34,547 nucleotides of DNA from a candidate division WWE3 bacterium CG23_combo_of_CG06-09_8_20_14_all_40_14 (GCA_002770755.1 PCQY01000032.1:18344-52890), one strand, 5' to 3'; positions 1 through 34,547 are shown, numbered from the stretch's first letter. Notes: generated by a model from the sequence alone, not told the origin. Translations and numbers: made by a program.

Positions 1-2206
1 AATAATCTACATCCAGACTTGGAGAAAAATCCCACTCCAAAACCACTAAGAAATCAAAAGCCTCCGCCCTTAAATTATCAACCGGTAAAGGACTTTCTGT
101 ATCCTCCTGCAAAAATTTTACAACAAAAGATTTTGTAGAAGAAGTGTTTCCAGCCTTGTCCAACGCTCTATAATAAAAAGTATGCCCCCCCTCTATAGAA
201 ATTAAGGGCTGGGAGTACACAAGCCATACTCCCGCTTCAGAATCGTACTGATATTCAATCTTATCCAGATTATCTTCTACCGCGCTTATAGTAATAGTTG
301 CGGGGCTAACGGAGCTTAAAGAATGTGAAACCTGAGGCGCAGTTTTATCAAAAACTATGCCGGAAGCCTCATTTGCCGTTTCTATGTTTCCCGCATTATC
401 GTAAGCCTTGTAGTAAATAACATAGTCCCCCTCAATTGGCGTAAAGGAATAATTCCAAGCACCCGTTCCAGCAGCCGTAAGCCAATGCTCGCTTAAATCA
501 AAATCTGCGCCATTCCAGTACTTATTTTCTCCCGGAGCTGTAACCACTTTAACTTTTAATTCCACTTTGGACACACCTGAATCAACATCCGTTGCAGTTC
601 CTGATATATCCCCACTCCATCCCGCCGCATTATAGAAACCTGCTGATGGAGAAGTAAAAAGCGAGGAAGGAGTTTGCGTATCCAGCCTAATACCATCGCT
701 CCAGCTAGAAGAATAAGTGTTTGCTGTATTACCCGCATTATCCACCGCTTTAACTTTTGCGTAATAAGTACTTCCCAAAGATAAAAGCGCAGCCTCCTCG
801 TTAGTTAAAGTGTAAGTTAAAACATTTCCAACATATTTCCATTTGTTAGGGGATGCAGAATCCAAATCTAAAGCATTGGTTTCATTGCCTGCCGTTGAAA
901 GCCAAAATTGATAATAGGAAACCCCCGAACCTGTCCCATCTAATGATTCTGGCCACTGAAATGTTAAATTGGGATTATTTGCCCATTCCCCGAAGTCCTC
1001 TGTTGGGACATTATTGGGTTTAGTTTTGTCCAGTTTAATAACATTCGCGGAGGTTTTAACCTCTTCAGAGTTGCCCGCGTTATCAACAGAAAAGTATTTT
1101 AAGTTATAAATCCCATCCGTTGTTACAGAAAAAGATGTCCCGCTATTTGAAAAATTAGTAGGGTTTTCGCCGTCCAAAGTATAATAAGTGTTAAAACAAC
1201 CAAAGTTGTCCGAGCAAGTTAAATTTACTAAAACATCCTCTTTACGCCAAAGAGAATCCAGCAGAGAATCTGTGGTTGCCGGCGGCGTAATGTCTATAGT
1301 CATTTTGCACCAAGACAGATATGGCGAGGTATCTGCCCAAACCGCATCGCTTATGGACGCGTTTCCATAAGTATCTATAGCCCTAACACGCACATAGTAA
1401 TTGCCCTCGCTTGCTCCATCCGAAACACCGGGTATAAAAGTGCCTGTGTAATTTGTTAGCTCGCCTCCGCTGTAAATTAGAGACCCGTCTTTAACCTCCT
1501 GTATTTGGTACATATTTATTCCCGAATCATCTAAAGCCTGCCCCCACAACCTGCGATAAGCCCCATCGTTTTTAAGGTAGCCGCCGCAAGGAACAAATCC
1601 ATCAATACCCACCCCATCCCCTGCGTATCCAATAGGCGGAATACTTTTTCCCCAGCCGGGATTACCCGGTATTACAGGAGGCACAGTATCTTCCCCACCG
1701 TTTGAAGCGCCTTTTGTGGGAATCGCAAAATTAGTTACTATACCCGTCCCGTTGGGATAAAGCCCCCAAAAATGGTCTGTCCCGGGGTCCCCAATATAAA
1801 TAAGTTTGGAAGCAATTGTAAGGTCGGGCTTATATAAAGTGACATGAGTTTCGTAATGTTTAAGGTCAAACCCAAATTTATTTGCGCCAACCCCTTTTTC
1901 CACCACCAAATAACCCCCTGCGGGGATAACTGTTCCAGCTGTAAATGTAACATTAGGACCCCCTATGGTGGGTCCGCTGTCGCTGTTGTTAAGTATCCAG
2001 CCGCCAATATCAATAGAGGAGTCTCCCGGATTGTAAAGCTCCACCCAATCAATGTCATCCTGCGGATAAGGAGATAGTTCGTTTATAATAGGAACGGAGG
2101 ACGCTTCTACGGGATTTGCGGACAGAAAACATCCTGCAATAACAACCAAAATTGCAAAAAATATTTTACTATATAAGTTCTTTAAGTGGACAGGTAGTAA
2201 TGTTAT
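1..2206 (-). CDS. Large secreted/surface protein: signal peptide, lamin-tail domain (LTD) and multiple Ig/FN3-like repeats; truncated by the left window edge
   Basis: Absent from the ORF track. Manual translation of the minus frame is stop-free from 2206 to 1: KNLYSKIFFAILVVIAGCFLSANPVEA (signal peptide), IINELSPYPQDDIDWVELYNPGDSSIDIGGW (LTD), repeated Y..A.D.AGN and D.T.P motifs, YYTLDGENP. The start is uncertain because no in-frame ATG precedes the signal peptide; ATA at 2206 is proposed. Confidence 0.85.
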   Translation of the reverse strand, partial: MTLLPVHLKNLYSKIFFAILVVIAGCFLSANPVEASSVPIINELSPYPQDDIDWVELYNPGDSSIDIGGWILNNSDSGPTIGGPNVTFTAGTVIPAGGYLVVEKGVGANKFGFDLKHYETHVTLYKPDLTIASKLIYIGDPGTDHFWGLYPNGTGIVTNFAIPTKGASNGGEDTVPPVIPGNPGWGKSIPPIGYAGDGVGIDGFVPCGGYLKNDGAYRRLWGQALDDSGINMYQIQEVKDGSLIYSGGELTNYTGTFIPGVSDGASEGNYYVRVRAIDTYGNASISDAVWADTSPYLSWCKMTIDITPPATTDSLLDSLWRKEDVLVNLTCSDNFGCFNTYYTLDGENPTNFSNSGTSFSVTTDGIYNLKYFSVDNAGNSEEVKTSANVIKLDKTKPNNVPTEDFGEWANNPNLTFQWPESLDGTGSGVSYYQFWLSTAGNETNALDLDSASPNKWKYVGNVLTYTLTNEEAALLSLGSTYYAKVKAVDNAGNTANTYSSSWSDGIRLDTQTPSSLFTSPSAGFYNAAGWSGDISGTATDVDSGVSKVELKVKVVTAPGENKYWNGADFDLSEHWLTAAGTGAWNYSFTPIEGDYVIYYKAYDNAGNIETANEASGIVFDKTAPQVSHSLSSVSPATITISAVEDNLDKIEYQYDSEAGVWLVYSQPLISIEGGHTFYYRALDKAGNTSSTKSFVVKFLQEDTESPLPVDNLRAEAFDFLVVLEWDFSPSLDVDY

Positions 2207-2215
2207 AGTTATAGT
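2187..2215 (+). promoter_or_regulatory. Sigma70-type promoter for pgk
   Basis: TGGACA (2187-2192), 17 nt, TATAGT (2210-2215); an alternative TGnTATAGT lies at 2201-2209. Confidence 0.45.
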
Positions 2216-2241
2216 ATAGAAACTTTTTTTATAGATGGCAA
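2213..2241 (-). promoter_or_regulatory. Sigma70-type promoter for the LTD/Ig surface protein
   Basis: TTGCCA (2241-2236), 17 nt, TATACT (2218-2213), then 6 nt to an in-frame ATA. Confidence 0.55.
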
Positions 2242-3269
2242 TAAAAACTTTAAGTGATATAAAGGATTTGAAAAATAGAAATGTTTTGGTCCGCGTGGAT
2301 TTTGATGTTCCTATAAACGAAGGGGGACAAGTCGCAGACGCAACGAGAATTGAAAAGTGCCTGCCAACTATGCAATATCTTTTGGATAAAGGCGCAAAGT
2401 TAGCCCTTGTAACAAAAATCGGTCGGCCGAAAGACAACAAAAAAACCTCCACCAAAATCTTGACACCTGTTTTGGAAAAACTTCTAGGTGTGGAAGTTAT
2501 ATGGGTAGCAAATCCACTGGATCCTGGAATACTTAAATTGCTTAGTAACCCTGCCAAAAGTATCCTCCTACTTGAAAACATCCGCTTTTATAGAGAGGAG
2601 GAAAAAGCCGACGAAACTTTTGCCAAAAACCTTGCCAAACCTTATGATTTGTATGTGAATGAGGCGTTTGCTATGTGCCATAGGAATGAAGCCTCTGTTT
2701 CTATTGTGCCAAAATTTCTGCCTAGTTACGGGGGATTTAGATTAATTAGGGAAGTAGAAACATTAACCGCGCTTTTAAAAAACCCGCAAAGGCCTTTTGT
2801 CGCGGTAATAGGAGGAGCAAAATTAGAAACCAAACTTCCCGTAATTGAAAATCTAGCAAAATTAGCGGATAAAGTGTTGGTAGGAGGAGCTCTGCCCTTT
2901 TCGCACTTCTTCCCTTCTAAGTTGCATAAGCTATCAAATGTACTTATTCCTTCCGACTCTGTTAACGGCAGAGATATTGGTCCTCAAACCATTTCAATAT
3001 TTAAAGCAGAACTTTCAAAGGCAAAAACTGTTGTATGGAACGGTCCTATGGGGGTGTTTGAGGATAGTAAATACGCTAAGGGGACTGTGGAAATTGCAAG
3101 GTATATCTCTAGTTTAAGCGCTTTCAAAGTTGTGGGCGGAGGGGATACCATATCCGCTGTAACAAAAGCGGGAGTTTTGGAAAAGATGGATTTTGTTTCT
3201 ATGGGAGGGGGAGCAATGTTAACATTGCTTGCGGAAAAGCCAATGCCAGGGCTAACTTCCCTAAAGTAA
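2235..3269 (+). CDS. pgk: Phosphoglycerate kinase (short form)
   Basis: VLVRVDFDVP, LLENIRF, IGGAK, VWNGPMGVFE, GGGDT and SMGGGA motifs. Confidence 0.95.
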   Translation: MAIKTLSDIKDLKNRNVLVRVDFDVPINEGGQVADATRIEKCLPTMQYLLDKGAKLALVTKIGRPKDNKKTSTKILTPVLEKLLGVEVIWVANPLDPGILKLLSNPAKSILLLENIRFYREEEKADETFAKNLAKPYDLYVNEAFAMCHRNEASVSIVPKFLPSYGGFRLIREVETLTALLKNPQRPFVAVIGGAKLETKLPVIENLAKLADKVLVGGALPFSHFFPSKLHKLSNVLIPSDSVNGRDIGPQTISIFKAELSKAKTVVWNGPMGVFEDSKYAKGTVEIARYISSLSAFKVVGGGDTISAVTKAGVLEKMDFVSMGGGAMLTLLAEKPMPGLTSLK

Positions 3270-3291
3270 AAAGTTCTGCCCTCCAAAAATG

Positions 3292-4035
3292 TTAACCTCG
3301 TTTCCTCCCAATATTAGGCTCTGCTCCATATTCGGGAAAAATCAAATCTCCCCACGACTTTATTTTTCCCTTGGAATAATTGAAACTATTGGCAATAGAA
3401 ACCCCAATCTTAAGCCCCGTAAAGGAACCCGGACCCTTATTAACATCTATTCTTGAAATATCGTCAATGGATACATTACTATTCTTTAGAATTTTTTTAA
3501 TGAGTATAAACTCATCCTCTATACCTGATACCTTGCCAATAATTTTGGAACCTTTGAAAATTTTAATAATCTTTTTGTTTCTATCCGTAGTATCCAAATA
3601 TAATCTCATAGTACAAGGAGTATCCTTTTTAAGAGATATATTACGCACATTTTTGGAGACAAACTTAAACCTAATTTTCAAAATGTTCTTAGGCAGAAGT
3701 CTTCCCATTTTTTCAGGCCATTCTATTAAGCAAATGGTATTTTCGTCCTCCAACAATTCAGATAACCCTAGGTCTAAAACCTCCTCTTCTGACTTTATTC
3801 TATACAAATCAATATGCGCAATTCTAGGTTTACTGCCATAAAACCTAACAAAAACAAAAGTGGGGCTTTGAACTTTATCCTTAAAACCCAATCCTTCCAC
3901 AAAACCTTGAACAAAAGTAGTTTTTCCATACCCCAGGTTGCCGTATAAAGCGATAATTTCTCCGCCCTTAAACTTTTTCGCTAAGTTAGAAGCCAATTTT
4001 TTAGTTTGGCTGGCAGAATTCGTAAAAATTTCCAT
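3292..4035 (-). CDS. tsaE: tRNA t6A biosynthesis ATPase TsaE fused to a short TsaB-like domain
   Basis: GNLGYGKT P-loop, VQSPTF, HIDLYR, IEWPE; the C-terminal ~105 aa start MRLYLDT and contain GPGSFTGLKIG (TsaB signature). Confidence 0.9.
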   Translation of the reverse strand: MEIFTNSASQTKKLASNLAKKFKGGEIIALYGNLGYGKTTFVQGFVEGLGFKDKVQSPTFVFVRFYGSKPRIAHIDLYRIKSEEEVLDLGLSELLEDENTICLIEWPEKMGRLLPKNILKIRFKFVSKNVRNISLKKDTPCTMRLYLDTTDRNKKIIKIFKGSKIIGKVSGIEDEFILIKKILKNSNVSIDDISRIDVNKGPGSFTGLKIGVSIANSFNYSKGKIKSWGDLIFPEYGAEPNIGRKRG

Positions 4036-4382
4036 ATAAACACTGCTCCTAACAATGCTCCTATTAAATCAACTGAAACATCTTCTATTCTACCATTTCG
4101 GCCGGGAACAAACCGCTGATGGAACTCGTCGGATAAAGCATAGAAAAACACAAATAGAAAACTCAAAGCGCCTTTTTTCCTAAATGCTTTATAAGAAAAA
4201 ACAAAAAGAATGCCATATTCAAACAAATGAGCGCCCTTATGCAGAATAAAATCTATTAAGGGGTTTTTAGAAACGCTGGCGCCGGGAAGGGAGGAGCCCG
4301 CAAAAATAACACTGCACCATAAAGCTAACAGCAAATACCTGCTGTTAAGGATTTTCCGACTTAAAATTTTTCCAAAGGCCAT
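3981..4382 (-). CDS. VanZ-like family membrane protein
   Basis: HKGAHLFEYGIL and YALSDEFHQRFVPGR...DV..D motifs with hydrophobic helices. Confidence 0.9.
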   Translation of the reverse strand: MAFGKILSRKILNSRYLLLALWCSVIFAGSSLPGASVSKNPLIDFILHKGAHLFEYGILFVFSYKAFRKKGALSFLFVFFYALSDEFHQRFVPGRNGRIEDVSVDLIGALLGAVFIWKFLRILPAKLKNWLLT

Positions 4383-5637
4383 AAATTCTTTTTCTAAACA
4401 TTACTATTATACCAGCAAAAACGGCGGGAAAGATAATTACAAACCCTACCCACCGAAAAGAATTTTTATTATTTACAACTTCGGAAACGGTTTCATCCAA
4501 AGCTAAATTTTGAGCGCTGGGAACAAATTCACTCACGCCTTCTTTAATTTCAAACGAGTCGGGAATTTTTATATCCGATTTAGCGAAACTTGCGGATAAC
4601 ACCTGTCCAGAGCTTTCATCGTTGGGAAGGACATCCTCCGCATTTAGAACTTCTCCCTCTTCTTTCTCCTCCTCAACTTCTCCGTTAACAATTTCATTTT
4701 CTTCCCCCGGAGTGGGTTCTTGGGTCAGCTTAAAATCTCCAGAATCATCTAATGCGTAGGAGTAACCTGTTTGGCAATCCTCGTAGCTTGTTTCGTCCAC
4801 TACCTCATTATTTGGATTAAGAAGGCGAACGCTGTCCCCGCCAGTATTGTTGAATCTGCTAGAAGAAAAGAAAATAACAAAATACTTTTCCTTTTTAACG
4901 GTTAGACTTTTTCCAATCTTATCCTCATCCAAAGTGTACGGGGACGCGCCACCATCAACCACATCATCTATTTTCCAAGCTGTTAAATCCAAATCTTCTC
5001 CAGTATCGTTGTAAATTTCCACCCACTCTTCCTCATCCTTTTCAGGGCAAGCCATAAACTCCGTAATTTTTACATTGTCCGGGTAATTGACTTCTTCCTC
5101 TTCCACCTCCTCTACTTCCTCCTCATTCCCTTCCTCTTCTTGCTCTATCTGCTTCTCTAAAACCGGACAAGACGGGATAGCAGGGTTATCAGAAAACTTC
5201 CACTCATCACCATTTAACAAAATGGAATATCCTTTTCGTGTGTTTTTATAGTCCAGAGTACAAACAACTAACCCTTCTGCATTCAAAACACGCACACTAT
5301 CCCCACCACTATCATTAAATCCAGAAAATTCGAAATGTCCGCAAGAGCCAACTTCTAAAATTCCCCAAATATCTTTAGGCTTGGAACCCTCTTCAATGTC
5401 ATCTATCTTCCAACTGGTAAGATTTATAGAAGTTGCGCCAAAATTGTAAATATCCACCCACTCTTTTTGCCCTGTTTCTGGGCGAGGCATAAATTCCTTT
5501 ATTCTTATATCTAAAGCACACTTAACATTATCAACTTGCGGACTTGTTTCAGCCAACACATTCACAGGACTTAAGAGAACTCCCAACCACGCGATCGCAA
5601 AGCCATAGAAACATCTACATCCCCATTTACTGAACAT
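4345..5637 (-). CDS. Surface protein with two lamin-tail domains, acidic linkers and a C-terminal membrane anchor
   Basis: Two I.EFM..P....EWV.IYN....LT.WKIDD repeats, Glu-rich linkers, C-terminal TM helix followed by RKR. Start moved to ATG 5637 to reduce overlap with the upstream gene. Confidence 0.85.
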   Translation of the reverse strand: MFSKWGCRCFYGFAIAWLGVLLSPVNVLAETSPQVDNVKCALDIRIKEFMPRPETGQKEWVDIYNFGATSINLTSWKIDDIEEGSKPKDIWGILEVGSCGHFEFSGFNDSGGDSVRVLNAEGLVVCTLDYKNTRKGYSILLNGDEWKFSDNPAIPSCPVLEKQIEQEEEGNEEEVEEVEEEEVNYPDNVKITEFMACPEKDEEEWVEIYNDTGEDLDLTAWKIDDVVDGGASPYTLDEDKIGKSLTVKKEKYFVIFFSSSRFNNTGGDSVRLLNPNNEVVDETSYEDCQTGYSYALDDSGDFKLTQEPTPGEENEIVNGEVEEEKEEGEVLNAEDVLPNDESSGQVLSASFAKSDIKIPDSFEIKEGVSEFVPSAQNLALDETVSEVVNNKNSFRWVGFVIIFPAVFAGIIVMFRKRIYGLWKNFKSENP

Positions 5638-6820
5638 GTAAGAAATAAGACACCGTTTCATCGTCATGGACAATGTATTTTATATTAATCATACTTGAAC
5701 TTCCGCAGGCTTCCCGCGTGGAATAGAGGTCCCCATCTTCCGGCGCTCTTACAACAGAACTTGCGTTTGAAACCATATCAAATCCAGTATGAATTCCTCC
5801 AGAATACTTATATCTCCAAGAATACGGCGTTTTCCCATAATCCTGTGTTAAAATTATGGTATCACTTAAGGGCCATGCCCAGTCACCATCTCCAATTTCT
5901 CTATATTCATCTGCCGTTGCATCATAAACGGTCTTGGATTCCAGATAATCAGAAGGGTCTACCCACTGATTATTTTCTCTAATTTCAAAATGAAGGTGCG
6001 CTCCTGTAGAACACCCCGGATAACCGGAATTTCCCACTACCGCAATAGCATCTCCCTTTTTAACATGCCCTGATAACAACCCTTTTCCAACAGCTGCATC
6101 CAACGCAGCAAACTCCGCCAAAGCTTTTCTTAAAAGCTCCTGATAAGTAGCCTCATCATTTTTCGTATCTGCGAGCAGCTTTTCCTTTTCCCCCTTGCTT
6201 ACCTCTAACTCACCTCTGTATTCCTGCGCGGTGCGTTTTTCCTGCTCTATAGACTTTTTTAAAGCCTCTACCTTACTTTTTTTATCCTCCAGTATAACTT
6301 TTTGACTGGTAAAATTCCGCTTCGTTTCCTTAAACTCTGCCAAAAGTTTGTTATCCTGCTCCTGCGCTACCCTCAAATACTTTAAACGATTAATCACATC
6401 TGAGAGACCCTGAGAATCAATAAACAAATTAAGAGATAGGGCTCTCTCGGATTTGTACCTAACCCTAACCCGCTCTTCCAAAATTCTTTCCTGCTCGCTT
6501 AAAGCTTCGGACACCCTATATATTCTATTCTCCATATTTTCCACATCTTTAGACAATACATTTAATTCTTTTTCCTTTTGCACTATCTTATTTTCAGCAT
6601 CTCTTATTTTTAGTTCCACATAACCTATCCTAATATCCAAATAAGTTATTTCGCCCGTTAAACTTTTGGCTTCGGCTGAAAGCTCTCGCAGTTTCTGCTC
6701 ATACTCTCGTATTTTATCCTGAAGATCCGATTCTTGAGCAAATAACACAGTATGCCTAAAAAGCAAAAACGATGAAAAAATTAAAAGCAAAAAACACGAG
6801 AAAAAATGAAGGGGCCTCAT
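5627..6820 (-). CDS. EnvC/PcsB-like coiled-coil peptidoglycan hydrolase or activator with a permuted M23 domain
   Basis: Signal peptide, long coiled coil, STGAHLHFEIR and HTGFD motifs; directly downstream of ftsEX. Confidence 0.88.
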   Translation of the reverse strand: MRPLHFFSCFLLLIFSSFLLFRHTVLFAQESDLQDKIREYEQKLRELSAEAKSLTGEITYLDIRIGYVELKIRDAENKIVQKEKELNVLSKDVENMENRIYRVSEALSEQERILEERVRVRYKSERALSLNLFIDSQGLSDVINRLKYLRVAQEQDNKLLAEFKETKRNFTSQKVILEDKKSKVEALKKSIEQEKRTAQEYRGELEVSKGEKEKLLADTKNDEATYQELLRKALAEFAALDAAVGKGLLSGHVKKGDAIAVVGNSGYPGCSTGAHLHFEIRENNQWVDPSDYLESKTVYDATADEYREIGDGDWAWPLSDTIILTQDYGKTPYSWRYKYSGGIHTGFDMVSNASSVVRAPEDGDLYSTREACGSSSMINIKYIVHDDETVSYFLHVQ

Positions 6821-7698
6821 TATATCTTAAGGTATTTTCTTAAAGCAATTATACTGCCAAAAGCTCCCAGCAAAGCTCCGAACACAAGTTCAATTCCCAA
6901 AAGCGCCAGTACCGTAAAAACTGTGAAAGCGGGAATTGGAATGCCCGAAAATACATTATTGAAATACGGGTAAATAAAAGGAAGAATCGCTCCAATAAAG
7001 ACCATTGAAATAAACGCCGAACCCACACCATAGAAAATTCCCTGCGCCAAAAAAGGTCCTCTAATATGCCAATCGGAGGCGCCTATAAGACGCATAACAA
7101 CAATCTCCTCTTTTTTGGAATGAATGGCGGAGCTTATAGTAACCAACACTACCAAAATAGAAATTAACCCTAAAACACCCACCAAGAAAAGACCTGCGTA
7201 TTTAACGGTATCCGCCCATTTTTGGAATGTTGCAATAACATCTTTGTAATAAACTACTTCTTCCACCCCCTCCACTTTCTCAAGCATCCCGGCTAAAATA
7301 GGCAAATCCTTAATGTTCTTCGCCCTCACATCCAAACTTGCGGGAAAAATACTGCTTGAGATAGACTCAAGCAATAACGGCTCGCTTTTGTGCTGACCCA
7401 TATATATTTTTAAGGCTTCCTCTTTTGACACATATACTACTTCTGCCGTCAAATCCGTTTCTTCCAGGCTTTTCTTTGTGCTAATAATACTCTCCTCCGC
7501 CGAAGAATCCTTAAAAAAAGCGGTAACCTGCGCTTTGGATTCCAAATGCCTTAAAACTATGTTTGAAATGTAGGCAGAGATAATAAAAAGGCTTGACACA
7601 AAAAAGGTCAAAGTCATAACAATAACTGATGTGGCTGTGGACCACCCACTTCGTTTTATATTTTTTAATGTTACACCCAGCACTTTCTTAAAATTCAT
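6820..7698 (-). CDS. ftsX: Cell division permease FtsX
   Basis: Four-TM layout, YVSKEEAL, EIVVMRLIGASDWHIRGPF; follows ftsE. Confidence 0.93.
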   Translation of the reverse strand: MNFKKVLGVTLKNIKRSGWSTATSVIVMTLTFFVSSLFIISAYISNIVLRHLESKAQVTAFFKDSSAEESIISTKKSLEETDLTAEVVYVSKEEALKIYMGQHKSEPLLLESISSSIFPASLDVRAKNIKDLPILAGMLEKVEGVEEVVYYKDVIATFQKWADTVKYAGLFLVGVLGLISILVVLVTISSAIHSKKEEIVVMRLIGASDWHIRGPFLAQGIFYGVGSAFISMVFIGAILPFIYPYFNNVFSGIPIPAFTVFTVLALLGIELVFGALLGAFGSIIALRKYLKI

Positions 7699-8360
7699 AT
7701 CTTTTTCCCGGAAACTAACCTTCCTTTTTCAATTTTAATATCTCGTTTGTTCAAAGAGGAAACCACATCCAAATTGTGGGTTGCCACAACGACTGTAGTC
7801 CCCCACCCATTTATTTTCTCAAGCAGATTTACAATTTCCCAGCCAGTGGCGGGATCAATCATACCGGTTGGCTCATCGGCTAGTAATATTTTGGGTTCGT
7901 GGACTAAAGCTCTAGCTATTGCCACTCTCTGCTTTTCTCCGCCGGATAAAAGGCTCGGAAAAGAATTGATTTTCTCAGAAAGACCCACCAAATTAAGAAC
8001 TTCACCCACCGCATCTTTTATATCTTTATCCCCTCTGCCGACCACTTCTAAAGTTAAAGCCACATTTTCAAAAACCGTGAGGCTTTCTAAAAGCTTAAAA
8101 TCCTGAAAGATAAATCCAATTTTTCGTCTTAAACTCGGCACCTCTTTAGGCTTTATTTTAGTTATTGAATTTTCATCAACAAAAATCTCGCCTAAGGACG
8201 GGGTTTCTTCCCTGATAATAAGCTTTAGCAAAGATGTTTTGCCAGCCCCGCTTGGACCTGTTATAAAAACAAACTCCCCGCCTTTTATGGAAAAATTTAT
8301 ATCTTCTAAAGCAAGGGTTCCATCGGAATATTTTTTTGACACATTATCAAATACAATCAT
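7695..8360 (-). CDS. ftsE: Cell division ATP-binding protein FtsE
   Basis: GPSGAGKT, LSGGEKQRVAIARA, ADEPTG; adjacent to ftsX. Confidence 0.93.
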   Translation of the reverse strand: MIVFDNVSKKYSDGTLALEDINFSIKGGEFVFITGPSGAGKTSLLKLIIREETPSLGEIFVDENSITKIKPKEVPSLRRKIGFIFQDFKLLESLTVFENVALTLEVVGRGDKDIKDAVGEVLNLVGLSEKINSFPSLLSGGEKQRVAIARALVHEPKILLADEPTGMIDPATGWEIVNLLEKINGWGTTVVVATHNLDVVSSLNKRDIKIEKGRLVSGKKI

Positions 8361-8384
8361 AATTTTTACGCGAAATATCTTTCA

Positions 8385-8452
8385 AGTTGACCACGCGAAG
8401 CGGGCTCGTCTAATCGCGGAAGATGCCACAGCTTTAGCCGTGGATTCTTCAC
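8385..8452 (+). mobile_element. Orphan IS200/IS605-family right-end remnant (PATE/MITE-like)
   Basis: GATGCCACAGCTTTAGCCGTGGATTCTTCAC: a CCAC(A)GC-TTTA-GC(C)GTGG hairpin followed by terminal TCAC, typical of IS200/IS605 right ends; no tnpA or tnpB nearby. Confidence 0.6.
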
Positions 8453-8823
8453 TTAAAAGAGAGAGCTTCAACTTTTAACACCGTCTCGCCAGAAATATTT
8501 CTTTCCAAAATTCCGGAGACCTCAGCATATCTGCCTTCAACGAGCTTTAGTTTAGCGTCTTCTGCGGTAAGAATGACTATTAAATTGCCGTCTTTATCCA
8601 AAAGCTCGTAAGAAGATGCTCCAGAAGGCACCACTTTTCCCGCATAAGTAACCAATCCTCTTTTGCCGGAGGGAAGTTTAATGTAACCGCTGGAACTCTC
8701 TTGAACAACAGGGGTATCTTCCACCAAAGGACTTTTTTCCTTGGGGGCAATTTTTCTAAAAAGGACAATGGAAGATAACAAAACTACTAAAGATGCGGTT
8801 AAAAGGACAACTTTCTTCTCCAT
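8449..8823 (-). CDS. Small membrane-anchored hypothetical protein, possibly with an OB-fold-like C-terminus
   Basis: N-terminal TM helix (MEKKVVLLTASLVVLLSSIVLF) and a beta-rich C-terminus; ATG 8823 lies 6 nt after TATAAT (8835-8830). Confidence 0.75.
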   Translation of the reverse strand: MEKKVVLLTASLVVLLSSIVLFRKIAPKEKSPLVEDTPVVQESSSGYIKLPSGKRGLVTYAGKVVPSGASSYELLDKDGNLIVILTAEDAKLKLVEGRYAEVSGILERNISGETVLKVEALSFK

Positions 8824-8871
8824 ATAATCATTATACACTATACGCAAAATCAAAGGGCAATATCAAAATTA

Positions 8872-8882
8872 GGGTTAAACCC
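8872..8882. repeat. GGGTTAAACCC palindromic repeat, left copy
   Basis: Identical to 16640-16650; 8873-8886 is also the reverse complement of 16621-16634. Confidence 0.7.
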
Positions 8883-8979
8883 AAATTGTCCTTGAATAAT
8901 GGATTAATAGATAGTAAACTAAAGTTAGTTAGGCAACATTTTCCTCAAAAATAATTTTTCTCTTTTACTCCACCCAAAT

Positions 8980-9008
8980 TTGCCTTATTTTTCATTATTT
9001 AGTACAAT
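8980..9008 (+). promoter_or_regulatory. Promoter of the TA module (leaderless-type)
   Basis: TTGCCT, 17 nt, TACAAT, 7 nt, ATG 9016. Confidence 0.65.
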
Positions 9009-9015
9009 AGTGCTT

Positions 9016-9279
9016 ATGAACTACAAAGATATAATCACTATCAAACCGGGTAAACGTGGTGGCCAGCCAACCATTCGTGGTATGCGTATCACCGTTTACG
9101 ATGTTTTGAGGATGCTTGCGTCAGGCATGAGCGAAAAGAAAATTTTAAGTGACTTTCCTGAGTTAACCAAGGAGGATATTAAGGCTGTTTTGTCTTATGC
9201 CTCGGAAAGAGAGCATTCTTTGACTACCGCAAACCATGAAGTTACTCTTAGATCAAAACATCTCACGCAAGCTCGTTAA
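9016..9279 (+). CDS. DUF433-family antitoxin (VapB45-like)
   Basis: PGKRGGQPTIRGMRITVYDVL..LASGMS..ILSDFPELTKEDI is the DUF433 signature; start moved to ATG 9016. Confidence 0.9.
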   Translation: MNYKDIITIKPGKRGGQPTIRGMRITVYDVLRMLASGMSEKKILSDFPELTKEDIKAVLSYASEREHSLTTANHEVTLRSKHLTQAR

Positions 9280-9568
9280 AGAGTTTGAAGATTTGTTTCC
9301 AAGATCAAACCATGTTTACCTTCTTGATTTACAGAAGGCTTCTGATGAGGAAATATAGAATTACGCTCGTAATAATGGCTTTACCATCGTAACTCAGGAC
9401 TCAGATTTCAACGAAAGAAGCCTCGTTTACGGATATCCGCCTAAAGTAATTTGGCTTCGGACCGGTAACATTTCCACTCAAAATATCAAGCGCTTGTTGA
9501 AGAAACACAGTCAAGATATTTTATTGTTTGAAAAAGATAAAACCCTGGGCTGTCTGCAAATTTACTAG
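9236..9568 (+). pseudogene. DUF5615 PIN-like toxin (VapC45-like) with an internal TAG
   Basis: MKLLLDQNIS...ASDEEI*NYARNNGFTIVTQDSDF...PPKVIWLRTGN; TAG at 9356-9358 (codon 41) where the family usually has Trp. Confidence 0.85.
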
Positions 9569-9587
9569 TTTCAAGGAGGGAAAAAAT

Positions 9588-9709
9588 AAGGCAACTTCCC
9601 ATAATACCGAAACATTAGGCAAAATCGCTCGCTTTGCTCGCTAAGTTCCTCCTTTGGAGGAAGATTTTGCTTAATGTGCGGCGGCTACGCTTCGCTTGCC
9701 TTGTTAGTC
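9588..9709. repeat. Nested inverted-repeat element (attC-like or structured spacer)
   Basis: ACATTAGGCAAAATC (9612-9626) / GATTTTGCTTAATGT (9663-9677); inner TTCCTCC-TTT-GGAGGAA; outer AAGGCAA (9588-9594) / TTGCCTT (9696-9702). Confidence 0.6.
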
Positions 9710-9777
9710 GCTCAGAAAACGATTTATTTATAAGGGGAAAACGAATACAATAATACTGCTTAACATGAAAATAATTT

Positions 9778-11586
9778 ATGCCGAAAATTAAGGATATACC
9801 AAAAATTGATCGCCCAAGAGAAAGGTTTCTTAAAAAAGGGGCAGACGCACTTTCAAAGAGTGATCTTTTGGCGATTCTTTTAGGTAGCGGGATTAGGGGG
9901 AAAAATGTTAGGCAACTTTCGGAGAGTATTATTAAAAAATTCGGTAAAAACTTTTTGAATATAACTGTTGATGATCTTTTAGAAATTTCGGGCATTGGCC
10001 AAGCTAAAGCATTACAAATCGTTTCTGCAATTTCTTTGGTAAAAAGATTCTATGCGGATGAAAAATCAAACGAGATTATTATTAAAAATTCCCAAGATGT
10101 TTTATCTCTTACTTATGACTTAAGGGATAAGAAAAAAGAACATTTGCTTTGTTTGTATCTTAATGCAAGAAATTCCCTACTCAAAAAAGAAATTATCAGC
10201 GTAGGTTTGCTAGATAAAGCATTACTCCATCCAAGAGAAATTTTTTATCCTGCGATAGAATTAAATGCAGCCAGTGTTATTTTGATACACAATCACCCAT
10301 CAGGTGACTCTTCGCCAAGCGAAAAAGATATTGAAGTCGTTGAAAAAATTGTACAAGCGGGCGAAATAATGGGTATTCCCATTATTGATTTCATTATTCT
10401 CTCCGAGAATGATCATTACAGTTTTCACGAAAAACTAAAAAAGCAAAAGGGTGGTTTTGATTATGTTGCAGACGGAATACAGGGAACTCTTTTCGCCTTG
10501 CTTGAAATTGAAAAACCAGCCTACGAGGTAACGACTATACAAAAAATTGACAAACCCTATTTCCACTTTTCAAAAGCTCAAAATAATACCTTCCAATTGC
10601 AGAATAGAAGATATTTGGGCAATAAATATAAACTGCTCGGATTTATTGAAGATATTGTTGCTGAAAAATGCAATGGAATAAAATCATTTTGTGATATTTT
10701 TGCAGGTACTGGTGTTGTCGGAGAAAGATTTAATAAACCAGAAATAAAAATCATTTCTAATGATTTCCTTTTTACAAATTATGTTTGTCTGAAAGCGTTT
10801 CTTGGTACGAGTTCACCTATTCAGAATGTCACAGATAAAATTGATATTCTCAATAGTTTAAAAACTGCCCAAGATAATTATTTTTCAAAATACTTTGGTA
10901 ATACCTATTTTTCACTTGAAAATGCTAGAAAGATTGGGGCAATCCGTGGAGAAATAGAAAGAATTGCCGAAACGGAAGAAGAAAAAAACATTCTCATCTG
11001 TTCCTTAATTTATGCTGTTGATAAGGTTGCAAATACAGTCGGACATTATGACGCTTTTCGTAAAGATTTAGACATGCTACAGCCAGTAAAACTTTTAGCC
11101 CCAAATATTGACCACTTAAATAATGGAAATAACGATATTTACAAAGAAGACGCAAATATCTTGATTAGAAAAATTGTTTGCGATGTTTTATACATAGATC
11201 CGCCCTATAACTCGCGTCAATATTCAGATGCCTATCATTTACTGGAAAATTTAGCTGAATGGAAAAAACCTAATGTTGAAGGAGTGGCAAAAAAAATGGA
11301 TCGCTCTCACATAAAAAGTTCCTACTGTCTTAAAAATGCTACACAGGCATTTGAGGACTTGATTAAAAATGCAAATTGCAAACATATATTATTGTCTTAT
11401 AATAATACTGGGGATTCAAAGGATGGACGGTCCAATGCTAGAATAAACGACAACGATATTTTACGAATATTAAAAAACAAAGGTGAAGTAGAAATTTTCG
11501 AAAGAGATTACAAGGCTTTCACTGCTGGAAAAAGCAATGGCGATGGAAACGCCGAACGAATTTTTTATTGTAATGTAACAAAATAA
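9778..11586 (+). CDS. RadC (HhH + JAB) domain fused to a D12-class (Dam/FokI-like) N6-adenine DNA methyltransferase
   Basis: N-terminus: DRPRERF..G..AL...LLAILLGSG, GIGQAKA, HPREIF, HNHPSGD..PS..D. C-terminus: RRYLGNKYKL, DIFAGTGVVG, YIDPPYN. One uninterrupted frame. Confidence 0.9.
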   Translation: MPKIKDIPKIDRPRERFLKKGADALSKSDLLAILLGSGIRGKNVRQLSESIIKKFGKNFLNITVDDLLEISGIGQAKALQIVSAISLVKRFYADEKSNEIIIKNSQDVLSLTYDLRDKKKEHLLCLYLNARNSLLKKEIISVGLLDKALLHPREIFYPAIELNAASVILIHNHPSGDSSPSEKDIEVVEKIVQAGEIMGIPIIDFIILSENDHYSFHEKLKKQKGGFDYVADGIQGTLFALLEIEKPAYEVTTIQKIDKPYFHFSKAQNNTFQLQNRRYLGNKYKLLGFIEDIVAEKCNGIKSFCDIFAGTGVVGERFNKPEIKIISNDFLFTNYVCLKAFLGTSSPIQNVTDKIDILNSLKTAQDNYFSKYFGNTYFSLENARKIGAIRGEIERIAETEEEKNILICSLIYAVDKVANTVGHYDAFRKDLDMLQPVKLLAPNIDHLNNGNNDIYKEDANILIRKIVCDVLYIDPPYNSRQYSDAYHLLENLAEWKKPNVEGVAKKMDRSHIKSSYCLKNATQAFEDLIKNANCKHILLSYNNTGDSKDGRSNARINDNDILRILKNKGEVEIFERDYKAFTAGKSNGDGNAERIFYCNVTK

Positions 11587-11588
11587 TT

Positions 11589-13406
11589 ATGAAAAAACCT
11601 TGGTCGATTACTACAACACTAAGAAATCCCGAAAGATTGAGAGATTTTTTAATTGTTTTGAAACAGCTTGAAAATTGCAAGTGGGATTTAGAAAGTCAGA
11701 GAAAATATCAAATTCTTTTGATAAAAGAAAGGGTTTATGGCTATGGAATCAATCAATTCTACAATGGATTATCACAAGAACAAATTGATTTAATTGATGA
11801 TCAAACAAAAATAATTACTTTTGAACAAGCCGAAACGATTTTTAATGTTAAAAACTACGAAGATCCTTCGATGAGAGGACGGCAATCAATAAATCCTCTT
11901 AAAAAATTCGGTCTTGTTGTCGTTAAAGACGAAAAAATCTGTATAACCAGCTTAGGAAAACTATTTTTAAAAGACGATTTCGATCTTGGTGAAATATTTT
12001 TTAAAAGTTTTATCAAGTGGCAAATTCCAAATCCTGATAGTGATGACTATAAACTTGAAGACGGATACAACATAGAACCATTTGTTGGCGTTCTTCATCT
12101 TATCCAGAGAGTAAATGAAAAATCAAGAAAATCAGGAGAAAAAGAAAAAGGAATTAGCAAAGAAGAATTTTCTTTATTTTGCCCAACCCTTGTTAATTAT
12201 GAAGATATAGAAATTTATTCTGAAAAAATTATCGCACTACGAAAAGACCTTAAAGACAAACCGAAACAAGAGCAAAAAATAATCCGAGATAAGTATAAAA
12301 AAACTTTCGCACGAGAATTTCTAGGTAAATCAAATAACACAGAAATTCAAAAACTACTAAAAAATCTCAGAGACTACGGAGATAACGCTATCAGATACTT
12401 CCGCCTAACTCGCTATATTTATATACGGGGTGGTGGTTTTTATATTGATCTGGAGCCGAGAAGATCGGTTGAAATCAATGCTTTGTTGGATTTTGATAAT
12501 GCTCAATCAAAGACCTTTGAATCAAAAGAGCAATACTTAGACTATATTTCTGACATCTCTGAGCCAAAACTACCGTGGGAAACTAAAGAAAAACTTATTG
12601 AAATTGCCATAAAATTACTTGAAGACATAAAGTTGTTTGAACGAGAAACAAGGGTAACACCGAAAGTATTTTTGGATTATCAAAAACTGGGTGAAGATGG
12701 ATTGAAAAAATTTATCAACGATCTGAGAAACTATAGAAGAGAGCTACAAGACAAACAAAACCATCAAAAATCACAAGACACAGAACAAATTAAATCCTAC
12801 ATTCAAGAATTTGAAAATATTTTTGAATCTGAAGACAGACCAATACTGCTTGAAAAATTATCATCACTAGGTCTGAATGCCCTGAACGATGCATTAAGAA
12901 TACAGCCAAACTATCCAGTCGGAGATGATAACGAACCAACATTTACCGCACCAGCAAACACGCCAGATATTGAGTGTTTTTATCAAAGTTTTAATGCTAT
13001 TTGTGAGGTAACAATGCTAACGGGCAGAGATCAATGGTATAACGAGGGGCAACCAGTGATGAGACATTTAAGAGATTTTGAAAATAAACATAGCGACAAA
13101 ACTACATATTGTTTGTTTATTGCTCCCCAAATGCACAGAGATACTATAAACACCTTTTGGACAGCCATAAAATACGAATACGAGGGCAATAAACAAAGAA
13201 TAATCCCTTTATCAATAAATAATTTCGTATCTCTTTTAAAAGTGCTCGTTCAGATAAAAACGGAGAATAAATTTTTAAAGCACAGCGAAATTGCTCGCCT
13301 ATACAATGAAATAATTAATTCATCGAACTCTTTTAGTGATTCAGACGGATGGCTTAGAAATATTCCAAATGCCATTTCGTCATGGCAAAAAAGCCTAAAT
13401 TTTTAA
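11589..13406 (+). CDS. AlwI-family type IIS restriction endonuclease
   Basis: WSITTTLRNPER N-terminus; C-terminal P...AP...PDIE...EVTM..GRDQ...EGQPVMRH; flanked by two methyltransferases. Confidence 0.85.
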   Translation: MKKPWSITTTLRNPERLRDFLIVLKQLENCKWDLESQRKYQILLIKERVYGYGINQFYNGLSQEQIDLIDDQTKIITFEQAETIFNVKNYEDPSMRGRQSINPLKKFGLVVVKDEKICITSLGKLFLKDDFDLGEIFFKSFIKWQIPNPDSDDYKLEDGYNIEPFVGVLHLIQRVNEKSRKSGEKEKGISKEEFSLFCPTLVNYEDIEIYSEKIIALRKDLKDKPKQEQKIIRDKYKKTFAREFLGKSNNTEIQKLLKNLRDYGDNAIRYFRLTRYIYIRGGGFYIDLEPRRSVEINALLDFDNAQSKTFESKEQYLDYISDISEPKLPWETKEKLIEIAIKLLEDIKLFERETRVTPKVFLDYQKLGEDGLKKFINDLRNYRRELQDKQNHQKSQDTEQIKSYIQEFENIFESEDRPILLEKLSSLGLNALNDALRIQPNYPVGDDNEPTFTAPANTPDIECFYQSFNAICEVTMLTGRDQWYNEGQPVMRHLRDFENKHSDKTTYCLFIAPQMHRDTINTFWTAIKYEYEGNKQRIIPLSINNFVSLLKVLVQIKTENKFLKHSEIARLYNEIINSSNSFSDSDGWLRNIPNAISSWQKSLNF

Positions 13407-13409
13407 CCT

Positions 13410-14186
13410 ATGAGTATGAAAAAAAATATTATCTACAACGACGATTGCATAAACATACTCAATACAAAGATTGATAAGAGTTCTATTGATCTTGTCTTTG
13501 CCGATCCTCCATATAACTTGTCTGGCAATGGACTAACATGGAAAGGTAATAAGACTGGTGGCGATTGGTATATGGTAAATGAAGCATGGGACAAAATGAC
13601 TGCCCCCGAATATCTACAATTTACAAGAAAATGGATCGGAGCTTGCCATAAAGTTTTAAAAGACACCGGCTCAATCTACATCGCATGCAGTTATCACAAC
13701 ATTGGAGAAGTAATGATTGTTCTTAAACAGCTTGATTTCAAAGTAAATAACATCATTACTTGGTATAAAACAAACGCGATGCCGAATATGACAAGGAGGG
13801 TGTTTACCCACGCAACAGAATTTGTAATTTGGGCTGTCAAAGGTAGTGGCTGGACTTTTAATTATAAAAAAATTAAAGAAATAAATCCTGAAAAACAAAA
13901 AGACGGGACAGAAAAACAAATGCGTGATTTTTGGGAATTACCCTTAGTTCAAGGCAAAGAAAGAGTACGGGGCAAAGATGGAAAAGCTCTGCATCCAACG
14001 CAAAAACCCGAAGAAATGCTAAAAAGAATTATTTTAGCAAGTTCCAACGAAGGCGATACTGTTTTAGATCCATTTTTAGGAAGCGGAACAACCGCCGTTG
14101 TGGCTCAAAAATATGGTCGCAAATGGATTGGGATTGAGAGAGAAAAACAGTATGTGGAAATTTCTAAAAAAAGATTGGGGATATAA
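13410..14186 (+). CDS. Beta-class amino DNA methyltransferase (HinfI/CcrM/DpnA-like)
   Basis: FADPPYN near the N-terminus, HPTQKPE, DPFLGSGTT near the C-terminus. Confidence 0.92.
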   Translation: MSMKKNIIYNDDCINILNTKIDKSSIDLVFADPPYNLSGNGLTWKGNKTGGDWYMVNEAWDKMTAPEYLQFTRKWIGACHKVLKDTGSIYIACSYHNIGEVMIVLKQLDFKVNNIITWYKTNAMPNMTRRVFTHATEFVIWAVKGSGWTFNYKKIKEINPEKQKDGTEKQMRDFWELPLVQGKERVRGKDGKALHPTQKPEEMLKRIILASSNEGDTVLDPFLGSGTTAVVAQKYGRKWIGIEREKQYVEISKKRLGI

Positions 14187-14244
14187 ATATAGGGTACTTT
14201 TTAAAAAACATCACTAAAAAATAGTATTAAATTCAAATAATTCT

Positions 14245-16332
14245 ATGAAAGCAACCGAAGCAAAATTAGTCGACTTTCTAAAAAAATCACCTCAATTCAT
14301 TATTCCTATTTACCAACGAACATACAGTTGGAACGAAAAGGAGTGTCTTCAGCTGTGGAAAGATATTTTACATACCGGAAGTAATGATAAAATCACCGCG
14401 CATTTTGTTGGATCTATCGTTTATGTAGAAAAGGGGCTTTATTCTGTCTCGAGCCAATCTTCATTACTTGTAATTGATGGACAACAAAGACTTACCACGG
14501 TATCGCTAATAATAGAGGCGCTCGCTCGCGCCCTCGGTGAGAGCGAACCAATCGAGGGATTTTCGGCAAAAAAACTTCGCAATTATTTTCTGCTCAATCC
14601 ACTTGAAGAAGGAGAAAAGAAATACAAACTTATCCTGTCGCAAACTGATAAAATAACATTGACATCACTACTCGATCAAAATTCATACCCAAAAGACTTT
14701 TCCGTGAGAGTGAAAGCTAATTTTGATTTTTTTAGCGAAAAAATTGCCGAAGAAAAAGACAATCTACTGGCGGTCTGCAAAGGGTTGGCGAAACTTATTA
14801 TCGTAGATATTTCTCTTAATCGTGACCAAGATAATCCGCAATTAATATTTGAGAGTCTAAATTCAACGGGTCGTGAATTAAGCCAAGCTGATTTGATTCG
14901 AAATTTTATACTTATGGGACTAGAACAGGAACTCCAGTCCAAACTGTATGATCAATATTGGCGACCAATGGAAATAGATTTTGGCCAAGAGGGTTATGCT
15001 GTTTATTTTGACGGCTTTATGAGGCACTATCTCACAGTGAAAACTGGCGTAATTCCGAAAGAACATGAAGTGTATGAAGCGTTTAAGCAATATGCACACT
15101 CACCAGAAATATCCAGTATCGGAGCACTTGTTTCTGATATTAGAACTTTCGCCGGGCATTACTGCGCTATGGCACTTGGCACAGAAACTAATCAGGAACT
15201 TAAAATAGCGTTTCATGACCTCCGAGAATTAAAAGTTGATGTTGCATTTCCTTTTTTATTAGAAATTTACAATGACTATAAAAAAGAGCTTTTATCTACC
15301 GATGAATTATTAAAAATTGTACGACTTATAGAAAACTATGTTTTTCGACGCGCTATATGCGGAATTCCAACTAACTCAATGAATAAAACTTTTGGGAATT
15401 TTTCTCGCAACTTAAGAAAGGACAGATATTTAGAGAGTGTTCAGGCAATTTTTATGCTTCTCCCATCTTATCGCCGTTTTCCTGATGATGAAGAATTTAA
15501 ACGAGAAATCAAGGTTAAGGATGTCTATAATTTTCGTAGCCGAAGTTATTGGTTGCGTCGATTAGAAAATTACGACAGAAAAGAGCGTGTCCCTGTGGAC
15601 GAATACACGATTGAGCATATCATGCCCCAGAATGAGAATTTATCTGCAACATGGAAAACAGCACTAGGTTCTGAATGGGAACGCATTCAAAAAACATATC
15701 TTCATACATTGGGCAATCTTACTTTAACGGGTTACAATTCAGAATATAGCGACAGGCCGTTTATTGAAAAGCGAAACATGGAAGGCGGCTTTTCAGAAAG
15801 CCCGCTAAAACTAAATAAGTCTATTGCCAATAAAGACACATGGACAGAACAAGATATATTAGAACGCGCCGAGACTCTATCGGTACAAGCGATTAATGTT
15901 TGGTTTGCACCAAAAATAGAAAATAGTGTATTAGAGACTTATAAATCTAAAACGGAAGTGACTGAATATAGCATTGAAGATCATCCATATCTTGCATCTG
16001 AACCAATGCAAAGTGTATTTAATGAATTTCGTAAGCAAGTATTAGCACTCGATCCATGCGTAACTGAAACAATTTTGAAATTATATGTTGCATATAAGGC
16101 GGAAACTAATTTTGTCGATATTGTACCGCAAGCAAAAAGACTACGCCTTTCATTAAATGTAACATTTGCAGAAATCAATGACCCAAAAGGCTTGTGCAAA
16201 GATGTTTCAGCACTTGGACGCTGGGGCAATAGCAATGTTGAAGTTGGTCTCTCGAAAATTGAAGAAATCCCTTATGTTATGAGTTTGGTACGCCAAGCAT
16301 TTGAAAAGCAAATGGGGCAGGAAGTAGATTAA
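14245..16332 (+). CDS. GmrSD-family type IV (modification-dependent) restriction endonuclease: DUF262 + DUF1524 with a DUF5655-like C-terminal domain
   Basis: IPIYQRTYSW, IDGQQRLTT, IFESLNSTG; IEHIMPQ...LGNLTL...N (HNH-like); C-terminal YVAYK..NFVDIVPQ. Confidence 0.9.
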   Translation: MKATEAKLVDFLKKSPQFIIPIYQRTYSWNEKECLQLWKDILHTGSNDKITAHFVGSIVYVEKGLYSVSSQSSLLVIDGQQRLTTVSLIIEALARALGESEPIEGFSAKKLRNYFLLNPLEEGEKKYKLILSQTDKITLTSLLDQNSYPKDFSVRVKANFDFFSEKIAEEKDNLLAVCKGLAKLIIVDISLNRDQDNPQLIFESLNSTGRELSQADLIRNFILMGLEQELQSKLYDQYWRPMEIDFGQEGYAVYFDGFMRHYLTVKTGVIPKEHEVYEAFKQYAHSPEISSIGALVSDIRTFAGHYCAMALGTETNQELKIAFHDLRELKVDVAFPFLLEIYNDYKKELLSTDELLKIVRLIENYVFRRAICGIPTNSMNKTFGNFSRNLRKDRYLESVQAIFMLLPSYRRFPDDEEFKREIKVKDVYNFRSRSYWLRRLENYDRKERVPVDEYTIEHIMPQNENLSATWKTALGSEWERIQKTYLHTLGNLTLTGYNSEYSDRPFIEKRNMEGGFSESPLKLNKSIANKDTWTEQDILERAETLSVQAINVWFAPKIENSVLETYKSKTEVTEYSIEDHPYLASEPMQSVFNEFRKQVLALDPCVTETILKLYVAYKAETNFVDIVPQAKRLRLSLNVTFAEINDPKGLCKDVSALGRWGNSNVEVGLSKIEEIPYVMSLVRQAFEKQMGQEVD

Positions 16333-16376
16333 GAATTAAATGTCCGAGAGGGTGTATAGGAATTAAAATAAGGAAC

Positions 16377-16614
16377 CAAACAAACAGTCAAAAATTCCCG
16401 CCCCTTAAACCCCTTCCTGTTTGTTTGAAAAGAATAATAAGGAGTCTTGGCTTCGGGCATTTACCCCTTTCCCCTCTGCCCTTCGCCAAAAACGGAAAAA
16501 GAAATTTGAAAATTTTTTAAAACAAGTTTTCTTATCAGAAAACAAAAGAAAAGCATACATCACATAACAGCGTATATCTGGTTACGGCTTTTATACAAAA
16601 GCCTCCACCCATAT
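16377..16614. repeat. Cluster of hairpins at the right end of the island
   Basis: CAAACAAACAG/CTGTTTGTTTG (16377-16427); TTGGC-TTC-GGGCA / TGCCC-TTC-GCCAA (16447-16489); GTTTTCT/AGAAAAC (16526-16543); GGCTTTT/AAAAGCC (16586-16603) preceded by CACATAAC. Confidence 0.6.
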
Positions 16615-16650
16615 TAACCCATTTGGGTTTAACCAAAATGGGTTAAACCC
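16614..16650 (-). terminator. Hairpin right after the prfB stop, overlapping the right GGGTTAAACCC repeat
   Basis: TTAACCCATTT (16614-16624) / AAATGGGTTAA (16635-16645) stem; no clear U-tract, so the terminator role is uncertain. Confidence 0.4.
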
Positions 16651-17660
16651 TATTTCAGCTGGCGGATCTCGGCTTCAATGAAGTCGTCTAGTTCCCCATC
16701 CAAAACAGCCGCGGGGTTGGCGCTTTCCACTTCCGTTCTTAAATCTTTAACCATTTTATACGGGTGCAGTACATAAGAACGAATTTGATTCCCCCACCCA
16801 GCGGTTTTGTGCACTCCCTTAGCTTTCAATTTCTCCGCTTGAATTTTTTCCTCCTCTATGGCATATAATTTGCTTTTCAAAAGTTTTAGGGCAATTTCCC
16901 TATTTTTCCCCTGAAACCGCTCGGTTTGACACTCTACCACAATTCCGCTTGGAATATGCTTAAGCCTTACAGCCGTAGAAACTTTATTTACATTCTGCCC
17001 CCCCGCCCCGCTTGAGCGGGAAGCGGTAAATTCAATATCCTTCGGTTTTACCTCTATATCTATATCACTGGAAATCTCCGGCACAACTTCAACTAAGGCA
17101 AATGATGTCTGCCTTAAATTGTCGGCATTAAAAGGGCTCTGTCTAACAAGCCTATGCACTCCAGCCTCATACTTCAAATACCCGTAGCTAAAACCGCCAA
17201 GAATATGCATAGTTGAAGATTTTATGCCCGTTTCATCCCCCACTGTTCTATCAATTTCATATACTTTCCAATTTTTTCTTTCACAAAACCGCTTATACAT
17301 CCGAATAAGCATACTCGCCCAGTCGCAGGCTTCCGTTCCCCCCTGCCCGGCATGAATTGACAAAAAACAATTTCCAAAATCGTATCTTTCGGATAAAAAA
17401 GTTTTTACCTCCAAAGCTTTAAGTTTATCCTCAAGATTTTTAATGTCTTTTTCGCTATACAAAAGCTCAACAAACTCCACTTCTTCAATATCCTTTTTTA
17501 AATCCCCTAAAAGTTTAGATTTTTTTATACCTTCTTCCCTATTCCCCCAAAAAGCGGAGCTTTCCATTTCTTTTTGAATGGCTTTTACCTGCTCTTTTTT
17601 ATCGTCAATTTCTAAAACCTTCTTTACAGAAGCTATTCGCTCCTCCAATGTGTTTTCCAT
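16650..17660 (-). CDS. prfB: Peptide chain release factor 2
   Basis: [22 protein letters not shown] (SPF), [22 protein letters not shown]. Confidence 0.96.
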
Positions 17661-17690
17661 AATACCGGGTGGGGTACTTAAATATATAAA

Positions 17691-18773
17691 CTACCGCATT
17701 ATCTCACTTTTTAGTTCTTTTACCAAATCGTAGGGATTTGAGCCTACCACGCTTTGGGCGTAAAGCTCCATTGAACCGAAGTCGGAGTGGCGGGTTTCTA
17801 AACTTCCGCGGTCCACAATCTCAAGAATAACCGGCATATACTCCCAACTTTCATAGGTTGGAGTAATGGGATGCGGAATAGCAATTAAATTAAAACTTCT
17901 TACGCCAAATTTATTAACCAAAGTCCTTAATATACTATTAACAGCAAAAGACAACGAACCGTCAAAACTTTTGGCATAAATGGTAATGCCCCTCTCCTTA
18001 ATAGGGCACAAATAAGCCATAACCTTTACATCTTCCACCATAAATCCAAGCCCTAGTTTATGATGAACATTAAAAACATCGTTAAAATAATTGCTTTTAT
18101 ATTCCTCCTGATACCACAGAGATCTGCTTCTTAACAGCCCTATTTTAGAATAAGTAACATCTTTGGCAACAGTAACCTGCGCATGCCCATGCGTTATGGA
18201 CGCTCCCGCTTTCCATAAACAGTTCCACATAAAAAACGGGTACACAAAACTTTTGTTATGTTCGTTCGCCTTTTTGAAGTAGCTGTTGGCAACTTCAAAA
18301 TAATCGTGGATTTTTTCAGCGTTAAAATCTAAAGGATTATGGTCTTTAAAAATTATAACGCTGTGAAACCCGTCTATTTTGGCTATATTGCTCGCTGTAA
18401 GGGAATACTTTCCTTTAATTCTCCCAAAAACATCTTCTGGAGTGTTATTAAGAGGCGAACAAAACATTTCTGAACCGCACTTGTAATCAAAAGTTTCCCC
18501 CAAACTTATTTTCATATCCGGCCTTTTAGACCTTAAATCGTTAAAAACGGAGCCTTCGTAAGTTATTAGATTAGAAGCTTTAACAATAATCTGATTTTCA
18601 ATGGCCGAAACGGAACCAAATTGGGAAATAACCCAAGGCTCCATCGCGGGAGGAACCGCTAAATCCCCTTTAACAATATTTACTTTGAATATCCTGTTAA
18701 AAACCTCTCTATCATCAGGAGAGAGATTTTTGATGCTATTAAAAAGTGTTTCCTTAAAACTTCCTTCCACCAT
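17691..18773 (-). CDS. GalT-like HIT-superfamily nucleotidyltransferase
   Basis: WNCLWKAGASITHGHAQ (HxHxQ); start moved to ATG 18773, 7 nt after TTGAAA-17-TATTAT. Confidence 0.75.
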   Translation of the reverse strand: MVEGSFKETLFNSIKNLSPDDREVFNRIFKVNIVKGDLAVPPAMEPWVISQFGSVSAIENQIIVKASNLITYEGSVFNDLRSKRPDMKISLGETFDYKCGSEMFCSPLNNTPEDVFGRIKGKYSLTASNIAKIDGFHSVIIFKDHNPLDFNAEKIHDYFEVANSYFKKANEHNKSFVYPFFMWNCLWKAGASITHGHAQVTVAKDVTYSKIGLLRSRSLWYQEEYKSNYFNDVFNVHHKLGLGFMVEDVKVMAYLCPIKERGITIYAKSFDGSLSFAVNSILRTLVNKFGVRSFNLIAIPHPITPTYESWEYMPVILEIVDRGSLETRHSDFGSMELYAQSVVGSNPYDLVKELKSEIMR

Positions 18774-18780
18774 TGAATTT

Positions 18781-18809
18781 ATAATATTAGAAACCGCTCC
18801 ATTTTTCAA
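18781..18809 (-). promoter_or_regulatory. Promoter of the galT-like gene (leaderless-type)
   Basis: TTGAAA, 17 nt, TATTAT, 7 nt, ATG. Confidence 0.55.
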
Positions 18810-18860
18810 TCCCAAACAAAATTACCTCCCAGCAATACAGCAATTGGACAATGAAACATT

Positions 18861-19196
18861 TTACTTCTTTATATTCTTAAAAAATCGCCGTTTGGCAGAG
18901 GAAATAGAACTTTTTATATTCTTCTTGCTCGCCTCTTTTTTGACCACCGGCTCTGCTTTTTGAACAGCGTCCTCCACCAAAGGACTAATGGTAGTAGTAA
19001 GCTCCTCAACAATAGGACCAACGGTTTCGCCAACTTTCTTTTTAGCGGCTTTAAGCTTTTTTCTCGTCTCATCGCCGGGACCCGGCGCAAAAAGCACCCC
19101 AGCCACCATCCCTAAAACCGCCCCAATTAAAACTCCGGAAAAAAATCCGCCGCTACTGTTCGCGCGCGAAACATTGTTATTTGCCTTCATCTTCAT
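18861..19196 (-). CDS. YtxH domain protein
   Basis: FFSGVLIGAVLGMVAGVLFAPGPGDETRKKL signature. Confidence 0.9.
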   Translation of the reverse strand: MKMKANNNVSRANSSGGFFSGVLIGAVLGMVAGVLFAPGPGDETRKKLKAAKKKVGETVGPIVEELTTTISPLVEDAVQKAEPVVKKEASKKNIKSSISSAKRRFFKNIKK

Positions 19197-19449
19197 CCTC
19201 CTTGCTTGCCAAATCTTTTATGCTCTTAAAAACTTTAAACCCTTGAGTGAATGCGCCAAGAGCGGCGCTTAAACCAATAAGAGGAGAGGAAAGCGACTTC
19301 ACCACACCGTCTGCGGTTTCCAGCATATCGTTAACCCTGGCAATAACCGACCTCAATTCTTTTAACACCAAAACTAAATATACCCCCACCGCAACAAGCG
19401 TAACCGTTAAAAGAACTATTACTAATATTAAAATAACTTGAAGATCCAT
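19177..19449 (-). CDS. DUF948/YtxG-like small membrane protein
   Basis: N-terminal TM helix plus amphipathic helix, upstream of ytxH; AAGGAG Shine-Dalgarno upstream. Confidence 0.7.
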   Translation of the reverse strand: MDLQVILILVIVLLTVTLVAVGVYLVLVLKELRSVIARVNDMLETADGVVKSLSSPLIGLSAALGAFTQGFKVFKSIKDLASKEDEDEGK

Positions 19450-19514
19450 GGGCAGTTTTTCTCCTTATTTTTTAATATAAACATAAACTCTCCCGCCGTC
19501 AATACCAAAATTTC

Positions 19515-19898
19515 TTATTCGCAAAATTCCGCCTCTAAACCGCATTCCGATTTAACATATTCTCCACAAGAAACTTCCATTACCGCCCTCGCTTTCCCAT
19601 TGGGACAATTATCACACTCCCTCCAAACTTCCCCTTCGCATTTTCCATCCTCACAAAGATTTACGGAACCGCAAAAAACCCGCGACCCCACCTTTGTTCC
19701 CGCCGCCATAGACCGCAGAACCTTGCTATTTTTTACGCTGCTCACACTTAACAAAAGCCCTATCACAAGAAAAAACACCGTTAAAAAGGCAAACATCTTA
19801 ACCGGCGATGTTGTTTCTGTAGCAAAACTAATAGCGCTAAAATCCTTGCTCCTATCAATTTTTATCCTGCTTAAAAGTTTTTTCAACAAAGCTTGCAT
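19515..19898 (-). CDS. Small membrane-anchored protein with a cysteine-rich C-terminus
   Basis: TM helix then eight Cys in ~55 aa; fills the gap in the operon; start uncertain. Confidence 0.65.
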   Translation of the reverse strand: MQALLKKLLSRIKIDRSKDFSAISFATETTSPVKMFAFLTVFFLVIGLLLSVSSVKNSKVLRSMAAGTKVGSRVFCGSVNLCEDGKCEGEVWRECDNCPNGKARAVMEVSCGEYVKSECGLEAEFCE

Positions 19899-20799
19899 CC
19901 TTTCCCAAAACCCCCATATCTTTACCATTTAAGTATACTTTAACCACGCTGGCATTTCCAGCCTTTATCGTTATAAAATCCTTTGCGGTAAACTCGGCCT
20001 TTACTCCTTTAAGCATCAGCCCTCCCGGAAACAAAGTTTCACCATCGCCCATAACACTAATCCAGGACGCGCTATTTACTATCTCTATTTCAACCTTAAG
20101 CTCTTTCTGCTCCTCAAGAACCTCTTTAACCCCTAAAACCTCCGTTTGGTTAGGCAAAGGATTACTTACCAAAATTGTTCTAGTAACAAGTGATTCTTTG
20201 CCTAGCTTATTCAGCGCCTTAAAATTTAAAACATTAACTCCCTCCGAAAGCGATACTTTAATAGCAAAACTCCCTTCCGTTTCCATAGAAATCCTCTGCC
20301 CATTCAGAAAAAGGTCGGCATCCTTATCCACTTTTCCAAAAATATCCACAAAAGATTCGTTAATAGATAAATCTGTAGAAGGGCTTTCCACCGCCAAAAA
20401 TGGCGCTCCAGCAAAAGAGCGGTATTGATAAAATAGATACCCTAAAAACCCAAAAATGGAAATTAAAGTTGCAAAAAAAATCGCTATTCCCGGCGTTACA
20501 AGAAGCTTCGGAGTGAACAAGGGCTTCATTATAAGTTTAATGCCCTCCGCCTGCTTAACCTCTTTTTCCTCGTATTCTCTCCTCCAAAACGCCATTACCT
20601 CCTCATCATTTAAACCCAAAAACCGAGCGTAATTCCTTACAAAACCCTTTATTTGAACGGCATCAGAAAAGACGGAATAATCAGAATTTTCTATAGCTGC
20701 TAGGAATTTAATGTGTATCTTTAACTCACTGGAAACATCCTCCAAAGGAATGTTTTTTTTCAGCCTGTTTTCTTTTAATATCTCGCCCGCTTTTTTCAT
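19855..20799 (-). CDS. RodZ-like protein (HTH, TM, Ig-like insert, DUF4115)
   Basis: GEILKENR...L.AIEN.DY...GFVRNYARFLGL; C-terminal SWISV..DG...GNA..V.V.LNG. Confidence 0.85.
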   Translation of the reverse strand: MKKAGEILKENRLKKNIPLEDVSSELKIHIKFLAAIENSDYSVFSDAVQIKGFVRNYARFLGLNDEEVMAFWRREYEEKEVKQAEGIKLIMKPLFTPKLLVTPGIAIFFATLISIFGFLGYLFYQYRSFAGAPFLAVESPSTDLSINESFVDIFGKVDKDADLFLNGQRISMETEGSFAIKVSLSEGVNVLNFKALNKLGKESLVTRTILVSNPLPNQTEVLGVKEVLEEQKELKVEIEIVNSASWISVMGDGETLFPGGLMLKGVKAEFTAKDFITIKAGNASVVKVYLNGKDMGVLGKDASFVEKTFKQDKN

Positions 20800-20801
20800 A
20801 G

Positions 20802-22943
20802 TTAATCTTCATCACCAAAAACATCTGAAGAATCGTTGATTAAAACTTCTCTCGGCTTGCTTCCTTCCTGCGCGCTAACAATACCTTTTTCCTCCATCTC
20901 ATCCAAAAGCCTCGCCGCTTTAGCATAACCTATGCTCAATTTTCTTTGCAGTAAAGACGAGGACGCTTTTCCATACTGCACTACCACTTCAACCGCGTCC
21001 CTAAACACCGAACCTTCTTCGGAACTCGCCACAACCCCCATTCCCTTTTTAATAGAAGACTCGGTTACCTCGTTTAGGTATTCCGGCATCACATCGGCAT
21101 TTCTCAAAAAAACACTTAACTGCTCAATTTCGGAATCTGAAATATAAGAACCCTGAAGTCTAATAGGTTTGGAAGCATCCGGCGGGACATACAACATATC
21201 TCCCCGCCCCAAAAGTTTTTCGGCGCCCGCCATATCTATAATAACTCGCGAATCCACTTGACTTGTAACATTAAAAGAAATTCGGCAGGGGATATTTGCT
21301 TTAATCAGCCCTGTTAACACATCCACCGATGGCCTCTGCGTTGCTAATATCAAATGGATTCCTGTAGCGCGGGATTTCTGGGCTAAACGGCAAACCGATT
21401 TTTCAACATCGGTTTTAGATAAACTCATAAGCTCGGCAAGCTCATCCACAAAAACAATAACATAAGGCAGAGCCTGAAACCCCGACATTTCGTTATAAGC
21501 ATCCACATTGCGAACTTTTGCATGCTCAAATAATTTGTATCTTCTATCCATCTCCATAACCGCCCACTTCAAGGCAGGCACAGCCTTTTCCGGCTCCACA
21601 ATAACAGGCGTTAAAAGATGAGGAATATCCGCATAAGAAGCGAACTCCACCCTTTTAGGGTCAATTAATATAAACTTGCACTCATTTGGCGAGCATCTAA
21701 AAAGCAGAGTGGAAATGAAAGAATTTAATAAAACAGATTTGCCGCTACCGGTGCTTCCAGCAATAAGAACATGGGGCATCTTGCCAATATCCGCGATAAA
21801 GGGCTTTCCCGAAACATCAAGACCCAAAGACACGGCGAGTTTAGATTTTGCGTTTTTCATAATATCCGAAGTTAAAACATTTTTTAAAGTTACCAAAGCG
21901 GGCGAAAAATTTGGAACCTCAATACCGATTAAAGATTTCCCCGGTATAGGCGCTTCTATTCTAACCATACCGTTTGGAGAAGCTAATGACAAAGCTAAGT
22001 CGTTTGCCAGATTGGTAATTCTTGCAATCTTTGTTCCTTTAGCCGCTTCCAAAGCGTACTGCGTAACCGTGGGACCCATATTTATTTCAACAATGCGGGA
22101 ACGAATACCAAAAGATTCCAAAGTTTTTTCTATAGTTTGAGCGCGCTCTTTTACATTTCCCCTATCAGCCGCAGTGGAAGGCACATCCGCTAAAACATCT
22201 AAAGGAGGGTATTCCCAAACTCTATCGGGATAGGGTATGGAGGATTTAACAGGGGGGAAATACTCCAGCTTTCCCGCTTTCGCATAGCCCCCACTAATAA
22301 TAGGCTCGGCTATATTGGGGACCACCTTAAATTCCTCTTCTCCCTCCTCCTCAAAATCTTTTTCAGAAGTTTCTCTGCTTGAAGAGGTTTCTTCAACAGA
22401 AAGCTCCTTTTTATTCAAAACGAACTTAAACGGAAAAGCCATCTTAAACTTAACATTAGAGATTTTTGGAAAAATTTTTTCCAGTAGAGAAAAAAGCGAA
22501 TCTAAACTTATATTAAAAACCAAAATCAGCGAGATTATAAAAAAACCAAAAAAACATACAAAAGCTCCCGCTTTGCTAAGCGCCTGCGCCGCGGTATTGA
22601 AAACTTTTACCCCAACAAATCCCGCCTTTTCGGATAAAAGACCCAGCGTAGAAATATAGAAGAGAAAAACCCCCAACAAAAGACGGGTTTGCAAAAGTCT
22701 AAACCTAAAAGTTCTAATTAAAACCAGCGCAAGATATGCAAGAAAAAGCGGAATAAAAAATGCGGTTGAGCCAAAAACTTCCCCCATAATTTCTTTAATT
22801 ACAGAGGTTAAACTACCAACCTGCGCAAAGAGGGAAACGAACAAGACACCGGCCAGCAACAGCAGGAAAACAGAAATTAAAGACAGCAAAACATCTTTCT
22901 CTATTTTAAGTTTTAGAGATCTTTTTTTTCTCCTTCGCCCCAT
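20802..22943 (-). CDS. ftsK: DNA translocase FtsK/SpoIIIE
   Basis: N-terminal TMs, RIEAPIPGKS, MPHVLIAGSTGSGKS, ATQRPSVDV, gamma domain LQRKLSIGYAKAARL; ATG 22943 is 7 nt after TGGCATAAT. Confidence 0.96.
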   Translation of the reverse strand: MGRRRKKRSLKLKIEKDVLLSLISVFLLLLAGVLFVSLFAQVGSLTSVIKEIMGEVFGSTAFFIPLFLAYLALVLIRTFRFRLLQTRLLLGVFLFYISTLGLLSEKAGFVGVKVFNTAAQALSKAGAFVCFFGFFIISLILVFNISLDSLFSLLEKIFPKISNVKFKMAFPFKFVLNKKELSVEETSSSRETSEKDFEEEGEEEFKVVPNIAEPIISGGYAKAGKLEYFPPVKSSIPYPDRVWEYPPLDVLADVPSTAADRGNVKERAQTIEKTLESFGIRSRIVEINMGPTVTQYALEAAKGTKIARITNLANDLALSLASPNGMVRIEAPIPGKSLIGIEVPNFSPALVTLKNVLTSDIMKNAKSKLAVSLGLDVSGKPFIADIGKMPHVLIAGSTGSGKSVLLNSFISTLLFRCSPNECKFILIDPKRVEFASYADIPHLLTPVIVEPEKAVPALKWAVMEMDRRYKLFEHAKVRNVDAYNEMSGFQALPYVIVFVDELAELMSLSKTDVEKSVCRLAQKSRATGIHLILATQRPSVDVLTGLIKANIPCRISFNVTSQVDSRVIIDMAGAEKLLGRGDMLYVPPDASKPIRLQGSYISDSEIEQLSVFLRNADVMPEYLNEVTESSIKKGMGVVASSEEGSVFRDAVEVVVQYGKASSSLLQRKLSIGYAKAARLLDEMEEKGIVSAQEGSKPREVLINDSSDVFGDED

Positions 22944-23074
22944 CAAACATATTATGCCATAGGATTAAAAAGAGTTAAAGTCCCCAAATTTTTCTTTTCT
23001 GCAACAACATATAATCTTATTTACGATATATGGCATATGTCATAAGATGTGAAAGTGAAATACTTTGGTAATAT

Positions 23075-24061
23075 TCAATAAAAACTGCCATTTTCCCGAG
23101 CCTCCCGCTCTTTTAGAGCATTATACATCTGCCATTCGGTCAAAAGCCCATCAATAGCCCCAACTTTTTGTATTACCGACGCAGAATTCACCGCTCCCCA
23201 CCGCAAAGCTTCTTTAATATCTTTGCCATAAACAAGTGCGGACAGCACCCCCGCGCTAAAAGAGTCTCCCGCTCCCGTCATCTCCACCCGCTCTCCCGGA
23301 AAAATGCCCATTTTCAGAAACTCCTTCCCATCATAGGCAAAAGCGCCATTTCTGCCATCAGTAATAACTACAATCGCGGGACCTAATTTGGATAGTATCA
23401 TAAGCAAGTCTTTTATATTCGCCCCCACAGCAATGGTCCCCTTTAATACCAAACTTTCGGCTTCCTCTTTATTAACCACCAAAAGCTTGCTTGCCTCTAA
23501 AATACTTTTTATCTTAGGCAACCCCGCCTTAAGTTCGTATATTCCGGGGTTGAATCCTATCTTTGCCCCGCACTCTTTAGCCCAGCTTAAAAACTTTTTG
23601 TTAAACTCTTCAAAATCCTCGCCCATAGAGCTTAAATACCCCCATTTTGCGCATGCCGCATTTTTTGGAAAAACATATTTTCTTTTTTCATGAAAAGCCA
23701 AAATTGTCCGCTCGCCTTTGAAATTGATAACTGTGGAATAATCGGTGCCAAAATTATCGCGGCAAATATATTTAAGGTCCTTTATTCTTTCTTTCTTTAG
23801 AACACTTAAGACAAAATCGCCGTTTTCATCCTTGCCAATGCGGGAAACCACTCCAACAGAAAGCCCTAAACGGGAAGCTCCTATAGCAGTGTTGGGAGCG
23901 TTGCCCCCTATTGCGCGATGAAAGGAAGTAACAGGAATTTTTTCGGCATAATCCAAGCAGATTTGGCAGTTTTTGTGGTTAATATCACACTTAACCCGCG
24001 CGTCGGCTATTGCCAAAAAAACATCTGTAGTTGTATGACCAAAGGTTATTAGGTCAAGCAT
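23075..24061 (-). CDS. PfkB/ribokinase-family carbohydrate kinase
   Basis: GGNAPNTAIGASRLG, VNKEEA, ITDG, TGAGDSF. Confidence 0.92.
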   Translation of the reverse strand: MLDLITFGHTTTDVFLAIADARVKCDINHKNCQICLDYAEKIPVTSFHRAIGGNAPNTAIGASRLGLSVGVVSRIGKDENGDFVLSVLKKERIKDLKYICRDNFGTDYSTVINFKGERTILAFHEKRKYVFPKNAACAKWGYLSSMGEDFEEFNKKFLSWAKECGAKIGFNPGIYELKAGLPKIKSILEASKLLVVNKEEAESLVLKGTIAVGANIKDLLMILSKLGPAIVVITDGRNGAFAYDGKEFLKMGIFPGERVEMTGAGDSFSAGVLSALVYGKDIKEALRWGAVNSASVIQKVGAIDGLLTEWQMYNALKEREARENGSFY

Positions 24062-24065
24062 AAGT

Positions 24066-24157
24066 AAAATTCAAAGCTCAAATAGACAAATAACAAATCA
24101 AGCTCAAAATCAAAATCCAAAAAGTTTCAGACATTTGAATTTTATCATTTGATTTTG
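24066..24157. repeat. Intergenic CAAA-based short tandem repeats with an inverted TTTG arm
   Basis: AAGCTCAAA twice (24074, 24100); AAAATTCAAA/TTTGAATTTT (24066/24134); CAAAATCAAA/TTTGATTTTG (24105/24148). Confidence 0.6.
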
Positions 24158-24162
24158 TCCTA

Positions 24163-24915
24163 TTACCACTCTGATATTATCCTGCAAATTTCCTTAGAAA
24201 GACCTAGCGGCTCCTTCGCCTGCCAAACATTTCTCCCAACCGCCACTCCGGAACACCCCGCTTTTATAGCATCCTTTATATCTTTTAGAAATTCCCGCTC
24301 GTTGGTTTTTAACCCACCCGATATAACCACTTTTGCTCTGCCGGCGCTCTCAACCACCAGCCGCATATCCTGGACACTTCCCGCATAATGCATTTTCAAA
24401 ATATCCGCCCCAAGTTCAAGCCCTGCTCTTGCGGCGTAAGCTAAAACTTTTGGCGAATCCTCTTTTCCTTTTACCGCTTTCCCGCGCGGATACATCCAAG
24501 CAATCACAGGAATGTTTTTATTATGCGCCTCTCTTACCACATTCCCAAACTCTTTGAACATAAGGCTCTCAAATTTGCTGCCCACATAAACGGTATAACC
24601 CACAGCGCAGGCTTTAAGTTTAATTGCCTCGTCCACAGTACACAAGGGGGCGGAGTAAGGCTCGTCTTCAACAAAACTAGTTTTGCCGTTAAGTTTAATA
24701 ATTAGAGAAACTTTTTTGCGAAAGGGCACATAGTATTTTTCGGCAATACCTTTTTGGAGGATAACTGCGTTAAATTTAGCTTTGTCGGCAATATCCAAAA
24801 TATAATTAGGGTCTATGTTTATATCGTTAAAATCCGAGGGGCCATGTTCTAATCCGTGGTCATACGCCAGGAACATAAACTTTCCGTTGGTGGATATTTT
24901 GGACAGGGATAACAT
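24163..24915 (-). CDS. Class I (DhnA/archaeal-type) fructose-bisphosphate aldolase
   Basis: LAYDHGLEHGP, KLNGKT, WMYPRG, ELGADILK, SGG.K, AVGRNVWQ. Confidence 0.93.
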   Translation of the reverse strand: MLSLSKISTNGKFMFLAYDHGLEHGPSDFNDINIDPNYILDIADKAKFNAVILQKGIAEKYYVPFRKKVSLIIKLNGKTSFVEDEPYSAPLCTVDEAIKLKACAVGYTVYVGSKFESLMFKEFGNVVREAHNKNIPVIAWMYPRGKAVKGKEDSPKVLAYAARAGLELGADILKMHYAGSVQDMRLVVESAGRAKVVISGGLKTNEREFLKDIKDAIKAGCSGVAVGRNVWQAKEPLGLSKEICRIISEW

Positions 24916-24921
24916 AATACT

Positions 24922-24949
24922 ATTATAGCAAAGAGAACATTTTTTTCAA
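24922..24949 (-). promoter_or_regulatory. Promoter of the aldolase gene (leaderless-type)
   Basis: TTGAAA, 16 nt ending TGC, TATAAT, 6 nt, ATG 24915. Confidence 0.7.
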
Positions 24950-24982
24950 TAAAAAGATTAAGATGGTAAAGAACTTCGGGCG

Positions 24983-25972
24983 TTATAAGTACTTCTTAAT
25001 ATTATCATTATGCTCCTGTATGGTTTTGGAAAAATGCGTTACTCCGTTACTCCCCGTTAAATAAAACCAATAATCCGTTTCCTTATACTCTAAAACCGCT
25101 TTTATCGCATCCAATCCCGGATTGCAAATAGGCGCGGGAGGCAATCCTGCATATTTATAAGTATTGAACGGGGAATCTATTTCTAAATCGGCGGCGGACA
25201 AAATATCCCACCAAGCGCAGTCCTGCGCAGAAGAGCAGACCGACTCGTTTAAATCTTTCGCGTATTGGATTGCAGCATCCGCCTGCAAAGGCCAGCTGTT
25301 ACGGTATCTTTTTATTAATATCCCCGCAACCGCTGCTTTATCCTCAAAACTTCTTGCCTCCCTCTCAACTATGGATGACAATATAACCACCTCATCCAAA
25401 CTAAAACCGCTCTCCTTTATTTTATCTTCAAAAGGGCTAATTTTCTCGTCAAAATTTTGCCGCAGAGTTTTGGCTATATCTTCCCCTGAGACACTGTTAT
25501 AAAAGAAGTAAGTATCCGGAAACATAAAACCTTCTTTGGTATAGGCGCTTTTCAGAAAATCCATTTGCGCCGCCTTCGGAAGAATCTGCGCCATCTGCTC
25601 AATTCTCCACCCTTCAATGAAGGTAACCTTCTCCTGAAAACTTCCTTTACCAAAAAGGTCTGCCACTTCAACAACGGAGGCGTTGGTTGGGATAATAAAT
25701 TTCCCCGCCTGCAAACTTCTTCTTCCCAAAAGAACATACAACTTAAACAACCCTTTGGAATTTATAAGGTCTTCCTTTTTCAAAAGAACAGCGATGTCCT
25801 CTACTCCAAAACCCTTGGGAACGGTTATTTCCTTATACAGCTCTTTTCCAAAGTAATTATTCTGCCTTCTTATGCCCCATAAATAAAAGGCGGCAAACAC
25901 CGCAGAAAGAACTGCTAATAATCCCCAAAATTTCCAGTATTTTGGTAATTTAACTTTTATCTTTGCAATCAT
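24983..25972 (-). CDS. mltG: Endolytic transglycosylase MltG (YceG family)
   Basis: N-terminal TM, EGFMFPDTY, SIVEREA, LQADA, SPFNTYKYAGLPPAPICNPG; start moved to ATG 25972. Confidence 0.95.
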   Translation of the reverse strand: MIAKIKVKLPKYWKFWGLLAVLSAVFAAFYLWGIRRQNNYFGKELYKEITVPKGFGVEDIAVLLKKEDLINSKGLFKLYVLLGRRSLQAGKFIIPTNASVVEVADLFGKGSFQEKVTFIEGWRIEQMAQILPKAAQMDFLKSAYTKEGFMFPDTYFFYNSVSGEDIAKTLRQNFDEKISPFEDKIKESGFSLDEVVILSSIVEREARSFEDKAAVAGILIKRYRNSWPLQADAAIQYAKDLNESVCSSAQDCAWWDILSAADLEIDSPFNTYKYAGLPPAPICNPGLDAIKAVLEYKETDYWFYLTGSNGVTHFSKTIQEHNDNIKKYL

Positions 25973-26348
25973 AGTTTTCAAAAAATTTCTCCAAAAGCAT
26001 ACAAGCCGCAACATCATCCAAATGTTTTCTGCTTTTTTTTGAATATCCCATTTTTATTGAATAATCCAAAGCCTCTTTGGAAGTAAAATCTTCATTTAGA
26101 CCCCTAATTGGAATGGAAATCTGCTCTTTTAAGAACTCCTTAAAACTATTCGCCCCAATAATATCTTTTTTTGGGATACCCAAAACTATACAGGAAATTT
26201 CGTTTTCCTCAATAATTTTTTTTAAAACCCGCAGAACTTCGTTCCAATTTTTCCCTTCAAGAATTGCAAACGGAGCAAAAAAAGGGTTTTCCCCCAAAGC
26301 TACCCCAATACGCGATTTCCCAAAATCAATACCTAAAACCTTTGCCAT
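25950..26348 (-). CDS. ruvX: RuvX/YqgF family nuclease
   Basis: LGIDFGKSRIGVA, IVLGIP, NEDFTS, DDVAA. Confidence 0.92.
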   Translation of the reverse strand: MAKVLGIDFGKSRIGVALGENPFFAPFAILEGKNWNEVLRVLKKIIEENEISCIVLGIPKKDIIGANSFKEFLKEQISIPIRGLNEDFTSKEALDYSIKMGYSKKSRKHLDDVAACMLLEKFFENYDCKDKS

Positions 26349-26351
26349 AGA

Positions 26352-27815
26352 CTATTCATTCCTAATTTCAACTTTTATACGAGATTTTATATGAGGGGTA
26401 GTGTTTAAAAATCCCGGAAGTCTTGGCCAAACAGTTAGCTCATAAGAAGTTACATTTTTTAAACTGTCCAAATATTCTTTAGCGGCGGGAACTCTTACAT
26501 TAGCAATATTATCCCTAACTTCCTCAGCACTTATTTTCGGCACCACAAAACTTCTAACCTTAACCAATAACTCCAGCTTATCTTTAGACAACGGCATAGG
26601 CTTGCTTGCAAGCACATTTCCTATTTCAAAACGGGTCTCCGCATCCGAAAAAGCATATTGTTCAGGAACAGACCTCTCCAAAACGCTCTTAACAATTTGT
26701 TCCAAATCGTTTTGATAGTACGCCAATGTGTATGTCCTCCCCTGTAAAGAAAGGTTTAATTTATCCGCCTCGTCATCAACATTTTTATCAAACACCTCAT
26801 CAAAAATTTCAAACCCTATGGAATTTTCGGCAATTTTCTGCTCCCCAACAAGTTTTAACTCCAAATCTGTTTTAGCGCTTAACTTTAGTTTCTCCTCCAA
26901 AGTTTGCTTAAGCGCTTCTTTATCCTTTTCTGAAACTGCGTGCACCTTCTTGCTGGAACCTCCCAAAAACTCTTTCTCGTTTTGGGCAAGAAAATCAGAG
27001 GTTTTATGGTCGTCCACATAAAATTTTTGGTCCTCTTTAATATTATAAACCGCGCCAAAATTTTCGGCTTCAACCCCCACTTCAGAAAACCCATAAGTAA
27101 TGCCCTCTGGAAGCTCTTGCCGCTCCTCAACAACAACATCCTCAAGAGTGTAATAATTCAGCTCCTCCGTATCCGCAGTAATCAAAATTAGTTTAGTCCC
27201 TTTGCTAAAAGTTTTTTTGCCCGAAGTTTTATTGTATATTTTTACCGTTCCTTTAGCTTTTTCTCCAACCTCCTTCTCCCCGGAAGTTTGAATAGAATCG
27301 CTTAACTTTCTAACTGCCTCAAGTAGAACAGCTGGAATCTCCTTATCGCTCTCACTAACCTTTTCCGCTTTTGCGCTTGCTGTAATATCCACATTTTTAA
27401 CAAGCATTTCAGAATTTATATTTATTACAACATCCGCCTTCGGAACAACCCACCAAAAGCCAATCCCTAAACCAATTAACAGCAAAAAAACACCTGCCAA
27501 AAGCGCCGCATTTTTTAATATAGAAAATATTTCCATTTTTTGCACGGGCGCATCTTTAGAAAACTCTTTTTCTTCCAAAGAAGGTTGATAACTTTCCGCT
27601 TCCAGAAACTTTAGAGACTCGCCCTTTTCGTTAACAAACGATATTTTTTTCCCCAGCAAATCCGCCTGCCTTTCTAGGAACTTAAAGGATATTACATTAC
27701 GCAAAAAAGGTATCTCAGAAGAACCCGCAAACACAAGCTCCAAATCCTCAATCTTACGCATATCCTCCGCAAGCGTGCATAAATCGTCGGCTTTATTAAT
27801 AACAATTTTTTGCAT
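26352..27815 (-). CDS. Bitopic membrane protein with a baseplate-J-like extracellular region
   Basis: Cytoplasmic N-domain, one TM, KAKGTVKIYN..GTKL...VEAENFGAVYNI...FLGG pattern resembling baseplate J/gp47-like domains; ends WP....P....RI.V. Confidence 0.6.
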   Translation of the reverse strand: MQKIVINKADDLCTLAEDMRKIEDLELVFAGSSEIPFLRNVISFKFLERQADLLGKKISFVNEKGESLKFLEAESYQPSLEEKEFSKDAPVQKMEIFSILKNAALLAGVFLLLIGLGIGFWWVVPKADVVININSEMLVKNVDITASAKAEKVSESDKEIPAVLLEAVRKLSDSIQTSGEKEVGEKAKGTVKIYNKTSGKKTFSKGTKLILITADTEELNYYTLEDVVVEERQELPEGITYGFSEVGVEAENFGAVYNIKEDQKFYVDDHKTSDFLAQNEKEFLGGSSKKVHAVSEKDKEALKQTLEEKLKLSAKTDLELKLVGEQKIAENSIGFEIFDEVFDKNVDDEADKLNLSLQGRTYTLAYYQNDLEQIVKSVLERSVPEQYAFSDAETRFEIGNVLASKPMPLSKDKLELLVKVRSFVVPKISAEEVRDNIANVRVPAAKEYLDSLKNVTSYELTVWPRLPGFLNTTPHIKSRIKVEIRNE

Positions 27816-27818
27816 TCT

Positions 27819-28985
27819 TTATTTCAAAACTTCTAAACCAACCATCCCCAAAGAAACGGGAACAACATTTCTTAAATCTTTTAAGTACCCGTTAGGGTCC
27901 TCTATATTTTGAAAGTCTTTCAGAGTTACTATTTCTGCCTCCGGGACAGATTTAAACGGAAAATTCTCATACCATTTTCTTTCCTTTAGTATTTTTACAA
28001 GGTCATAAGTCAGCCCCCCTCCCCCGAATATAAGAATTTTTGGCGGAAACACTTTTATACCATCAAAATTTTCCAAAACGGTTTCTATACCCAAAAGCCA
28101 ATAATTTAAAACTTTAGAGGTGATTTCTTTTATCTGCTCTGCCCCTAATGTTCCTTCCTCGTAAGCGATTTTCTTTTTCTCCGCTTCGCTTATTTCCACA
28201 TCCAAGATGGAAGCTATTTCTTTAGTAAGCTGGCTGCCGCCAAAGTCTAAAGTTTTAGTGGAAACAATTCCGCCTCCATAACAAATACCAACATCTGTTT
28301 TATCCCCCCCAAAATCTACTAAAATAGCATTAAGAGCTTTGTAATTTGGGCTTAGGAATTTAGACAGCGCATACATTTGGGAACTTGCCGCCGTAAAATT
28401 AACTTTTAGTTTCTTGCAAAGCTCCGCTAAAAAAGACAAAGTATCTTTTTCAGCAAACGAAGTAAAAAGGCCTATTTCTAAATACTTGCTAGATTTATCA
28501 AGAACATCCTCTACCAAAACGCCGTCAATTCTGGAAGATATTATGCCCGAATTAACCATAGTTAATTCTCTATCCTCTAAACCAACCCTGGAAGTTTGGA
28601 TTCGTTCCGCTTCAATAAAAGCCAGCTCTTGGATTCTTTTTATTATATCTCTCAGTTCTCCCTTAGAGACCCTTTCCTCCGGGTTCTGTCTTTTTACTTT
28701 TACCGTTGTGGCAAATCCAAACACGGTTTCCCCAGAAAGGCCAAAAATAACATTCTGCCCTTCAACAATATAATCTTTAAGAATAGATGAAATTGCTCCC
28801 AAGTCGGTGAACATCCCCAAATTCACCGCATCTTTGGGAGTATTTACAGTAGAAAGATTTTCAAGAAGCAAACGGTTGTCGGGCAAAAAGAAGAATTTGC
28901 TTATTTTTATTAAAGAGGAGCCTAAATCTATAGCCAAGAAACTCTTATCGGGTTTTTTCCTTATTAAGGACAAGGGATTAAACAT
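27819..28985 (-). CDS. FtsA/PilM-like actin-fold ATPase
   Basis: LAIDLGSSLIK, LVDFGGDKTD, FGG..LT..IA, AEKKK, IFGGGG; start moved to ATG 28985, 9 nt after ATGACA-17-TATACT. Confidence 0.85.
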   Translation of the reverse strand: MFNPLSLIRKKPDKSFLAIDLGSSLIKISKFFFLPDNRLLLENLSTVNTPKDAVNLGMFTDLGAISSILKDYIVEGQNVIFGLSGETVFGFATTVKVKRQNPEERVSKGELRDIIKRIQELAFIEAERIQTSRVGLEDRELTMVNSGIISSRIDGVLVEDVLDKSSKYLEIGLFTSFAEKDTLSFLAELCKKLKVNFTAASSQMYALSKFLSPNYKALNAILVDFGGDKTDVGICYGGGIVSTKTLDFGGSQLTKEIASILDVEISEAEKKKIAYEEGTLGAEQIKEITSKVLNYWLLGIETVLENFDGIKVFPPKILIFGGGGLTYDLVKILKERKWYENFPFKSVPEAEIVTLKDFQNIEDPNGYLKDLRNVVPVSLGMVGLEVLK

Positions 28986-29019
28986 ACTAAATAAAGTATA
29001 GAACAAAAACCCCCCTTTG

Positions 29020-30735
29020 TCATCTATTCAATTCAACACAATAAGTTTTCTCTAAAATTACTTCGCCTTCCTTATATTTAAAAATATTAAGATTACCTCC
29101 TACCCAAATCTTCCATTTTTTTCTATCAGGAGAAACCGTTACAAAAAAGTTTATTTTTTCTATTGGCAAATTTTTTAAATTTGTGTTTTCGTTTGACACC
29201 CAGAAACTAACACTTAGCAACAGAGGCAACTCCTTATTTTTAGGAGAAATTTCCTCAAGCAAATTATCAAGCGCTTGTCTAAAATGTAAATTAGATTTAT
29301 AAAAATTCAATTTTTCTATATCCGAAACAACTTCCGGCAATTTATAAGAACCCTTATTTTCTGTAAGATCTAAATATTTTTTCGGGTAGCAAGCAATAAT
29401 ATCAACATATTTTCTGGGCTGACCACGACCAGTGCCAGCTTGAGGAAATATTGCCCTGTCCCCTTGGGCTCCGGGGTAACTCAAGGAAATAATATCAAAA
29501 CCATTCTTCCTTAAAACTTGATGAGCAACAATATAAGTAATGTCGTCCTCCTCAATAAAATCCCTTTCCTTCACTTTTGTTGCTTTTATGTTTGAGTTTT
29601 CTCCAAAAATGTTTTGAGTAATATCCCACCCTAAAACAATTTTGGTTTTCCCCCTTTTGTTTTGGATTAGCAACTTACTAGAATTAGAAAATATCGCAAG
29701 CAATGCCTTATTGAATAAATTTAGATTATCAGAAACAAATTTTGTAATATTTATCTCTTTTGAAACTAATTTAGGTGACAGGTACCCTTGTGTTTTTAAA
29801 AAAGTGGTAAAGTTGCCACCCATATCTAAACTGGTTCCCTCTATAAAAGCATTCAAGTAATCTAAATCATTTTTTAACTTATTTTTCTCAAAAACCCTGT
29901 CCCCACGGGATGGAAAAACTATTCTTGATATTATCTCCTCATTATATCTACATTTGTAATACCAAATCATACCTCTCTCCGGGTCCATTGCATGCCCCAT
30001 ACGATTAAGTTTAAAAAGAAAAGCATTCTCTTTTTTTAGCCATTTCAGCCTGGAGCTTCTAAAACTAGAATGATCGGCTAAAAGAGTAAATTTTTCAAGT
30101 CTTTCGAGCCATTCTACTAAATATTTATTTTTTATTTGGGGCAGAATAATTTTAGAAAGTCCCTGTTTCTTTACATCTTTATAATTTTCCGAAACAACTT
30201 TAATTGTTTTAACTATTAAATAATCAAAATTCGCTATATTTGGCGGACACGAAAGGTATTCAGGATTTCTCTCTACGAGACTTGGCGTTTCCATCGGCCA
30301 CTCAAAATGGAATGCTGGTAAGTTAAATCTTTTAAAGATCAAAGCATAGGGTTCAAAGGTATCAAAACCGATATTACCGCCATGTCTACTCTGCGATTCT
30401 TTAAATGGTGAAATCCTTACATAAAAACATTTTCCCGCTACCGCTCCAAGATAACCATCAAACCTTTGCAACTCGTGATCCTCCGTTGTTACAGCTTCAG
30501 AAAATTCTATTACAAACAGAGGTATTTCCTCAGTACCTACTACACAGGAAATCATTATATCCGGATTTTTAAATTTTAGTATTTTAGAAATTAAAGACCC
30601 GTCAATGTACCCCTTTCCTTTAGAAAGATAAACAAGTTTTAGTCCTATATCAGGAAAACTATTTTTAATAATTGGTTTAATGTAATGATTTGCCTGCTCG
30701 TATGATTCGTAATATATTCTTATTTCTCTGTTCAT
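29020..30735 (-). CDS. Putative restriction endonuclease with two PD-(D/E)XK-type catalytic centres
   Basis: N-terminal PD-X17-E-X12-QR and C-terminal D-X13-ENK; co-transcribed with two methyltransferases. Confidence 0.65.
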   Translation of the reverse strand: MNREIRIYYESYEQANHYIKPIIKNSFPDIGLKLVYLSKGKGYIDGSLISKILKFKNPDIMISCVVGTEEIPLFVIEFSEAVTTEDHELQRFDGYLGAVAGKCFYVRISPFKESQSRHGGNIGFDTFEPYALIFKRFNLPAFHFEWPMETPSLVERNPEYLSCPPNIANFDYLIVKTIKVVSENYKDVKKQGLSKIILPQIKNKYLVEWLERLEKFTLLADHSSFRSSRLKWLKKENAFLFKLNRMGHAMDPERGMIWYYKCRYNEEIISRIVFPSRGDRVFEKNKLKNDLDYLNAFIEGTSLDMGGNFTTFLKTQGYLSPKLVSKEINITKFVSDNLNLFNKALLAIFSNSSKLLIQNKRGKTKIVLGWDITQNIFGENSNIKATKVKERDFIEEDDITYIVAHQVLRKNGFDIISLSYPGAQGDRAIFPQAGTGRGQPRKYVDIIACYPKKYLDLTENKGSYKLPEVVSDIEKLNFYKSNLHFRQALDNLLEEISPKNKELPLLLSVSFWVSNENTNLKNLPIEKINFFVTVSPDRKKWKIWVGGNLNIFKYKEGEVILEKTYCVELNR

Positions 30736-30737
30736 AA

Positions 30738-31859
30738 TTATTTCTTCAGTAAAATTAAATGCTCCTTTTTTTCAAGAGCAGAGGCAAAACTTGGATTAAA
30801 TGCTCTAGAATGTCTTGAAAGTGGCACCGATACCCCATCTATATATTTCAAACCAATCTCACCAGAAAGTCTTTTAATAATCTCATCCATCTTTATTATT
30901 TTTTTATTTATTACAGAATCTCCAATAATAATGAAAATATTTTTGTGCTCTCTAATTATTCTTCTCATCTCTAAAAGACATTTTTTGATATCCTCCTCCC
31001 ATTTTTTAGGACTTTCTTTAAGTGAAGAAAACTCTCGTCTTGAGCCAATCTCATTTAATTGCGCGAATTTAATATCCATATCTAACCAATACTTCCTATG
31101 CTTATGATATAAGTAATAGTCATAAGTATTTGCATACGGAGGAGATGTAATTATTATATCAACAAAATCATCTTTGATTGCAGATAGATTTCGACTATCT
31201 AACTGTAAAATTTTAACATCTATTTTTTTATTTTTAGTCTTTTCAAAAAAATCCAAATGCGCTCTTTTAATTTCCTCAGCTTTCTCAATAAACATTTTTA
31301 TTGTTTCATAATCTTTTAATCTCTTCTCTATCGCCACATACCTTGTATCGCTTTCTTGGTTTGAAACTTTAACAATTATTGATGACAATACTATCAATAG
31401 CAAATCTCTTAAATCCTGCTCCTTAATTCTTAAAATATTTTCTTTAAGAAATGAAAGCTCCCTAACAACATTCTCCTGAAACCAATGCTCAATACTTTTA
31501 TAATAATACTCCTTAACCACATCCGTTTTTTTATAATGTTCTAACAGATAAGTAAGCAAAATATCAATTTTATTCAACAGTTTTTTATCTAGCGGTTTTC
31601 CCTTAACTTTGGACAAAAGACATGAGAGAGGATTTATATCATTCCCTATAGAGGAATATCCTAAAAGGGTAGCTTCCAGCAATGTTGTACCAGAACCAAC
31701 AAACGGGTCGCAGATTACATCCCCTTTATTAGCATATCTTTTAATTATCTCCCTTGGAATAAAAGCAGGAAATTTACAAGGGTAGGCATGAAAGGAATGA
31801 AGCGGATGATCTAGTCCTTTTCTCTCGTGATTAAATATTTCTAATAAATTATTACCCAT
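30738..31859 (-). CDS. Alpha-class DNA methyltransferase, probably N4-cytosine
   Basis: HSFHAYPCKF, DPFVGSGTT (motif I) before ITSPPY (motif IV). Confidence 0.9.
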   Translation of the reverse strand: MGNNLLEIFNHERKGLDHPLHSFHAYPCKFPAFIPREIIKRYANKGDVICDPFVGSGTTLLEATLLGYSSIGNDINPLSCLLSKVKGKPLDKKLLNKIDILLTYLLEHYKKTDVVKEYYYKSIEHWFQENVVRELSFLKENILRIKEQDLRDLLLIVLSSIIVKVSNQESDTRYVAIEKRLKDYETIKMFIEKAEEIKRAHLDFFEKTKNKKIDVKILQLDSRNLSAIKDDFVDIIITSPPYANTYDYYLYHKHRKYWLDMDIKFAQLNEIGSRREFSSLKESPKKWEEDIKKCLLEMRRIIREHKNIFIIIGDSVINKKIIKMDEIIKRLSGEIGLKYIDGVSVPLSRHSRAFNPSFASALEKKEHLILLKK

Positions 31860-32727
31860 TGTAGTAGGGCTTACGAAGAATTACAATAAATGAACAGTTT
31901 TGATTTGTATAGAAAACACTGGGATATCCTAAAAGCACCAGCCTCCTTTGGAAATTTTGATTCCAAATAATCAAATCGTGGTAATACCACCCTGCTTCTT
32001 TACCAACACTCGCTAGATCAGAATGGAAATCTATGTAAGGGATTTTATTTTTTGTATCCCTATAATCTTTTACCACCCAAACACTATACCCACCTATTTT
32101 TGTTACCTGCAAATTGTCTATCAATATCTTTTTGACCTCTTTGAGAAAGTCGGGGTAATCTAAATTACCAAAATCTTCTGCCTTTTGGCTATATTGTTTT
32201 ACAGTTGAATTGTTGGCATATTTTATTAAGGATGTTTTATGCACTTTCTGCCTATCTTTCAATGACCGTTGAATAAAGTTCGCGTAGGGTGGCGATGTGA
32301 ATGTTAGTTGGATAGAAGACTCCTTCAAATACTTTTTAAGATTTCTACAATCGTCATTGTAAATAACATGGAATAACTTACCTCCTTCTTTGTCAAAAAA
32401 ATTGGCTTTCTCCCGCTTCAAAACACCATTCGCAATTGTGAAAAATTTTTCATCCAGCTCTATACCTATTCCAGAACGCCTCTGCCTATATGCGCTTGTA
32501 ACAGTGGTCCCAACCCCAACAAATGGGTCAAAAACAATATCCCCTTCATTAGAGTACATTCTGATTATTCTATCCGCTAAAGCAATAGGATAGGTTGCTC
32601 CATGTTCTTTTTGATAAGGCTCCCGTGGAGAACTAACATCATCCCAAACATTTTTACTTAAAGATGCCCATTCTGTTGGCGTTAGACCATTAAAAGATTT
32701 TTTATCTCTTTCATTAATATCTTTCAT
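31852..32727 (-). CDS. Alpha-class DNA methyltransferase, probably N4-cytosine
   Basis: HGATYP, DPFVGVGTT before FTSPPY. Confidence 0.9.
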   Translation of the reverse strand: MKDINERDKKSFNGLTPTEWASLSKNVWDDVSSPREPYQKEHGATYPIALADRIIRMYSNEGDIVFDPFVGVGTTVTSAYRQRRSGIGIELDEKFFTIANGVLKREKANFFDKEGGKLFHVIYNDDCRNLKKYLKESSIQLTFTSPPYANFIQRSLKDRQKVHKTSLIKYANNSTVKQYSQKAEDFGNLDYPDFLKEVKKILIDNLQVTKIGGYSVWVVKDYRDTKNKIPYIDFHSDLASVGKEAGWYYHDLIIWNQNFQRRLVLLGYPSVFYTNQNCSFIVILRKPYYNG

Positions 32728-32745
32728 AATTTTGCATTCTACCCC

Positions 32746-34494
32746 CTATTCAAGTACCGCTTTTATTCTTTTAACATTACTCCCCACCGATTCCTGTTTA
32801 ATTATCTTAAACTTTCCCAACTCTTTTGTATTTTTAATGTGGGGGCCGGCGCAAAGCTCTTTTGAAAAATCCCCAATGCTGTAAACATTAACCCTATTCC
32901 CATATTTCTCGCCAAAAAATGCAAGCGCTCCTTCCTTCTGCGCTTTTTCAAGGGACATTTCTTCGCATTTAACGGCTACATTGCTCTTAATAATTTCATT
33001 AACTATTTTTTCAACTTCAAGCAATTCCGCATCCGTAAGTTTTCTATTAAACGAGAAATCAAACCTTAATCTTTCGGAAGTGATGTTACTGCCTTTTTGC
33101 GAAATGTTTGCGCGCAAGACTTTTCTTAGAACTGCGTGAAGGATATGCGTCGCGGTATGCAGTTTTTTTGTCTCCTCGCTTTTATCGGCAAGCCCGCCTT
33201 TAAACAACCCTTTGGAAAACTTCTGCGAGGATTTTATATGCTCGCTTTTCCGCTCTAAAAAACCTTTCTTGTCCACGCCTTTAATAAAACCCTTTTGGCG
33301 GACAAGCTCGTCCGTTACCTCAACAGGAAATCCATAGGACTCGTACAGCAAAAATGCTTTCTCTCCCGAAAATACAGCTCCAGAATTTTCTTTAGCCATT
33401 TTATCCAAAACCCTAAAACCCTTGCCTAACGCTAACGAGAACTTTTCCAGCTCCTCCTTTACTGTAGTGTGGACAAGATTTGATTGACGAAATTTTTCTA
33501 GCGAGGCCATCCCGGCAAGAGTGAACATTTTAACTGCAAATCGCCTAATAAGCCTTCGCAGAACATACCCTTGGTCCCTGTTGGAAGGAACAACTCCAGA
33601 CTCTATCAAAAATTCCGCAGCTCTTATATGGTCTGCCATTATTCTCATCGCTGGTACATTTGCGTTTTCGGAATAATTTTTACCTGTGAAACTCTCAATT
33701 TTCTGTATTATTTCCTGAAACACATCTATCTTGAAAATATCGGCGGTATTATTAACAGCCGCAGTAATCCTTTCAAGTCCTCCGCCAAAATCTACATTGC
33801 TTTGGGGTAATTTAGTAAACATCCCATCCCCCTTTTTTACATATTCCATAAAAACGGAGTTTCCAATTTCCATAAATCTTCCGCAATCACAGTTTGGATG
33901 GCAGGTCTTGCCAAAAGCGGGATTGTGAGAAATGCCAAAGTCGTAAAAAACTTCGGAATCGGTGCCGCCTATTTCCCCCACGGGCATTTCCTGAGGCGCT
34001 CCGCAACGACTCCACCAATTTTTTTCAACGGAATAACCGTAAATATGGTCATCCGAAACTCCTAACTTTCTCCATGTTAATATAACTTCTTCATCTTTCG
34101 GAATGGATTTGCTTCCATTAAAGTATGTTACAAAAAGTTTTTCCTTTTTAAGACCAAGTTCTTTAGTTAAAAATTCAAAAAAGTATCCGAGCTGTTCTTT
34201 CTTAAAATAGTCGCCTAAAGACCAGTTGCCCAGCATTTCAAAAAAAGTGGTATGGCTGGTATCGCCCACAAGTTCAATATCCCCAAGACGGATGCTGGGC
34301 TGGGAATTAACCAGCCGTTTTCCCAAAGGATGAGGTTTGCCCATTAAATAAGGAATGAGGGGCTGCATACCAGACGATGTAAATAAAGTTGTGGGGTCGT
34401 CTTTGGGAACAATAGAAGCAGGGGGAACAATTTTATGATTTTTCCCCACAAAAAAGTTTATGTATTTTTCCCGAACCTCGGATACGGCAGCCAT
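32746..34494 (-). CDS. alaS: Alanyl-tRNA synthetase, short form without the C-Ala domain
   Basis: DPTTLFTSSGMQP, HTTFFEMLGNWS.GDYFK, VDFGGGLER, ADHIR, GYVLRRLIRR; editing motifs HTATH and ELCAGPH. Confidence 0.96.
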   Translation of the reverse strand: MAAVSEVREKYINFFVGKNHKIVPPASIVPKDDPTTLFTSSGMQPLIPYLMGKPHPLGKRLVNSQPSIRLGDIELVGDTSHTTFFEMLGNWSLGDYFKKEQLGYFFEFLTKELGLKKEKLFVTYFNGSKSIPKDEEVILTWRKLGVSDDHIYGYSVEKNWWSRCGAPQEMPVGEIGGTDSEVFYDFGISHNPAFGKTCHPNCDCGRFMEIGNSVFMEYVKKGDGMFTKLPQSNVDFGGGLERITAAVNNTADIFKIDVFQEIIQKIESFTGKNYSENANVPAMRIMADHIRAAEFLIESGVVPSNRDQGYVLRRLIRRFAVKMFTLAGMASLEKFRQSNLVHTTVKEELEKFSLALGKGFRVLDKMAKENSGAVFSGEKAFLLYESYGFPVEVTDELVRQKGFIKGVDKKGFLERKSEHIKSSQKFSKGLFKGGLADKSEETKKLHTATHILHAVLRKVLRANISQKGSNITSERLRFDFSFNRKLTDAELLEVEKIVNEIIKSNVAVKCEEMSLEKAQKEGALAFFGEKYGNRVNVYSIGDFSKELCAGPHIKNTKELGKFKIIKQESVGSNVKRIKAVLE

Positions 34495-34500
34495 AATTGA

Positions 34501-34509
34501 ATTTTAACA
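34501..34509 (-). promoter_or_regulatory. Extended -10 promoter of alaS (leaderless-type)
   Basis: TGTTAAAAT, 6 nt, ATG 34494. Confidence 0.6.
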
Positions 34510-34547
34510 CATCCACAATTTTTGCCGAACCGAAAACTTTCTCACGC

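Follow-up and report, generated by a model that had tools for sequence, protein, structure and literature searches.

The described restriction-modification (R-M) systems closest to the locus studied here are those of the AlwI/N.BspD6I/N.BstNBI type, for example the one carried by the Enterococcus faecalis plasmid pW208. They share with our locus an AlwI-family nuclease, two adenine methyltransferase activities with a presumably asymmetric site, and a tightly packed and mobile operon. However, the pW208 system encodes a single 700-aa double D12 methyltransferase followed by the nuclease (R), whereas in our window (the whole 34,547-nt stretch of DNA analysed, PCQY01000032.1:18344-52890, from a candidate division WWE3 bacterium) separate alpha D12 and beta N6_N4 methyltransferase genes flank R, the first of the two methyltransferases bearing a 278-residue RadC head and linker. 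Like this head, standalone RadC/YicR proteins (UPF0758) combine a full helix-hairpin-helix (HhH) domain with a JAB domain in which no metal or catalytic residue is missing. They are 212-290 aa long and end right after the JAB domain, whereas the head is followed by a further, conserved linker block and then by a methyltransferase at the C-terminus, and moves together with R-M cassettes.

Fusions of RadC with ArdC-N, a DnaG-type primase, a DinG/Rad3 helicase or polyvalent proteins of conjugative elements were described by Iyer, Aravind et al., who predict the RadC-type JAB to be a nucleic-acid enzyme (PMC3239186, PMC5512222, both in part). These fusions resemble ours in joining RadC to DNA-handling or conflict domains on mobile DNA, in a context that points to a nucleic-acid-linked role, but the accessible parts of these two texts mention neither a methyltransferase fusion nor a clamp-type motif (PMC3239186, PMC5512222). 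The polyvalent proteins have transfer or virion genes nearby, whereas no transfer/conjugation or phage gene was found in the window around the island carrying our locus, or in the other loci inspected.

Clamp-tethered DNA enzymes provide another comparison, the eukaryotic DNMT1, bound to PCNA, being a methyltransferase of this kind. A short Q..LF-type motif lies in a disordered stretch beside the DNA enzyme both in these proteins and in the window, where clamp binding is putative and the motif departs from the consensus of clamp-binding proteins at position 2. Insertion sequence transposases that bind the beta clamp are also described (PMC4549789, in part). No restriction-system methyltransferase with a clamp motif was found in the literature searched. 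Finally, some R-M methyltransferases, such as those of the SsoII type, have an N-terminal regulatory DNA-binding domain. Helix-turn-helix-methyltransferase fusions (SsoII type and the relative P0168) thus share with our protein an extra N-terminal DNA-binding module before the catalytic domain, but the window head combines a non-specific HhH with an enzyme domain and has no helix-turn-helix. In addition, some RadC-fusion loci differ from them by an apparent separate controller gene upstream, as judged from aligned DNA only.

A RadC-methyltransferase fusion heads an ordinary type IIS operon

Three ORFs follow each other on the + strand, at positions 9778-11586 (602 aa), 11589-13406 (605 aa) and 13410-14186 (258 aa), with a spacing of 2 nt between fusion and nuclease and 3 nt between nuclease and second methyltransferase. 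The host is an ultra-small bacterium. The first ORF encodes the RadC-methyltransferase fusion, as indicated by Pfam, NCBIfam and its homologues. Its head includes the UPF0758_N (HhH) domain of RadC (residues 4-78, positions 9787-10011; PF20582, E = 1.9e-22) and the RadC JAB domain with an intact metal site (residues 102-219, positions 10081-10434; PF04002, E = 1.4e-37), the latter matching the RadC homologue of PDB 2qlc (E = 1.1e-26). The JAB residues E154, H171, H173, S181 and D184 (HPRE...HNHPSGDSSPSEKD) are all present. They are invariant in an alignment of 36 sequences that includes one relative at 49% identity, as are G72, G74, K77 and A78 of the GIGQAKA hairpin. On the NCBIfam RadC equivalog model the head scores 216.2 bits, for a cut-off of 180. 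It has the features of the RadC family, namely a UPF0758_N HhH joined to a JAB domain that carries the E, HxH and S..D motif; it differs from it in size, the frame being a 602-aa fusion instead of a standalone protein of about 220-230 aa.

The methyltransferase part of the fusion (M1; residues 279-602, positions 10612-11586) is a predicted D12-class (alpha) N6-adenine methyltransferase. MethyltransfD12 (PF02086) matches residues 279-536 (E = 2.8e-32) and the PADLOC MTase_II profile PDLC03373 residues 271-601 (E = 2.6e-113), and the FAGTG and DPPY motifs are invariant in the 36-sequence alignment. In the 11 loci compared, the stretch between JAB and methyltransferase showed no conserved in-frame start accompanied by a Shine-Dalgarno-like sequence, and L016 has zero candidate internal starts there; the methyltransferase would therefore be made as a fusion.

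The second ORF (11589-13406) encodes an AlwI-family type IIS nuclease, with a RE_AlwI match over residues 107-549 of 605 (E = 4.3e-80). It also matches PDB 2ewf, the N.BspD6I large subunit (E = 1.3e-36), with the PD.E...EVT block kept, and, over its full length, the PADLOC REase_II profile PDLC03393 'Type II nicking endonuclease' (E = 2.9e-132). Its closest profiles are those named for nicking endonucleases. Among the ORFs of the window, no small-subunit nuclease gene was found in the operon. The third ORF (13410-14186) encodes a beta-class, CcrM-like N6_N4 methyltransferase (M2; PF01555 at residues 26-254 of 258, E = 3.9e-65), which scores 262.8 bits on the NCBIfam CcrM model, under the cut-off of 830. 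M2 is kept after R in class A loci, where the M1-R-M2 trio is conserved, and M1 and M2 together are predicted to provide the cognate methylation of both strands. No site avoidance was detected: GAGTC occurs at 0.99 times and GGATC at 0.85 times the expected level, which is in line with a recent arrival of the system.

ORFs, Pfam matches and invariant residues therefore agree with the original prediction of a full RadC with an intact JAB motif, fused in frame to an m6A methyltransferase, and ORFs and Pfam matches agree with the predicted AlwI-family nuclease and second methyltransferase at 2-3 nt spacing. The operon had also been put forward as the best candidate in the window for an undescribed system. 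With the RE_AlwI fold and catalytic block of the nuclease and the two flanking methyltransferases, it reads instead as an ordinary type IIS R-M system. The undescribed feature is the RadC head and the motif of its linker, and no description of a RadC-methyltransferase fusion with this motif was found in the literature searched.

The operon lies in a horizontally acquired island

From its sequence features, the region 9707-16613 is a horizontally acquired defence island with the type IIS R-M operon as its core. Its GC content is 0.31-0.33, vs. about 0.40 in the flanks. The RadC of the island is the only one in the window's own genome (94% complete), where the check for another radC proposed at the outset gave none, and the same-genus genome G001 lacks both RadC and the island. 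Of 400 sampled other genomes of the phylum, 4 have RadC frames of at least 500 aa, and two of these (G303 and G310) have a standalone RadC too. The left end is a conserved leader with promoter-like hexamers (positions 9707-9777, + strand), which by blastn is 85-93% identical to the sequence immediately preceding RadC in six other loci (L003, L004, L019, L035, L037 and L047). In L021 and L022, this stretch stands before a DUF4357 gene, which precedes RadC. A consensus promoter-like site was detected at 9727-9754, the promoter scan as a whole not being above shuffles. In several loci, an apparent separate XRE-type controller gene ends directly before the RadC fusion, as seen in aligned upstream DNA only.

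Downstream of the operon, the gene at 14245-16332 on the + strand encodes a type IV restriction protein of the GmrSD type whose tail is a DUF5655 domain (Pfam GmrSD_N, GmrSD_C and DUF5655; PADLOC). This gene follows the operon only in the window and, at 27% identity, in L031, and is variable island cargo outside the R-M operon. The right end is a conserved non-coding element (16370-16613, no strand assigned), with 73-86% identity by blastn to L002, L003, L004, L015, L019, L021, L022 and L035. It is single-copy in its own genome and has no Rfam match and no tRNA.

The RadC head is widespread and changes partners

We then considered the distribution of the fusion. The RadC plus MethyltransfD12 architecture is not unique to this assembly, since all 120 best database clusters (75-100% identity) carry both PF04002 and PF02086. 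Complete fused frames of at least 589 aa were found in 33 of the 52 fetched loci, so that the stop between the domains that might have been expected in relatives is absent from most of them; decayed heads or remnants were present in 6 of the 52. Head-bearing clusters number 1276, with lengths of 331-1054 aa, and each of the top 120 has a DNA methyltransferase domain (119 D12, 1 N6_N4). The fusion is spread over many candidate phyla and some other bacteria. No fused form was detected in 72,556 plasmid or 50,697 phage records. Such a sequence distribution goes far beyond chance or assembly error.

Head identity across fusions is 71-94%, and in a quick tree the fusion heads form their own tight clade among RadC (96% support). 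The head dN/dS is about 0.05, with dN of 0.03-0.19 against a dS ranging from 0.6 to saturated, which points to long-term purifying selection at the protein level.

The partners of the head are two D12 subfamilies, C5 methyltransferases, N6_N4 methyltransferases (P0322 and P0201) and a C5+D12 pair in a triple fusion (L044). Compared with the window, class B loci have a head with 81-93% identity, a methyltransferase with about 43% and a nuclease with about 25%, and the RadC residues of L003 (class A) and L019 (class B) are identical. In L042, a 91% identical head is joined to a C5 methyltransferase beside an R.HinP1I-type nuclease and Vsr. A second head lineage, about 50% identical, comprises P0123 (D12) and P0209 (C5); it forms its own clade (100% support) and shows the same fusions with the same linker motif. 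On the head tree, the partner label needs 10-11 changes, the methyltransferase classes being intermixed. Between the window and L002, dS is 0.63 in RadC and 0.23 in M1, which indicates a mosaic gene. The RadC part thus behaves, in sequence comparisons, as a portable head that recombines between methyltransferase genes of R-M systems in general.

These exchanges could also mean that the head and the island ends serve mainly as homology for swapping R-M cargo in a selfish spread, the function of the protein being secondary. The intermixed tree, the identical heads of classes A and B and the mosaic dS would all follow, as would the conserved non-coding ends that bracket the island and the presence of three head copies in a single MAG (L007, L036 and L042). 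Nevertheless, we consider this improbable: with dS saturated and dN/dS at about 0.05, long-term selection has acted on the protein and not just on DNA homology, the catalytic residues are invariant, and a lineage with only about half of its residues in common has the same fusions and motif.

The exchange of partners also bears on two of the roles first proposed for RadC, those of nuclease partner and of nick-repair factor. JAB would then be a DNA nuclease or end-processing enzyme working with the AlwI-family enzyme, either by cutting the second strand beside a nickase-like R or by trimming or repairing nicks in the host. R is nearest to nicking-enzyme profiles and structures (PDLC03393, N.BspD6I), the operon has no small-subunit gene, and a RadC nuclease is predicted by Iyer et al. 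from domain displacement (PMC5512222, PMC3239186, both in part). However, nearly the same head stands beside an ordinary R.HinP1I-type nuclease with Vsr, and the head is also joined to N6_N4 methyltransferases and to members of a second D12 subfamily. It is thus methyltransferases that the head accompanies, rather than nucleases of the AlwI type. Moreover, two operons without RadC (L038 and L040) keep the same R. A dedicated nuclease partner or nick-repair factor does not fit these observations well, and we give little credit to this explanation.

These two RadC-less loci are copies of the same M1-R-M2 operon, and standalone M1 homologues without head are also found, at 46-57% identity. The R-M system would thus work without RadC, and the head appears, on these comparisons, as an accessory and not an essential component, because M1-R-M2 operons exist without it. 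RadC had been predicted to be an integral part of the R-M system: it is indeed a selected part of the methyltransferase gene, but one with which the operon can dispense.

Could the fusion simply join a housekeeping radC to a neighbouring methyltransferase, with no functional meaning? Gene fusion is common in small genomes with tight spacing, and by its score the RadC part is a full equivalog of the ordinary protein. We find this hardly credible, as RadC is unfused in all 35 relatives that possess it, and G001 lacks RadC altogether, with prfB and ftsE not separated by the island there. In addition, the same kind of fusion is found with at least four types of partner and in both head lineages, purifying selection acts on the head, and its linker carries an invariant motif missing from standalone RadC.

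The linker carries a putative clamp-binding motif

This conserved linker block of about 24 residues lies between JAB and M1 (residues 227-250, DYVADGIQGTLFALLEIEKPAYEV; positions 10456-10527, + strand), with a predicted helix at 234-244. Y229, G233, Q235, L238 and F239 are invariant in the 36 aligned sequences and define a Y..G.Q..LF block, which was missing from 29 standalone RadC representatives. The block is retained in divergent fusions, and its motif is kept in L038, which has no RadC. Its QGTLF core (10480-10494, + strand) resembles a beta-clamp-binding motif. Published clamp-binding motifs follow the consensus QL(D/S)LF and mostly lie in flexible regions (PMC6511837, in part); Q235, L238 and F239 fit it and position 3 is mostly S/T, but position 2 is G, S, K, M or N where the consensus has L. 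In the AlphaFold2 model, pLDDT is below 50 over residues 231-266, so the motif is predicted to sit in a flexible, exposed stretch, as clamp-binding motifs usually do. The block is longer than a typical clamp-binding peptide and could serve another contact.

For residues 216-270 and the genome's own DnaN, the predicted complex reached a score of 0.45 (runs of 0.43, 0.48 and 0.45), against 0.00 for the best of three controls; contact agreement between the runs is at least 65%, with a partner pLDDT of at least 43. Of 78 solved complexes, 51 reach the mark of this tool, as do 2 of 108 mismatched pairs, but scores of 0.60 or less include only 5 of the 78 solved complexes and all 4 passing mismatches (of 180). 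As clamp-peptide complexes are solved, the DnaN pass may reflect likeness only. The predicted complex hints that the linker docks on the DnaN clamp.

We tentatively favour, while giving it a little less than an even chance, the reading that a portable RadC head with a clamp-docking linker targets the protective methyltransferase of a mobile R-M operon; clamp binding, targeting and benefit are what we infer here. Docking of the linker on the beta sliding clamp, together with DNA binding by HhH, would hold the protective methyltransferase on newly replicated, repaired or recombined DNA. Sites would be methylated before the cognate nuclease attacks, with less self-restriction and easier establishment in a new host as the outcome. 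A mobile gene whose product docks on this conserved hub would be able to function in many different hosts. Because the JAB site is under selection, it would contribute an enzymatic step there, on DNA or protein; targeting alone fails to explain the kept enzyme, since the bare motif suffices in L038 and some RadC-less relatives. In addition, the L031 locus is labelled archaeal (its source is a 6.7-kb contig of a metagenome bin), which would leave a bacterial clamp motif there without its partner. The fusion gives a testable lead to the unknown function of RadC.

The relatives of M1 that lack RadC suggest another possibility, namely that the head sets when, or how much, methyltransferase is present in relation to nuclease, by self-cleavage of the linker, proteolysis of a partner or sensing of damaged or single-stranded DNA, for establishment or homeostasis. 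Known regulators hold the same place before M1-family methyltransferases: LexA_DNA_bind and Peptidase_S24 domains precede a methyltransferase part 60% identical to M1 in P0126, an HTH_3 domain is found in P0168, and several other relatives have helix-turn-helix-like leaders. LexA and RadC are alike in layout: a domain that binds DNA comes first and one with a peptidase fold second. Moreover, JAB has an intact metal site, itself under selection, and the linker, predicted to be disordered, would be accessible. We nevertheless regard such a role as unlikely. HhH binds DNA without sequence specificity, and the Pfam matches of the head are only of HhH type, with no helix-turn-helix domain. A regulator may already exist in the apparent XRE-type gene of the aligned upstream DNA. 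No conserved Gly-Gly or other evident cleavage site was found in the linker, and the RadC-type JAB is argued to have no groove for a ubiquitin-like tail (PMC5512222, PMC3239186, both in part).

The clamp-docking reading is also favoured by the N-terminal leaders of RadC-less relatives. Among 50 independent relatives, four have a Q..[LM]F motif in this leader (QLPLF, QLALF, QGRLF and QLFLF), for 0.54 expected, and four were reached in 2 out of 5000 shuffles.

A RadC-methyltransferase fusion in a type IIS operon

Four close-packed ORFs on the plus strand make up the coding part of the island in the window. They encode a RadC-methyltransferase fusion (9778-11586, 602 aa), a nuclease R (11589-13406, 605 aa), a second methyltransferase M2 (13410-14186, 258 aa) and a GmrSD-type protein (14245-16332, 695 aa). 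The original prediction had described an in-frame fusion with an intact HNHPSGD..PS..D motif, followed at 2- and 3-nt spacings by the next two genes; ORF calling and Pfam agreed with it on every detail. Within the fusion, Pfam placed UPF0758_N at residues 4-78, the RadC JAB domain at 102-219 and a D12 N6-adenine methyltransferase (hereafter M1) at 279-536. The RadC part exceeds the NCBIfam equivalog cut-off (216.2 vs. 180 bits), and the RadC homologue 2qlc is the sole solved relative of the fusion protein. No conserved internal start that would yield a separate M1 was found.

R belongs to the AlwI family (E 4.3e-80) and has the nicking large subunit of BspD6I as a relative (2ewf, E 1.3e-36); its top match is the PADLOC profile "Type II nicking endonuclease" (E 2.9e-132). 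M2 is a CcrM-like methyltransferase of the beta class. When the recognition site was searched for by k-mer avoidance, neither GAGTC nor GGATC was found to be avoided. The last gene of the island encodes a GmrSD-type type IV enzyme with a C-terminal DUF5655 tail, for which the PADLOC models Orf5 and HEC-06 outscore the type IV model. We regard the operon as an ordinary type IIS restriction-modification (R-M) system with a widespread, apparently undescribed accessory head (the RadC part and the linker that follows it).

RadC is present in most bacterial lineages and, to our knowledge, has been without an accepted function since the dispute over its repair phenotype. This dispute is referred to Attaiech 2008 in the portion of PMC3239186 covered here. 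The RadC fusions named in that portion and in the corresponding portion of PMC5512222 are all others, none of them with a methyltransferase. Our literature search, which covered text passages of these two papers, found no report of a RadC-methyltransferase fusion.

Acquisition of the island

The GC content is 0.31-0.33 across positions 10001-13000 vs. about 0.40 on either side. Whether the genome holds another radC had been raised with the original prediction; no second RadC was found in the assembly (635,565 bases, 40 contigs, 93.9% complete), in which the fused copy stands alone. Among 60 relatives, 35 encode a RadC, always in a frame of at most 290 aa and never fused (0 of 35), and RadC is absent from the one same-genus genome. 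In this congener, dcd, a Nudix gene and small ORFs occupy the region from prfB to the small protein before ftsE in place of the island, and neither RadC, R-M genes nor GmrSD is present there. An evenly drawn set of 400 further genomes from the phylum includes 111 with a RadC; only 4 of these have it in a frame of at least 500 aa, and 2 of the 4 also keep a standalone RadC. All this makes the fused RadC a mobile paralogue of sporadic occurrence rather than the housekeeping gene of the lineage. The alternative of a housekeeping radC combined with an insertion was ruled out, as the RadC of the relatives is unfused or missing and the site of the congener is empty.

Spread of the fusion

RadC and D12 domains occur together in every one of the top 120 clusters (75-100% identity). 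When the head alone served as query, 1276 clusters of 331-1054 aa were returned, and a DNA methyltransferase domain is present in each of the best 120. We fetched 52 loci from species-representative genomes, with taxon labels as they stand in the records, where binning may err. These labels comprise candidate phyla (Moranii-, Uhrii-, Jacksonii-, Kaiser-, Nomura- and Magasanikiibacteria, Saccharibacteria, Gracilibacteria, Peribacteria), Nitrospirae, Desulfobacteraceae, Spirochaetaceae, several Gammaproteobacteria bins, a 2.6-Mb Poriferihabitaceae chromosome and one Woesearchaeota bin.

Complete fusions of at least 589 aa were identified in 33 of the 52 loci. Three loci are fused up to the contig end (L030, L037, L044) and one is shortened (L034). 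Decayed heads or remnants account for six loci (L035, L036, L039, L045, L046, L051), the head is cut by a contig end in three (L047, L048, L050), and the 5' end is cut by the contig start in L015. The same operon without RadC was found twice (L038, L040), and three loci are distant single-domain matches (L049, L052, L053). The fused form was not found in the plasmid and phage collections, which leaves the set without a cultured example. In public records, the fusions are named either "DNA repair protein RadC" or "adenine-specific DNA-methyltransferase", and neither name conveys the fusion.

In three of the remnants (L035:669-3411, L036:901-2723 and L039:7001-9754), RadC-M1 is broken off directly past the FAGTGVV motif, and a cassette of a Bro-N protein and a PLD (NgoFVII-like) nuclease takes the place of the nuclease. 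This cassette is a recurrent invader, leaving RadC-M1 behind as a remnant.

A portable head under selection

The proteins of the window were compared piecewise with these loci. In loci with the same M1-R-M2 operon (class A), the head is 71-94% identical and M1 70-97%. In a second group (class B), the head is 81-93% identical, but identity drops to only about 43% in the D12 methyltransferase and about 25% in the AlwI-family nuclease; the genes there also run in another order, namely DUF4357, RadC-M1', D12 M2', R' and then an AAA_15 ATPase. In L042 and L043, the same head (91%) is joined to a C5 methyltransferase, and the next genes encode an R.HinP1I-family nuclease and Vsr. RadC, C5 and D12 parts make up a triple fusion in L044 (L044:1612-4419), in a single frame that measures at least 936 aa and extends past the contig end, and the representative protein P0322 is a fusion of RadC and N6_N4. 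Representatives at the 50% clustering level add three C5 fusions, another N6_N4 fusion and a second D12 fusion whose head is only about 50% identical.

In a quick maximum-likelihood tree, many inner forks of which are weak, the 37 close heads group together in a single clade (96% support) with the partner classes mixed inside; the head residues of one class A and one class B locus are identical. A second fused lineage, formed by P0123 (D12) and P0209 (C5), is a clade of its own (100% support). Codon analysis of the head gave a dN of 0.03-0.19 and a dS from 0.6 to saturation, i.e. a ratio of about 0.05, which resembles that of M1 inside class A. Partner variety, tree and codon results thus make the head a selected protein module, repeatedly joined to unrelated pre-existing methyltransferases; a neutral fusion is the least likely of the rival readings. 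This strongly selected RadC lineage, always joined to the protective methyltransferase of restriction systems, offers a defined genetic setting for studying RadC, and the interest of the fusion is mainly this handle.

Comparison of the window with L002, its nearest relative, gave a dS of 0.63 in the head vs. 0.23 in M1, and this contrast is a recombination mosaic. The head might also be taken for a recombination handle, an unlikely rival reading that this mosaic favours and the selection on the head as a protein speaks against. One MAG (JAHILZ01) carries three RadC heads on three contigs (L007, L036, L042), one in a class A operon, one as a broken remnant and one on a C5 methyltransferase with a HinP1I-type nuclease and Vsr. 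This bin could be a setting for recombination between heads.

A putative clamp-docking motif in the linker

All fused forms share a conserved block beyond the JAB domain, which in the window reads DYVADGIQGTLFALLEIEKPAYEV (residues 227-250). Across 36 sequences, Y229, G233, Q235, L238 and F239 do not vary, and the divergent heads display ..QKSLFE.., ..QSSLFD.. or ..QMGLFD.. in this block. The 29 standalone RadC representatives stop short of it. In the AlphaFold2 model, the linker stretch has a pLDDT below 50 and one short helix, with a folded part on either side. The clamp-binding consensus, QL(D/S)LF, is variable and normally located in flexible regions, according to the portion of PMC6511837 covered here. 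No clamp motif in a restriction-system methyltransferase was found reported in our literature search.

The short M1 leader of L038, a class A operon without RadC, retains ..AQGILFDFLED. More broadly, Q..[LM]F was found in the leader of 4 out of 50 independent RadC-less representatives of the M1 family (QLPLF, QLALF, QGRLF, QLFLF), 6 rows having first been removed as RadC-fusion fragments (7 of 56 with them). Only 0.54 were expected, and 4 was reached by only 2 of 5000 shuffles. One of the four carriers, P0126, is a LexA-methyltransferase fusion. It consists of a LexA DNA-binding domain and an S24 peptidase, a linker containing QLPLF and a methyltransferase 60% identical to M1; judged from its sequence, it is a second case of DNA-binding and peptidase-fold domains ahead of this methyltransferase family. 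The LexA and HTH fusions that occupy the same position suggest, by analogy, that the RadC head could instead be regulatory or self-processing.

The predicted complex of residues 216-270 with the beta sliding clamp (DnaN) of the same genome lends weak support to docking, with a score of 0.45 vs. 0.00 for the best control. At this level, the calibration set contained 5 of the 78 solved complexes and each of the 4 mismatches that passed, and recall of solved clamp-peptide complexes by the model may contribute to the score. The runs share at least 65% of contacts, and the partner pLDDT is at least 43. The linker motif is a putative, and in our view probable, docking site.

Role of the RadC head

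The head accompanies methyltransferases of three classes and no particular nuclease, an association that speaks against the rival reading in which it is a nuclease partner for the nickase-like R. The answer on the role of RadC is constrained because the head tracks methyltransferases, the operon exists headless and the JAB site is nonetheless conserved. The best-fitting reading is an accessory module that brings the protective methyltransferase to nascent or repaired DNA. Placement on this DNA would rely on the HhH domain and the clamp motif, and the JAB domain would contribute a catalytic step there. A nucleic-acid-processing role was predicted for RadC by Iyer and colleagues from other fusions (PMC3239186, PMC5512222, in the portions covered).

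A more ambitious reading, which we consider rather doubtful, is that head and linker act as a replisome-coupling device that turns three unrelated classes of R-M methyltransferases into clamp-tethered maintenance methyltransferases, the JAB domain being a fork or gap DNA-processing enzyme. If so, these enzymes would be the bacterial counterpart of DNMT1-PCNA, and the RadC family would at last be given a biochemical setting. As RadC-less and LexA-fused relatives bear QLxLF leaders, clamp docking would then be a wider, unrecognised trait of the M1 family. Should the linker truly bind the sliding clamp, it would show how mobile restriction systems cut self-damage and establish in new hosts, and would provide a bacterial analogue of replication-coupled maintenance methylation.

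Ends and surroundings of the island

Comparison by blastn delimited both ends of the island. On the left, a non-coding promoter-like leader (9707-9777) is common to class A, class B and remnant loci. On the right, both classes share a conserved non-coding element, rich in C and about 240 nt long (around 16370-16613), which is present in eight loci (L002:12907-13097, L003:14297-14545, L019:14281-14536, L035:5925-6081, and also L004, L015, L021 and L022). It occurs once in its own genome, matches no Rfam family and could be an RNA or a site of recombination. A small open frame in this element was rejected as a gene, as it is not conserved between copies (by eye). The genes carried between M2 and the right end differ among loci, with GmrSD in the window and an AAA_15 ATPase elsewhere. 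No recombinase gene was found within the island, Rfam and tRNA scans across it gave no matches, and promoter and terminator scans gave counts no higher than shuffles.

The right border is marked by a 35-nt palindromic repeat (16614-16650), probably a REP-like or terminator element of the host, of which contigs C6, C10, C13, C31, C32 and C34 of the same genome carry 10 or more additional copies. Close to the left end but outside the island, the stretch 8980-9568 contains a DUF433 gene (8980-9279) and, after it, a reading frame for DUF5615 (PIN-like partner) with an in-frame TAG at 9356-9358, and the two look like a decayed toxin-antitoxin-type pair. Finally, short palindromes are strongly scarce in this genome relative to maximal-order Markov expectation (ACGT 0.09, GATC 0.30, TCGA 0.35, GCWGC 0.38, GGCC 0.41 and CCWGG 0.42), which suggests long exposure to other restriction systems.
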